Positions 1 to 64,000 of a stretch of 64,000 bases of DNA are shown in pieces; within the stretch, counting starts at the first letter, position 1; each line of letters opens with the position of its first letter. The translations under genes and the position numbers were made by a program. Source of the stretch: an uncultured Bacteroidota bacterium (GTDB lineage Bacteria > Bacteroidota > Ignavibacteria > UBA10030 > UBA6906). Under the pieces are notes generated by a model. It made no database searches. It saw only the letters and a program-made list of their open reading frames with translations, and was not told the DNA's origin. The DNA lies in assembly GCA_963700635.1 (NCBI GenBank), contig CAVOYH010000001.1, positions 224,001 to 288,000 of the forward strand. Direction: 5' to 3'.

Positions 1-522
1 GCCGGTGGCTGTGGTTCGCCGGCGCCAGATGAGATGTTCGCGCAGGCGCAGGCAGCACACGACAGAGCTCAGCGGACCGTGGACAGTTTGGGCCGGAAAG
101 CGGATACTCAAGCACTGTTTACCCCTGTTGCCGCCGCCTATGAGCAAGTTGCGGCGGATCATCCGTCGAGTATGCAGGCCGAGCATGCGTTGTTCAAGGC
201 CGCAGAGTTGTATGCCGGCTATTTGCAGGATGTTCCCCGGGCGATCGATATGTACAAACGGTTCGTGGACGGATTTCCCGCAAGTGCGAAGGCCCCGACG
301 GCGCTCTTTATGGTCGGGTACCTGTACAACAACCACCTGGGAATTACCGACAGTGCCGCTGCAGCATACACGAAGTTTCTGAGCCTCTATCCCCAGAATG
401 AACTGGCAACATCGGCGCAATTTGAGCTTCAGACGCTGGGAAAAAATCCCGAGGATCTGCTTCCTCCTCCGGCAGGCACTCATACCGTGACGGTGGCGCC
501 AAGAAACCCGTCATCCCGGTAA
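1..522 (+). CDS. Tetratricopeptide-repeat lipoprotein (BamD/CpoB-like), 5' partial
   Basis: Frame is open from base 1 (AGGCGSPAPDEMF..., lipobox-like AGGC). TPR helices include 'AIDMYKRFVDGFPASAKAPTALFMVGYLY'. Confidence 0.75.
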   Translation, partial: AGGCGSPAPDEMFAQAQAAHDRAQRTVDSLGRKADTQALFTPVAAAYEQVAADHPSSMQAEHALFKAAELYAGYLQDVPRAIDMYKRFVDGFPASAKAPTALFMVGYLYNNHLGITDSAAAAYTKFLSLYPQNELATSAQFELQTLGKNPEDLLPPPAGTHTVTVAPRNPSSR

Positions 523-530
523 CCCGGTTC

Positions 531-1430
531 ATGTCCAACGGTCCTCCAACACACCTGCTTCCGCACGTTGTCGCCAAACTCGCCAACATGGAGTTGCGTG
601 CCCGGCTCGTGGTGGAGGGATTTATTGCCGGCCTCCATCGTAGTCCTTATCACGGTTTTAGCGTCGAATTTGCCGAACACCGGCCGTACATGCCGGGAGA
701 TGAGATCCGGCACGTGGACTGGAAGATCTATGGGCGGACGGACAGATTTTACATCAAGCAGTATGAAGAAGAGACGAATCTCAAGGCCTATCTGGTTCTG
801 GACACCAGCCGGTCGATGACCTATGCATCACCGGGGGAAGTTACAAAACTCGAATACGCCGCCTCTCTGGCCGCTTCACTTGCATATCTGATGATTCAAC
901 AACAAGACGCTGTCGGACTGACGCTGTTTGATGAAAGCATTTCCGCGTTCATGCCCCCGCACGCCACCCGGGCGTATCTGCAGCAGATTCTTGTAGCGTT
1001 ACAGACACTGCGCGGAGGGGGCGGTACGGCGGCAGGGCGATCGTTGCACCTGGTCGCCGAACGAATCCGCCGGCGTGGTCTGGTGATAATCCTGAGCGAT
1101 CTTTTTGATGATCCGGACCAGGTTCTTGCCGCATTCAAACACTTCCGCCACAAGAAAAACGAAGTTATCGTCATGCACGTGCTGGATCCCCTGGAGCGGT
1201 CGTTTGCCTTTGGCGAGGACGCCGCATTTGAGGATCTTGAAACCGAAGAAAGAATGGTCACCCAGCCTTGGCACGTACGGCGCGCGTATGCGGAAGCCCT
1301 GCAGTCGTTTGTCGGACGGTATAAACGCGAATGTCGTGAGCACCAGATTGACTACGTCCTGCTTGACACCCGCACCCCTTTTGATGTTGCCCTCATGGAG
1401 TATTTGAGCAAACGGCGCCACCTGCACTGA
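531..1430 (+). CDS. DUF58 domain protein (vWA-like, MoxR-associated family)
   Basis: Motifs [24 protein letters not shown] and [22 protein letters not shown]. Confidence 0.93.
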
Positions 1431-1517
1431 CCTTCTGTTTGATTTCCATCCGGATAGTGGTAAATTACTTGATTATGATGATACCTCCCGGCACAACACT
1501 GTCCCGTACGCATACGA

Positions 1518-4487
1518 ATGTCTGACAACCAGAACGGTACAGGGCTGCAGTCGATTGTCATTCGTGGCGCCCGCGAACACAATCTGAAGGGTGTTGATGT
1601 TGACATCCCGCGGGACCGGCTTGTCGTCATCACCGGCCTGTCCGGTTCTGGGAAATCCAGCCTTGCATTTGACACCATCTATGCCGAAGGTCAGCGGCGC
1701 TTTGTGGAGAGTCTCTCGGCATACGCGCGCCAGTTTCTGGACGTGATGGAACGTCCGGACGTTGACTACATTGAGGGACTAAGCCCCGCCATTTCCATCG
1801 AGCAAAAAACCGTCGGGCATAATCCCCGCTCCACCGTTGGTACGGTCACGGAAATCTACGACTATCTCCGGCTCTTATTTGCGCGTGCGGGAACCCAGTT
1901 CTGCTGGAAATGCGGGGGGCCCGTGCAAAAACAGAGTACCGATCAGATTATCGAAACGATTCTCCGTCTTCCCGAGGGGACGCATGTGCACATCCTGGCG
2001 CCGGTCGTACGCGGGCGCAAGGGGCATTACAGGGAGCTCTTTGAGGAAATCACCAGGGATGGGTTTATCCGGGTTCGCATTGACGGGGTGGTGAGGGAGC
2101 TGGAGAAAGGACTGCAGGCGGATCGGTACAAGGTCCACAATATCGAAATCCTCGTTGACCGCCTGGTTATACGGAAGGACTCCCGGCCCCGCGTGGCAGA
2201 TTCCGTCGATGTCGCTCTCAAGTTTGGGAACGGTATTCTCATTGTAAGTCCTGAACCCGCGGATGACGGTGGTGACGGCCGGCGCCCGGCCAAAAAGGCG
2301 GCAAAACGAGAGCGCATTCCCCAGACATCATTACGCGAGGTGATGTACAGCCGCCATCTGGCCTGTCCGGTATGTGACATCAGCTACGAAGAACCGGCTC
2401 CCAATACATTCTCGTTCAATTCTCCTTACGGGGCATGTCCAACCTGTAACGGGCTTGGAGAAGTGAAAGAGCTGGACATCGATCTCATGATTCCTGACGA
2501 TTCCCTGTCAATAAATCAGGAAGGTATCGCTTCCCTGGGGAAACCACGTGCGACGTGGGTCTTTAACCAAGTCCGCGCGGTCGGGAAAACCTATGGATTT
2601 GATTTTGATACGCCGCTCCGGAAAATAAGCACAAGAGCCAGAGATGTTCTCCTCCATGGAGGAGGAGACGAACGTTTCGCCGTGGAATACTCCTACAGCA
2701 GCGGGCGGACCGTCACCTACAAGCACCGCTTCGGGGGTCTTCTGGACACGATGAAGCGGTACTATGCCGATACCACCTCCAATTCGGTCCGCGAGTGGGT
2801 GGAGGCGTATATGAACGCACAGGCCTGTCCGGAGTGTAAGGGCGGACGCCTCAAAAAGGAGAATCTTTCCGTCCGGATTGAAGATGCTCTCTCCGGGGAG
2901 AATACATCAATCCAGCACGTTGTAGGCCTCTCGATCGGAGAAGCTCTGGAATTTTTCCGGGGTCTGAAGCCCGGCCCCAGGCAGGCGGTGATCGCAGCTC
3001 CGATTGTCAAAGAGATCAAACAACGGCTTGAGTTCCTTGTGGATGTCGGACTCGAGTACCTAACACTCGATCGCCCTGCACGATCCCTTTCCGGGGGGGA
3101 GGGCCAGCGTATCCGTCTCGCGACGCAAATCGGCTCCCAGCTCGTCGGGGTGCTCTACATACTTGATGAGCCCAGCATCGGACTGCACCAGCGGGACAAT
3201 CGAAGATTGATCTCGTCACTCAAGAAACTCCGCGACATCGGAAACACCCTGATCGTTGTGGAACATGATCGTGATATGATCGAAAGTGCGGACTTTGTGA
3301 TCGACCTCGGCCCGGGAGCGGGGGAGCACGGCGGGGCACTGGTGACCTCGGGCCCGCCCGGTTCTCTCCAACTTCGTAATGACAATCTCTCCATGTCGGA
3401 GAACGGGTTCCCCCCGATCTCGTACACGGCGCACTATCTGCAGGGACACAAGACCATTCCTATCCCCGCAACACGCCGCGCGGGGAACGGAAAGATGGTT
3501 GTGCTCGAAAAGGCCAGTGGAAATAACCTGGCAGGGGTGACACTCAGACTTCCTCTCGGCAAGCTGATTGCCGTTACGGGCGTGAGCGGATCGGGTAAAT
3601 CCACACTGATTGCGGAGACCCTCTACCGGATCCTTGCCAGAAAATTCTACAGGGCGAAGGCGGTTCCATTGCCCTTTAAGGCTATTCGCGGGCTCGAGCA
3701 TATCGACAAGGTTATTGACATCGATCAGACACCAATCGGGCGCACGCCACGCTCCAATCCCGCCACATATACGGGGTTGTTCGGCCTGGTACGCGATCTG
3801 TTTACGCGGCTTCCCGAGGCGCAGATCCGCGGGTACAAACCCGGCCGCTTCAGCTTTAATGTCGCGGGCGGCCGGTGTGACAACTGCGAGGGTGACGGTG
3901 TCCGCAAGATCGAAATGAATTTTCTCCCTGATGTGTACGTGCAATGTGATGTCTGCAAAGGCCGTCGGTACAACAGGGAAACGCTGCAGGTGGTGTACAA
4001 AGGCAAATCGATCGCCGACGTCCTGGACATGACTGTCGGCGAAGCCGTGGACTTTTTCAGTGAAATACCAAAACTCCAACGCAAACTCAGAACCCTGCAT
4101 GATGTCGGACTGGGGTATATCCGCATCGGCCAGCAGGCGACGACTCTCAGCGGGGGCGAAGCACAACGTATCAAGCTCTCCACGGAACTCTCGAAAGTCG
4201 GCACAGGAAATACCCTCTATATCCTGGACGAGCCGACCACCGGATTGCACTTCGAGGATGTCCGGATGCTGCTGGGTGTCCTTAACAGGTTGGTGGACAA
4301 AGGGAACACCGTCGTGGTGATTGAACATAACCTGGACGTTGTCAAAGCGGTGGATTGGGTGATTGATCTTGGACCCGGAGGGGGAAAGGATGGCGGGAGG
4401 ATCATCGCGGAAGGGACTCCCGAAGATGTTGCACGGATGGCGGCCTCGGTGACCGGCGAATACCTCCGGCACGAGGTATCAGGCTGA
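1518..4487 (+). CDS. uvrA: Excinuclease ABC subunit A
   Basis: GAREHNLK start, two ABC Walker A motifs ([16 protein letters not shown]), LSGGE signatures, zinc fingers. Confidence 0.99.
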
Positions 4488-4632
4488 TATCAGGGTGTTT
4501 TGTGCGGGGGCACCCCTGTGCCAGCCCCCTTTTGTCCTGCATATCCGCCCCCCTTTCACAATACAAAAGTGCCTTGTGGGTTTCCTGAAGAAATGTTACT
4601 CTGTATTGTATGGACAGACCGGGAAAGACATT

Positions 4633-4989
4633 ATGCAAAGAATCTGTGTTATCCTCATGGTCGCCGCCCTGGTATCGTGTAGTACAGGGCCCGCATTGAA
4701 CGTTGAGGAAAAAGCCAAACTGGATCCCATGCTCCAGGAGCTGGTGCTCGGGCGGGTTGTCGCGGAGCACCGGTACGATGTTGGACTCCGACCCGATGGC
4801 AGCAAAGAATACGGCGTTATCGTCCGGACCGGGAGTCCTGAAGATGTACGGTCATTAGGCATAACAATCGGAAGCGTTGTGGGTGAGATCGTCACCGTTC
4901 GCGTAAACGCTGAAGAACTCAGACGTCTGGCTGCTCTCCCGTCCGTGAGAAGTATTCAGAGCAGCGCACTGGACACACTTCATAAGTAA
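4633..4989 (+). CDS. Small lipoprotein consisting of a stand-alone subtilase-prodomain-like domain
   Basis: ATG at 4633, signal peptide with lipobox MQRICVILMVAALVS-C. Mature part aligns by eye with the N-terminal prodomain of the downstream S8 protease. Confidence 0.8.
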   Translation: MQRICVILMVAALVSCSTGPALNVEEKAKLDPMLQELVLGRVVAEHRYDVGLRPDGSKEYGVIVRTGSPEDVRSLGITIGSVVGEIVTVRVNAEELRRLAALPSVRSIQSSALDTLHK

Positions 4990-5021
4990 CTCTATCACGC
5001 ACCAACCGAAAGGTCCATCGT

Positions 5022-7712
5022 ATGAAGAGCCATCTCCGAACGCTTCTGGCTGTTCTGGTCGGTTTTTCCGGCATGTTCTCGGCATCGGCCGGGACATTGA
5101 CCGATGTGGAAACAGGAAAACTCCATCCGTTTTTTAAGCAGGTGCTTACCGAACAGGCCGTGCGCGGAGATGTACGGTTGGAAAAAGCCGCACCGGTGGT
5201 GTATGACGTAATCGTGTACACGTCATCTCCCGATGCCGTTCGTGCAGCCGGATTTTTTGTCAATTCGGCCTTCAAGAACTTCGTGACCGTGCAATCGACC
5301 GCAGAGGGTATTGAACGTCTTGCCCGTATCGGAGAAGTATCATACATTGACCCCGGGAACACAAACACGCTCACCAATGACCTCAGCGTCGCGGATATTG
5401 GCGCATCGCTCCTCCACGGTGGGTTCATCAACGGCACACCCTACAAGGGACAGGGCGCAATTGTCGTTATTTTTGATTCCGGCATCGACTGGTCCCATCT
5501 GGATTTCCGGAATCCGGCGGATCCAACCAAATCCAGGATTCTTGCAATATGGGACCAGACCCTTGTCGCGACGGGAGCGGAAATGCCGCCATCCGGATTC
5601 GGTTATGGCGTAGAGTACACCCAGGCACATATCAACAATGAGATTGACGGCTCGCCTGCAGGGTTTGTGCGCACGCAGGACATCAACGGGCATGGTACCC
5701 ATGTGGCCGGAACGGCAGCAGGGAACGGCGGGACCTTCGGTGGGAAATACACAGGGGTCGCACCGCTGGCAGATATCATCGTCGTGAGAGGGGGAGACTA
5801 CTCTTTTTCTGAAAGCCGGATCATTGACGGTGTGAGTTATGCCCAGGCAAAAGCGACAGCCCTCGGTAAACCGGTCTCGGTAAACTTCAGTCTGGGAGGC
5901 CAAATTGGCCCTCATGATGGTACACGAGCGTATGAAATCGCGATGGCGGCGTTTACCGCAACAGCCGGAAGAGTGGTTGTTGTGTCAGCGGGGAACGATG
6001 GCAGTTTGAACATGCATCTGGGTGGGACGGTGCCGGCAAGCGGAAGCCAGCTGTTCACCTTTACTGTGCCGAGTTACACTCCCACCAGCGGGACAGAAAA
6101 TGACGAGTTCCTTCTGGATTTCTGGATCGACGGGAACCATAGTCTGTCAGCCACGGCTACGTCCCCCAACGGCGTCGTCTTTACACGGAACGCGGGAGAA
6201 ACCGGCGATGGACCCAACACGTCCGACGGCACGATCACATTGTGGAATTATATCAGTTCGCTCAATTTTCAACGCAACATTCAATTCTGGGTTCATGACA
6301 AGTCAACAAGCACACCGGCGTCGGGAACCTGGACGCTGCTGGTAACCAATAACACCGCAAGCGCTGTGCCTTTTGACGCCTGGTTGGCGGACCGGACAGT
6401 GGGGGCGGCAACGGTGACGTTGGCGGGCGGGAACAATGACAAATCGGTGGGCATGCCCGGCACAGCGAATGGTGCCATCACCGTTGCGTCGTATGTGACC
6501 AAGTGGGGATGGCCGTCGTATACCGGTTCCAACCGCGTGTATTCGGGCACTGACCGGACGGAGGACATTTCCACATTCAGCAGCATCGGCCCGACGCGTG
6601 ACGGCCGGACAAAACCTGAAATTGCAGCCCCGGGGCAGGGGATTTCGTCTGCACTGTCAACGTCTTCTGATACCGTGGGTGCATCCGCGTGGATACATCC
6701 CGGCCAGAAACACCGGTTGATGCAGGGGACGAGCATGGCAGCACCACATGTGGCCGGAGCTGCCGCAGTTTTACTGGGAGCTTCCCCGTCACTCACCGTT
6801 GGACAGATCACTTCCCTCATGACCTCGACGGCCAACACGGATGCGTTTACCGGTTCGACGTGGAACGCCACATGGGGGGCGGGAAAACTGGATCTTGTTG
6901 AAGCAATGGCACGGCATTTTTCGCCGGGTGCGACCATTGTACGGAAGATCTTTTCCTATGACCTTCCGACGAGTAACGTAACGGCACGCCTCACCGGCAC
7001 AACACAGTTTGCCCTTCGTTTTTCCCCGGACGTGAACGGACGACTAACCGGACTTCAGGTGAACGCGACAACGATCAACAACCGTCCGATTATCGGTCCA
7101 GGCCCGCTACGCTGTGAAGTGTACTCAAACAATGGCGGAGTTCCCGGAACAAAACTGGGGAATACGGCACTCCATCCGCTTCAGCTTATGAGCGAAGGGA
7201 CGCTCAATTATGTACAGATGATTGATGCGGGGGTGATGGTGACCAGCGGGACCGATTATTTTCTGGTGTTATCGCAGACCAATGCTAACGACACATTGAT
7301 TGTCCGGGGGGATACGGAGACAACGGGGACACGATCACTTATCAATTCCGGAAGTGGATGGGCGGCGGCGAGTACGAACCTGCGGATTCGTGCGATCGTC
7401 TCGAGCGGCTCCGGGGTCACCGATGTGGCGGGCACGAATACTGTTCCGGAGACGTATGCGCTGGAACAGAACTATCCGAATCCGTTTAACCCGAGCACTA
7501 CCATCCGGTTTAATATCCCGGCGGCGCAACGGGTTATCCTGAAGGTCTATAACCTGCTGGGTCAGGAAATTGCCACGCTCGTGGACGACAACCTCGTGGC
7601 AGGGAGGCACATCGTACAATGGCAGCCGGAACGCCTCGCGAGTGGAACGTATTTTTACCGGCTTGAGGCTGGCACATTCCGCGAAAGCAAGAAGGTCGTG
7701 TATCTGAGGTAA
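5022..7712 (+). CDS. Secreted S8 (subtilisin-like) serine peptidase with T9SS type A C-terminal sorting domain
   Basis: Signal peptide; triad motifs IFDSGID, GHGTHVAG, GTSMAAP; oxyanion SAGN; C-terminal LEQNYPNPFNPSTTIRF...SGTYFYRL. Confidence 0.96.
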   Translation: MKSHLRTLLAVLVGFSGMFSASAGTLTDVETGKLHPFFKQVLTEQAVRGDVRLEKAAPVVYDVIVYTSSPDAVRAAGFFVNSAFKNFVTVQSTAEGIERLARIGEVSYIDPGNTNTLTNDLSVADIGASLLHGGFINGTPYKGQGAIVVIFDSGIDWSHLDFRNPADPTKSRILAIWDQTLVATGAEMPPSGFGYGVEYTQAHINNEIDGSPAGFVRTQDINGHGTHVAGTAAGNGGTFGGKYTGVAPLADIIVVRGGDYSFSESRIIDGVSYAQAKATALGKPVSVNFSLGGQIGPHDGTRAYEIAMAAFTATAGRVVVVSAGNDGSLNMHLGGTVPASGSQLFTFTVPSYTPTSGTENDEFLLDFWIDGNHSLSATATSPNGVVFTRNAGETGDGPNTSDGTITLWNYISSLNFQRNIQFWVHDKSTSTPASGTWTLLVTNNTASAVPFDAWLADRTVGAATVTLAGGNNDKSVGMPGTANGAITVASYVTKWGWPSYTGSNRVYSGTDRTEDISTFSSIGPTRDGRTKPEIAAPGQGISSALSTSSDTVGASAWIHPGQKHRLMQGTSMAAPHVAGAAAVLLGASPSLTVGQITSLMTSTANTDAFTGSTWNATWGAGKLDLVEAMARHFSPGATIVRKIFSYDLPTSNVTARLTGTTQFALRFSPDVNGRLTGLQVNATTINNRPIIGPGPLRCEVYSNNGGVPGTKLGNTALHPLQLMSEGTLNYVQMIDAGVMVTSGTDYFLVLSQTNANDTLIVRGDTETTGTRSLINSGSGWAAASTNLRIRAIVSSGSGVTDVAGTNTVPETYALEQNYPNPFNPSTTIRFNIPAAQRVILKVYNLLGQEIATLVDDNLVAGRHIVQWQPERLASGTYFYRLEAGTFRESKKVVYLR

Positions 7713-7735
7713 TCCGGAGGTATGGTTTCTCAACG

Positions 7736-7773
7736 ATGCAGGGCACGTGCGGACGATGCGCCGTGCCCTGCAT
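7736..7773. terminator. Perfect 12-bp inverted repeat between convergent genes (probable bidirectional terminator or stabilising hairpin)
   Basis: ATGCAGGGCACG-N14-CGTGCCCTGCAT; no clear U-tract. Confidence 0.55.
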
Positions 7774-7778
7774 TGCTG

Positions 7779-8423
7779 TTATTCCCTGTTATGGCGTATC
7801 CCGGGACCTGATAAAGAAGCGCGTTTCCGGATGAAAAACCTCAGCTTCGCTTCTTTTCCCTTCGAGATGCCGATGCGCGTCGTTGTCTCGATATCCGTGG
7901 TGCGCGGCAGGTCCTCCCCCTTTTCTATCCAGACTGTGCTCCCGCAGAGGTCTGTGCCATTCTCGTTTCTGGTGATGCCAAGTGCCTGACAGAGCTTTGC
8001 AGGTCCACTGCACAGCGCACCCAGGTCCGACACGGGGCGCTGGCGATTGGACGCCATGCTGTGAATTCCCTGAAGCGGTTCCAGAGCACGGATAAGAACA
8101 GCGCTGCCTGTTCCTTCTCTGCCCGTGACAACATTGGCACAAAAATGTTTGCCGTATGTAAAATACACGTACAGATGCCCCCCCTCCCAGAACATCACGT
8201 CATTTCGTGCCGTGCGACCCCGGAATGCATGGCTGGCGGGATCCTCGTGGCCAAGGTATGCCTCAACCTCTATGATCCTTCCTCCGAGAAGTTGCCGCCC
8301 GGATCTGCGGACCAGGACGTTCCCCAGCAGTTGCCGGGCAACCGTGACGGTGGGCCTGCAGTAAAAGGTGCGCGGAAGTTGTTGGTGACGTGTCACCAGG
8401 GTCCTGGGTCGGGTTGTGTGCAT
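7779..8423 (-). CDS. mpg: DNA-3-methyladenine glycosylase (MPG/AAG family)
   Basis: IIEVEAYLG, DPASHA, LYVYFTYG, VLIRALEP, GPAKLCQAL, RIGI motifs. Confidence 0.95.
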   Translation of the reverse strand: MHTTRPRTLVTRHQQLPRTFYCRPTVTVARQLLGNVLVRRSGRQLLGGRIIEVEAYLGHEDPASHAFRGRTARNDVMFWEGGHLYVYFTYGKHFCANVVTGREGTGSAVLIRALEPLQGIHSMASNRQRPVSDLGALCSGPAKLCQALGITRNENGTDLCGSTVWIEKGEDLPRTTDIETTTRIGISKGKEAKLRFFIRKRASLSGPGIRHNRE

Positions 8424-8441
8424 GGATGTGGAAGTCCGGTC

Positions 8442-8469
8442 AAAAAAAAGGGTGCCATCACGGCACCCT
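8442..8469 (-). terminator. Intrinsic terminator downstream of the DUF3078 gene
   Basis: Minus strand AGGGTGCC-GTGAT-GGCACCCT followed by a T-run. Confidence 0.75.
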
Positions 8470-8493
8470 GTTTTTCCGGTGCTGGTTGAGAGC

Positions 8494-9360
8494 CTAAAGG
8501 AACGAGTAACTTACTCCAATTGCCAGGGTCTCTTTCACCTGGGTCTTCGGGCTGATCCTTTTTTCGTTCAGGAGTTGCACATTGAGGAGCACCGTAATGT
8601 ACTTGCTCACTTTTGCAGCGAGGACATTGTCGCTCCGCACAATCACTTCGTCAATGTTTTTGAACGTGCTGAAGAGCTCAAGTTTGGACGAGAATCCTAC
8701 GTTTTCGTCGAGTTTCCAGACAAACTCCGTCACCGATTCAAGCCCGCCCTGAACGCTTGTCTTCTCAATTTCGAGAGTCTCAGGATCGTCAGCATAGCCG
8801 GGGAAATTAGACGTGAGAATTTCCCTCAGTCCGACACCGAACCGGGTCTTCAGTTCCGGTGCCGGCTGATACACGATACCCACGCTCTGGGTAAGGTACG
8901 CCGGGTCAAAAAACTGGGAGACCGGAACAGACGCTCCCGAGGCATCGTACCTGTAGCCTTTGGCGAACTGTGTTTTCAGCGTCGCCGCACCGTACGGATT
9001 AAGCTGTTCGGAGACCTTGTACGTGAGCATGGTCTCAAGGTCGATCCGATCGTCCGTCTTACGGATGCCCTGATCACCCAGGCGGGTCTGGCCGAAACCG
9101 AATTTGTAGGTGTTGGACCAGCTGGTCCGCTCCTGTTCGTTCGTGGATTTTCCGTCCACGCCGAGAGCCCACGCGAGAGCATTCTCGCCACCCTGCGTCC
9201 AGTCAGAAAATGCCACCTGGGTAAAGGTGAGGCCTCCGACAAGTGAATGGATCCAGCCGTACTGAGGGGCTGCGGAAGTGTCCTGTTGCGCCCATACCCC
9301 GGTTACAGCGAAGCCGGAGAGCAGCAAAACAAGAACACACTGTGAGAGTCGGTGAATCAT
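8494..9360 (-). CDS. DUF3078 family outer-membrane beta-barrel protein
   Basis: Signal peptide; QVAFSDWTQGGEN, RKTDDRI, TQFAKGY, FFDPAYL motifs; aromatic C-terminus. Confidence 0.85.
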   Translation of the reverse strand: MIHRLSQCVLVLLLSGFAVTGVWAQQDTSAAPQYGWIHSLVGGLTFTQVAFSDWTQGGENALAWALGVDGKSTNEQERTSWSNTYKFGFGQTRLGDQGIRKTDDRIDLETMLTYKVSEQLNPYGAATLKTQFAKGYRYDASGASVPVSQFFDPAYLTQSVGIVYQPAPELKTRFGVGLREILTSNFPGYADDPETLEIEKTSVQGGLESVTEFVWKLDENVGFSSKLELFSTFKNIDEVIVRSDNVLAAKVSKYITVLLNVQLLNEKRISPKTQVKETLAIGVSYSFL

Positions 9361-9426
9361 GAGAAGATATCCTTCAGAAATATGTTCATGGGTAATGGTA
9401 GAAGCTACCAGACGGGGTACACCCGA

Positions 9427-9834
9427 TCATCGTTTTCCCGTCTTGAGCAGGTCCCGGATCTCCGAAAGCAACACTTCCTGTTTCGGAGGTGCGGCCGGTG
9501 CCGCCGGAGCTTCTTCCTGCTTCTTGCGGAGAGAATTCATTCCGCGGATGAGCATGAAGATGACAAAAGCCACAATGATAAAATCAATCGTGACATTGAT
9601 GAAGAGGCCGTATTTTATCATAACCGCCGGGGCTGTTTCTGTGGCCTCACGAAGTGTAAAGCCCAGGGTGCTAAAATCAACGCCGCCAAGGAGTATGCCG
9701 ATCGGCGGCATGAGCACATCATTGACCAGGGATGATATGATTTTCCCGAAGGCGCCGCCGATGATGATACCGACGGCCATATCGACTACATTGCCACGCA
9801 TGGCAAAGGATTTGAATTCTTGCATCATGGACAT
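9427..9834 (-). CDS. mscL: Large-conductance mechanosensitive channel
   Basis: [28 protein letters not shown] and [12 protein letters not shown]. Confidence 0.98.
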
Positions 9835-9905
9835 GGATTATTCTCCGTAATGAATAAAAAAGATTATGGAACGCTTCAAAAGACGACGGATCTAGCTGGA
9901 TACAT

Positions 9906-9959
9906 GCTGAGGCGCAGTGGACGGAACAGGACATTTCTTCATCTCCACTGCGCCTCGGC
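9906..9959. other. Long inverted repeat between the OmpA gene and mscL
   Basis: GAGGCGCAGTGGA (9909-9921) and TCCACTGCGCCTC (9944-9956): 13-bp perfect stem, 22-nt loop. Confidence 0.6.
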
Positions 9960-10014
9960 GGTTCATATGAACATGTGCCGTGTCATCACAACACCTTCAA
10001 CAGCCCGCAGGTGC

Positions 10015-11457
10015 CTATTTTGTGCGGACAAACTCGATCCGTCTGTTTTGCTGGCGTCCTTCTGGTGTGGCGTTGGAGGCAACGGGATTGTCCGGCCCGA
10101 ACCCTCTGGCAGTGATCCGTTCCGGGGTGATACCTTTGGCGATAAGATGATTCCGGACGGCATCGGCGCGGGACTGCGAGAGCCGTATGTTTGCGTCCTT
10201 ACTGCCGGTATCGTCGGTATAGCCGCGGATCTCAACCGCTATCTCAGGGTTTTGCTCGAGGGTATTGTAGGCTGTTTCGATCAACAGCTCGGCTTCCGGG
10301 GTAATGCCGGCCTTGCCGGTTTCAAATACGATCCCCTCCAGGACAATCGCCTTGCCGACTTCGGCTTTGAGTTCCGCCTTTTTCGGAAGGTCGTCTTTTG
10401 CATCCAGAGGATTGGAGCCGCGCGTCACCTCTATGCCGTCGGCGACAGTTCCTCCGTCCGTATCGGCTTTGAGGGGATTGGTTTTGTACCGGTTCACTTC
10501 GTCCCCGTCTTTGAGGCCGTCACCGTCGGTGTCAGGATTTAATGGGTCAGTCTTGAGCGTGTTGACTTCCTCACCATCCTTCAACCCGTCATTGTCTGTA
10601 TCCGCCTTGAGAGGATCGGTCTTGAATTGCCGGATCTCGTCGCCATCACTCAAGCCGTCCCCGTCGGTGTCCGCTTTTGTTGGATCTGTTTTCTCGAGCC
10701 GCGCTTCGTCACCATCGCTGAGCCCGTCACCGTCCGTATCGGCTTTCAGGGGATCGGTCTTGAACGTATTCATTTCTTCGCCGTCCTTCAGGCCGTCGCC
10801 ATCCGTGTCAGCGAGTTTCTTGTTGGTGCCGAGTTGTTTTTCTTCGGCATTGGTCAGCCCGTCGCCGTCAGGATCTGCGTTGGGGCTCTCGGTGACGATC
10901 GTCAGGCCGGCCACCGCTGTCGCATAGGCGTCTTTTTTCGATTCAATGACGCCGTTGATGCTCTGGTGGAAGGCGTACGTATACCCGGCGCTGGCCTCGA
11001 AGAGGATGCCGTCCGAAATCATGGCCTGAACGCCGATGCCCGCAGGCACGATCGCTGCCCATCCGGAAAACTCGGTTGCAGTTGGGTTTGCCGGTTTGTC
11101 TTTGACGGAATAATGCAGTGCTCCGCCTCCGACGTACAGGTACGGATTGACCTTCTCCAGCTTTAACGGGCTAAACAGAAAGCGGTAATCAATCGGGATA
11201 ATCTGGGTCTTGTAGTCGGACCCGCCCAGATGGCCGACCCCGAATCCGAGTTCACCCTGTAACGCCTTCGTGATAGGGTAGCGCAGGAAAGCGCGTGTGA
11301 AAAACTGGGCGTCATTATCGGTGACATCAGTGATGCCGAGGGCGGCACCCGCACCAATGCCCATACTCATTCCCTGATCACGAAGTTGCCCCGCAGCGGT
11401 AAGCGGCAACACAATCCCCAGCACAACCAACATGCTCAACGTAGTACGAATTCGCAT
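10015..11457 (-). CDS. OmpA family protein: beta-barrel, TSP3-like Ca-binding repeats and peptidoglycan-binding domain
   Basis: ATG at 11457 with AGGAG RBS; DTDGDGL repeats; OmpA C-terminus GYTDDTG...NIRLSQSRA...NRRIEF. Confidence 0.93.
   Translation of the reverse strand: MRIRTTLSMLVVLGIVLPLTAAGQLRDQGMSMGIGAGAALGITDVTDNDAQFFTRAFLRYPITKALQGELGFGVGHLGGSDYKTQIIPIDYRFLFSPLKLEKVNPYLYVGGGALHYSVKDKPANPTATEFSGWAAIVPAGIGVQAMISDGILFEASAGYTYAFHQSINGVIESKKDAYATAVAGLTIVTESPNADPDGDGLTNAEEKQLGTNKKLADTDGDGLKDGEEMNTFKTDPLKADTDGDGLSDGDEARLEKTDPTKADTDGDGLSDGDEIRQFKTDPLKADTDNDGLKDGEEVNTLKTDPLNPDTDGDGLKDGDEVNRYKTNPLKADTDGGTVADGIEVTRGSNPLDAKDDLPKKAELKAEVGKAIVLEGIVFETGKAGITPEAELLIETAYNTLEQNPEIAVEIRGYTDDTGSKDANIRLSQSRADAVRNHLIAKGITPERITARGFGPDNPVASNATPEGRQQNRRIEFVRTK
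10400..10878 (-). repeat. Seven tandem ~23-aa (~69-bp) bacterial thrombospondin type 3-like coding repeats
   Basis: Unit ADTDGDGLxDGxExxxxKTDPLK read in the translation. Confidence 0.9.
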
Positions 11458-11613
11458 GAGATTGACTCCTGTCGTTGTGAATAACTGTTCAGAAAGGATG
11501 CCCGGTCGAATACTCACCACACGCACAATTCTGGCAGGTTCGCCATGAAAAGACGTTTCGTCCGTAGCACAGTATAAACAAAAGTGGCGGGGAAATAGTT
11601 CACAAAAAACGCG

Positions 11614-13137
11614 TTACGAGAGGTCACGCAGGAATTTGTGGGTAATCTCGTCGACTTCGCCGGCGGAAAGCGTATTGCCAAACCGTGCGCCGGTCGGCAG
11701 CGGGTGAGGGTCTTTGGGAGTGAATTGCTGATCGATCCTGTCAATCCAGTTGTCGCCGGGAGCGGGGTGAACTTCCGCGGAGTGAAGCGGTCGTGTTTCA
11801 AATGCGAGGCGTTTAATATTCATGAGGTGGCGTGCGGTCACATTGTCTGACACGATTGACCCCCCCCAAGTGCCGGACCCGAGTGTGAGAGAGGGATCGA
11901 GGCCATTGGTGAATCCCACGGCACCCAGGGCTGATTGCGTGTTCACGAGTATCCTGAATGCAGGTTTCTCCATCGCGAACTTCATGATAATGTCACGGTC
12001 GGTTGAGTGTATCACCAGTGTGTGTCCGATCCCCCCAAATTGCAGAAGTTCAAGACAGCGGTGGCAGGCATCGCGCCATCCATCCGCAGTGTAGAATGAG
12101 AGCACGGGTGAGAGTTTTTCCCGTGAGAGAGGATACGCTTTCCCCACGCCGCTCAGCTCTGCGATCAGAACAGTCACGTGGTCAGGCGCCTCGATGCCGG
12201 CGGATCGTGCAATATGGAGTGGGGATTTTCCCACCATGGACGGGTTGATGACCCCGCGTTCGTCAAAAAGCAGGCGGGCGAGCCGTATCTGTTCTTCTCC
12301 AGCCACAAAATATGCTCCGCGTTCGAGGCACGCCTGCACCACTCGCTGCTTAACGGGTGCATCGCAGACCAGGGCTGACTCCGTAGAACAGAGAGTTCCA
12401 TAATCAAACTGCTTCCCTGAAATGATGTCCGCAACCGCTTTCTGAATGTCGGCCGTCCGTTCGATGAACGAGGGGACGTTTCCGGATCCGACGCCGTACG
12501 CCGGTTTTCCGGAGCTGTACGCCGCGCGCACCATGGCGTGGCTCCCCGTGGCAAGGATCACCGATGTCAGCTTGTGCCGCATCAGCTCCTGGGTCCCTTC
12601 GGCCGTGGAAAGTGTGAGGCACGACATCAGGGAGCGGGGTGCACCCGCCCGTTCAGCGGCATCCCGGACCACATTCATGGCTTCGACCGTACACCGCGTC
12701 GCTTTCGGGTGCGGACTCGCCACGATGCCATTCCGGGCTTTTACGGAAATGAGCGCTTTGAACATCACCGTCGATGTTGGATTTGTTGACGGGATCAGTG
12801 CTGCCACGATGCCCATGGGCTCCCCGATGCTCAGGACCTGACGTTCCCGGTCTTCGTGGATGACCCCCACAGTCTTGAGCCGGGCGATGGATTCCCAGAC
12901 CCGTCTTGTCGCAAAGAGGTTCTTCTGTTCCTTGTCTTCCGGCTTGCCAAATCCCGTCTCCTCGCATGCCATCCGTCCGAGCCTCGCTGCCTGGGATGCC
13001 CCTGCCTCGGCCATGGCCTCGCAGACACGGTCAACCTGATCCTGGGAGAAGGATCGGAATTCCAATTGTGCCCCTGCTGCCGCCTGCAACAAGTCCCGTA
13101 CTTCCTGGACTGAGGTGAGATCGTTATCCATGGCCAT
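11614..13137 (-). CDS. CoA-acylating aldehyde dehydrogenase (EutE/PduP/AdhE-N-like) with putative C-terminal encapsulation peptide
   Basis: IPSTNPTST, ILATGS, GVGSGN, FDYGTLCSTE (catalytic Cys), REKLSP, SLTLGSGTWGG; Pro-rich linker then LSAGEVDEITHKFLRDLS. Confidence 0.9.
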   Translation of the reverse strand: MAMDNDLTSVQEVRDLLQAAAGAQLEFRSFSQDQVDRVCEAMAEAGASQAARLGRMACEETGFGKPEDKEQKNLFATRRVWESIARLKTVGVIHEDRERQVLSIGEPMGIVAALIPSTNPTSTVMFKALISVKARNGIVASPHPKATRCTVEAMNVVRDAAERAGAPRSLMSCLTLSTAEGTQELMRHKLTSVILATGSHAMVRAAYSSGKPAYGVGSGNVPSFIERTADIQKAVADIISGKQFDYGTLCSTESALVCDAPVKQRVVQACLERGAYFVAGEEQIRLARLLFDERGVINPSMVGKSPLHIARSAGIEAPDHVTVLIAELSGVGKAYPLSREKLSPVLSFYTADGWRDACHRCLELLQFGGIGHTLVIHSTDRDIIMKFAMEKPAFRILVNTQSALGAVGFTNGLDPSLTLGSGTWGGSIVSDNVTARHLMNIKRLAFETRPLHSAEVHPAPGDNWIDRIDQQFTPKDPHPLPTGARFGNTLSAGEVDEITHKFLRDLS

Positions 13138-13140
13138 CCA

Positions 13141-14184
13141 TCAGGAGAACAATGATGATTGTGTGGTGCCCCGCGGGGTCACGCCGAAGTGTCTGTAGGT
13201 GATTCCTGTGATTTCCCGGCCGCGCGGAGTTCGTTTTACAAACCCTTCCTGGATAAGATAGGGTTCATAGACTTCTTCTATCGTACCCGGTTCTTCGCCC
13301 ACGGCCACTGCGAGTGTATTAATACCGACGGGCCCGCCGTCATACTTCTCCAGAATACAGAGGAGGATCCGCTTGTCCATCTCGTCCAATCCGCACTTAT
13401 CAACCTCGAGGGCCTGGAGCGCATAGTCGGCGACTTCCCGCGATATGACGCCGCGGTGTGACGCCAGCGCTGGATCAGCCTGTGCGAAATCGCGACAACG
13501 CCGCAGCAGGCGGTTGGCGATGCGGGGAGTCCCGCGCGACCGGCGCGCAATTTCTTCACCACCGTCTCGCTCGATCGTAACGTTCAAGAGCCGGGCCGAA
13601 CGCTGAATGATTGTGAACAACGTTTCGCTGGTGTAGTAGTCCAGCCGGTTGCTGACGCCGAACCGCGCACGCAACGGTGCCGTCAGCAACCCTGCCCGGG
13701 TCGTTGCTCCGATCAGCGTGAACCGCGGAAGCGTGAGTTGAACGCTCCGTGCGTTGGGGCCGGCATCAATCATGATGTCAAGCCGGTAGTCTTCCATCGC
13801 CGAATAAAGGTATTCTTCCACCACGGGATTGAGTCGATGGATTTCGTCTATGAAGAGGACTTCACTCTCCGCCAGGTTCGTCAGCAGTCCCGCCAGGTCA
13901 CCCGGTTTATCCAGGACTGGCCCGGAAGTGCTCTTCAAGCCGGTGCCCATCTCGTTCGCGATGATGTGGGCGAGCGTAGTTTTGCCCAATCCCGGCGGAC
14001 CGGTAAGCAAGACGTGGTCGAGGGGTTCTTTCCGTTGCCGTGCCGCGGCAATGAACACACGCAGATTATCAATAATCTTCTTCTGACCATGAAAATCGCG
14101 GAAACTCATCGGGCGGAGTGCCTGGTCGAGCTCGCGGTCGGTGTCCACGCGTTCAGGATTGGTAGTGTCTGATTTTCGGTTCAC
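13141..14184 (-). CDS. ruvB: Holliday junction branch migration helicase RuvB
   Basis: [45 protein letters not shown]. Confidence 0.99.
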
Positions 14185-14274
14185 GAAGTCCTGATGTGAA
14201 GAGTATGGATGCCGAGGAAATTACCTGAAAGGTAGTGTAACAGAGCGAGAATATCAATGTAGTGGCCGGCAGGC

Positions 14275-14880
14275 TTACGCTCCGGCGTTGCGAAGGGCGG
14301 CTTTAACAAGAAGTTCCAGGGTTCCGGCTTCCTGGCCGAGCTCCTGGACAGCCAGCCTCACCGCCCGTTCCGCCGTCGTGCGGTTGTATCCGAGAGAGGT
14401 GAGCGCCAGCAGGGCCTGGTTCCGATTACTCTCTTGCGGATCGGATGTGAGGGAAGAACCGGCAGAGAGTCCGTCCAACCGGGCGATTTTTTCACGAAGT
14501 TCAACAACGAGGCGCTCTGCTATTTTCCGCCCAATTCCGGGAATGGCGGTAAGTGCGGCAGTATTGCCGGCAATGACGTAATTCCGCAGATCGGCGGCGG
14601 GGATCCCGGAGAGAATACTCTGCGCCATCCTCGGCCCGATCCCGGTCACCGTCAGGAGCAGCTTGAATATCGAACGTTCCTCTTCGGTGAAAAACCCGTA
14701 CAGAAGCATTGCATCTTCACGCACATGGAGATAGGTAAAAAGGAAAACCTGTGTTCCCGGATCGCCGATTTTCTCAAAGGTGGAGAGCGGGATGCTCAGT
14801 CCGTACCCGACCCCTCCCACATCGAGCACGATGTCGGTCGGACCTTTTGTGATGAGTGTGCCGCGGAGAGAGGAGATCAT
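14275..14880 (-). CDS. ruvA: Holliday junction branch migration protein RuvA
   Basis: GGVGY, HVRED, LYGF, GIGPR, IPGIGRKIAER, LTSLGY. Confidence 0.98.
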   Translation of the reverse strand: MISSLRGTLITKGPTDIVLDVGGVGYGLSIPLSTFEKIGDPGTQVFLFTYLHVREDAMLLYGFFTEEERSIFKLLLTVTGIGPRMAQSILSGIPAADLRNYVIAGNTAALTAIPGIGRKIAERLVVELREKIARLDGLSAGSSLTSDPQESNRNQALLALTSLGYNRTTAERAVRLAVQELGQEAGTLELLVKAALRNAGA

Positions 14881-15458
14881 TTTCTGACGCGCTCCGGATG
14901 GGCTTCGACATACGACTTCCAGCTTTGATGGCGCCCGGATGTTGGACGGCTCCGCTCAAGGTGGCAAATCGCCACGGCCAGCGCATCGGCGGTGTCGTGT
15001 GTCAGACGTACGCTGTTCAGCTGAAGAAGGGTCCTCACCATAAACGCCACCTGTTGTTTGGACGCATTTCCGTTGCCAACGACGGCCTTCTTGACTTCCC
15101 GGGGGGCATATTCGGAGAGCGGAATCTGATGTTGCACGGCGGCCAGGATGCTGACCCCCCTGGCATGCCCCAGCTTGAGCGCGGATTGAGCGTTCTTGCC
15201 GTAGAATGCCGTCTCAATGGCAACTTCGTCCGGGTGGAATGTACCGATAAGGTTGACAAGTCCGGAATAGATTGTCACCAGGCGTTGTGCAATCGGGGTT
15301 CCCGCGCGGTTGGGGATTACGCCGGACGCAATGTGCCGGAGGCCGGGTCCAGTCCGAGCGACGATGCCGTAACCGGTCATCAGCGTGCCCGGATCAATTC
15401 CCAGGACGACAAACGAAGGGGGGCCGTCCGTTTTTTTCTTAACTGCTGAGGGAGGCAA
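14877..15458 (-). CDS. ruvC: Crossover junction endodeoxyribonuclease RuvC (start uncertain; TTG at 15458 chosen)
   Basis: LGIDPG, VAIE, KLGHARG, VVGNGNASKQQV, DTADALAVAICH. Confidence 0.95.
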   Translation of the reverse strand: MPPSAVKKKTDGPPSFVVLGIDPGTLMTGYGIVARTGPGLRHIASGVIPNRAGTPIAQRLVTIYSGLVNLIGTFHPDEVAIETAFYGKNAQSALKLGHARGVSILAAVQHQIPLSEYAPREVKKAVVGNGNASKQQVAFMVRTLLQLNSVRLTHDTADALAVAICHLERSRPTSGRHQSWKSYVEAHPERVRK

Positions 15459-16200
15459 GTTCCGTATCGTCGATGTCGAAGTTTGAGGAAACATTCTGGA
15501 CGTCGTCGTGTTCTTCGAGGGCATCCATGAGCTTCATCAGGCTCTCAACGTCTTTGCCCGTAACTTTGACGGTGTTCTGGGGGATCATCTGGAGGGAGGC
15601 GGATTCAAGGACGATGCCCTTGTCTTCAATCGCTTTCTTGACAGGCTCAAATGCCTGTGGGGTCGTGGTGACCGTAAATGTCTCCCCGTCAGTCAGCATG
15701 TCATCCGCACCGGCTTCAAGAATGATTGCGAGGAGGTCATCTTCCGATACCGGGCGCTCCTGGCCCGCGGACGGGATGACGATGTTCCCCAGTTTATTAA
15801 ACATCCATCCGACGCTCCCGGATTGGCCAAGATTGCCGTTGTTGCGGGAGAGGATGTGGCGGACTTCCGAGACGGTGCGGTTTGCGTTATCGGTTACAAC
15901 ATCAATGAGGATCGCAACGCCGCTTGGCCCGTACCCCTCGTAGGTGATTTCTTCGTACGCGACGCCCGGGAGTTCGCCGGTTCCCTTCTGAATCGCCCGT
16001 TTGATGTTATCGGCGGGCATATTATTGGTTTTTGCTGTTTGGATGGCGAGCCTGAGGCGGGGATTACCCTCAGGATTTCCCCCTCCGTTCCGGGCTGCGA
16101 TAGTGATCTCCTTGATCAGGCGTGTAAACAGCCGGCCACGGGCTGAATCCGTCGCGGCTTTTTTTCGTTTGATCGTTGCCCACTTCGAATGGCCTGACAT
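15439..16200 (-). CDS. yebC: YebC/PmpR family protein
   Basis: MSGHSKWATIKRKK, YEGYGPSG, TDNANRT, LEEHDDVQNV. Confidence 0.97.
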   Translation of the reverse strand: MSGHSKWATIKRKKAATDSARGRLFTRLIKEITIAARNGGGNPEGNPRLRLAIQTAKTNNMPADNIKRAIQKGTGELPGVAYEEITYEGYGPSGVAILIDVVTDNANRTVSEVRHILSRNNGNLGQSGSVGWMFNKLGNIVIPSAGQERPVSEDDLLAIILEAGADDMLTDGETFTVTTTPQAFEPVKKAIEDKGIVLESASLQMIPQNTVKVTGKDVESLMKLMDALEEHDDVQNVSSNFDIDDTELASLSS

Positions 16201-16212
16201 GGTGTGAATCTC

Positions 16213-17943
16213 CTATCGTAAGTCCTTGATTTTCAGCTGAGGAACCGGATCGGCTGGTCTGGACGCGCCCGGGGAAGTCCATTCGTTCTCTTCCACGGTA
16301 TAGACGCATTCGAGGTTCAGGCGTCCGGAATACGCTCTCGGGAGGAGCTCGCCGAGGCCGAAGCCGATGGCGTCGAAGCTTGTACCGTTCTGTCGCACCC
16401 GGAACCGGAGATGGTTCCGTCCGACAATACGTGGTGTTCCTGCCACTTCCAGATTTCGTGTAAAGAATGTCGGCCGTGCATTGTGGGGACCGAAGGGAGC
16501 AAACTCCCGGAGAATTTTGATAAATCTCGGTGTGATCTCCTCGAGGGAGAGTTCCATATCGATCCGGATCTCAGGTGTTTTGAGTTCCTCCGCCATAAGT
16601 TCCTTCACGGCGGTATTAAAGGCCTCGCGGAATTCATCGAGCCGTTCAATCTCAACCGTCAATCCTGCGGCATACTTGTGCCCGCCAAACTGCAGGACCT
16701 TGTCCTCACAGCGTTTGAGCGCTTCATAAACATCAAACCCCGATACACTGCGGGCCGAGCCCTTTGCGACGCCGTCAACGGTGGCCATCATGATGGAAGG
16801 TTTATAGTACCGTTCGACCATCCGTGACGCCACGATTCCGACGACGCCGGGGTGCCAGTGTTCCTGATGCAGCACAATGGCGGGGTCGGATTCAACATTA
16901 AAACATTCTTCGAAGAGTTGCTGTGCATTGGCAAAGGTCTCTTCGTCGATCTTTCTCCGGTTCTTGTTTTCTTCCTCGAGCTCCTGGGCAAGCGCGCGTG
17001 CTTCCTCGGGGTCGGTTGAAGTGAGCAGGCGAACGGCCCGTGTGGCGTCGCCGAGCCGGCCTGCCGCATTGATTCTGGGTGCGAGTGCAAAAACGATGTG
17101 GCCCGTTGTAATACGCCCCGGCTTCAAGCCGGCACTCTCTATGAGTGCCCGAATGCCGGGCCGCGGCGAAGCGTTGATGGACTCCAGTCCGATCTTGACA
17201 AGGATACGGTTTTCACCGACAAGCGGAACAATGTCCGCAGTGCTGGCGAGTGCGACAAAGTCAAAATACGACCTGATCGATTCTTCTCTTCCGAGCTTGC
17301 GGGCTACGCCCTGAACGAGCTTGAGCCCAACCCCGCACCCGCTGAGGGGCTTAAAGGGATAGGTGTCCCCGGGTTTGATCGGATCGAGTACCGCGTGTGC
17401 GCGGGGAAGTACGGGGCCGGCTTCGTGATGGTCGCAGATAATAACATCCAGGCCGCATTCGTTAGCGTGGTCAATCTGCTCAACGGCGGTTATACCACAG
17501 TCGACTGCAATGAACAGGTTTGCCCCCAGCTCGACGGCATGGTCGATGCCCATCCGGGAAACCCCGTACCCTTCCTTCATGCGGTCCGGGATATAGTATT
17601 GTACCTTGGCTCCCAGATCCTTGAGAAAGAGGTAGAGCATGGCAGCCCCGTTGGTGCCATCAACGTCGTAGTCGCCAAAGACGATGATCGAATCACCTGC
17701 GGCTATGCCGCTGAGGACACGATCCACAGCCTTCTCCATGCCGTCAAGAAGGTACGGGTCATGCAGGAGGTCCATGGTAGGCCGGAAATAATCCTTGGCC
17801 GCATCATAGTCTGAAATGCCCCTGAAGACGAGGATCTTTGCGATACTCTCGGGGACATTGATATCTTTTGCCAGTGAAGCGACAAGCCCTTCATCCGGGG
17901 GATTGGCATGAATCCACCGGTGATCCCTTACGGTAGTCCGCAC
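16213..17943 (-). CDS. recJ: Single-stranded-DNA-specific exonuclease RecJ
   Basis: GTG at 17943 after GGAG; GDYDVDG, VDCG, DHH, APRINAAGRL, KGSARS, FGGH motifs. Confidence 0.97.
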   Translation of the reverse strand: MRTTVRDHRWIHANPPDEGLVASLAKDINVPESIAKILVFRGISDYDAAKDYFRPTMDLLHDPYLLDGMEKAVDRVLSGIAAGDSIIVFGDYDVDGTNGAAMLYLFLKDLGAKVQYYIPDRMKEGYGVSRMGIDHAVELGANLFIAVDCGITAVEQIDHANECGLDVIICDHHEAGPVLPRAHAVLDPIKPGDTYPFKPLSGCGVGLKLVQGVARKLGREESIRSYFDFVALASTADIVPLVGENRILVKIGLESINASPRPGIRALIESAGLKPGRITTGHIVFALAPRINAAGRLGDATRAVRLLTSTDPEEARALAQELEEENKNRRKIDEETFANAQQLFEECFNVESDPAIVLHQEHWHPGVVGIVASRMVERYYKPSIMMATVDGVAKGSARSVSGFDVYEALKRCEDKVLQFGGHKYAAGLTVEIERLDEFREAFNTAVKELMAEELKTPEIRIDMELSLEEITPRFIKILREFAPFGPHNARPTFFTRNLEVAGTPRIVGRNHLRFRVRQNGTSFDAIGFGLGELLPRAYSGRLNLECVYTVEENEWTSPGASRPADPVPQLKIKDLR

Positions 17944-17968
17944 AAGGAACTCCAGATCGATAGTCCAG

Positions 17969-18006
17969 GTGTGGGGGCATGGCGGTGAATTGGAATGCCC
18001 CCACAC
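17969..18006 (-). other. 12-bp perfect hairpin immediately 3' of rnpB (processing or termination signal)
   Basis: GTGTGGGGGCAT-N14-ATGCCCCCACAC. Confidence 0.6.
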
Positions 18007-18010
18007 GTGG

Positions 18011-18430
18011 TGCAGGTCTGTAAGCCGAATTCTGTCTTCTTCGCTCTTGCAAGCAGAAGGAGGCAGCCATTTCTCTGGGCCGCGGATTGCTCCTTGGCTC
18101 AAGCGGCCTACCCGAGAGTAACCCCCCGCCGTGGGGCGGGGGACGAGGCGAGCAGCCTCTCCTCTCATATTTGGCCTTGCTCCGGGGGGGTTTATCGTGC
18201 CCCCGGGATTACTCCCGGGGCGGTGAGCTCTTACCTCGCCTTTTCACCCTTACCCTGCAAGCACGCCGCAACGAGTGCAATGTGCGTGCAGGGCGGTATG
18301 TTTTCTGTGACACTGTCCGTTCCCGACCGCTTACGCGGTCAGGCCCCCCGCTGTTCACGGGGCACCCTGCTCTGTGGAGTTCGGACTTTCCTCATCCCGC
18401 GGAATGCGGAACGCAGCTGCCCGACCTGCA
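18011..18430 (-). ncRNA. rnpB: RNase P RNA, bacterial type A
   Basis: Minus strand contains GAGGAAAGTCCGAACTC, ACAGAAAACATACCG, GGTGAAAAGGCGAGGTAAGAGC, GAGCAAGGCCAAAT and ACAGAATTCGGCTTA; P1 is TGCAGGTC/GACCTGCA. Confidence 0.97.
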
Positions 18431-18450
18431 TGTGAGTTGTTGTATGATTT

Positions 18451-18480
18451 AAATTAACACAATCTAATCGAGAGAAGCAA
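18451..18480 (-). promoter_or_regulatory. Putative sigma70-type promoter of rnpB
   Basis: TTGCTT-N18-TAATTT on the minus strand, AT-rich, ~20 nt upstream of the mature RNA. Confidence 0.5.
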
Positions 18481-18492
18481 AAAACGGCGAAT

Positions 18493-18909
18493 TTACGTCT
18501 CCACCGGCTCTCTCGTTTCAATCCCCCGGTTTGCCAGGGCATCAGCATCTCTGTTCTGCTCACGCGGGACGTACCGGAGTACAAATTCATAGGGAGCTTC
18601 TGCACGAAGCCGCTGCACTTCCGAATAGAGCAGCTTGAGTTTTGGATCTTTGACCCGGTAGGTGCCGTTCACCTGCCTGACCATGAGTTCGCTGTCCGCC
18701 TGGACTTCGAGCCGCGTGCATGGCACCGTTGCCAGGCGTTTAAGCAGGGTGACGAGCGCGGTATACTCAGCGATGTTGTTTGTGGCCTTCCCGATGTATC
18801 CCGAGATGGTCAGGAATTCTCCGCCATCGGCTTTCCGGACGATAACGCCGATACCACTGTCGCCCGGATTTCCCCGTGACGCCCCATCGGTCGCCGCGAA
18901 CAGCGTCAT
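18493..18909 (-). CDS. Ribonuclease HI family protein (RNase_HI_like)
   Basis: DGASRGNPG, TNNIAEY, DSELMVRQ, VPREQNRDADALAN. Confidence 0.95.
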   Translation of the reverse strand: MTLFAATDGASRGNPGDSGIGVIVRKADGGEFLTISGYIGKATNNIAEYTALVTLLKRLATVPCTRLEVQADSELMVRQVNGTYRVKDPKLKLLYSEVQRLRAEAPYEFVLRYVPREQNRDADALANRGIETREPVET

Positions 18910-19637
18910 TTCGGGTTTGCGGCAAGTTCGACTATTTCATCGGAAACCAGAATGCGCCCGCATCGTTCACACGTGTACATCCGTTCGCTCTGCCTGAGCT
19001 CGAGCAGCTTCTGGGGAGGAACGCGGTTAAAGCAGCCTCCACATGCGCCCTTCTTGATCGGTACAACGGCCATTCCCTTTTTTGCCTTCCGGATTCGCTC
19101 GTATACGATCAGCTCCGACTTGCTGATTCGCACCACCGCTTTTTGCCGTTCATGCTGGAAATGGAGCTCTTCGTCTTCCGTCAGTTTAGAAACTTCTGCA
19201 AGTGCAACACGCTTCTCCTCCAGAAGGTGTATCGATTCATCGATGTTCTTCTGGAGTTCAGCCATCTCGGTGCGCGCTGTGGTCGCCTGAATCTCGAGTT
19301 GTTCCATTTCTTTTCCCAATCGCACGATGGCTTCACCCGCACTGTCCATCTCCCGCGTGAGCGCGTCGTATTCCCGATTGGTACGGACTGCGAACTGCTG
19401 GCTTTTGTACCTCTCCAGTTTCTGATTCAGGGAGATGATTTCATTGTCAGCATTGTCGCGCATAGCGAATGCCTGCCGCATCGTTTGTTCGATAGCCGCA
19501 TGGCGTTCCTGTTGAGCGGCAAGCTCGGCTTCAAGCTTCTGAACCGCGGACGGCAGATCGCCCTTCTGCTTAAGGAGTTCATCGAGATTCAAGTCTATGA
19601 CCTGAAGGGTGTAAAGATATTGTAGCTTGCTTTTCAC
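18906..19637 (-). CDS. C4-type zinc ribbon coiled-coil protein (DUF164/CT398-like)
   Basis: LQVIDLNLD start, long coiled coil, VRTNREYDAL, ACGGCF...CERCGRIL. Confidence 0.94.
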   Translation of the reverse strand: MKSKLQYLYTLQVIDLNLDELLKQKGDLPSAVQKLEAELAAQQERHAAIEQTMRQAFAMRDNADNEIISLNQKLERYKSQQFAVRTNREYDALTREMDSAGEAIVRLGKEMEQLEIQATTARTEMAELQKNIDESIHLLEEKRVALAEVSKLTEDEELHFQHERQKAVVRISKSELIVYERIRKAKKGMAVVPIKKGACGGCFNRVPPQKLLELRQSERMYTCERCGRILVSDEIVELAANPK

Positions 19638-19662
19638 TTCGTACTCCTCTTCTAAGAAAGTG

Positions 19663-20772
19663 TCACACGATCATAATGGGCGATGTGTTTGTGGTGGCCG
19701 CAGTGACCACGACGCCGGGAGATGACTCATGAAGCGCGTCCCGCAGGTACCGTGTGACGGCCTGCACCACGGGAAGTTCTGTCTCATAATGGCCTGCGTC
19801 AATCAGGGCTATCGATCCGGCAGCGTCATGGAACGTGTGGTACCGGACATCAGCGGTTACAAAGGCATCTGCGCCGGCAGCGATTGCATCATGGAGCAGG
19901 TCAGCGCCCGCGCCGCCACAGACGGCAACAGTCCGGATACGGGATGTGCGCGCGCGTGTGTGCCGCATCGGCCCTGTTTTGAGTTTTGTCCGTACGAGGC
20001 GGAGAAATGCGACAAGCGGAAGCGGGGCGCGAAGCAGCCCGATGGCTCCCATGCCGGTGCCGGGATGCAGGTTTTCAAGTGGATAGACATCATAGGCGAC
20101 TTCTTCATACGGATGGGCTTTTTGCATCGCTTCAATGACGGCCGGGAGGACCCGCTGATCTACCAACATCTCCAGGCGGACTTCTTCAACCTGTTCAAGC
20201 CTCCCGCGCTTTCCTGCCCGTGGTGAGGAGCGGTCATTACCACGAAAGGTGCCGTTGCCCCGGACGCGGAACGAACATGCTTCATAATTGCCGATGATTC
20301 CTCCACCCGCCGCCGTCATCGCCTCCGCTACGCGGTCCACCGCCGTTTCGGGAACGAACGAAACAACTTTGCGATAGGTTCGGGCGTGCCGGGAGAGAAA
20401 GCGGACCTGCTGAAGGCCGAGCTTGTCGGCGAGGGCAAAACTTGTTCCACCGGGTGCAAAATCGAGATTTGTGTGCGACGCGTAGAGGGCTTTTCCGTTT
20501 TTGATCAGGGCCTCAAGAATCCGGCCTTGACCCGTGGAGCTGTCCAGCGTGCGCAGGGGTTTAAATATGAGAGGATGGTGCGTGATAATCAGATCAGCGT
20601 TCCGCCGTGTCGCCTCGCGGACCAGATCTGATGTGGCCTCAAGTGCTACCAGGATTCGTCGGACCGGCGCCTCAGGGTTGCCCACCTGAAGTCCAACATT
20701 GTCTTTCTCCCAGGCGAGGTCCCGTGGGGCCCAGCGTTCCATGAGAGTAGCGACGTCGCTTACCCGCAGCAT
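19663..20772 (-). CDS. Nif3-like dinuclear metal centre hexameric protein with PII-like insert (YqfO type)
   Basis: DNVGLQVG, ITHHPLIF, SHTNLD, AHPYEEVAYD, CGGAG, DAGHYETE. Confidence 0.96.
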   Translation of the reverse strand: MLRVSDVATLMERWAPRDLAWEKDNVGLQVGNPEAPVRRILVALEATSDLVREATRRNADLIITHHPLIFKPLRTLDSSTGQGRILEALIKNGKALYASHTNLDFAPGGTSFALADKLGLQQVRFLSRHARTYRKVVSFVPETAVDRVAEAMTAAGGGIIGNYEACSFRVRGNGTFRGNDRSSPRAGKRGRLEQVEEVRLEMLVDQRVLPAVIEAMQKAHPYEEVAYDVYPLENLHPGTGMGAIGLLRAPLPLVAFLRLVRTKLKTGPMRHTRARTSRIRTVAVCGGAGADLLHDAIAAGADAFVTADVRYHTFHDAAGSIALIDAGHYETELPVVQAVTRYLRDALHESSPGVVVTAATTNTSPIMIV

Positions 20773-20787
20773 GTGTGATCCAGGTAG

Positions 20788-20818
20788 AAAAAAAAGAATC
20801 CCGCCTCTGGGCGGGATC
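20788..20818 (-). terminator. Intrinsic terminator ending ~15 nt upstream of the nif3 start codon
   Basis: Minus strand ATCCCGCC-CAGA-GGCGGGAT-TC-T8. Confidence 0.85.
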
Positions 20819-20943
20819 GTAACGCGTTGTCCGTGTGTGCTTCCGTTCGTCGAAGTTCTTTAACAGTATGCGGTTTTAGTTTCACGTGTGAGCGGCGGAC
20901 AACTCTAAGGTTTTAATTTGGGTCCGATGACATCGCATCGGGA
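20788..20943 (-). ncRNA. Putative uncharacterised structured RNA (sRNA or attenuator leader of the nif3 operon)
   Basis: Bounded by a consensus-like promoter and a terminator; contains two stems and a duplicated A-rich motif; only very short ORFs without an RBS. Confidence 0.6.
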
Positions 20944-20948
20944 CTACT

Positions 20949-20977
20949 AATATACCAAGAGGAGGGGAGAGAAGCAA
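20949..20977 (-). promoter_or_regulatory. Sigma70-type promoter
   Basis: TTGCTT-N17-TATATT on the minus strand. Confidence 0.7.
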
Positions 20978-20985
20978 GATCCCGG

Positions 20986-21664
20986 TCAGAGTCTCGCAAA
21001 ATCGATTTTCTCGAAATTTAAGTCACGAAGCCGGGATATCTTCCCGTTCTACCAGCCCGATCTGTGCGTCAATCGCCTGTACAAGCTTTTTGTCTCCGTC
21101 GCTCAGATTCTGCCGGAGGAGGATATCTGTGCTGATCTTGATGGCTGCCAGCGGGTTGTTAAACTCATGGCAAACCGTGACAACGAGCTCGTGAATGGCG
21201 TCCGTCCGTTTTCTTGCGATCAAGTCGGTTTTGGCCTGTGTGGCAATTCGCTGCTTTAAGTGGACTCGTTCCAGGATATTGATGATTGTGCGTGGAAGCA
21301 CAGAATCAACAGCTTCATCCTTGATGAGGTAGTCTTCCACTCCGTATTTCATGACTTCAATGGCCAGCCGGAAGTCCCGGTTTGAGGTCAGAAAAATGAT
21401 CGGGATGTCGATGTTTCGGGCCCGGATCTCGCGGGTGAGTTCCAGGCCGTTCATCTCGGGGAGATAGTAGTCTACAACCAGCATGTCCAGAGGAGGACGG
21501 GTGTCGAGGAACTCCAGCCCGGAGTGGGGATCCTGTTTCCAGACGGTCAGAAACCTGCGCCCCTGGTACTTCGAGAGAAGGTGCCGGGCCACCGCCATGT
21601 AACTGGCATCGTCGTCAATGAAGAGCAGGCGGATAGGGGGTGAAGATTCCATCTGAGGGTCCAT
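20986..21664 (-). CDS. Response regulator receiver fused to a HisKA dimerisation/phosphoacceptor domain, no ATPase domain; probable +1 frameshift near 21042
   Basis: LLFIDDD, VVDYYLPEMNG, H-box TVCHEFNNPLAAI. As read it stops at 21023; removing one base gives ...VEREISRLRDLNFEKIDFARL* ending at 20986. Confidence 0.8.
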
Positions 21665-21675
21665 AATCGTGCTCA

Positions 21676-21704
21676 AGTATAACATATGTGCCCGAGAGAT
21701 GCAA
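21676..21704 (-). promoter_or_regulatory. Sigma70-type promoter for the REC-HisKA gene
   Basis: TTGCAT-N17-TATACT on the minus strand. Confidence 0.65.
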
Positions 21705-21718
21705 TGTCCCTTTTCCGG

Positions 21719-21747
21719 TTGATTTTGTGCTGATCATTGACTATACT
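21719..21747 (+). promoter_or_regulatory. Sigma70-type promoter for the divergent response regulator pair
   Basis: TTGATT-N17-TATACT. Confidence 0.65.
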
Positions 21748-21833
21748 CCCCAAGAGTACGGTCATTGTGACCGCAAAAGTGGTGAGAACAGCGGGGACTG
21801 CACTTCACTCACAATTCGCGGGAGAACCTATAG

Positions 21834-22202
21834 ATGGCCAAAAAGAGCAAGATTCTTGTGGTTGACGACGAGGAAGCACTTCGTAGCGTTCTCAGCAGCG
21901 AGTTGATAAACGAAGGATACGAGGTTCTTACCGCATCGGATGGCGATGAGGCCATCACAGAGGTGGACAAGACGCCGTTTGACCTTGTGCTGCTGGACAT
22001 CAAAATGCCGCGCGTGAACGGATTTGAAGTCCTAAAGCACATCAAGGAACGCCCGACCCGGACCAAAGTGGTGATGCTGACAGGTTTCGCGGATCTGAAG
22101 AACGCGATTGAGTCCAAAAAACTGGGGGCCGACGACTTTGTCAGCAAACCGTATGATCTTGTGGATCTGCTGACGACCATCGAACGTGTTCTGAATGAAT
22201 AG
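21834..22202 (+). CDS. Single-domain response regulator
   Basis: ILVVDDE, LLDIKMP, MLTG, FVSKPY; 122 aa. Confidence 0.95.
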   Translation: MAKKSKILVVDDEEALRSVLSSELINEGYEVLTASDGDEAITEVDKTPFDLVLLDIKMPRVNGFEVLKHIKERPTRTKVVMLTGFADLKNAIESKKLGADDFVSKPYDLVDLLTTIERVLNE

Positions 22203-22246
22203 CCGCCATTGCCTCCCACGGTGCACACTCTAAGCGCGGCGGGAGT

Positions 22247-23617
22247 ATGGCAAAAAAATACAACCTCCTCGTTGTAGACGACGAAGCCCCCCTCCGGCTT
22301 CTCCTGGAAAGTGAACTCTCCGAAGCTGATGAATTTGCGGTGGATGTTGCCGCAGATGGCGGAGAGGCGATCAACCTGATCCAGGGAAATGTGTACGATG
22401 TAATCCTGCTCGATGTCCGCATGCCCCGCGTCAGCGGAATAGAAGTGCTGAAGTTCGTACAGGAATACTCTCCGACGACCCAGGTCATTATCCTCACCAA
22501 CTACGCAGACATCAAAACCGCCATCGAGACGATCAAACTCGGGGCGTATGATTTTCTTGCAAAACCGTATGACATAGAAGAGATTTTTAATACGATCCAT
22601 CGCGCTCTTGAACGGCGCGCCCTGTTTATTGACAACAAGCTGATGAAGAGCGAACTCTCCCGCAAAACGGGCGCACATGAACTGATCGGCCAGAGCCCTG
22701 TGTTCCTGCAGATGATCGAGAGCGCAACACGGTTTGCTGAAAGTGAATCGTTTGTGCTCATCCAGGGAGCAAGTGGAACCGGCAAAGAACTTATCGCCAA
22801 CCTGATCCACCGGCGCAGCACACGAAACAACCGGCCCTTCGTTGCGGTCAACTGCGCATCGATTCCCGATGCCCTGCTGGAAAGTGAGCTGTTCGGTCAC
22901 GAAAAAGGCGCATTCACCAATGCTTTTTCCACGAAACAGGGACTCGTGGAAGTGGCAAACGGCGGAACCCTCTTTCTGGATGAAGTCGGTGACATCAGTC
23001 CGGCTATCCAGCCGAAACTCCTGCGGTTTCTGGAGACAGGGGAATTCCGCCGCGTTGGAGGAACGAATCTCCTCACCGTCGATGTACGCGTGGTGAGTGC
23101 CTCAAACAAGGATCTTCGCGAAGAAGTGGCTGCCGGCAAATTTCGGGAGGATCTTCTCTACCGGCTGAATGTGGTGTCGGTGCGTATGCCATCCCTCCGG
23201 GAACGGGCCGACGATATCCCTATTCTTGCCGAATATTTTCTTGAGCGGAAAGCCAAATCGAAAAATATCAAACGTCTCTCGGACGGCGCGCTGGCGTTGC
23301 TCCTGACTCACACCTGGCCCGGTAACGTGCGTGAACTGGAACATGTGATCGAAGGGGCAATCCTCCTCTCCTCGGGAGAGATCATCGAGGAACATGATCT
23401 CCTGATGTACTTCCAGCGTACAGAGCCGAATCTTGTCACTCCCGCACCGCAGAAGACGGCGGGTTCCATTACCCTTGATGAACTGGAACGTCAGCATATC
23501 GAACGGACGCTCCGCGAGCAGCAGTTTAACCGCGCACGCACAGCCCAGGTGCTCGGGATCAGCAAAAAGACACTTTACTTGAAGATCAAGCGGTACGGGC
23601 TGAGGATCGACGAGTGA
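22247..23617 (+). CDS. NtrC-family sigma-54-dependent response regulator
   Basis: Receiver domain, GASGTGKE, ESELFGHEKGAFTNA, FLDEVG, WPGNVREL, Fis-type HTH. Confidence 0.95.
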   Translation: MAKKYNLLVVDDEAPLRLLLESELSEADEFAVDVAADGGEAINLIQGNVYDVILLDVRMPRVSGIEVLKFVQEYSPTTQVIILTNYADIKTAIETIKLGAYDFLAKPYDIEEIFNTIHRALERRALFIDNKLMKSELSRKTGAHELIGQSPVFLQMIESATRFAESESFVLIQGASGTGKELIANLIHRRSTRNNRPFVAVNCASIPDALLESELFGHEKGAFTNAFSTKQGLVEVANGGTLFLDEVGDISPAIQPKLLRFLETGEFRRVGGTNLLTVDVRVVSASNKDLREEVAAGKFREDLLYRLNVVSVRMPSLRERADDIPILAEYFLERKAKSKNIKRLSDGALALLLTHTWPGNVRELEHVIEGAILLSSGEIIEEHDLLMYFQRTEPNLVTPAPQKTAGSITLDELERQHIERTLREQQFNRARTAQVLGISKKTLYLKIKRYGLRIDE

Positions 23618-23695
23618 TGTGGTCGCCTTGATTTTCGACACTGATTTTCGTTCTTTTTCTCTACTTGTCACTCTAACCGCAAAACAGACATACAT

Positions 23696-26373
<2,678 letters not shown>

Positions 26374-26383
26374 GCCGGGCCGC

Positions 26384-27460
26384 ATGAACAAATACGCGAA
26401 AAGAGTCACTCGGCTGCGCACACTCCTGGAGGAACAGCGGCTCGACGCGCTTATCGTTACATCCCTTATCCACCTGCAATATCTCACAGGCTTTACCGGA
26501 ACACACGGCCTCGCCGTGGTTACCCGACGCGAGGTGTATTTTATAACCGACTCACGGTATCGTGCACAAGCTGCGCGCCAGGTTCGAGCTGCTCAACGCC
26601 TGCTGACACAGCACCCGCTTCTCGTGGCGATGGCAGACCATCACTGCCTTTCACGGTGCAAACGAACCGGATTTGAGTCCCATGACATGACCTATCAGCA
26701 GTACCGGACCCTCAGGAAGACGTTTCCGGGAAAGGTGTTTGTCCCGACATCAGGCATTGTTGAAAACCTGCTGCTCGTGAAGGAATCCTCAGAGCTGGCG
26801 TCCATGCGCAGTGCAATGCGCATCACCGATTTAGTCTTCGCGGAGGTACTCCCTCTCCTCCGGCCGGGGATGCGCGAGAACGAGGTGGCGGCAGAGATCT
26901 CGTACCGGCACCGGCGCCTCGGGGCAGACGGAGACGCTTTTATCCCCATTGTAGCGAGTGGAGTCCGTGGCGCTCTGCCGCATGCAAGGGCATCCGATAA
27001 GATCCTTCGGCATGGGGAAATGGTAACGCTCGACTTCGGGTGCACGGTCGACGGATATCACTCTGATCTCACCCGGACGGTGGCTCTCGGCCGCGTAAGC
27101 CAGCGTGCACGCAAGGTCTATGATGTCGTACGGCGTGCCCAGCAGGCCGCACTGGCAGCAGCCCGCGGTGGAATACGCGCCCGCGCATTGGATGCCGTGG
27201 CCCGGGATGTTATCACCGGTGCCGGATATGGCGATGCGTTCTCACACTCGCTCGGACACGGACTCGGCCTACATATCCACGAACGCCCCAGAGTGTCACC
27301 TTTGAGCAACGAGATCCTGGTTGCCGGCAGCGTCATCACTGTCGAGCCCGGTATCTATATCCCCGGTTGGGGTGGTGTCCGTATTGAAGATGATGTTCTC
27401 TTGATGCAAAGAGGAAACACCGTGCTGACGACTGCTCCTAAAGACCTGATGGTTCTCTGA
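26384..27460 (+). CDS. Xaa-Pro aminopeptidase (M24B)
   Basis: YLTGFTG, TDSRY, LDFG..YHSDLTRT, HSLGHGLGL.IHE, TVEPGIY, GVRIEDD. Confidence 0.95.
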   Translation: MNKYAKRVTRLRTLLEEQRLDALIVTSLIHLQYLTGFTGTHGLAVVTRREVYFITDSRYRAQAARQVRAAQRLLTQHPLLVAMADHHCLSRCKRTGFESHDMTYQQYRTLRKTFPGKVFVPTSGIVENLLLVKESSELASMRSAMRITDLVFAEVLPLLRPGMRENEVAAEISYRHRRLGADGDAFIPIVASGVRGALPHARASDKILRHGEMVTLDFGCTVDGYHSDLTRTVALGRVSQRARKVYDVVRRAQQAALAAARGGIRARALDAVARDVITGAGYGDAFSHSLGHGLGLHIHERPRVSPLSNEILVAGSVITVEPGIYIPGWGGVRIEDDVLLMQRGNTVLTTAPKDLMVL

Positions 27461-27461
27461 C

Positions 27462-28757
27462 ATGGCCCAGACCGCTCCCCGACGTCGTGTTCTCGTGGTT
27501 GCCTACTACTTCCCGCCGATGGGTCTCAGTGGAGTGCAGCGGACACTCAAGTTCGTCAAGTATCTTCCGCAGTTTGGATGGCAACCTACCGTCTTGACCG
27601 TTCAGCCTCAGGGCTACCTGGCCACCGACACCTCTTTATTGGACGATATAGCGGGAAGGGATATACTGATTGAGCGTACCGGAGCCGCCGGCCCGGGTAG
27701 ATTTCTCTCCCGGAATGCCGTGGTAGAATTTCCGGCAGAGTGGTCCCGGAAACTGCTCAGCAGGATCAGTGACACAGTGTTTGTGCCGGACAACAAGATC
27801 GGCTGGAAGCGGAAGGCTGTCGCACACGGACTTCGTCTTGCTCAAACCCGCCCTTTCGACCTGATCTTTTCCACTGGGCCTCCCTTCACTGATTTTCTCA
27901 TCGGGCGCGAGCTGAAGCGTGCATTAAATATCCCTCTCGTCCTGGACTACCGTGATCCATGGGTGGAATATCCCTTCAAGTTTTATCCCACCCCGGTGCA
28001 CAAATGGCTCAACATCAGGGCCGAGCGGGCGGCACTGCGCGCAAGCAGCCATGTCACAACAACCAACCGGCGAGTCAAGGAACTGCTGCTCCGCCGCCAC
28101 AGGTTTCTGACGTATCACGACATCGAAATCCTGTCTCAGGGATTCGATCCTGATGATTTTGCCCGTGCGGCGACGCCCGCGGAGCAAACACCGCCGCGCC
28201 GGAACCGCGCGATGCGCATTACCTACGCCGGCGTATTCTGGGAAGACCGAAAACCGGACTATTTTCTCCAAGCTCTGCACGACCTTTTGAAAGACAGGCC
28301 GAAACTCCGCGGACGAATCCAGGCAGTATTCGTGGGGCACTTCCGGGAAGAGAACAAGAAGCTGGTGGGACGTCTGGGACTGCAGGATTCGGTGAGCCTC
28401 CTGGGATATCTTCCGCACAACGAGTGTATCAGCGAACTGGTTGCGTCGGATGTGTTGTGGATGACCGTCGGCGACGATCTGGGATCACCCGGCAAGACAT
28501 ACGAGTATATCGGTGCCCGTAAACCCATTCTCGCGTGCGCCCCGGAGGGATTCATCAAGTCAACAGTTCTTGAAGCCGGCGGCATGGTTGTCCTTCCGGA
28601 CGACATCCCCGGCATCCGCAATGCCATTGAACAGTATTACGCACAATGGGAACGCCATGAGCTCAAAGGTCCCGCTGAGGATGTTGTGCAGAAATACAGC
28701 CGCGTAGCCCTTACGAATAGCCTGGTAAAGGTATTCGAGGCTCTGCTGGACTCCTGA
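27462..28757 (+). CDS. Glycosyltransferase family 4 (GT-B)
   Basis: AYYFPP..GVQR..KFVKYL, STGPP, DYRDPW, PGKTYEY. Confidence 0.9.
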   Translation: MAQTAPRRRVLVVAYYFPPMGLSGVQRTLKFVKYLPQFGWQPTVLTVQPQGYLATDTSLLDDIAGRDILIERTGAAGPGRFLSRNAVVEFPAEWSRKLLSRISDTVFVPDNKIGWKRKAVAHGLRLAQTRPFDLIFSTGPPFTDFLIGRELKRALNIPLVLDYRDPWVEYPFKFYPTPVHKWLNIRAERAALRASSHVTTTNRRVKELLLRRHRFLTYHDIEILSQGFDPDDFARAATPAEQTPPRRNRAMRITYAGVFWEDRKPDYFLQALHDLLKDRPKLRGRIQAVFVGHFREENKKLVGRLGLQDSVSLLGYLPHNECISELVASDVLWMTVGDDLGSPGKTYEYIGARKPILACAPEGFIKSTVLEAGGMVVLPDDIPGIRNAIEQYYAQWERHELKGPAEDVVQKYSRVALTNSLVKVFEALLDS

Positions 28758-28758
28758 T

Positions 28759-30081
28759 ATGAACATTCTTGTCATAGGATCGGGTGGTCGTGAACATGCG
28801 CTCGTTTGGGCCCTGCAAAGAAGCCCCGGAGTCCGACGTGTGATCAGCGCACCCGGGAATCCCGGTATTGCCGGGCTTGCGAACGTTTTCCCCGTAAACG
28901 CCGACGACATTCCTGCGTTGATGAATATTGCACGGCGGGAACTGGTCGATCTCACGGTTGTGGGTCCTGAACAGCCGCTCGCAAAGGGCATCGTGGATGA
29001 GTTTCTCCGGAACGGCCTTACTATCTTCGGTCCCACACAACGGGCTGCGGCTCTGGAGTGGAGTAAGGCGTTTGCCAAGGAGTTTATGGCGCGGCATAAC
29101 ATCCCGACAGCCCGATATACGATTGTCGGCAAGGAAAATCCGGGTCATGCACACGCTCGGCTGGACACATTTGATATGCCTGTTGTGCTGAAGGCGGACG
29201 GACTGGCAGCAGGAAAGGGAGTTGTTATTTGCAGCGATGCTCCAGAGGCACATGGAGTTCTTGAGACCATGCTGAGCGGGGAAAGTTTTGGGGAGGCAGG
29301 AAGCCGTGTTGTGATTGAGGAGCATATGAACGGAGAAGAGGCCTCGGTCTTCGCCATTACCGATGGAAGAGAGTATGTTCTGCTGGCGCCTGCCCAGGAT
29401 CACAAGCGCGCTCTGGACGGTGACCGGGGAAAAAACACCGGGGGTATGGGAGCCTATGCGCCGGCTCCGGTGGTTACGTCTGAGATCATGCGGCGCGTGG
29501 AAGCGGAGATCTTACGCCCGACACTCTCAGGTATGGCATCGGAGGGAAGTCCGTATTCGGGCTGTTTATATATCGGTTTGATGTTCACCGACAAGGGCCC
29601 GCGTGTTGTAGAATACAACTGCCGGTTTGGTGACCCGGAAACCCAGGTGGTATTGCCACTCTTCAAGGGTGATCTGGCCCGCACCCTGTTCGCTGCGGCC
29701 ACCGGCACACTCGGAACGGTGCCGCTCATCCCATGGAGCGTAACCGATTCTGCCACTGCAGCCTGTGTGGTACTTGCCGCGGGGGGATATCCTGACGGGT
29801 ACCGAACAGGAGACCCCATACGCGGTCTGGATTCGTTACACGGCATGGAGGGAGTCGTCGCGTTTCACGCTGGAACACGACTGGAGAAACAGGCTGTCGT
29901 AACGGCGGGCGGCAGGGTGCTGGGTGTCTCTGCCATGTCAGAATCGGGTGGCCTCGCTTCTACACTGGGACGATGTTATACTGCCATAGCGAAGATCAAC
30001 TTTGACAACATGCACTACCGGACGGACATCGGGCATCGCGCACGAGGGTTCACATCTACATCAACACATAGAAAAATATGA
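28759..30081 (+). CDS. purD: Phosphoribosylamine--glycine ligase
   Basis: GSGGREHAL, VGPEQPL, KADGLAAGKGV, NTGGMGAY, EYNCRFGDPETQ. Confidence 0.99.
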   Translation: MNILVIGSGGREHALVWALQRSPGVRRVISAPGNPGIAGLANVFPVNADDIPALMNIARRELVDLTVVGPEQPLAKGIVDEFLRNGLTIFGPTQRAAALEWSKAFAKEFMARHNIPTARYTIVGKENPGHAHARLDTFDMPVVLKADGLAAGKGVVICSDAPEAHGVLETMLSGESFGEAGSRVVIEEHMNGEEASVFAITDGREYVLLAPAQDHKRALDGDRGKNTGGMGAYAPAPVVTSEIMRRVEAEILRPTLSGMASEGSPYSGCLYIGLMFTDKGPRVVEYNCRFGDPETQVVLPLFKGDLARTLFAAATGTLGTVPLIPWSVTDSATAACVVLAAGGYPDGYRTGDPIRGLDSLHGMEGVVAFHAGTRLEKQAVVTAGGRVLGVSAMSESGGLASTLGRCYTAIAKINFDNMHYRTDIGHRARGFTSTSTHRKI

Positions 30082-31001
30082 ATATTCTTCTTACCGGAGG
30101 GGCCGGGTTTATCGGTTCCCATATCGCCGACGCGTATCTTGCCGGCGGGCATCGTGTAACCATCATCGATAATCTCTCCACGGGACGGCGGCAGAATGTC
30201 CCGGCTGGAGCGACATTTGTGGAAGCGGATATCCGTGATCCGGACGCTGTGGGGCGTGTGTTCGCGTCGTCCCATTTTGACCTCTTAAACCACCATGCCG
30301 CGCAGATGGACATCCGCCGATCCGTTGCAGATCCCGTGTACGATGCGTCCGTGAATATTCTCGGCGTGCTGACGCTTCTGCAGGAATGTGTCCGGACGGG
30401 TGTACAGCGTGTGGTGTTCGCCTCGAGTGGTGGTGCGGTGTACGGCGAACAGGAAACGTACCCCGCAGATGAGTCACACGCAACACACCCTATCTCGCCG
30501 TATGGTGTTGCCAAATTGACGACCGAGCATTACCTCTTCTACTATCACACGGTCTTCGGTACCGATATCGTGTGTCTGCGTTATGCCAATGTGTTCGGAC
30601 CCCGGCAGAATCCTGAAGGCGAAGCCGGTGTCGTTGCCATCTTCTCAAAAAAAATGCTCGCCGGTCAGGAACCCACCATAAACGGCGACGGCCGGCAAAC
30701 ACGGGATTATGTCTTCGTTAGCGATGTTGTGCACGCGAATATGCTGGTTTCCGGAGTGACGGGATTTCAGATATTTAATATCGGGACCGGCCGCGAAACG
30801 GATGTGACGCAGATCTTTCACGGGGTCCGTGAGGCCGCCGGGAGTGCCTGTCCGGAGCGTTATGGCGAAGCGAAAAAGGGCGAACAGCGCCGGAGTGTGC
30901 TTTCCCACGACCGTATCTGCAAGAGACTCGGATGGAAACCGGAGGTGACGTTGGAAGACGGCTTGCGCAGCACCGTCGATTACTTTCGTCAGAACAAGTA
31001 G
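30078..31001 (+). CDS. NAD-dependent epimerase/dehydratase (UDP-glucose 4-epimerase-like)
   Basis: TGGAGFIGSH, SSGGAVYG, YGVAK, GEAGVVAIF. Confidence 0.93.
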   Translation: MNILLTGGAGFIGSHIADAYLAGGHRVTIIDNLSTGRRQNVPAGATFVEADIRDPDAVGRVFASSHFDLLNHHAAQMDIRRSVADPVYDASVNILGVLTLLQECVRTGVQRVVFASSGGAVYGEQETYPADESHATHPISPYGVAKLTTEHYLFYYHTVFGTDIVCLRYANVFGPRQNPEGEAGVVAIFSKKMLAGQEPTINGDGRQTRDYVFVSDVVHANMLVSGVTGFQIFNIGTGRETDVTQIFHGVREAAGSACPERYGEAKKGEQRRSVLSHDRICKRLGWKPEVTLEDGLRSTVDYFRQNK

Positions 31002-31005
31002 GCAC

Positions 31006-31941
31006 GTGGCTCAACCGGTAAACACAGCTGATGTGCTCGGGGGGAATAGGGTGGCCATTGCGCGCGCCATTACCCTCGTGGAGAATGAGCTCCCTGCGGG
31101 GGAAGCACTGCTTCATACACTTTTCCCCCATACCGGCCGGGCCTACCGCATAGGCGTCACCGGCCCACCGGGGGCCGGGAAGAGCACCCTGACCAACAAA
31201 CTCGCGATCCACTACAGGCGGGAAGGCCGGACCGTTGGCATTATTGCGGTTGACCCGACCAGCCCCTTTACCGGCGGGGCGGTGCTCGGCGACCGGGTAC
31301 GGATGAATGACGTAGAGCTGGATGCTGGCGTGTTCATCCGGAGTATGGCGTCGAGGGGTAGTCTGGGTGGATTGAGCAAGACTGCCGCGGAAGCGGCCGA
31401 TGTGCTGGATGCTGCGGGGATGGAGATCATCCTCCTGGAGACGGTGGGTGTCGGGCAGTCCGAGCTTGATATCGCCGGTGCGGCGGACACAACGATAGTC
31501 GTGCTCGTCCCCGAATCAGGCGATGCAGTACAGGCCATGAAAGCTGGTCTGATGGAGATTGCGGACATCTTTGTCATGAACAAAGCGGACCGGGCAGGAG
31601 CGGAACAGGCCATACAGGCAATGACCACGATTCTCGGACTCCGTCAAAGCCCGGCGGCCCTGCCACCGGTCATCGCAACCGTGGCCTCCGAGGGGAAAGG
31701 TGTCGAAGATGTCGTCGGAGCGATACGATTGCACCGGGAGGCGCTTCAGAAGCATGAGGGGCTCTCTGCAAAACGAAAGGAACGGCTCCAGAATCGTATC
31801 ACAGAGCTCGTTGTAGACCGCGTACGCAAGCAACTATGGACTCCCGTGCGCCGGACTCTGTTGTCACAGGGCGTCGATGATGTTGTCCGGGGAAAACGTA
31901 CACCGTATGACGTAGCCAGAGAGCTTGTTGAGAATCTATGA
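31006..31941 (+). CDS. meaB: Methylmalonyl-CoA mutase-associated GTPase MeaB
   Basis: GVTGPPGAGKST, AVDPTSPFTGGAVLGDRVRM, ETVGVGQSE, NKAD. Confidence 0.95.
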   Translation: MAQPVNTADVLGGNRVAIARAITLVENELPAGEALLHTLFPHTGRAYRIGVTGPPGAGKSTLTNKLAIHYRREGRTVGIIAVDPTSPFTGGAVLGDRVRMNDVELDAGVFIRSMASRGSLGGLSKTAAEAADVLDAAGMEIILLETVGVGQSELDIAGAADTTIVVLVPESGDAVQAMKAGLMEIADIFVMNKADRAGAEQAIQAMTTILGLRQSPAALPPVIATVASEGKGVEDVVGAIRLHREALQKHEGLSAKRKERLQNRITELVVDRVRKQLWTPVRRTLLSQGVDDVVRGKRTPYDVARELVENL

Positions 31942-31966
31942 ACCGACCACCCGTGACGAGGTATGT

Positions 31967-33130
31967 ATGGAATCTCATGGATTAACTTTTGACCTTACGG
32001 AGCAGCAACAGTCTGTTCTGGAACTGGCTCGCTCCTTCGCCGAAAAGGAGCTGCGTCCCGTTGTGTCGCAGTTCGACGAGACCCAGGAATTTCCCTTTGC
32101 GATGGTCTCCCGGCTGGGGCAACTCGGGTTTATGGGAATCACCTGTCCGCCGGATCTTGGCGGGGCAGGGTTGTCGCCCCTGGAATCCGTCATCATCATT
32201 GAAGAGCTTGCCCGGGTTGATCCATCCATCGCGTTGACTGTCGCTTCACACAACAGCTTGTGTACCGGTCACATTATGATGTTCGGGAATAAGGACCAAC
32301 AGCGTGCGTATGTTCCGTCTCTGGCCAGCGGCAAATCGCTGGGCGCATGGGGTCTTACCGAGCCTGATTCGGGAAGTGACGCGGGAGGCATGAAGACCAC
32401 CGCGGTTCGGGATGGGTCCGACTGGATACTCAACGGGAGCAAAACTTTTATAACGCAGGGATCCGTGGGTGCTGTGTACGTTATACTGGCTGTCACGGGT
32501 GAGGCATCCTCCCGAAAAGTAATATCCGCGTTTATTCTCGAAAGGGACATGCCGGGATTCGTGATCGGAAAGAAGGAGAATAAGCTCGGGATGCGCTGTA
32601 GCGACACCGCGACGCTTATTTTCGACAATGTCCGGGTACCCGGAAAGAACCTCATCGGTTTGCAGGGCGAAGGATTTAAGCAGGCGCTCCGGGTTCTGGA
32701 CGGGGGACGGGTCGGTATCGCCGCACTCTCAGTCGGGATCGCACAGGGGGCGTTTGAAGCAAGCGTGAAATATGCCCGCGAACGCTCACAATTTGGCAAG
32801 CCGGTCGGAGAGTTCCAGGGGATACAGTGGAAGCTCGCTGATATGGCGACCGAGATCGAAGCGGCCCGACTTCTGACACATCAGGCGGCATGGAAACACA
32901 CCCACGGACTGCCCCTTACGCTTGCTGCCTCGCAGGCGAAGTACTTTGCGAGTGAAGTTGCCGTGAGGGCGGCGAATGAGGCTGTTCAAATCCACGGCGG
33001 GTACGGTTTTATCAAAGATTTTCCGGTGGAGAAGTTCTATCGGGATGTAAAGTTGATGACCATCGGGGAGGGAACATCAGAAGTCCAGAAAATGGTAATT
33101 GCCCGGCACTTTCTCGGGCAGGGTGACTGA
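31967..33130 (+). CDS. Short/branched-chain acyl-CoA dehydrogenase
   Basis: WGLTEPDSGSDA, KLGMRCSDT, RSQFGK, QIHGGYG, IGEGTSEVQ. Confidence 0.95.
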   Translation: MESHGLTFDLTEQQQSVLELARSFAEKELRPVVSQFDETQEFPFAMVSRLGQLGFMGITCPPDLGGAGLSPLESVIIIEELARVDPSIALTVASHNSLCTGHIMMFGNKDQQRAYVPSLASGKSLGAWGLTEPDSGSDAGGMKTTAVRDGSDWILNGSKTFITQGSVGAVYVILAVTGEASSRKVISAFILERDMPGFVIGKKENKLGMRCSDTATLIFDNVRVPGKNLIGLQGEGFKQALRVLDGGRVGIAALSVGIAQGAFEASVKYARERSQFGKPVGEFQGIQWKLADMATEIEAARLLTHQAAWKHTHGLPLTLAASQAKYFASEVAVRAANEAVQIHGGYGFIKDFPVEKFYRDVKLMTIGEGTSEVQKMVIARHFLGQGD

Positions 33131-33134
33131 CACT

Positions 33135-34790
33135 ATGGCCCTTTTTGGAACACCTCTTTCAGAAAACGATCAGACCGTGCGCTATGCCGAGCAGATGCAT
33201 GCCCTGCTCGATATGATGGAGACGCGTGGGGCGGACGTGCGTGCCGGCGGCAAGGCATCCGCCATGAATCGCCATAAGGCGAAGGGAAAACTCCCGGCGC
33301 GCGAACGGATTGATCTGCTGATCGATCCCGGAACAATACCCATGGAAGTCGGCTTGTTCGCCGCATACGGCATGTATGATGAGTATGGCGGCGCACCTTC
33401 GTCAGGCACGGTGGTCGTTATTGGGACCGTTCATGGCCGCCACGTGGTGATTGTGGCAAACGATGCAACTGTAAAGGCCGGCGCATGGTTTCCCATGACC
33501 TGCAAGAAGAACCTCCGCGCGCAGGAGCTTGCCATGGAAAATCACATGCCGATCGTGTATCTCGTTGATTCAGGGGGTGTCTTTCTCCCCCTCCAGAGCG
33601 AGATTTTTCCTGACAAGGAGCATTTCGGCCGCATATTCAGGAACAATGCCGTTATGTCGGCCATGGGGATCCCTCAGATTGCCGCAATCATGGGCCCCTG
33701 CGTCGCCGGCGGTGCGTATCTCCCGATCATGAGTGACGAAGCATTGATCGTGGAGAACACCGGCAGCGTTTTTCTGGCAGGATCCCATCTCGTAAAAGCC
33801 GCTATCGGTGAAGAGATAGGGAACGAAGAACTCGGCGGCGCAAAAGTACATTCGGAAGTCAGCGGGGTTACCGATCACCGCATGCCGGACGATACGGCAT
33901 GTCTCGAGCGTGTCCGGGCAATTCTCGGAAAGCTGGGCGGGGAAAAGCAGCGTGCGTATAACCGGACCAATGCCCGTCTGCCCCGTTTCTCCTCATCCGA
34001 AATTTACAGCCTTGTCCCGGCAGACAGGACCCGGCCATACGACATGGCGGAAGTGCTGGCACGCATCGTTGATAACAGCGAGTGGGATGAATACAAGGCG
34101 GGATACGGGAAAACACTTATTACAGCGTATGCCCGCATCGATGGGTGGGCGGTCGGAATAGTGGCCAACCAGCGGAGCGTCGTCAAGACCCAGCGTGGAG
34201 AAATGCAGGTGGGCGGGGTGATCTACAGTGACAGTGCTGACAAGGGTGCCCGGTTTATCATGAACTGCAACCAGAAAAGGATACCGCTCGTGTTCTTTCA
34301 GGATGTCACCGGATTTATGGTGGGAAGCCGGGCGGAACACGGGGGGATCATCAAAGATGGCGCAAAAATGGTGAGCGCTGTTGCAAACAGCGTTGTCCCC
34401 AAGTTCACCATCGTGGTGGGCAACAGCTACGGCGCAGGAAACTATGCGATGTGCGGGAGGGCGTATGATCCCCGGCTTATGGTCGCCTGGCCGACCGCGA
34501 CCATTGCCGTCATGGGCGGCCGGCAGGCAAGTGAAACACTGCTCGCAATCCGCGTCCAGCAGATGGACAAAGGCGGGCGGGTGATCGGCGAGGAGGAACA
34601 GCAGGCATTACTCGCCGAGATTGCGGCGAAATATGAGGAGGAGACTGATCCGTATTATGCCGCCGCGCGCCTCTGGGTGGATGCGATTATCGATCCGGTC
34701 GAAACACGTTCGGTGCTCTCCCGGGGTATTGCGGCGGCGGCGGCCGGCCCTCCGCCTCCACCCTTCAACCCCGGGGTGATTCAGACCTGA
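33135..34790 (+). CDS. Acyl-CoA carboxylase carboxyltransferase subunit (methylcrotonyl-CoA carboxylase beta-like)
   Basis: GKLPARERI, ANDATVKAG, CVAGGAY, QDVTGFMVG, YAAARLWVD. Confidence 0.93.
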   Translation: MALFGTPLSENDQTVRYAEQMHALLDMMETRGADVRAGGKASAMNRHKAKGKLPARERIDLLIDPGTIPMEVGLFAAYGMYDEYGGAPSSGTVVVIGTVHGRHVVIVANDATVKAGAWFPMTCKKNLRAQELAMENHMPIVYLVDSGGVFLPLQSEIFPDKEHFGRIFRNNAVMSAMGIPQIAAIMGPCVAGGAYLPIMSDEALIVENTGSVFLAGSHLVKAAIGEEIGNEELGGAKVHSEVSGVTDHRMPDDTACLERVRAILGKLGGEKQRAYNRTNARLPRFSSSEIYSLVPADRTRPYDMAEVLARIVDNSEWDEYKAGYGKTLITAYARIDGWAVGIVANQRSVVKTQRGEMQVGGVIYSDSADKGARFIMNCNQKRIPLVFFQDVTGFMVGSRAEHGGIIKDGAKMVSAVANSVVPKFTIVVGNSYGAGNYAMCGRAYDPRLMVAWPTATIAVMGGRQASETLLAIRVQQMDKGGRVIGEEEQQALLAEIAAKYEEETDPYYAAARLWVDAIIDPVETRSVLSRGIAAAAAGPPPPPFNPGVIQT

Positions 34791-34797
34791 GCACCCC

Positions 34798-35577
34798 GTG
34801 ATGCGCATTGCCGTCTGGCTCCTGATTCTCTGTGCTTCTTCAACCCCCATCAGGGCACAGGAACATCCCGTGTGGCTTCCGGGCAACCGGGAGATGGAAC
34901 ATCGGCGTGACCCTCCCGTTGACTCGGTCGAGACCTTCCATCCCCTTCTGGAGGCCCTGGCAATGTTCGCGATCCCGAAGATTCTTCAGGACGGGGTACT
35001 TCTGAAGGATTTTGTGCGAGGTGAGGAGTTCCGGTACGCACGTGTTTCGCACGGCGACGTCTTCGCCGTGGATATGCTGTTCCGGCGTGCCCTGCGGATG
35101 TGCTGGAACAATCCGTATGTCACGCTCCTGATTGTGGTGACGGCGGTACTTGATCACCACCGGGTCGGAGTGCGGCTTCCCCTGCTCGGGCCGCTCCTCT
35201 GGGTCCCGCTGACGTCTGAATTCCCCGAGGAGTTTTCTGCCCGACGTGATGCGCTGCCCAAAAACGTATTCCCCGATTCCCCGGCCTGGGGTGATCGGGA
35301 CAAGCTGCAACATTTTTTTGGCTCGGCATTGCTGGCAATGCTCACGGAATCAGCGGATGCCGCAGAGCGTGTTGGTGACTTTGTCGAGTGGGGAGAGGAA
35401 TCATTCGTCGTGGAAGGAACCTTCGAATCCCGGGACACGGAGGCCAACCGGCGCGGCGTGCTGTTTGGATTCGCATTCTTCCGGGATCGTACTGTGCTGC
35501 CCTCAATGTACATGCAGACCCCCCTGGAGATCACGCCTCAGGATAGCGTCACGTTGCACCAGGAGATACAACCATGA
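34798..35577 (+). CDS. Hypothetical exported or membrane protein
   Basis: 259-aa ORF filling the operon gap, signal peptide, stop overlaps next start (ATGA); motifs RDKLQHFFGSA and RDTEANRRG. Confidence 0.75.
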   Translation: MMRIAVWLLILCASSTPIRAQEHPVWLPGNREMEHRRDPPVDSVETFHPLLEALAMFAIPKILQDGVLLKDFVRGEEFRYARVSHGDVFAVDMLFRRALRMCWNNPYVTLLIVVTAVLDHHRVGVRLPLLGPLLWVPLTSEFPEEFSARRDALPKNVFPDSPAWGDRDKLQHFFGSALLAMLTESADAAERVGDFVEWGEESFVVEGTFESRDTEANRRGVLFGFAFFRDRTVLPSMYMQTPLEITPQDSVTLHQEIQP

Positions 35578-36905
35578 AAACCGTGCTGATTGCTGATGAT
35601 GAACAAGCCATCCGTGAAACTGTTCGAATGATTCTTGAATACGAGAAATTCACCGTCGTCCAGGCCGAAGACGGACCGGGTGCCATGGCGCGGGTGGCTG
35701 CGGGAGGCGTGGACCTTGTGCTTCTTGATATCAAGATGCCGGTTATCGATGGGATGCGTGTGCTCGAGACCCTGCGGGAGCAGCATCCGGAATTGCCGGT
35801 CGTGATGATATCCGGCCATGCGACAATCGACACAGCCGTTGAGGCCACACGGCTCGGCGCGTATGACTTTCTGCAGAAGCCGATCGACCGGGAACGGTTG
35901 ATGATTGTCGTCCGGAACGCCACGGAAGTCAAACGCCTCCGCGAACAGGTTGAAGGCAGGAGCCGGATCCTGGGCGGCACACAGATTGTGAAGGACCTGC
36001 TTGCCCTCATTGAACGGGTCGCGCCAACAGAGGCGCGTGTTCTGATTACGGGGGAAAATGGTTCCGGAAAAGAACTCGTGGCGAAAGCTCTCCATCGTCT
36101 CAGCAGACGTGCGGCCCACCCCCTCATCGAAGTGAATTGCGCTGCCATCCCCAACGAACTTATCGAGTCGGAGTTGTTTGGTCACGAACGAGGTTCCTTT
36201 ACGGGCGCGACGAACCAGCGGATCGGAAAGTTCGAGCTGGCCGACGGGGGAACGATTTTTCTCGACGAGATCGGTGACATGAGTCTGACCGCCCAGGCAA
36301 AGGTGCTCCGCGCGCTTGAGGAGGGCAAGGTCGAGCGGGTGGGGGGATCAAAGCAGGTTGTGGTTGATGTACGGGTTATTGCCGCAACCAACAAGAACCT
36401 TCCGGATGCGTTCCGGGCAGGACTGTTCCGTGAAGATCTGTATCACCGCCTCAATGTGATTCCCATCAGGGTTCCGTCGTTGCGCGAGCGCCGGGAGGAT
36501 ATTCCCTTGCTGGCAGCCGCGTTTGCCGAGGATGTGTGCGCGCAGAACGGCATGGCTCGCAAACAGTTTTCTGATGAGGCCCTGTCATTACTGCAGGGGA
36601 TGGACTGGAGGGGCAACGTGCGGGAGCTCCGAAACACCGTTGAACGGCTCGTCATCATGACTCCCGAAGCCACCATTACCCGCGTGGAGGTCTTTCCCCA
36701 TGACGTGCGCCATACGGGTGAAGGGGGAGAATTGCCTCTGCAGGCATCAACGTTTCAGGAGTTCAAAGACCGTTCGGAAGCGGCATTCATTCGAGCTCAA
36801 CTTGAAGCGCACGATTGGAATGTCAGCAAAACAGCGGAGGCACTGGAGATCCAGCGCAGTCATTTGTACAACAAGATGCGAAAATACGGCCTTGAGAGGA
36901 CCTGA
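35574..36905 (+). CDS. NtrX/NtrC-like sigma-54-interaction-domain response regulator
   Basis: Receiver, GENGSGKE, ESELFGHERGSFTGA, WRGNVREL, HTH. Confidence 0.95.
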   Translation: MKTVLIADDEQAIRETVRMILEYEKFTVVQAEDGPGAMARVAAGGVDLVLLDIKMPVIDGMRVLETLREQHPELPVVMISGHATIDTAVEATRLGAYDFLQKPIDRERLMIVVRNATEVKRLREQVEGRSRILGGTQIVKDLLALIERVAPTEARVLITGENGSGKELVAKALHRLSRRAAHPLIEVNCAAIPNELIESELFGHERGSFTGATNQRIGKFELADGGTIFLDEIGDMSLTAQAKVLRALEEGKVERVGGSKQVVVDVRVIAATNKNLPDAFRAGLFREDLYHRLNVIPIRVPSLRERREDIPLLAAAFAEDVCAQNGMARKQFSDEALSLLQGMDWRGNVRELRNTVERLVIMTPEATITRVEVFPHDVRHTGEGGELPLQASTFQEFKDRSEAAFIRAQLEAHDWNVSKTAEALEIQRSHLYNKMRKYGLERT

Positions 36906-36907
36906 GT

Positions 36908-37645
36908 TCAGAACTTTTCCCGCTGGCGCACAACTTCAAACATGCCCAGTGCTGCCGCCACCGAAGCATTAAGAGACTGTACCTTGCCGAAGAGTGGTAT
37001 CCGGACGAGGTGATCACAATGTTCCTTCACAAGTCGGCGGAGACCACGCCCCTCATTGCCGACCACGATCGCTATCGGCACACGATAGTCCGGCTCGGTA
37101 TAGAGTTTCTCCCCGTCGGATGCCAATCCCACTATCCAGAATCCTTCGTTCTTCAATTGTTCCATTGCGGCAACAATGTTGGTTACCTCGGCTATCGGGA
37201 TATGCTCGGTGGCGCCCGCTGACGCTTTGACGGCTGCGGAGCTTACGGGTGCGGTGTGGTGGCGCGGAAGCAGTACGCCGTGAGTGCCGGCGCATTCGGC
37301 GGTCCTGATCAGGGCTCCAAGATTCTGGGGGTCTTCGATCTGGTCCAGAATGAGGAGGAATCCGGTGGCGCCACTCTCCCTCACACGTGCCAGAATCTGA
37401 TCAAGGTCAACCAGATTCCGTTCAGGCGCGAACGCGACGACCCCCTGTGTCATTGCCTCAGGGGTGAACTCCAGGAAGTGCTTTTTCTCGGAATCCACGA
37501 CGGGAACCCCGCGTTGCTCGGCACGCCGGCGGATCTCATCAATGGTGCTGCCGTGGGTTCCGCGCAGCAGGAGAATCCGTTCCAGGGGACGGCCTGCTTT
37601 GAGCGCTTCAAGGATGGGTTTGCGGCCTGTGAGGACACTTGTCAT
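36908..37645 (-). CDS. rlmB: 23S rRNA (guanosine-2251-2'-O)-methyltransferase
   Basis: LDQIEDPQNLGALIRTA, KASAGA, GNEGRG, SLNASVA. Confidence 0.95.
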   Translation of the reverse strand: MTSVLTGRKPILEALKAGRPLERILLLRGTHGSTIDEIRRRAEQRGVPVVDSEKKHFLEFTPEAMTQGVVAFAPERNLVDLDQILARVRESGATGFLLILDQIEDPQNLGALIRTAECAGTHGVLLPRHHTAPVSSAAVKASAGATEHIPIAEVTNIVAAMEQLKNEGFWIVGLASDGEKLYTEPDYRVPIAIVVGNEGRGLRRLVKEHCDHLVRIPLFGKVQSLNASVAAALGMFEVVRQREKF

Positions 37646-37661
37646 GGCCCCGGCGGTGGAA

Positions 37662-38555
37662 TCATCCCACTCCTGTTGTGCGTGCAGTGGACTGTTTGCT
37701 GAGGTAGATGAAGCCTGCGAAGCCCAACATGAACAGCACGATGCTGAAGAGTTGGGCCTCGGAAAGCCCGGCGGCAAACCGGGGATTTAACCTGAGAAAT
37801 TCTATGGTGAACCGGAATGTACTTGCAAGCATCAGGTACATCATGAACAGTGAACCGTCGGGGAGCTGTCTCCTCTGGATCCCGAGCAGGAGAAAATACC
37901 CGAGTATGCCGAGCAGGAATTCATAGATCGGAGTGGGGTGAAGGGGCGTGACTTCGTCGAAGCGGGTGTAGAGGTGACCGAGTCTGTCTCTTCCCGCGAT
38001 TTGCGCGCGCAGGGAATCGTAGTGCCAATCCTGCCGCTCTACGGGTTCTCGGTGGAAATAATCTTCGAGCATAATCGATGGTTTGGCCGTTCCGTGGGAA
38101 TAGATTGTTCCCCATGCGAGGGTTGTCGGGGTACCGTAGTCTCCGTCGCCTGAAAGATGGCACCCGATGCGGCCGACTCCGTACGCGAGAATGAGGGCAA
38201 TCCCCAGGCAGTCCCACACTTTCAGAAAGGGGACCTTTTTCTTCCTGATGTACAGCGAAACGGCGAGGAGTGCCAGCAGGAAACCCCCGTACCAGGTGAG
38301 TCCGCCCGCTGAGAACGCCATCCCTGCCGGATTCATCAGAAAGGCCTCCCACTCCTCAATGAGATAGAGTATCTTTGCGCCGGCGATGCCAAACACGACA
38401 GCGAACACGGTGATGGTGTTGGCCATCGCCTTGTCAAGTCCGCGGCGCTTGAGTTCGCGGCCGAGCACTGCGCTGCCGAGGAGAAAGGCAATCCCGAGCA
38501 TCAGACCATAACTATAGATCTTGAAGGGGCCGAGTTCGAAGAGAACAGGAATCAT
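37662..38555 (-). CDS. lgt: Prolipoprotein diacylglyceryl transferase
   Basis: YSYGLM, GLTWYGG, GRIGCHLSGDGDYG, HPTPIYE, RFTIEFLR. Confidence 0.93.
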   Translation of the reverse strand: MIPVLFELGPFKIYSYGLMLGIAFLLGSAVLGRELKRRGLDKAMANTITVFAVVFGIAGAKILYLIEEWEAFLMNPAGMAFSAGGLTWYGGFLLALLAVSLYIRKKKVPFLKVWDCLGIALILAYGVGRIGCHLSGDGDYGTPTTLAWGTIYSHGTAKPSIMLEDYFHREPVERQDWHYDSLRAQIAGRDRLGHLYTRFDEVTPLHPTPIYEFLLGILGYFLLLGIQRRQLPDGSLFMMYLMLASTFRFTIEFLRLNPRFAAGLSEAQLFSIVLFMLGFAGFIYLSKQSTARTTGVG

Positions 38556-38558
38556 AGA

Positions 38559-38984
38559 TCAGGTACTCTGGCTGTTCCATTGAGAGAGAGTTGTGGTGAT
38601 CTGGACAAAAGTCTTCTTTGGCGTTTTCAACAACTTCACCTGTCCGGGAGTGATCCCGACGGAAAATGTTGTGGCGCGACCGTCGATCCCCTGCAGGGTG
38701 ACTTCGTACGTCCCGTGGAGGCCTTCGAACTCCTGTTCGAAACGCGCGGATCCTGATGACGGCAAACTGAGTTGTGGGGTACGAAAACCGAGAATGGCAA
38801 AATGGAGTGTTGACGGGGTGACTTCCGTTTTCACGGACAATTCGTACCGGAATGTGGCAAAGGTCTTCATCGTTTCAAGCACGACAAGGGTCGTCGGTCG
38901 CTGTGTACGTTCAGCGACGTGCGGTGCGATCAGGATGCGGTATTCCGTCTCCCCGCGTGTGCGGGTGGATTGTTGACGAGGCAT
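38559..38984 (-). CDS. Hypothetical protein (141 aa, beta-rich)
   Basis: ORF packed 8 nt after the PTS IIA gene and 3 nt before lgt, with a GGGGA RBS-like sequence. Confidence 0.75.
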   Translation of the reverse strand: MPRQQSTRTRGETEYRILIAPHVAERTQRPTTLVVLETMKTFATFRYELSVKTEVTPSTLHFAILGFRTPQLSLPSSGSARFEQEFEGLHGTYEVTLQGIDGRATTFSVGITPGQVKLLKTPKKTFVQITTTLSQWNSQST

Positions 38985-38992
38985 GAGTTCCC

Positions 38993-39463
38993 CTACAGCT
39001 CGAAGTACGATGCTTCCTCCTGGCGAAACATCTCGAGGATGTCTTTCGGCGATGTCACGTTCAGAAGACGCCTTCGGAATTCTTCTTTATTCATGAGGCG
39101 TGAGATGCGGCTCAGCAATTTTATGTGCGGGCCAACCAGATTGTCTTTGCCCACAAGGAGAAACACGAGACGCACCGGCTTTTCGTCCAGAGAGTCGTAG
39201 TCAATCTCTTCATCGGTGACGGCAAATGCTGCGACAATATCGGCCACGGCATCGGTCTTCCCGTGGGGAATAGCAAACCCATTACCGACCCCGGTTGACA
39301 TGATGCTCTCGCGTTCAAGGATCGCAACGCGGACCTTTTCCTTGTCCAGCACTTTCGGTGAACTCGCCACGAGATCCACCATGGCATCAATAATGTCATC
39401 TTTGGACGTGCCTTTGAGTCCAGCGACGACAAGGTCTTCGGTAAGGATGTCGCTGATTTTCAT
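38993..39463 (-). CDS. PTS IIA (Fru/Ntr-type) protein
   Basis: RESIMSTGVGNGFAIPHG, YDSLDEKPV, HIKLLSRISRL. Confidence 0.93.
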   Translation of the reverse strand: MKISDILTEDLVVAGLKGTSKDDIIDAMVDLVASSPKVLDKEKVRVAILERESIMSTGVGNGFAIPHGKTDAVADIVAAFAVTDEEIDYDSLDEKPVRLVFLLVGKDNLVGPHIKLLSRISRLMNKEEFRRRLLNVTSPKDILEMFRQEEASYFEL

Positions 39464-39478
39464 CGCGTGGAGATTCTC

Positions 39479-41989
39479 CTATGGTTCATCGCGCCAGGAT
39501 ATGACCTTCTTCTCATAATCGAGTGCAAGGCGGTCGGCCGTCTGTTGATCCTGTGCTTCAGCGCAGACATGGAACAGCGGTCGTTCCTTGTCGGGGATGA
39601 GCAGGATGGACACGCCGCGCAGCCGGTCATCGAAGTACATCTTTACTCCATCCACAAGATCGCGACGGGACCCTTCCGTGTTGGCCATGATGTACCGCAT
39701 GACCTTTCCCTTGTGTTCCCAGGAGCAGTTTACGGCGCGCCGGGCGGCATACAACCGCGGAATGTCCTCGTCAAATCCGCCCAGCCGCTTGTCTGCGTGC
39801 GCCATCATCTCGAGGAACTTGGCAAGTGAATACATCGCATCGGTGGCGAAGAAGAAGTCGGTGAAGATGAACCCCCCCTTTGTTCCTCCGATAAATCGTA
39901 CGTTCTTATTGGCAGCAGCCTCCATCATCGCCAGGTGACTGTTGCGGGTTTTGATAACCTTGACGTTGTGCTGTGCAGCCAGCAAATCAATCTCCCCGCT
40001 TGACGTAATCGGTACCGCAATAGCTTCCACATCGTTGTGTGTCTGCAGGAACATATCCGCCACCACCGTCAGCAACCGGTCGCTGTCAAACGCATCCCCG
40101 TTCTCGTTTACGAGAAACAGACGTTCACCGCCGCCATCAATGAGGCACCCCATGTCATATTTGAGCGAGGTGACGATGTGCGAGAGCTGCTTTATCGAAT
40201 AGTCGAACTCGTACTTGTCGCGTGTCAGTTTGCGCGGGTCGAGATGTGCGTTAAGGGCAACCACCTGGCAGTCAAACGACCCGAGGATGAGCGGAAATAT
40301 CGTCGATGCGACGCCGTTGGAATAATCGATCACCAGCTTGAATTTCTTCTTGTTAATGGCGTCGATGTCAAGCGAGGAGAGGAATTTCTCCTTGTATGCC
40401 TCCGTGGTGCGTTCCGGGAAGGAGATCGAGCCGACCTTCTCCCGTGGGGCACGGGCAAAATCCTCCCCAAAAAAGAGACGGTCCACACTCTTCGTTTTGG
40501 AGGATGGTAAATCCTTCCCGGTGGCGTCGAAGAAGATAATATCGGTCAGATTCTTGTCGGTGGGGTTACGGCGGACGTGAATCCCTCCTGCCTCCTTCCC
40601 GCTGCTCAGTTCATGCCGGAGCAGGGGGATCGAGATGGCGCGCAGATCGAAAGTATTGACGCCGGCCGATACCAGGCCGCATAAGATGGCACGGTTCATC
40701 ATGCGGGATACATTGTCGGAATCACGGCACGTGACGACGGTCTTTCCTGCACCGATAAATGCCCCGTACGCTGCGCCGAGTTTTGCGCCAAATTCCGGGT
40801 TCATTTCGATGTTGGAGAGCCCGGTCACCCGGGAGTCAGTAAACAGCTCCCGCAGCCATTTGTCCTCCCACACAAGACTCCTGGTAAGAATCGCTCCCTC
40901 TTCCACCACTTTTTCCGGCCAGAGTTTGATGTTCGCACTCAGCCGCGCACTTCTGCCAATCCAGCATCCGTCGCCGATAAAGACATTCTCCGAGATGACG
41001 GACTTCTCCCCTATGGAGCATTTGGATCCGACAACGTCCGAGGAAATCTCGGTGTTGTGTCCGATGACGACGTCACTCCAGATGACAGAGTTGGTGATGA
41101 TGGCGCCCGGACCGATCACGCTGTTGTCGCCGATGACGGTATTGGACAGCTTCACGTCCTCGCCAATGGTACAGTTGCGGCCGATCAGGACCCTTCCCGT
41201 GAACTGCACCTTGGCCGGATCAAACCGCGTGCCTTCCCCGATGGCCGCAGTCCCGTTGTGCGTGTACTGAATTTGCAGGTTGACCGCGTCGTGCAGGACA
41301 TCCATATGGGCATCCTGATATTCGTTCAGGTTGCCGATATCGCGCCAGTATCCGTCCGTTGTACAACCGTACAACCCCAGATCCCGCCGCAGAAGAAGAG
41401 GGAAAAGATCCTTTCCGAAATCGTAATCCTGCCGGTAGGGAATCATCTCGAGCACGTCCGGCTCGAGAATATAGATACCCGTGTTGATGGTATCGCTGAA
41501 TACCTCTCCCCACGAAGGCTTCTCAAGAAACCGGGTAATCTTGCCATCCCCGCCCGTGATCACCACACCGAACTGAAGTGGATTTTTTACGTGGGTGAGC
41601 ACGATGGTGGCTTTGGATTTTTTCTCTTCGTGAAACTTCAGCGCGCCCGTAAGGTCAAAATCGGTCAACACGTCGCCGCTGATTATCAGAATACGCTCAT
41701 TGGTGCCTTTTGTGGCATTACGAACGCTTCCCGCAGTCCCATAATCGGCTTCAGCCCGAACGTATTGCATGGAGACCCCGAAGGCGGAACCATCACCAAA
41801 ATAGCTGGTAATCGCTTCCGGGCTATAATACAACGTAGCGATAATGTCTGTCAGCCCGTGCTGCTTCAGCAATGCAACGATATGGTGCATCATGGGTTTA
41901 TTCATGAGCGGCACCATGGGCTTCGGTGTATTACAGGTGAGCGGACGCAACCGCGTCCCGAACCCACCGGCCATGATGATAGCTTTCAT
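39479..41989 (-). CDS. Mannose-1-phosphate guanylyltransferase / hexapeptide repeat / phosphomannomutase-like fusion
   Basis: MAGGFGTRLRPLT..PKPM, GTAGSV, FLEKP, left-handed beta-helix repeats, C-terminal phosphohexomutase fold. Confidence 0.92.
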   Translation of the reverse strand: MKAIIMAGGFGTRLRPLTCNTPKPMVPLMNKPMMHHIVALLKQHGLTDIIATLYYSPEAITSYFGDGSAFGVSMQYVRAEADYGTAGSVRNATKGTNERILIISGDVLTDFDLTGALKFHEEKKSKATIVLTHVKNPLQFGVVITGGDGKITRFLEKPSWGEVFSDTINTGIYILEPDVLEMIPYRQDYDFGKDLFPLLLRRDLGLYGCTTDGYWRDIGNLNEYQDAHMDVLHDAVNLQIQYTHNGTAAIGEGTRFDPAKVQFTGRVLIGRNCTIGEDVKLSNTVIGDNSVIGPGAIITNSVIWSDVVIGHNTEISSDVVGSKCSIGEKSVISENVFIGDGCWIGRSARLSANIKLWPEKVVEEGAILTRSLVWEDKWLRELFTDSRVTGLSNIEMNPEFGAKLGAAYGAFIGAGKTVVTCRDSDNVSRMMNRAILCGLVSAGVNTFDLRAISIPLLRHELSSGKEAGGIHVRRNPTDKNLTDIIFFDATGKDLPSSKTKSVDRLFFGEDFARAPREKVGSISFPERTTEAYKEKFLSSLDIDAINKKKFKLVIDYSNGVASTIFPLILGSFDCQVVALNAHLDPRKLTRDKYEFDYSIKQLSHIVTSLKYDMGCLIDGGGERLFLVNENGDAFDSDRLLTVVADMFLQTHNDVEAIAVPITSSGEIDLLAAQHNVKVIKTRNSHLAMMEAAANKNVRFIGGTKGGFIFTDFFFATDAMYSLAKFLEMMAHADKRLGGFDEDIPRLYAARRAVNCSWEHKGKVMRYIMANTEGSRRDLVDGVKMYFDDRLRGVSILLIPDKERPLFHVCAEAQDQQTADRLALDYEKKVISWRDEP

Positions 41990-42084
41990 AGGTTGTTCAG
42001 ACGCTGATATCGGATTGGAAGGTTATCATACCGTAACCACTCAATATAGAAAACGACCGTCTGGGATACAATAGAATGCAGGGG

Positions 42085-42855
42085 TCAGCGGCTATTTTCC
42101 TGTCCGGGGCGCCGGTTGATGATCGACGCGGCATATCCGGCGCCGAACCCATTGTCGATGTTGACCACCGTTACCCCCGCTGCGCAGGAATTCAGCATGC
42201 CAAGAAGCGCGGAGACACCCCGGAAACTCGCCCCGTATCCAACCGAGGTCGGGACGGCGATAACGGGAACCTGTACCATCCCCCCTACCACGCTGGCGAG
42301 CGCTCCTTCCATACCCGCGACAACGATGATGACCGATGCCTCGCGGAGCTTCTGGCTCTGCATCAGGATACGATGAATGCCCGCAACGCCGACGTCAAAA
42401 AGTGTGTCGACGGAGTTCCCCATGACGGTGGCTGTCTCCACAGCCTCCGCAGCAACCGGGATATCTGACGTCCCCGCCGTTACCACAAGAATTTTTCCCG
42501 CGCCGGCCGGCTTAACCCCTGATACGTTCCCCACGATCGTCCGCGCAACGGGATTGTATCGCGCATTCCGAACAAGTTTTCGCACCGCCGTAAAATGCTT
42601 GCGCGATGCTCTGGTCGCCAGCAAGACACTTCCGCGGCGGACAATTGCCCTGGCTATGCCTGCCACCTGACCGGGTGTCTTTCCCTCACTGAATATCACC
42701 TCGGGAAATCCGTGTCGCACCTGGCGGTGATGATCCACGGTGGCAAAACCAAGAGATTCGTACATCTGCTCAGAAAGACTCTGAAGGAGTTGTTCTTCGG
42801 AGAGAGATCCCTTTTTATAGCGGGAGAGGAGTTGTTGTACCTTCCGGTCGGCCAT
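42085..42855 (-). CDS. larB: Nickel pincer cofactor biosynthesis protein LarB (PurE-like)
   Basis: GFPEVIFSEGKT, AGTSDIPVA, DVGVAGIHR, AGMEGAL, VPTSVGYG, VVNIDNGFGAG. Confidence 0.95.
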   Translation of the reverse strand: MADRKVQQLLSRYKKGSLSEEQLLQSLSEQMYESLGFATVDHHRQVRHGFPEVIFSEGKTPGQVAGIARAIVRRGSVLLATRASRKHFTAVRKLVRNARYNPVARTIVGNVSGVKPAGAGKILVVTAGTSDIPVAAEAVETATVMGNSVDTLFDVGVAGIHRILMQSQKLREASVIIVVAGMEGALASVVGGMVQVPVIAVPTSVGYGASFRGVSALLGMLNSCAAGVTVVNIDNGFGAGYAASIINRRPGQENSR

Positions 42856-42970
42856 TGACGGTCAATATACTCGATTCCGTGAGGAATATCAAGGATTCCC
42901 GCTGGTTGACTCTCCAGCCCGTTTTTCGTACCTTTTTGCATAACTGTGCCCCCACCGTCAGCGGGATATC

Positions 42971-43594
42971 GTGGAACGGCTTGCACTCGCTGCACTCTTT
43001 GGTTATTTCCTCGGCTCCATCCCGACCGCCTACCTTGTTGTTCGCTGGAAATCTCAGCTTGATATTCGCATTGCTGGCAGCGGCAACGTGGGGACAGTGA
43101 ACAGTTTTGAGGTCACGAAGTCGCCGTGGGTTGCCGTTGTGGTCCTTCTGGCCGACTTCGCCAAAGGGGCTCTTGCCGTTCTGGCGGTCCGCGCCTTCTA
43201 TCCTGAAGGCCCTTATGCCGTCGAATGGGGTCTCCTGGGAGCGGTGCTCGGACACAATTACCCGGTATGGCTCCGGTGGAGAGGGGGACGGGGTTTGGCC
43301 ACAGCGGCAGGTGGGGCGTGCCTCACGTTCTGGGGTCTGATTCCGGCCTGGATAACATTCTGGGCTGTGTCTTTTTCAGTTCTTCGACGGGTAAACCCGG
43401 CCAGCGCGGTAGCGTGCGTGCTCACCACCGCAACGGTCTTTCTGAGCCCGATGCTACTTCCGGGAGCTGACCGGGTTGGAGATCTGACGCCCGCCTGGTT
43501 TACCGGATCACTCATGGCGCTCATCCTGATGCGACTTATCGAGCCGGTCCGGTCCTATCTGTTGGAGCTAAAGGGAGTAAGGAGTTCATCATGA
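42971..43594 (+). CDS. plsY: Glycerol-3-phosphate acyltransferase
   Basis: GYFLGSIP, GSGNVGTVN, DFAKG, LGHNYP, GGRGLAT. Confidence 0.92.
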   Translation: MERLALAALFGYFLGSIPTAYLVVRWKSQLDIRIAGSGNVGTVNSFEVTKSPWVAVVVLLADFAKGALAVLAVRAFYPEGPYAVEWGLLGAVLGHNYPVWLRWRGGRGLATAAGGACLTFWGLIPAWITFWAVSFSVLRRVNPASAVACVLTTATVFLSPMLLPGADRVGDLTPAWFTGSLMALILMRLIEPVRSYLLELKGVRSSS

Positions 43595-44793
43595 CTTTAC
43601 GCGTTGTCAGTGTCGTTTTCCTTATCCTCGCGGCCGTTCTTGGAGGCGGGATCATCGGGTACAGTCTTGGGCATATCCCCGGTGAAAGCACAGAACTCAC
43701 GGACAATAATCCGCCGACGTTTGAACAGACATTTGCACTGCACACCGCATCCGCCCGACCGGATTCTGTCGCGGCGGCGGTGACCACAGGGCGCCATAAT
43801 GCCATTACCAGGGCGGTCGCCTCCGCCAGCCCCGCCGTGGTCGGCATCAACGTGATCGAGCTCCGCCAGTACCGGCAATTATCTCCGTGGGGAGACGATC
43901 CGTTCTGGCGGCAGTTTATTCCAAACCGCACGTACACACAACAGGTCCAGGGTCTGGGATCGGGCTTTCTCATTTCGCCGGATGGATATATCCTTACCAA
44001 CGACCACGTGGCCGGCAACGCAAAGGAGATCACCGTGACCCTGACCAGCGGCAGGCAGTACAAGGCCTCGCTGGTGGGGACGGATCTGATTACCGACATC
44101 GCGCTTTTAAAAATTGACGGGACGGATCTTCCACACGTCGCACTTGGTAATTCCGAGGATGTGCTGGTGGGCGAATGGGTAATCGCCCTCGGAAATCCTT
44201 TCGGGTTGTTTGATATCAACGACAAACCCACCGTCACGGTCGGTGTCATAAGCAATACGGGCATGAAACTCGAAGCGCAGGATGGCCGGGTGTACCGGGA
44301 CATGATCCAGACGGATGCGGCAATCAACTCGGGCAACAGCGGTGGCCCCCTGTTGAATGCCCTGGGCGAAGTGATCGGCGTAAATTCCGTGATCTATTCC
44401 ACCAATCAGGGCAACATCGGACTCGGATTCGCGATCCCCATCAACCGTGTGAAGACGATCGTCGCCGAACTCCGGCGCAGCGGAAAAATCGAGCGTGCGT
44501 TCTGGACCGGACTGGAAATTCAGGCGGTCGACCGTCGGATAGCCCGCTATTTCGGTCTTGAAAAGGTTCAGGGTGTGATCGTAAGCGAAATAAAACGATC
44601 CAGTCCCGCCGAACGCGCAGGTTTCCGGGTCGGCGACATCATAATTGAAGTGAATGGTGAGAAGATCAATGACGAGGCTTCGCTCATTGCCATCGCAGAT
44701 GAAGCCCGTACCGGAGACACGCTCAAGATGAAAGTAATCCGGGATCGGCGCGAAGTACAACTCTCACTTCGGCTGGAGAAAAGCTCTTTATGA
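43591..44793 (+). CDS. HtrA/DegP-family serine protease with one PDZ domain
   Basis: GSGF, TNDHV, DIALLK, QTDAAINSGNSGGPL, PDZ. Confidence 0.95.
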   Translation: MTLRVVSVVFLILAAVLGGGIIGYSLGHIPGESTELTDNNPPTFEQTFALHTASARPDSVAAAVTTGRHNAITRAVASASPAVVGINVIELRQYRQLSPWGDDPFWRQFIPNRTYTQQVQGLGSGFLISPDGYILTNDHVAGNAKEITVTLTSGRQYKASLVGTDLITDIALLKIDGTDLPHVALGNSEDVLVGEWVIALGNPFGLFDINDKPTVTVGVISNTGMKLEAQDGRVYRDMIQTDAAINSGNSGGPLLNALGEVIGVNSVIYSTNQGNIGLGFAIPINRVKTIVAELRRSGKIERAFWTGLEIQAVDRRIARYFGLEKVQGVIVSEIKRSSPAERAGFRVGDIIIEVNGEKINDEASLIAIADEARTGDTLKMKVIRDRREVQLSLRLEKSSL

Positions 44794-46085
44794 TCACACG
44801 CTACACGCGACCCGCTATGGGCGCCATCTGGGAAGATGAGAACAAATTCCGGATCTGGCTCGAAATTGAAATACTTGCCTGCGAAGCGCAGGCGAAACTG
44901 GGTGTTATCCCGGCGGAAGCCGTGTCAAATATCCGTGCCAGAGCCGCCTTCGAAGTCACGCGGATCGAAACACTCGAACAGGAAGTCAAACACGACGTTA
45001 TCGCGTTTTTGACCAATGTCGGGGAACATGTTGGTCCGGACTCCCGGTACATCCATCTCGGCATGACCTCATCAGACGTCCTGGATACTGCGCTTGCTGT
45101 GCAGATGAAGCAGGCGGGGGAGCTGTTGCTCCAGGGGCTCCAGGAGCTTGCGACGGTCCTTGCGCGCAGGGCCAGGGAGTTCAAGACTACGGTGATGGTC
45201 GGACGTACGCACGGTATTCACGCAGAACCGATTACCTTTGGCTTGAAACTGGCTCTCTGGTACGCGGAAACCCAGCGACATATCAGCCGCCTGCAATCGG
45301 CCCTTGAACGTATTGCCGTCGGACAGATATCGGGAGCGGTGGGGACCTTCGAGCACCTGAGTCCGGACGTGGAGGAGTATGTGTGTGCAAAGCTCGGCCT
45401 CATCCCGGCGCCTGTTTCGACGCAGGTGCTCCAGCGCGACCGCCATGCAGAATTTATGAACGCGCTGGCCCTTGTGGGATGCTCCCTGGAAAAATTCGCG
45501 ACGGAAATCCGGCATCTGCAGAAGACGGAAGTTCTGGAAGCGGAGGAGTTCTTTTCCAAGGGACAGAAGGGTTCTTCCGCGATGCCCCACAAACGAAATC
45601 CCATCACCTGCGAACGTGTCGCAGGCCTCTCCCGCGTTCTGCGCGGGAACGCCCAGGCGGCAATGGAGAACGTCGCCCTCTGGCATGAACGTGATATCAC
45701 CCATTCCTCGGTGGAACGGGTTGTGATCCCTGACAGCTGTATCCTGCTGGACTACATGCTGGCGCTCATGACGGACGTGCTGGACAAGCTTGTGGTTTAT
45801 CCCGCGAATATGCTCAAAAACCTGGAACGGACACGCGGACTGATTTTCTCCCAATCTGTGCTCCTGGCCCTCACCAGAAAGGGAATGAAGAGGGAAGATG
45901 CCTATCGTATCGTTCAGCTTGCGGCGATGGAGGTGTGGGAGAGCGGGGCGGAGTTCAAGGAACGGCTCCTCGCCGAACCCGCAGTCGGCGAAATTCTGGG
46001 TGCCGAGACTGTAGAAGGGATGTTTGACTTGCAGAAGAGCATCAAATATATCAACGTGCTGTTTGCCCGTGCTGGGCTTTCGTAA
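44790..46085 (+). CDS. purB: Adenylosuccinate lyase
   Basis: KHDVIAF, GRTHGIHAEP, GSSAMPHKRNP, LWHERD. Confidence 0.98.
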   Translation: MITRYTRPAMGAIWEDENKFRIWLEIEILACEAQAKLGVIPAEAVSNIRARAAFEVTRIETLEQEVKHDVIAFLTNVGEHVGPDSRYIHLGMTSSDVLDTALAVQMKQAGELLLQGLQELATVLARRAREFKTTVMVGRTHGIHAEPITFGLKLALWYAETQRHISRLQSALERIAVGQISGAVGTFEHLSPDVEEYVCAKLGLIPAPVSTQVLQRDRHAEFMNALALVGCSLEKFATEIRHLQKTEVLEAEEFFSKGQKGSSAMPHKRNPITCERVAGLSRVLRGNAQAAMENVALWHERDITHSSVERVVIPDSCILLDYMLALMTDVLDKLVVYPANMLKNLERTRGLIFSQSVLLALTRKGMKREDAYRIVQLAAMEVWESGAEFKERLLAEPAVGEILGAETVEGMFDLQKSIKYINVLFARAGLS

Positions 46086-46124
46086 AGACAACTGTGCATG
46101 ACTGACATAATGAGGACTCTTGGT

Positions 46125-47618
46125 ATGGCCAAAAAATTTCAGAACTTTGTCAACGGCAGGTGGGCTGACGCAAAGTCAGGCAAGACCTTTGAAAACCGTA
46201 ATCCCGCAAACTGGGACGAGGTCATCGGGACATTCCCCAAATCCGGCAAAGAAGACGTCGAAGAAGCTGTACAGGCTGCGCGCAAAGCCTTTGATTCGTG
46301 GCGGCTCATGCCGGCCCCCAAGCGGGGCGATATTCTGAAGGCGGTGGGTGATCTGATGGTTGCACGGAAGGAAGATCTTTCCCGGATGATGACCCGCGAA
46401 ATGGGGAAGGTCCTCGCCGAGACACGAGGTGATGTGCAGGAGGGAATCGATACTGCCTACTATGCGGCGAGCGAAGGACGCAGGCTGTTCGGTCATACGG
46501 TCCCGTCGGAACTGCCCAATAAATTTAATATGGCGATGCGCGTGCCGGTGGGTGTCGCCGGTATTATTACACCCTGGAATTTTCCCATGGCAATCCCAAC
46601 ATGGAAAATCTTCCCGGCACTGCTCTGCGGTAATACGGTCGTGTTCAAACCTGCATCGGATACTCCGGCCACGGCGACAGCGCTCGTCGAGATCCTCGCC
46701 GAAGCGGGAGTCCCGGACGGTGTGGTGAACATCGTGCACGGTGGAGGGGGAGAGGTCGGCAATGCGATCGTCAACCACACGGAGGTTGATCTTGTAAGTT
46801 TTACGGGCTCGACTTTGGTGGGGAAGAAGATATCCGAAGTGGCGTCCGCCACGCTCAAGCGGGTGTCCCTCGAACTTGGCGGTAAGAATGCACAACTCGT
46901 CATGCCTGACGCGACCATGGAACTTGCGCTGGAAGGTGTATTGTGGGGGGCATTTGGAACCACCGGCCAGCGGTGCACTGCCACCAGCAGACTGCTTTTG
47001 CATGAGAACATTCATGACGCATTTATGGAAACCCTCATCCGGCGTGTGAACAGTCTAAAATTGGGCGACGGCCTGAAACCCGGGGTAGATGTCGGCCCGT
47101 GCGTAAACGAGGGTCAGCAGAAGACGGTGCAGAGTTATGTCGAGATCGGCCTCAAGGATGGCGCGACCCTTGCCGCCGGAGGGTCAGTGCCCGGAGATAG
47201 TGAGCTGGCAAAAGGCTGGTTCTACAAACCTACGGTGTTTACGGGCGTCCAGCCGCATCACCGGATCGCGCAGGAAGAGATCTTCGGTCCGGTACTGTCC
47301 GTGATCAAATTCCGCACGCTGGAAGAGGGTATCCGCATCATGAACGATACCATCTACGGCCTCTCTTCGTCAGTCTACACGACGAACGTCAACGATGCCT
47401 ATACGGCGATACGTGATATTAAAGCCGGGATCACCTATATCAATGCGCCGACGATCGGGGCTGAAGCACACATGCCGTTCGGCGGTGTCAAACAGACGGG
47501 CAACGGCCACCGCGAAGGCGGATGGACGGTCTACGATTTCTTCTCGGATTGGAAAACGGTCTACGTGGATTATAGCGGCGGTCTCCAACGCGCCCAGATC
47601 GACAACTATCAGAGCTGA
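46125..47618 (+). CDS. NAD-dependent aldehyde dehydrogenase (possibly aminoadipate-semialdehyde dehydrogenase)
   Basis: ITPWNFP, FTGS, LELGGKN, GQRCTAT, EEIFGP; adjacent to lat. Substrate is inferred. Confidence 0.9.
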   Translation: MAKKFQNFVNGRWADAKSGKTFENRNPANWDEVIGTFPKSGKEDVEEAVQAARKAFDSWRLMPAPKRGDILKAVGDLMVARKEDLSRMMTREMGKVLAETRGDVQEGIDTAYYAASEGRRLFGHTVPSELPNKFNMAMRVPVGVAGIITPWNFPMAIPTWKIFPALLCGNTVVFKPASDTPATATALVEILAEAGVPDGVVNIVHGGGGEVGNAIVNHTEVDLVSFTGSTLVGKKISEVASATLKRVSLELGGKNAQLVMPDATMELALEGVLWGAFGTTGQRCTATSRLLLHENIHDAFMETLIRRVNSLKLGDGLKPGVDVGPCVNEGQQKTVQSYVEIGLKDGATLAAGGSVPGDSELAKGWFYKPTVFTGVQPHHRIAQEEIFGPVLSVIKFRTLEEGIRIMNDTIYGLSSSVYTTNVNDAYTAIRDIKAGITYINAPTIGAEAHMPFGGVKQTGNGHREGGWTVYDFFSDWKTVYVDYSGGLQRAQIDNYQS

Positions 47619-47742
47619 CACCATGACGCGCCAGCCGCTCTATAATGTTTCGCTGTTCGAGCATAACGAATTCTTCTGAAGTTCACTCCTCCGCCGTCGT
47701 GGTGTCCACAGACTATTATACTTTTTGGAGGAGTGATACAGT

Positions 47743-49161
47743 ATGAAGAAGCGTAAGAGCAGGACCACACGGGCGCCGCGCAAACCGGCAGTCGCCCGAA
47801 AGAAGACAAAAACCACCCGCCGCGCCGGCTCACGGCGTACGGTCGTTCATTCCCGCCTCAACCCCGCGCTGGTGTTCCCCGCTTTACGGAAACACATGCT
47901 CATTGACGGATTCGAGATCGTGATTGATCTGCAGCGCAGCAAAGGTTCGTTTATTGTTGACGCGCAGGACGGAAAACTCTATCTGGACTTCTTCACGTTT
48001 GTCGCGTCGTCGCCGGTCGGATTAAATCATCCCAAGATGACGTCGCCGGATTTTCTTGAGCACCTGGCATACGTGGCAGTGAACAAACCTTCAAATTCAG
48101 ACATTTACACTGCCGAACAGGCCGAATTCCTGGAGACCTTCTCCCGGGTCGGCATTCCATCATACCTCCCGCACGCGTTTTTTGTCGAAGGCGGCGCGCT
48201 GGGGGTGGAAAACGCCCTCAAAGCGTCGTTCGATTGGAAGATCAGAAAGAACTTCGCAAAAGGATACCGGGAAGAACGCGGGAAACAGGTGATTCATTTC
48301 CGGCATGCTTTTCACGGTCGGACGGGATACACATTATCGATGACCAACACGGATCCCGTGAAGACCGATTATTTCCCCAAGTTCGGTTGGCCCCGTGTGG
48401 ACAGCCCGATTCTCCGTTTTCCCCTCACCCCGGAAAACCTCGCGCAGGTGCAGCAGGAAGAGCAGAAGAGTCTGAACCAGATCAAGGACGCATTCCGGCA
48501 AAACAAAGACGATGTTGCCGCAATTATCATCGAAGCAATCCAGGGTGAAGGGGGAGACAATCACTTCCGCCCCGAGTTCTTCCGGGCGCTCCGACAACTG
48601 GCAGATGAAAATGAAGCCATGCTGATCATTGATGAAGTCCAAACCGGCATCGGCATGACGGGGAAGATGTGGGCCCATCAGCACTGGGGGGAGCCCGACA
48701 TGATCGCATTCGGCAAAAAAATGCAGGTGTGCGGTTTCCTCTGCGGTCGCCGGATCGACGAGGTGAAGGAAAATGTCTTCACGGTTCCAGGCCGCATTAA
48801 TTCAACCTGGGGCGGTAATCTGGTTGACATGGTCCGTGCCCAACGGTACCTGGAAATTATCGAAGAAGAGGATCTCGTCAGGAATGCCGCGGTTGTGGGA
48901 AAGTTTCTTCTGAAACGGCTCCAGGGACTGGCGGAGGAGTTCCCCGAGGTAATCTCAAATCCGCGAGGGCTCGGCCTCTTTGCGGCCGTGGACGTGGCCA
49001 CACCGGAAAAACGCACGGAAATTCGCAACGGGTGTTATAACCTGGGACTCATCCTGCTGCCCAGCGGCGAACGGGCGATCAGGTTCCGCCCGCCGTTGAC
49101 GGTCACCGAGGAGGAGATTGAGCTCGGAATAGAAATTATCCGGAAGGTGATGCAGCAGTAG
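47743..49161 (+). CDS. lat: L-lysine 6-transaminase
   Basis: YLDFFTFVAS, NKPSNSDIY, GGALGVENALK..FDWK, IQGEGGD, DEVQTG, AFGKK, RINSTWGG. Confidence 0.93.
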   Translation: MKKRKSRTTRAPRKPAVARKKTKTTRRAGSRRTVVHSRLNPALVFPALRKHMLIDGFEIVIDLQRSKGSFIVDAQDGKLYLDFFTFVASSPVGLNHPKMTSPDFLEHLAYVAVNKPSNSDIYTAEQAEFLETFSRVGIPSYLPHAFFVEGGALGVENALKASFDWKIRKNFAKGYREERGKQVIHFRHAFHGRTGYTLSMTNTDPVKTDYFPKFGWPRVDSPILRFPLTPENLAQVQQEEQKSLNQIKDAFRQNKDDVAAIIIEAIQGEGGDNHFRPEFFRALRQLADENEAMLIIDEVQTGIGMTGKMWAHQHWGEPDMIAFGKKMQVCGFLCGRRIDEVKENVFTVPGRINSTWGGNLVDMVRAQRYLEIIEEEDLVRNAAVVGKFLLKRLQGLAEEFPEVISNPRGLGLFAAVDVATPEKRTEIRNGCYNLGLILLPSGERAIRFRPPLTVTEEEIELGIEIIRKVMQQ

Positions 49162-49188
49162 TCCTGTAACACAGTGCCACGTTCCAGC

Positions 49189-49228
49189 AGGGCCAGTAAC
49201 TACACCGGTAGCTTCTGGCCCTTTTTTT
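49189..49228 (+). terminator. Intrinsic terminator after lat
   Basis: AGGGCCAG...CTGGCCCT stem followed by a T-run. Confidence 0.75.
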
Positions 49229-49251
49229 CGAGCTCCGACCGCTGCCCTGCC

Positions 49252-51048
49252 TCAGCGGAGCAGGATCATTTTGTTGCTCACCACCGACCGGCTTCCGTCC
49301 GCCCCCACGGCGGTGAATCGGCAGATGTATGTTCCCGCCGCTACGTGTACACCACCCGCGTCAGTCCCGTCCCAACGTACGGTGTACGTTCCGCCGACCT
49401 TCTGTCCGCGTACCAGCGTCAGGACCTCACGGCCCAGGATATCGTACACGGCAATGGAGACCCCGGATGGAACCGGGACGCCGTACACGATGACCGTTCC
49501 GGCGTTAAAGGGGTTTGGATAGTTTTGCCGCAGGAGATACGTTTCCGGAGGTACTGGTGATGTATTGGTGTCCGTGCCGCTTAACCTGTTATGCGCAGCG
49601 AGGGCGTTGAGGATCCCCCAACCCATCAGATTGTCGGGGGTGGATGCCCTGCTTGCCGTTTGTCGCATGGCGTCAACGATCACCATTGGAGGAAGGTTGG
49701 GATGCGCCTTCACCAGAAGTGCAGCAACACCGGCTGCAAGCGGGCAGGAGAAGGACGTTCCCTGGGCATTAAATCGATAGCCCGTGACTTGTGTTTCGCT
49801 TGCTACTGTCACGCTTGATCCGAGAGCCATCACGTCCGGCTTGAACCGCGGAGGAGCTGCTGTGGTCGGACCGACAGAGCTGAAGGAAGTCCGCTTCCCG
49901 CTCAGATCGACAGCTCCAACAGCAAGCACACTGTCCGCATCAGCCGGTGCGACAAGCGTATTGTGCGTTGGACTAAAACCTTCGTTCCCTGCCGAGTTCA
50001 CCACGAGAATCCCCTTGCGGACCGCCATGGCTGCTGCACGGCTGATGACGGTCGTCCTGCCGTCCATGTCTTCCCATGTCCAGCTGGTATATCCCGGATC
50101 GTACACATCGTATCCCAGAGAGGTGCTGGTAACCTGCACGCCGAGACTGTCGGCCCATTCAATGGCCCGCACCCATTTATCCTCTTCGAGAGGTGTTTCA
50201 CTGCTGTCGTTTTCGGTCCGGGCCAGAATGTAACTCGCGCCGTAGGCCGGACCGATCAGCTGACCGGGTTTGAATCCGCCGATGGTGGAGAGGGTATTGA
50301 CCCCATGGTCGCCGAAGGAGGTGTTGGGATTGTTCGGTACAACGCTCACCTTGTAGTCGACAAAATCGTATGTGGCGATGATATTCATCGAGGCAAACGC
50401 CTCGTGGTTGAGGAGACGGAATCCGTTGTCGAAAACGCCCACGATCACACCCTGGGCACTATTACCGAGATCATGGAGCGCCGGCACATTAATCTGCGTG
50501 ACCTGATTCACCGACGGACCGTAGTCCAGTGCATGAGCACTCGTCGTTTTGGGCATGGACGACGGAGCGGCTGGAGTTTCCGACACGGGAGGAGGAGGAT
50601 GAGACCGCCTGGACCGGCCGACGAGTTCGATCTCGCGTACAAACGGCAAGGCTGCAATGGCAACAATCTGCCCGGCGGTTGCCTGGATACTTACCGCGTT
50701 GAACCATTTCGAGCTATGCCGCAGGACAGCACCGGTGGCGCTGAGCCGGGCAACATATGATTCATCAACGGGGAGATCCGAGTATTCGACAAGGGCATCG
50801 GGAGGCAGCACATTCGCACGCCGGCGGAGGGAGTGTTCAGTGACGACGGAATACGGGACGGAGGATTTCAACAACTCCCCTCCTCCTTTGTCAGCGAGGT
50901 ATACCCACACCAGCTGATTGGAAGTCTTGTCTGAACTGTTAAGCACGCCGGAGAGTTGTGGTCCGATTATTCCCTTTGCGGCGATGGATGGAACGGCAAG
51001 AAGGGAAAAAAGGGCCACAATAAGCATATTTTTAAACAAGAACCTCAT
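49252..51048 (-). CDS. Secreted S8 serine peptidase with FlgD-like/T9SS C-terminal domain
   Basis: VFDNGF, DHGVNTLS, SAGNEG, GTSFSCP; RQNYPNPFN...WDGTD...GTYICR. Confidence 0.94.
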   Translation of the reverse strand: MRFLFKNMLIVALFSLLAVPSIAAKGIIGPQLSGVLNSSDKTSNQLVWVYLADKGGGELLKSSVPYSVVTEHSLRRRANVLPPDALVEYSDLPVDESYVARLSATGAVLRHSSKWFNAVSIQATAGQIVAIAALPFVREIELVGRSRRSHPPPPVSETPAAPSSMPKTTSAHALDYGPSVNQVTQINVPALHDLGNSAQGVIVGVFDNGFRLLNHEAFASMNIIATYDFVDYKVSVVPNNPNTSFGDHGVNTLSTIGGFKPGQLIGPAYGASYILARTENDSSETPLEEDKWVRAIEWADSLGVQVTSTSLGYDVYDPGYTSWTWEDMDGRTTVISRAAAMAVRKGILVVNSAGNEGFSPTHNTLVAPADADSVLAVGAVDLSGKRTSFSSVGPTTAAPPRFKPDVMALGSSVTVASETQVTGYRFNAQGTSFSCPLAAGVAALLVKAHPNLPPMVIVDAMRQTASRASTPDNLMGWGILNALAAHNRLSGTDTNTSPVPPETYLLRQNYPNPFNAGTVIVYGVPVPSGVSIAVYDILGREVLTLVRGQKVGGTYTVRWDGTDAGGVHVAAGTYICRFTAVGADGSRSVVSNKMILLR

Positions 51049-51194
51049 ACGAATCTTCTCTCAGGTACTCGTGTCACGGTGATTGCTACCAGAGGATAAC
51101 AATTCAGCATGGAATTTGCAAGGGATGAGCCGCCGCGAACGGCCGCGGGGTTGATCTCCTTGAATCCCATTTCTCCCTTTTGTACCTTAGCGCC

Positions 51195-52037
51195 ATGGAA
51201 ACAGTCTCAAAAGTTGAACTGGGCGGGCTGCTCAATCCGCACACGGTGGAACGGATTCTCGTGGATTTCCTTCGCGATGAAACACACAACGCGGGATTCC
51301 GGCGGGGTGTGATCGGGCTGTCCGGCGGAGTGGATTCAGCAGTCTGTGCGGCACTTGCCGTCCGGGCGCTGGGCGCCGATCATGTGCTCGGCGTGATCCT
51401 GCCACATCATACAAGCTCACCGGAAAGCCGGACCGATGCAGAACTTGTGGCGGCGGACCTTCGCATAAAAACCGACGTGCTGGATATCTCCCCGATGGTC
51501 GATCCGTATCTTTCGGGCGCTTCCGTGACCGACCATATCCGGGCAGGCAATGTGATGGCCCGTGCCCGGATGATCGTCCTGTATGATATCTCCCGACGCG
51601 AGCAAGCTCTGGTGTACGGGACATCGAACAAGACTGAATTGCTCCTTGGCTACGGTACCCAGTTTGGCGACATGGCATCCGCGCTCAACCCCCTGGGTGA
51701 TCTGTACAAGACGCAGATCTGGCAACTTGCGCTGCACCTCGGTCTGCCGGAGCGTGTGCGATTGAAGACCCCTTCGGCCGACCTCTGGGCGGGCCAAACA
51801 GACGAGGGAGAACTGGGATTTACGTACGCTGAAGTTGATCGCTTGCTCTATCTTATGGTCGATGACCGCAGGACAGATGCCGAATTACTCGGGGCTGGAT
51901 TCGCCGGGCCGTTCATACAGCAAGTTCGGAGCATGGTGAGCAGCAGCCAGTTTAAGCGCCGTATGCCATTGATCGCAAAAATCTCTCACCGCACCGTGAA
52001 TGTGGATTTTCGCTATGCGAGGGACTGGGGTCTATGA
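51195..52037 (+). CDS. nadE: NH3-dependent NAD+ synthetase
   Basis: GLSGGVDS, GNVMARARM, GTSNKTE, PSADLW, SQFKR. Confidence 0.96.
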   Translation: METVSKVELGGLLNPHTVERILVDFLRDETHNAGFRRGVIGLSGGVDSAVCAALAVRALGADHVLGVILPHHTSSPESRTDAELVAADLRIKTDVLDISPMVDPYLSGASVTDHIRAGNVMARARMIVLYDISRREQALVYGTSNKTELLLGYGTQFGDMASALNPLGDLYKTQIWQLALHLGLPERVRLKTPSADLWAGQTDEGELGFTYAEVDRLLYLMVDDRRTDAELLGAGFAGPFIQQVRSMVSSSQFKRRMPLIAKISHRTVNVDFRYARDWGL

Positions 52038-52777
52038 GCGAGACGATCCAGCCCGGCGTGCTGTATGTCGTCTCCACCCCCATTGGCAATCTTGAGGATA
52101 TCACGTTCCGGGCGGTGAAGATCCTCGGTGGTGTGGATCTGATAGCGGCGGAGGACACCCGGACGACCCGGATCCTGCTGAACCATCTTGGCATCGACAA
52201 ACCGCTGGTCAGCTATTATATCCACAATGAGTTACGGCGAATTCCGGAGTTGGTGCGCCGCCTTCAGGAGGGGAGCGCCGTGGCGGTCGTCACTGACGCC
52301 GGCACCCCGGGTATTTCTGATCCTGCGTTTGCCCTGATACGCGCTGTGCACCTGGAGAATATAAGGGTGGTCCCCGTGCCGGGTGCCAGTGCAGTCCTTG
52401 CAGCGCTGGTCGCGAGCGGGTTGCCCACGGATCGGTTTGTGTTTGAGGGATTCCTGCCGCATAAAAAGGGGAGGAAAACACGCATCGCGCAGCTGATGCT
52501 CGAGACCCGCACCATTGTGCTGTACGAATCGCCCCACCGGATCGAGCGCACGCTTGCCGAGTTGGCGGAACAATGGGGAGGACGCAGAGCTGCGCTTGTG
52601 CGTGAGCTCACGAAGAAGTTTGAAGAGGTGCGTCGGGGGAGTCTGGTCGATCTTCTCAACGGGGTGCGGGAAAAGCCGCCGAAAGGCGAGATTGTCCTGG
52701 TCCTTGATGGCTGTGAAGATCGCGCCACGCCGACCGGGAACAAGAGTATCGAAAAAAAGGATGTGTACCATGGCTAA
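52034..52777 (+). CDS. rsmI: 16S rRNA (cytidine-1402-2'-O)-methyltransferase
   Basis: TPIGNLEDIT, AEDTR, DAGTPGISDP, YESPHR, RELTKKFEE. Confidence 0.97.
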   Translation: MSETIQPGVLYVVSTPIGNLEDITFRAVKILGGVDLIAAEDTRTTRILLNHLGIDKPLVSYYIHNELRRIPELVRRLQEGSAVAVVTDAGTPGISDPAFALIRAVHLENIRVVPVPGASAVLAALVASGLPTDRFVFEGFLPHKKGRKTRIAQLMLETRTIVLYESPHRIERTLAELAEQWGGRRAALVRELTKKFEEVRRGSLVDLLNGVREKPPKGEIVLVLDGCEDRATPTGNKSIEKKDVYHG

Positions 52778-54315
52778 GAAGACAACGCCATTGCGCCTGC
52801 ACAACACACGCCACCCGGTGGTATTGGAAATACCTGTTCGGGTTTTTTTGCATGAACTTTCTGCAGCGGCGGGCACCCCGGTGACGCTCGCGGAGATTCC
52901 CGAAGAAGTGCTGGACGAATGGTCTGCTCTGGGTCTGGATGCAGTCTGGCTTATGGGCGTGTGGGCAACGGGTGACGTGGGGCGGCAGCTTGCACGTGAA
53001 TATCCCGGGATGATGGATGTGTACCGCGGGGCGCTGCCTGATGTTGGTCCGGATGACATTCTCGGATCACCCTATGCGGTGCAGGAGTATCGGGTTGCGC
53101 CGGCGTTCGGAGGCGGTCTGGCATTACGAGCATTACGACGGCGTCTGGCACGGAGGGGAATCGGGATCTTCCTCGACTATGTGTGCAACCACACGGCGCG
53201 TGATCACAAGTGGGTGAAGCAGCACCCGGACTATTATATCCATCGTGATCCTTCCGTGAACCCCGCGCCGTTGCAGGGTGCATTCTCCGCGCAAACTACC
53301 AGAGGTGAACGCTGGATCGCACACGGACGTGATCCGTTGTTTCCCGAGTGGGAGGACACCGCGCAATTAAATCCCAGGTCGGCCCCGGCACGCGCCGCGA
53401 TGGTCGCTCAGATGAAGAAAATTGCAGGCATGTGCGACGGCGTACGCTGCGACATGGCGATGCTCCTGCTTTCTGATGTCTTCACACGGACCTGGGGGGA
53501 ACAGGGAATACCGGATTCCGGGGACGTGGCGGAAGGTGAATTCTGGAAGGAAGCGATCGAGGCGGTCCTGAAGGGGAAGCCTGAATTCCTGTTCATTGCA
53601 GAAGCCTACTGGGATCGTCAGTGGGACTTGCAGCAGCTTGGTTTTCACTTCACCTATGACAAGACGCTCTACGACCGGCTTCTCAGGGAAGGCGCGGCGG
53701 CAGTGGGTGATCATTTGAAGGCAGATCTGTCATATCAGCAGCACAGTCTGCGTTTTCTGGAGAATCACGACGAGGAACGGGTGGCCAGGCTAATTCCATC
53801 GGAGCCGTGGCATTTTGCTGCTGCTGCGGTCGTTGCCACTGTGCCAGGGATGTTTCTGGTTCATGACGGCCAGATGGAAGGGAGAGCCATCAGCAGTGCC
53901 GGTGCAGTTGCGCAGACGGGTGGAAGAGGCGCCCAATGCCCGCACGCATGCGTTTTACCGGGAGTTGTTGGGGACAATAGACCATCCGGTGTTCAGAAGG
54001 GGAGAATGGCGTTTGCTTACGATACGGCCGGCGTGGCACGACAATTATACGTGTCAGAATTTTTTGAGTTACTGGTGGCATGAACCTCTCCACGGGCACC
54101 GATTTGTCGTCATCAACTATGCTCCTCACGGTGGTCAATGTTATGTTGATCTCCCCTTTGAGCTTCTTGAAGGGAATCTGCTCGAGTTCCGGGATCTCCT
54201 GGGCAGTTCCACGTATGTACGCGAACGGTCCGCGATACAGACCAAAGGGATGTACTTTGATCTTTCCGGTTACGGGTTTCACATCTTCGAGGTAACAGAA
54301 GCGCACAAGCAGTAA
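52770..54315 (+). CDS. Alpha-amylase family glycoside hydrolase (GH13), +1 frameshift near 53893
   Basis: GSPYAV, DYVCNH, RCDMA, IAEAY, FLENHDE; the C-terminal part (VPVQL...) continues in the next frame. Confidence 0.88.
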
Positions 54316-54329
54316 GAGTCAGGAAGCTC

Positions 54330-54359
54330 AAAAGGGCCTTGACATTAGCCCTTTTTTTT
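54330..54359 (+). terminator. Terminator-like hairpin after the GH13 gene, overlapping the groES promoter
   Basis: AAAAGGGC-N10-GCCCTTTT with the T-run continuing. Confidence 0.6.
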
Positions 54360-54368
54360 GTATATTGT
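54339..54368 (+). promoter_or_regulatory. Sigma70-type promoter of groESL
   Basis: TTGACA (54339-54344) with TATATT or TATTGT 16-18 nt downstream. Confidence 0.8.
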
Positions 54369-54394
54369 TAGCACTCGCCATCGATGAGTGCTAA
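54368..54394 (+). promoter_or_regulatory. CIRCE element (HrcA operator)
   Basis: Perfect TTAGCACTC-N9-GAGTGCTAA upstream of groES. Confidence 0.98.
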
Positions 54395-54454
54395 TGCCAG
54401 AATTTGATCGTTGTAACTCGTTTATTATCAATATCTTACAAAACAGGAGGTAGT

Positions 54455-54739
54455 ATGAAGATAAAGCCGTTGGCCGATCGTGTCGTTATCAAGCCTTCCC
54501 CCGCGGAAGAAAAGACCAAGGGAGGGATCATCCTGCCTGACACCGCAAAGGAGAAGCCTGTGGTGGGTGAAGTTGTGGCTGTCGGACCGGGTAAAGTGAC
54601 TGATGACGGCAAGAAGGTTGCGCCGGAAGTGAAAGTCGGCGACAAAGTGCTCTACGGAAAATACTCGGGCACAGAGGTGACCGTCGAAGGTGATGAATAT
54701 CTTATCATGCGTGAAGCGGATATCTTCGCAATCGTCTGA
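54455..54739 (+). CDS. groES: Co-chaperonin GroES
   Basis: AGGAGG RBS; [32 protein letters not shown]. Confidence 0.99.
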
Positions 54740-54784
54740 AGTAGCGGACACGAGAATCTGATTACATAACACAGGAGAAGTACA

Positions 54785-56432
54785 ATGGCTGCAAAACTAA
54801 TTAACTTCGACGTCGAGGCGCGGTCCGCCCTGAAGACGGGGTGTGGATCAGCTCGCGAACGCGGTGAAGGTTACTCTCGGCCCGAAGGGTCGCAACGTCG
54901 TCATCGACAAAAAATTCGGTGCGCCGACCGTCACCAAAGACGGTGTTACGGTCGCAAAGGAAATTGAGCTCGAAAATCCGCTTGAGAACATGGGCGCCCA
55001 GATGGTGCGTGAGGTTGCTTCAAAAACCTCCGATGTTGCAGGTGACGGCACCACCACGGCCACCGTGCTTGCCCAGGCGATTGTGCGTGAAGGACTTGAA
55101 GAACGTGGCGGCCGGTGCCAACCCGATGGACCTGAAGCGCGGCATCGATATGGCCGTGACGAAGGTCGTGGAAGGACTCGAAGGAACTCAGCAAGCCGGT
55201 CGACAAGACCAGCAAGAAGGAAATTGCGCAGGTCGGCTCCATCTCCGCCAATAACGATGTCGTCATCGGCGACCTTATTGCCGATGCGATGATGAAGGTC
55301 GGAACCGATGGCGTTATCACCGTGGAAGAAGCCAAAGGAACAGATACGAACATCGAAGTGGTCGAAGGTATGCAGTTCGACCGCGGATATATGTCTCCGT
55401 ACTTCGTGACGGATGCAGAGACCATGGAAGCGGTGCTGGAAAACGCAGATCCTGCTGATCCACGACAAGAAGATCTCCGCAATGAAGGACCTGCTCCCGA
55501 TCCTGGAAAAAGTTGCACAAACAGGCTCGCCGCTGCTCGTCATCGCCGAAGATCTGGAAGGCGAAGCGCTTGCGACACTCGTGGTCAACAAGCTGCGCGG
55601 CACGCTCCGCGTGACAGCGGTGAAGGCACCGGGCTTCGGCGACCGCCGCAAGGCAATGCTCGAGGATATCGCCATCCTCACCGGCGGCACGGTCATCTCC
55701 GAAGAGCAGGGCTACAAGCTGGAGAACGCCACGCTGAGTTATCTCGGCAAGGCGAAAAAAGTTGTGGTGGACAAAGACAACACCACAATCGTTGAGGGCG
55801 CGGGCAAGAAGGAAGACATCAAGAAACGCATCAACGAGATCCACGCACAGATCGAAAAGACAACATCCGACTACGACCGCGAGAAACTGCAGGAACGCCT
55901 TGCAAAACTCTCCGGCGGCGTCGCGGTGCTCAAGATCGGTGCGGCCACGGAAGTGGAGATGAAGGAAAAGAAGGCGCGCGTGGAAGATGCACTCCATGCC
56001 ACCCGCGCGGCTGTCGAAGAAGGGATCGTGCCCGGCGGCGGAGTTGCATACCTGCGCGCTGCAGCAAAACTTGATACCCTGAAACCGGCAAACGATGACC
56101 AGGCAACCGGCATCGAGATCATCCGACGCTCCGTCGAAGAGCCCATCCGGCTCATCGTCGAAAACGCCGGCCACGAAGGTTCCGTCGTGGTGAACAAAGT
56201 AAAAGAAGGCAAAGACGATTATGGCTTTAATGCCTTCAACGACCAGTACGAAAACCTGGTGAAGTCCGGTGTGATCGATCCGACCAAGGTTGCCCGTACG
56301 GCGCTTGAAAATGCCGCATCCGTGGCAGCGTTACTTCTGATGACGGAAGCGACAATCGTCGAGAAGCCCAAAGAAGAAAAAGCCCCGCCGATGATGCCCC
56401 CTGGCGGCGGTGGTATGGGCGACATGTACTAA
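54785..56432 (+). CDS. groEL: Chaperonin GroEL, interrupted by four +1 frameshifts (probable sequence errors)
   Basis: [48 protein letters not shown] spread over five successive frames. Confidence 0.95.
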
Positions 56433-56464
56433 ACCGCAATCTTCTCTGCGGCTCCGTGTCCAAT

Positions 56465-56506
56465 CCCCCCTCCCCGGCCCTTATGCCGGCGGAGGGGTTT
56501 TTATTT
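56465..56506 (+). terminator. Intrinsic terminator after groEL
   Basis: CCCCTCC-CCGGC...GCCGG-C-GGAGGGG followed by TTTTTTATTT. Confidence 0.8.
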
Positions 56507-56507
56507 C

Positions 56508-56536
56508 TTGACAAATCCCACAGGATTTCGTAGATT
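56508..56536 (+). promoter_or_regulatory. Sigma70-type promoter of the TetR/efflux operon
   Basis: TTGACA-N17-TAGATT. Confidence 0.8.
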
Positions 56537-56625
56537 GGAAACCAAGAAAACGAAATGGGTTTCCTGTGCTTGTGGGGTCCTTTTTTTTGGAACTTTCGGA
56601 AACCAAAGAAACCAAGGGAGTTTCC
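56537..56625 (+). promoter_or_regulatory. Two putative TetR operators GGAAAC-N16-GTTTCC
   Basis: Copies at 56537-56564 (over the predicted TSS) and 56598-56625 (over the RBS). Confidence 0.7.
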
Positions 56626-57261
56626 ATGTTGTCGAAACAGGATCAATCCTCAGATATGAAGAAACGGATCCTCGACTATGCCCATTCTCTCTTTGTAACT
56701 TCGGGCTTCTCGCGAGTCCCTGTGGAAGAAATCACTTCGGGACTGGGCATGAGCAAGAAAACCTTCTACAGGTATTTTGAAGGGAAGGAAGACCTCGTCC
56801 GGCAGATCGTCGAACGTCTTGTTGGCGAAAGCTCCCTCCGCATCCAGACAATCGTCGAGACAGACCAACCATTCGTTGCCAAACTGGAGAAGCTCACAAC
56901 CTTTTTGAGCCACCAGTTTCGGAAGATAAGCTCACCATTTCTTCGTGACCTCCAGATTCACTCTCCGGATACCTGGCAGTACATCCAGGAGTTCCGTCGT
57001 AAAAAAATCCTGACCGTGTGGGCAGGACTTATCGAACAGGGAAAACGTGAAGGGCAGATTCGACCGGAGACAAACTCCCGGCTTCTTCTCCTCTCCCTGC
57101 TCGGTGTTATCGAATCAGTCGTCAATCCGTCGACACTCGCCAATGAATCGTTCTCCATTGATGAGGCGCTGGAAGGGATCATGCAGATGCTCTTCCGGGG
57201 TGTCCTCACCGATGAGGCGGTCTACCGGCTTGATTCACTCCATCTGACACAACAACCATAG
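56626..57261 (+). CDS. TetR/AcrR family transcriptional regulator
   Basis: RILDYAHSLF..GF, LGMSKKTFYRYFEGKEDL HTH. Confidence 0.95.
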   Translation: MLSKQDQSSDMKKRILDYAHSLFVTSGFSRVPVEEITSGLGMSKKTFYRYFEGKEDLVRQIVERLVGESSLRIQTIVETDQPFVAKLEKLTTFLSHQFRKISSPFLRDLQIHSPDTWQYIQEFRRKKILTVWAGLIEQGKREGQIRPETNSRLLLLSLLGVIESVVNPSTLANESFSIDEALEGIMQMLFRGVLTDEAVYRLDSLHLTQQP

Positions 57262-57269
57262 GAAGCAGT

Positions 57270-58211
57270 ATGCGCGATCTTCTGTCATTACTTGTACTTG
57301 CGGCACTCGGTGCCGCCGCGGCGGGGTGCGGAGGAAACGGAGACGGAACTATCGAAGCATCCGGGACCATCGAAGGAACAGAGATAAATGTGGCCGCCGA
57401 GGCGGGGGGACGGGTGCTGCACGTCCCTGTCACCGAAGGGGTACGCGTCACCGTCGGCGATACACTTGTTCTGATCAACGACGAGGAATACCGGCTCCAG
57501 CTCAAACAGGCCGAGGCAAACCTCGCTTCCCTCGACGCCGCCTACCGGCTTGCTCTTGAAGGTTCCCGCAAGGAAGACCTGCTTCAGGCCGAGGCAGCGT
57601 ATGCCTCCGCGAAGGCCGATCAGCAGCGTATGAAAGAGCTGCTCGCAACGGCGACCATTACACAGAAACAGTATGACGATGCCTACACGCGCTTCGTGGC
57701 TGCGGAGCAAACCTATGCCAAAATGAAAACAGGCCTCCGCCCGGCAGAGATTTCGGGTGCCCGCGCACGCCGGGAAGGAGCGTTGGCACAGGTGGAACTG
57801 CTGCATAAACGTATACGGGACTGCACCGTTCTCGCCCCAGCGCAGGGGACAGTGACCCTTCGCGCAGTTGAGCCGGGAGAATTTGTCGGGATGGGGAGTA
57901 ATGTGATCCGGCTTACGTTCCTTGACAGGGTGAAGCTGACGATCTATGTCAGCGAAGGGGAGCTTGGCCTCGTGACCCTCGGGCAATCAGCCGAAGTCTT
58001 CATCGATACCTTTGGCAAGGATCGTTCATTCGGGGGAACCGTCGTTTACGTATCCCCAAGCGCCGAGTTTACGCCAAAAAACGTCCAAACCAAGGAAGAA
58101 CGCACCAAGCTGGTTTTTGCCGTGAAGATCGAAGTCCACAACCCTGATGGCGCCTTGAAACCGGGGCTGCCCGCCGATGCGGTGCTGCGCGTTCCTGTGA
58201 AAGCACAATAA
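57270..58211 (+). CDS. HlyD-family periplasmic adaptor lipoprotein (YbhG-like)
   Basis: Lipobox AAAGC; ASGTIEG, AEFTPKNVQT.EER.KLVFAVK, LKPGLPAD. Confidence 0.93.
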   Translation: MRDLLSLLVLAALGAAAAGCGGNGDGTIEASGTIEGTEINVAAEAGGRVLHVPVTEGVRVTVGDTLVLINDEEYRLQLKQAEANLASLDAAYRLALEGSRKEDLLQAEAAYASAKADQQRMKELLATATITQKQYDDAYTRFVAAEQTYAKMKTGLRPAEISGARARREGALAQVELLHKRIRDCTVLAPAQGTVTLRAVEPGEFVGMGSNVIRLTFLDRVKLTIYVSEGELGLVTLGQSAEVFIDTFGKDRSFGGTVVYVSPSAEFTPKNVQTKEERTKLVFAVKIEVHNPDGALKPGLPADAVLRVPVKAQ

Positions 58212-59137
58212 TGCAACCCATCATTCGCACTGTTGCCCTCTCCCGATCCTTCGGCGCAGTCACTGCTGTCGACAGCGTGGACCTTACTGTCAACGAGGGA
58301 GAGATGTTCGGCATTGTCGGTCCGGACGGAGCAGGCAAGACAACACTTATCCGTTTGCTCTGTGGAATCCTCCTGTCTTCATCCGGGACCGCGCACGTTC
58401 TTGGAAAGGACCTCCTGAAGGAGCCTGACGCGGTGAAACGGGAGATCGGTTATCTTTCGCAACGGTTTACCCTTTACGGTGACCTGACGATCGACGAGAA
58501 CATCGAATTCTTCGCCGAAATAAACAATGTCTATGATTACAAAGCCCGGCGGGAACAACTTCTTGAATTCACCCGCCTGACGCCATTCCGGAACCGTCTG
58601 GCAGAACGGCTCTCCGGCGGCATGAAACAGAAGCTGGCCCTTGCCTGCACCCTGGTGCATACCCCCAGGATCATCTTCCTGGATGAACCAACGACCGGCG
58701 TGGATCCCGTGTCACGCCGCGACTTCTGGAAAATTCTCCAGAGTCTCATTCGCGAAGGGATTACCATCGTGATGACCACCCCGTATCTCGACGAAGCGGA
58801 GCGATGTACGCGTGTTGCACTTATGAACCGGGGCTCTATTATGCGCGTGGCACCTCCGATGGATCTCAAGGAGTCTATGAACGGGACGGTTGTGGAGATC
58901 TTATGCGATCGTGTCCGTGAGGGATTCCGGATCCTGAAGCAAAACCGTCCGGATGTCGAGGTGCAGGCTTTTGGAGACCGCCTGAACGTCGTGGTTCAGG
59001 ATGCTTCGCACGACATTGCGGACGTCACACGTATCCTCACCGCGGCCGGCGTTCACATCGCGACGACCCGGGTTGTTCCTCCCTCGCTGGAAAACGTATT
59101 TATCTCACTGTTGACACAGACCGAAGGTGTTGCATGA
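58211..59137 (+). CDS. ABC transporter ATP-binding protein
   Basis: GPDGAGKTT, LSGGMKQK, LDEPTTGVDP. Confidence 0.96.
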   Translation: MQPIIRTVALSRSFGAVTAVDSVDLTVNEGEMFGIVGPDGAGKTTLIRLLCGILLSSSGTAHVLGKDLLKEPDAVKREIGYLSQRFTLYGDLTIDENIEFFAEINNVYDYKARREQLLEFTRLTPFRNRLAERLSGGMKQKLALACTLVHTPRIIFLDEPTTGVDPVSRRDFWKILQSLIREGITIVMTTPYLDEAERCTRVALMNRGSIMRVAPPMDLKESMNGTVVEILCDRVREGFRILKQNRPDVEVQAFGDRLNVVVQDASHDIADVTRILTAAGVHIATTRVVPPSLENVFISLLTQTEGVA

Positions 59138-60453
59138 AACGTTGTCTTGTTGTGTGCCTGATGCTTCCTTGTATGGTCTTTGCCGGCCAGGAAGAGGGAC
59201 TCACCGTGGAGAACGCCATCACGATCGGACTGGCACAGAGCCGCACTCTTCGGGCGTCTGCCGCGCGTGTGGAAGCAGCCGAGGCTCGCGCTGCTGAAGC
59301 GCAGACCTCACGCCTGCCCCTTCTGAAGGGTGAGGCAAGTTACCGACGGCTTAGCGAAGTCGACCCGTTCAGAGTGCAACTCCCTATTTCGCCGCAACCG
59401 GTAGAGATTTCGCCGACCGTTCTGGATAACACAGCGTTGCGCGTGAGTCTCCAGCAGCCGCTGTTTACAGGGTTCCGGATTGCCAGCACGATCCGTGTGG
59501 CGGAATTGGGCTCTCAGGCGGCGACGCTGGAGTACGCCAGCGACCGGTCGGATCTGGTCCTGAACATCATCGCAGCATACTGGACGCTCTATCAGGCGCG
59601 GGAAGCAGAGAGGTTTGCGGCGGAAAACGTCACCCGTCTTGAACAATATGCTCGTGATGCCGACCTGCTCCTGGGCGCCGGTGCTGCCACACGTAATGAT
59701 GTCCTGCGCATCCAGGTCCAGCTCTCCACTGCGCGGCTTGGCAGGATTGACGCCCAGAACGATGCCCGGCTTGCCGCCATGAATCTGAACATGCTGCTCG
59801 GCCGTCCCGTGGATATGCCTCTCCTGCTGCTGTCAGCCCCCGCACGTTCTTCGCCTCCGATTCCGGGCGCCGTCCACTCCATGATCACGGATGCACGCGA
59901 CAACCGGGCTGATCTGAAGTCCCTGCGCACGCGTGTTGAAGCATCGAGAGCCGGCGTGGGTGTTGCGCAGGCCGGATGGTGGCCGCAACTCGCGCTCAGC
60001 GGAAGTTTCCTGTACGCGCGGCCGAACAGCCGGTACCTGCCCACCCGCGACGAATTTAAGGGTACGTGGGAGGTCGGGGTGGCCCTCTCGATGGATATCT
60101 GGAATTGGGGTCAGACCTCATACCAGACGGCGCAGGCCGAAGCAACGCTCAGGCAAAACGAATTCCTGGCCTCACAGATGGAAGAGCTGGTTTCGCTTGA
60201 AGTTCACCGGGCCTCACTGCTGGTCTCCCGCGCGGTTGAGCGCACCGAGGTGGCAACATTGGCACTCCGTCAGGCGGAAGAACAGGCCCGGATGACACAG
60301 GACAAATACCGGAACGGGCTCGCGACGACAGCCGATCTTCTGGATGCCGAGGTCGCCCTGCATCAGGCAAAGACGACCGTCAGCGGCGCCCGCGTGGAAC
60401 AGGAAATCGCCCGGGCGCGCCTCACCCGAACCGTCGGGGGTCTCGCCCCATGA
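59134..60453 (+). CDS. TolC family outer-membrane efflux protein
   Basis: Signal peptide, duplicated OEP repeats, YRNGLATTADLLDAE. Confidence 0.93.
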   Translation: MKRCLVVCLMLPCMVFAGQEEGLTVENAITIGLAQSRTLRASAARVEAAEARAAEAQTSRLPLLKGEASYRRLSEVDPFRVQLPISPQPVEISPTVLDNTALRVSLQQPLFTGFRIASTIRVAELGSQAATLEYASDRSDLVLNIIAAYWTLYQAREAERFAAENVTRLEQYARDADLLLGAGAATRNDVLRIQVQLSTARLGRIDAQNDARLAAMNLNMLLGRPVDMPLLLLSAPARSSPPIPGAVHSMITDARDNRADLKSLRTRVEASRAGVGVAQAGWWPQLALSGSFLYARPNSRYLPTRDEFKGTWEVGVALSMDIWNWGQTSYQTAQAEATLRQNEFLASQMEELVSLEVHRASLLVSRAVERTEVATLALRQAEEQARMTQDKYRNGLATTADLLDAEVALHQAKTTVSGARVEQEIARARLTRTVGGLAP

Positions 60454-61415
60454 CGGACGTGACAATAGATGTGCGCGATCTTACCAAACGTTTCGGTTCG
60501 TTTACGGCGGTTGACCATGTCTCGTTTACCGCGCGGCGGGGGGAGATTTTCGGCTTTCTCGGCGCGAATGGCGCAGGCAAATCCACGACCATCCGTATGC
60601 TCTGCGGCATCCTCCAGCCCACATCCGGCACGGCTCTTGTCGGTGGATACGATATCAACACACAGACCGAACTCGTCAAACAGAACATCGGCTACATGTC
60701 GCAACGCTTTTCGCTGTATGATGACCTCACAGTCGAACAGAACATCAGGTTCTTCGGCGGCGTCTATGGCCTTGATGCGGGCCGCCTGCGCGACCGGATG
60801 GCATGGGTCGTGGACATGGCGGACCTGCGGGGCCGGGAAACCGCGCTCACCCGTACACTCTCTGGAGGATGGAAACAGAGACTTGCGCTCGGGTGCGCGA
60901 TCCTCCACGAACCGCCCATTGTCTTTCTGGACGAACCCACCGGGGGAGTTGACCCGATCTCGCGACGGAATTTCTGGGAACTCATCAACCGGCTGTCTGA
61001 CGATGGCGTCACGGTCCTGGTGACGACACACTTCCTGGACGAGGCTGAGTATTGTAATGACATTATCTTGATCAACGCGGGCTCCCTGATCGCGTCCGGG
61101 AGTCCGATGGAACTCAAAACCAGACACATCACGACCCCGCTTCTCGAAGTTACGCTGGCCGAGGGAGAAATCGTGGAGGCCCTGGAGGCAGTCCGGGCCG
61201 AGCCCTGGGCAATCGAGACGTCGGTGTTTGGAACCCGTTTGCATGTGATGGTGGAAGATGAGGCCACCGGACGGGCGCAGCTCCGGGCTCTGCTCACTTC
61301 CCGGGGGAGCCGGCCCAAGACAATCGACCGGATTATCCCCTCGCTGGAGGACGTCTTTCTCTATCTGCTCGAACACGGTGGACGGCGCACCGAAGATCCC
61401 ACACGGCAAGGATAA
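60450..61415 (+). CDS. ABC transporter ATP-binding protein
   Basis: GANGAGKST, LSGGWKQR, LDEPTGGVDP, TTHFLDEAE. Confidence 0.96.
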   Translation: MTDVTIDVRDLTKRFGSFTAVDHVSFTARRGEIFGFLGANGAGKSTTIRMLCGILQPTSGTALVGGYDINTQTELVKQNIGYMSQRFSLYDDLTVEQNIRFFGGVYGLDAGRLRDRMAWVVDMADLRGRETALTRTLSGGWKQRLALGCAILHEPPIVFLDEPTGGVDPISRRNFWELINRLSDDGVTVLVTTHFLDEAEYCNDIILINAGSLIASGSPMELKTRHITTPLLEVTLAEGEIVEALEAVRAEPWAIETSVFGTRLHVMVEDEATGRAQLRALLTSRGSRPKTIDRIIPSLEDVFLYLLEHGGRRTEDPTRQG

Positions 61416-61418
61416 CGT

Positions 61419-62552
61419 ATGGCGTTGCTCCGAATCCTCAAACCGATAGTTATCAAGGAGTTCCGGCAGATCCGCCGTGACCCGACATCACTCGGCATGC
61501 TTCTCGTTCTTCCCGCGGCGCTTATCGTCCTGGTCGGGTACGCCCTGAATTTTGATGTAAAACATGTGCCGATGCTGGTGATGGATCAAAGCCGGACTCC
61601 GGAAAGCCGTGAGTATCTCGCCATGTTCCAGCACTCCGAATATTTTACGCAGATTGCAACAGTGGATCGTTATGAGGACATCGAGGAGTCGTTTATGCAC
61701 GGCCGTGCGAAGATCGCCCTCGTAGTCCCGCCGGAATTCGGCCGCCACGTTATGGCCGGCCGGGGAACCCGGATTCAGATACTGGTTGACGGGTCCGATG
61801 CCAACACCTCGGGACAGGCCATGGGGAACGCGGTGCGGATGACCATGGACTATTCCAACCGGATCCTCCTGGAAAAGCTCCGCAGAACCGGACGGAATGC
61901 GTATGTTCCACTTGAGCTTCAGTCCCGCATCTGGTACAACCCGGACATGGTGACCTCGAAATTTCTGGTGCCCGGCCTGATCGGATTTATCATCATGCTC
62001 ACCGCCGTGATTTCCATTTCATTGACGGTTGTCCGGGAAAAAGAGCGGGGAACGATGGAACAAATCATGGTGTCACCCCTCCGGCCCATCGACGTGATCC
62101 TTGGCAAGACGCTTCCGTACATGGCCATCGCGCTGGCATCTGCCACGATTATCCTGCTGTTTGGATACATACTCTTCGACATCCGGATTACCGGGAGTAT
62201 GATCCTGCTGTATGCCGGCATTTTTATGATTGTCCTCGGATCCCTCGGACAGGGATTGTTGATTTCATCGATGACCGACTCGCAGCAGGTGGCCTTCATG
62301 ATCTCCGTGTTCTCGTCACTGCTGCCCTCGTTTCTGCTGTCAGGCTTTGTTTTTCCGGTTGCCAGCATGCCTGTCGTCCTGCAGGTGCTCTCGAATCTTG
62401 CCGTGGCAAAGTATTTCCTCGTTGTCGTGCGCGGCGTGATGCTCAAGGGCGTCGGCATAGAAGCCGTGTGGGAACAGTTCTTGTTTATGGGGCTATTTGC
62501 GCTGATCACAATCGGGATCAGCGTGAAGCGGCTTCAGAAGCGCACACTGTGA
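61419..62552 (+). CDS. ABC-2 type permease (YbhS-like)
   Basis: KEFRQIRRD, WYNP, VPGLIG, REKERGTMEQ, LSGFVFP. Confidence 0.94.
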   Translation: MALLRILKPIVIKEFRQIRRDPTSLGMLLVLPAALIVLVGYALNFDVKHVPMLVMDQSRTPESREYLAMFQHSEYFTQIATVDRYEDIEESFMHGRAKIALVVPPEFGRHVMAGRGTRIQILVDGSDANTSGQAMGNAVRMTMDYSNRILLEKLRRTGRNAYVPLELQSRIWYNPDMVTSKFLVPGLIGFIIMLTAVISISLTVVREKERGTMEQIMVSPLRPIDVILGKTLPYMAIALASATIILLFGYILFDIRITGSMILLYAGIFMIVLGSLGQGLLISSMTDSQQVAFMISVFSSLLPSFLLSGFVFPVASMPVVLQVLSNLAVAKYFLVVVRGVMLKGVGIEAVWEQFLFMGLFALITIGISVKRLQKRTL

Positions 62553-62578
62553 TCCGATTCAAGCAGAGGAAGAAGTTT

Positions 62579-63721
62579 ATGGCCGTACAGCGCAGTCTGT
62601 CAGTGATCGGTGAGATTATCAGGAAAGAATTCTACCAGATCCGGCAGGACAAACGGATGCTGGGCATTTCCATTGTCGCCCCGATTCTCCAGGTGATTCT
62701 TCTTGGCTATGCTGCCACCACCGACATCATCAACACCACGATGGTGGTATGTGACCAGGATCGAACCGCCGAGAGCAGGGCGTTTGTGCAGAGTTATACT
62801 TCCTCGGGGTACTTTATCCACGGGTACAGCGTCGAAACGCCCGGTGAGGTCGATGAGCTGGTGGCGGACGGTCGGGCAACCATTGCCCTTGTGATACCGC
62901 GCGGGTTCGCTGCTGCACTACTCGCGAGAAAAACGACCGCAGTGCAGGTGGTGCTTGACGGAACCGATGCGAACACCGCGAGTATTCTCCTTAATTATGC
63001 GACACAAATTGTGTCTACCTATTCGCAGAAGATCCTGCTTGAACAATCCACGGTAATGCGCTCCATGACGTCCGCACGGGTGCTGCCGGAACCGCGCGTA
63101 TGGTTTAACCCGGATCTCAAGAGTTCCAACTATATGGTGCCGGGAGTTGTGGCGCTGGTGCTCATGATCATCACCATGATGCTAACGTCGCTGGGCATAG
63201 TCCGGGAAAAGGAGATCGGCACGCTGGAACAGCTGATGGTCACACCCATCAAGCCGCATGAACTGATTCTGGGGAAGCTCATTCCGTTTACAGTCATTGG
63301 CTTCATCGATGTCCTGATCGTGCTCGGCCTTGCGCACTACTGGTTCGCCGTTCCGATGCTCGGAAGTCTTCCGCTTTTGTTCGGACTGAGCGGACTCTTT
63401 ATTCTCACCACGCTGGGGCTGGGGCTGTTTATTTCCACCGTTGCCCGGACACAACAGCAGGCCATGCTTATCGCCCAGTTCTTCTTCTTCATGCCGTTTT
63501 TGTTCCTTTCCGGGTTCACCTTTCCCATTGCGAACATGCCGGAGAGTATCCAGCTTATTACGTATGCGATACCGCTCAGGTACTTTCTGGAAATTGTGCG
63601 GGGGATTTTCCTCAAGGGCGCCGGCATCGGTGAACTCTGGTGGCAGGGGGTGACCCTGCTCGGGCTGGGGGTGATGATCTTTGCGCTGAGCGTATGGCGA
63701 TTCCAGAAAAAACTTGAATAA
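62579..63721 (+). CDS. ABC-2 type permease (YbhR-like)
   Basis: KEFYQIRQD, WFNPDL, REKEIGTLEQL, LSGFTFPIANMP. Confidence 0.94.
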   Translation: MAVQRSLSVIGEIIRKEFYQIRQDKRMLGISIVAPILQVILLGYAATTDIINTTMVVCDQDRTAESRAFVQSYTSSGYFIHGYSVETPGEVDELVADGRATIALVIPRGFAAALLARKTTAVQVVLDGTDANTASILLNYATQIVSTYSQKILLEQSTVMRSMTSARVLPEPRVWFNPDLKSSNYMVPGVVALVLMIITMMLTSLGIVREKEIGTLEQLMVTPIKPHELILGKLIPFTVIGFIDVLIVLGLAHYWFAVPMLGSLPLLFGLSGLFILTTLGLGLFISTVARTQQQAMLIAQFFFFMPFLFLSGFTFPIANMPESIQLITYAIPLRYFLEIVRGIFLKGAGIGELWWQGVTLLGLGVMIFALSVWRFQKKLE

Positions 63722-63772
63722 AAGCGGGGAAATTGTGATGTTCCGGTCAACAGGAATCATCATGGAGGTGGT

Positions 63773-64000
63773 ATGGCGCGGCATCCGATCGAAGAAATGC
63801 AGTACCCCCCCTTCGCGGGATTTTCCAGGGAGACATTCCGTTTTCTCCGGAGACTCAAACGCAACAATAACCGTCCGTGGTTCCTGAAGCACAAGCAGGA
63901 ATATGAGGAACTGGTCCGGTTTCCGATGCAATGTCTGATCGCCGCTCTGGGACCCCGTCTCGCCGATGCCGCTCCGGATTTTGACTTCCATCCCCGGAAA
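63773..64000 (+). CDS. DUF2461 (TIGR02453) family protein, 3' partial
   Basis: GGAGG RBS, ATG at 63773; FAGFSRETFRFLRRLKRNNNRPWF..HKQEYE; absent from the ORF track because it runs off the window. Confidence 0.85.
   Translation, partial: MARHPIEEMQYPPFAGFSRETFRFLRRLKRNNNRPWFLKHKQEYEELVRFPMQCLIAALGPRLADAAPDFDFHPRK

Follow-up and report, generated by a model that had tools for sequence, protein, structure and literature searches.

A promoter, a conserved short reading frame and a terminator ahead of nif3 in Ignavibacteria: a candidate leader-peptide attenuator

In the pyrBI leader (pyrL) and in rph-pyrE of Escherichia coli, read-through is set by how tightly the ribosome trails RNA polymerase. 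Arrest peptides such as TnaC, SpeFL and SecM, together with the drug-sensing leaders of resistance genes, are known to act via Rho, by refolding the mRNA or by uncovering a ribosome-binding site. According to excerpts from one E. coli study (PMC4824070), termination fell from ~90% to <10% when the stop codon was shifted from 28 to 5 bp ahead of a terminator, and this effect required translation; a terminator less than 100 bp into an ORF worked well unless ribosome and polymerase were coupled, e.g. by pausing in the pyrBI leader. Excerpts from a second paper (PMC5021804) state the same ribosome-terminator principle for tight coupling. The gene considered here, nif3, belongs to the NIF3/DUF34 family, which is nearly universal and whose function is still unknown. 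In the available text of a comparative study of DUF34 (PMC8469502), COG1579 and COG0328 rank near the top of the COGs that neighbour DUF34 or are fused to it, and the words riboswitch and terminator do not occur; its supplements may detail neighbourhoods.

We analysed a 64,000-nt stretch of one contig from an uncultured member of the Ignavibacteria (the window; Table 1). In it, nif3 is the first long gene of a downstream cluster, and genes for a zinc-ribbon protein and an RNase H-like protein lie on the same strand; these two presumably correspond to COG1579 and COG0328. The initial annotation described an unannotated ~155-nt structured RNA directly upstream of nif3, with its own promoter and terminator. 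It proposed either an attenuator or riboswitch of the nif3 operon, or a 6S-like RNA or protein sponge. The promoter, the hairpins, the pair of A-rich 11-mers, the terminator and the gap to nif3 were all confirmed in the sequence. The element is probably better read as a short leader mRNA, strongly promoted and encoding a conserved mini-peptide, than as a structured RNA. We put the chances at about even that it is a leader-peptide attenuator based on coupling between ribosome and polymerase, similar to those of pyrBI and pyrE.

Table 1. Coordinates of the nif3 leader and its neighbours in the window
Feature	Position	Strand	Description	Basis
Upstream REC-HisKA gene	ends 21023		without own terminator
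Promoter	20949..20977	-	-35 TTGCTT 20977-20972; 17-nt spacer; -10 TATATT 20954-20949	sequence and family conservation
Predicted transcription start	near 20944	-
5′ untranslated region	20886..20944	-	~58 nt; 5′-proximal hairpin 20941-20924
5′ hairpin	20941-20936 / 20929-20924	-	CCGAUG / CAUCGG	sequence
A-rich 11-mers	20919-20909 and 20882-20872	-		sequence
8-bp stem	20903-20896 / 20833-20826	-	GUUGUCCG / CGGACAAC	sequence
Short ORF	20760..20885	-	GTG start 20885; 41 codons; stop TAA 20762-20760
Conserved ORF core	20882-20844	-	~codons 2-14	family coding signature
Predicted intrinsic terminator	20788..20818	-	GC-rich 9-bp stem 20818-20810/20805-20797; loop CAGA; C; U8 20795-20788; hairpin GAUCCCGCC-CAGA-GGCGGGAUU (20818-20797)
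Gap from U tract to nif3 ATG	20773..20787	-	15 nt, too short for a promoter
nif3 (DUF34/NIF3)	19663..20772	-	ATG 20772	PF01784, E = 5.6e-76, 256 bits (cut-off 23.4)
C4 zinc-ribbon protein gene	18906-19637	-		PF02591
RNase H-like protein gene	18493-18909	-		PF13456, PF00075

Relatives of the locus were collected with nif3 as anchor. The gene was present in 65 of 68 genomes of the family; 63 upstream regions were read (one of only 69 nt), and 56 of these were parsed automatically. All 56 parsed regions contained TTGnnn, exactly 17 nt, and then TATATT (55 regions) or TATAAT (one region). The -35 variants were TTGCAT (33), TTGCTT (11), TTGATT (8), TTGCGT (2) and TTGCAA (2). The leader promoter is strong and near-consensus, and is among the best conserved of the genome; a promoter pattern of the leader type occurred 30 times in the 4.2 Mb. 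A simple sigma-70 consensus scan listed the terminator and did not list the promoter, because the -35 element matches TTGACA at three of six positions and the scan required at least four. The predicted RNA was 117-159 nt long in the 56 regions (~155 nt in the window). Neither the length nor the sequence of the 5′ untranslated region was kept beyond the genus, and the region could not be aligned family-wide; in family f17 it comprised only ~10-15 nt.

The core terminator hairpin was found in 60 of the 63 family regions. Three pairs just outside the core covaried among these regions (A-U/G-C, A-U/U-A and G-C/U-A), and the hairpins of 41 family sequences averaged -18 kcal/mol. The description of the unit as having a promoter and a terminator of its own is thus borne out by their conservation across the family. 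The distance from the parsed terminator end to the start of the nif3 match was 7-27 nt (median 18). In the window, as the initial annotation had pointed out, the 15 nt leave no room for a separate nif3 promoter, so nif3 would be transcribed only by read-through. The terminator lies between the leader ORF and nif3, with no later promoter.

The short ORF is unannotated. It is conserved and fills most of the transcript, and had been missed in the initial annotation. Each of the 56 family sequences had a short reading frame in this position. By reading of the alignment, the start codon fell at the aligned position or within one or two codons of it in all 56, and the start codon and a ~45-nt block lined up across the family. 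The start in the aligned column was ATG in 41 of the 56; most others, including the genus of the window, had GTG one codon later.

We then applied a frame-agnostic coding test to 15 codons of 42 sequences that were <85% mutually identical, with no frame preselected. Frame 0 showed no stop in 12,589 codon comparisons, vs. 700 and 1,276 stops in the other two sense frames. Its synonymous fraction was 0.139 (vs. 0.075 and 0.062), its mean BLOSUM62 score at differing codons was +0.07 (vs. -0.61 and -0.45), and third codon positions were the most variable (8,146 differences vs. 6,613 and 6,513). None of 500 column shuffles reached the observed number of stops (0 vs. 28.4±12.5), synonymous fraction (0.144 vs. 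0.088±0.015) or BLOSUM score (+0.12 vs. -0.42±0.12). A similar synonymous fraction (0.142) in the antisense frame with the same wobble position counts against the attenuator reading, but that frame contained 502 stops and had a lower BLOSUM score. Such an antisense signal commonly accompanies a coding frame as its mirror image. In the same test, no coding signal was detected in the next seven codons or in the 45 nt upstream. By this comparison of aligned sequences, the first ~15 codons of the ORF are under coding constraint.

The conserved ~14 residues are, in order, basic, Pro, aromatic or His, Thr, acidic and basic, followed by polar, His or hydrophobic positions. Conservation at the amino-acid level limited to such a stretch is a precondition for a regulatory arrest peptide. 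Beyond this stretch, the ORF was 16-43 codons long in the family, and its tail crossed the hairpin in frames that differed between genera; the tail is therefore evidently not selected as protein. A peptide profile built from 10 seeds found only 30 of the 56 family sequences at E ≤ 0.01, seeds included, and several genera had very divergent leader peptides. The peptide of the window was itself a weak family member: its match to the profile was not significant (E = 9.7), whereas two sister species gave 5.6e-5 and 9.8e-4. It begins with GTG, and no Shine-Dalgarno sequence was seen ahead of this start. These points weaken the attenuator reading.

The position of the ORF relative to the terminator was similar throughout the family. 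From the start codon to the beginning of the hairpin is ~65 nt. In 32 of 41 non-redundant family sequences (6.4 expected from shuffles), an ATG ORF of ≥15 codons started 68-90 nt before the hairpin centre, and an ORF of this kind at the same distance was present in 25 of 43 sequences outside the family (5.4 expected). Among the 56 family sequences, 30 had the stop codon 0-17 nt ahead of the hairpin core, 2 had it within the hairpin and 24 had it past the U tract; in 18 of the last group it lay -2 to +13 nt from the start of the nif3 match. The ORF of the window belongs to this run-through group: it continues across hairpin and U tract and stops 13 nt within nif3, overlapping the nif3 ATG. By the distance rule given in the excerpts from PMC4824070, the stop codon lies within ribosome reach of the hairpin, or the ORF runs through it. 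The same excerpts provide an argument against the attenuator: over ~65 nt a ribosome may rarely catch the polymerase unless the polymerase pauses.

The leader was consistently linked to nif3. Searched at the DNA level, the region turned up in 8 of 41 relatives (own genome counted) and in 5/5 genus members, and each match adjoined nif3; a search with nhmmer found a single copy in the own genome. A covariance model spanning ORF to terminator, built from 41 of the family sequences, was searched against whole genomes without conditioning on nif3 and matched 60 of the 68 family genomes. By comparison of coordinates, all 60 best matches lay 7-50 nt upstream of the nif3 match. Three extra matches were weak (E = 0.001-0.005), and one of them was the same locus on the opposite strand. 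Of the eight genomes with no match, three had no nif3 match, three had nif3 cut at a contig end and two had a divergent copy.

This arrangement extends beyond the family. The nearest named relatives of the NIF3 protein were from Ignavibacteriales, Ignavibacterium and Melioribacter assemblies (43-53% identity), which makes Ignavibacteria the probable class of the organism on this evidence too. Among 11 loci labelled Ignavibacteria, Melioribacter or Bacteroidetes, an automatic scan placed a terminator 7-24 nt before nif3 in 10, and the eleventh was recognised by eye. In a class sample of 40 loci from 17 families, the automatic scan found a terminator next to nif3 in 33; inspection of the remainder by eye added three with a terminator and one hairpin lacking a U tract, and showed nothing at three loci of one family (f14). 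In family f17, 11/11 genomes had an ORF of exactly 24 codons that ended at the hairpin and began ~10-15 nt after the predicted transcription start. Of 500 shuffles, 10 equalled the synonymous excess of this ORF and 32 its BLOSUM score; its zero stops are a consequence of how the ORFs were picked. No terminator was found before nif3 at the named Rhodothermales, Bacteroidales and Flavobacteriales loci. The upstream neighbour varied, whereas nif3 was always the downstream gene: the neighbour was REC-HisKA in 52 of the 63 family regions and another gene in Melioribacter-type loci. In three families (f13, f25 and f30) a tRNA-Ala gene lay between promoter and leader, and in ten Desulfobacterota loci a tRNA-Met gene, a spacer and a terminator preceded nif3.

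The coding constraint, the constant linkage to nif3 as expected of functional partners, and the fixed 24-codon length in f17 would also fit a free-standing microprotein gene, whose abundant basic peptide of 16-25 residues would have its own function, perhaps together with NIF3, and whose terminator would simply close that gene and leak sufficiently for nif3 expression. The near-consensus promoter and strong terminator imply that short RNA is plentiful; this would suit a product that is functional in itself and to that extent speaks against the attenuator. We consider the microprotein possible but doubtful. Only about the first 14 residues are constrained, and the length varies as described above. 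In 24 of the 56 family genomes, that of the window among them, the ORF crosses both hairpin and U tract, and the frame in which it does so varies; transcripts ending at the terminator would then have no stop codon, and their product would be tagged and degraded. This is the fate of products of non-stop transcripts in trans-translation. Nine leader peptides had no match in Pfam or NCBIfam at E ≤ 10, and an alignment of nine peptides, searched against ~5.8 billion protein clusters (lengths 11-72), retrieved no predicted protein.

A non-coding RNA was considered in several forms: an sRNA acting in trans, a protein sponge or 6S-like RNA, and a riboswitch. In each of these the ORF would be incidental, and the conserved stretch would serve as a seed or as a site for binding. 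The unit does have its own promoter and terminator, and the conserved stretch is single-stranded in an A-rich context. The minimum free energy fold of the window RNA consisted of the 5′ hairpin, an open linker, a single lineage-specific stem and the terminator. This whole-RNA fold had z = -1.9, and 9 of 200 shuffles folded equally well. RNAalifold consensus structures retained the terminator alone, both for the genus (6 sequences) and for the family (42 sequences). In the genus alignment of six members, 64% of cells were paired in the 5′ hairpin, 52% in the 8-bp stem and 87% in the terminator; most positions of the 8-bp stem paired in only two of the six species, including that of the window. 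Whole-structure measures in the genus were not clearly above shuffles, and the percentage paired was reached by 117 of 500. Thus, of the structured RNA first proposed, only the terminator is conserved as structure; it covaries in relatives, whereas the 5′ hairpin and the 8-bp stem fail.

We also searched 41 family sequences for an antiterminator. The best duplex of the upstream RNA with the terminator 5′ arm averaged -6.8 kcal/mol, vs. -8.0 kcal/mol in shuffles; on average 66.5 of 100 shuffles did as well, and the duplex position varied. The 3′ arm gave -8.7 with the upstream RNA, vs. -8.9 in shuffles, again at varying positions. Such alternative pairings had been pointed out in the window; given duplex energies no better than shuffles across the family, they appear particular to this species.

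Rfam searches of the whole window gave RNase P RNA (18005-18432) as the sole match, and none in the leader at the gathering score. At a relaxed threshold there were four weak leader matches (≤17 bits vs. cut-offs of 37-56), and the best of the sub-threshold matches, such as P9 (17 bits vs. cut-off 43), sat on the terminator hairpin. No match was obtained for 20 related loci; the 10 Ignavibacteria-type loci searched had none. The leader therefore belongs to no known Rfam family above threshold, as the initial annotation had supposed. 6S RNA (RF00013) had no match anywhere in the genome, which leaves room for an atypical 6S-like RNA in the leader; SRP RNA was located on another contig. The rod-like fold of 6S RNA, with paired ends and a central bubble, was not seen in the leader, in which only the terminator is conserved. 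A riboswitch would show a conserved ligand-binding fold with covariation, and the consensus folds comprised the terminator only.

The A-rich 11-mer pattern had just two matches in the window, and the pattern was itself derived from those two. The second copy forms codons 2-5 of the short ORF, and the repeat was not retained in the genus alignment. We therefore set aside the repeat as a protein-binding pair. A CACGTG palindrome at a genus-conserved motif was likewise rejected as an operator, since it occurs in a single genus only and includes the GTG at which the ORF starts.

Three-base periodicity, the absence of in-frame stops and conservative replacements all argue for coding, and in f17 and Melioribacter-type loci the ORF begins so close to the predicted start and fills so much of the transcript that no room is left for an aptamer. 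A non-coding RNA is thus very unlikely. With neither a conserved aptamer nor an antiterminator, the original proposal of a riboswitch is not supported, while an attenuator acting in cis remains a fair description of an element tied to nif3. The microprotein and the non-coding RNA are not exclusive of the attenuator reading.

That the element has no specific function, with the terminator ending the upstream unit and insulating nif3 at a fixed low read-through and the ORF tolerated as a by-product, is quite improbable: the upstream gene (REC-HisKA here, tRNA in the lineages named above) has no terminator of its own in the window, so that this terminator could also serve it, which counts against the attenuator as well, but a dedicated promoter lies between the upstream gene and the ORF in 56/56 regions, and neither coding constraint nor a fixed start-to-hairpin distance is expected of a by-product.

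The lack of an alternative RNA fold, together with the conserved start, the ~14 residues, the fixed distance to the hairpin and the placement of the stops, points to the leader-peptide attenuator of the coupling type. In such an attenuator, the strong promoter would start a ~155-nt transcript, mostly mini-ORF, with a stable terminator before nif3. By default the transcript would terminate and yield a short abundant RNA. A ribosome close behind the polymerase would keep the 5′ arm of the hairpin occupied and so block termination. If initiation were late, or if the ribosome fell behind while translating the conserved peptide, the hairpin could form and the transcript would end. An antiterminator hairpin would not be required. 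Read-through into nif3 and the zinc-ribbon and RNase H-like genes would thus report how well the leader is translated, and the conserved peptide may set or sense ribosome speed. In the genus of the window, the end of the ORF within nif3 could couple nif3 translation to that of the leader, and terminated transcripts would be non-stop mRNAs. Translation of the ORF, function of the terminator and dependence of read-through on the ribosome are predicted from sequence comparison.

By eye, without scoring, the leader peptides showed no run of codons for any single amino acid, and no signal can be named; both points count against the attenuator. A more specific form, in which the conserved N-terminal peptide would be a nascent-chain sensor that slows or arrests translation from within the tunnel, is unlikely. 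In response to a metal, to some small molecule or to how the translation machinery is faring, ribosome and polymerase would then be uncoupled and the terminator switched with no antiterminator. If true, the cluster of NIF3, zinc-ribbon and RNase H genes would be regulated in this way throughout the class Ignavibacteria, and this would provide the first regulatory signal pointing to the role of NIF3 proteins.

Throughout an entire bacterial class, a mini-ORF and a terminator keep a constant association with nif3. If read-through depends on translation of the peptide, the leader offers a route to the conditions that need NIF3; if the attenuator reading is true, it would be a further example of antiterminator-free attenuation, outside Proteobacteria. 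For practice, a candidate structured RNA should be checked for three-base periodicity before it is called non-coding. In the literature we found no paper linking nif3 with a leader peptide, and nothing relevant on small RNAs of Ignavibacteria.

Several known systems resemble the locus in part. Like dual-function and trans-acting sRNAs, the transcript is 117-159 nt long and has a promoter and a Rho-independent terminator; unlike them, its conserved part behaves as coding, it has no conserved fold and its position is fixed before one gene. The trp, his, leu, thr and pheA attenuators also place a leader ORF and a terminator upstream of an operon; however, the nif3 leader has no codon run for one amino acid and no antiterminator pairing, and its downstream genes are non-biosynthetic. 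Arrest peptides share general features with it, namely amino-acid-level conservation in a tunnel-length stretch, a free tail and a downstream gene in cis; the candidate differs in having an intrinsic terminator with no antiterminator. The closest systems are pyrBI and pyrE, in which, as here, a short ORF precedes an intrinsic terminator directly before the regulated gene, with no antiterminator hairpin. An ORF running through the terminator is the pyrBI type (24 of 56 family sequences here), and a stop just before it is the pyrE type (30 of 56). The likeness, drawn from sequence alone, stops at the peptide, which is conserved here and whose sequence is not needed there, and at the genes and phylum, which are different. 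The kind of mechanism is known; the instance, the host class and the target operon appear to be new.

The promoter pattern TTGC[AT]T-17 nt-TATA[TA]T, to which the promoter of the nif3 leader conforms, occurred 30 times in the whole genome containing the window. Because the pattern recurs at this number and 29 of the 30 occurrences carry TATATT, it suggests a house consensus for the strong promoters of this organism. A search of the same genome (97% complete) with the 6S RNA model RF00013 gave no match at E ≤ 1, possibly because 6S RNA in this lineage has diverged beyond the reach of that model.

The features flanking the leader and those of the comparison loci are listed in the table. The protein encoded upstream showed no match to an ATPase domain, and its C-terminus precedes the leader in 52 of 63 nif3 upstream regions from the same family. 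The 363-aa ORF had no Pfam match at E ≤ 0.001. Directly 3′ of the nif3/zinc-ribbon/RNase H-like cluster lies the RNase P RNA gene; it has its own TTGCTTCTCTC box (~18481-18471), which is identical to the extended -35 sequence of the leader promoter.

Features near the leader and in nif3 loci of other genomes
Feature	Position	Strand	Remark
REC + HisKA gene, 220 aa	21023-21685	minus	receiver domain and HisKA phospho-acceptor domain
363-aa ORF	21809-22900	minus	
RNase P RNA and its promoter box	18005-18490	minus	247 bits
tRNA-Met(CAT)/spacer/terminator loci	~380-700 per locus		L085, L087, L110, L119, L122, L131, L140, L142, L148, L149
tRNA-Ala(CGC)-containing nif3 loci			L189, L190, L191; families f13, f25, f30

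tRNA genes were found upstream of nif3 in two sets of loci. Ten loci that carry the label Desulfobacterota or Deltaproteobacteria have, on the nif3 strand, a tRNA-Met(CAT) gene followed by a spacer of ~60-170 nt and an intrinsic terminator. Some of these spacers contain short basic ORFs, none with clear likeness to the nif3-leader peptide. In three families of the class-wide sample, the order is TTGCTT-type promoter, tRNA-Ala(CGC) gene, leader, terminator, nif3; a single transcript would there carry both the tRNA and nif3.
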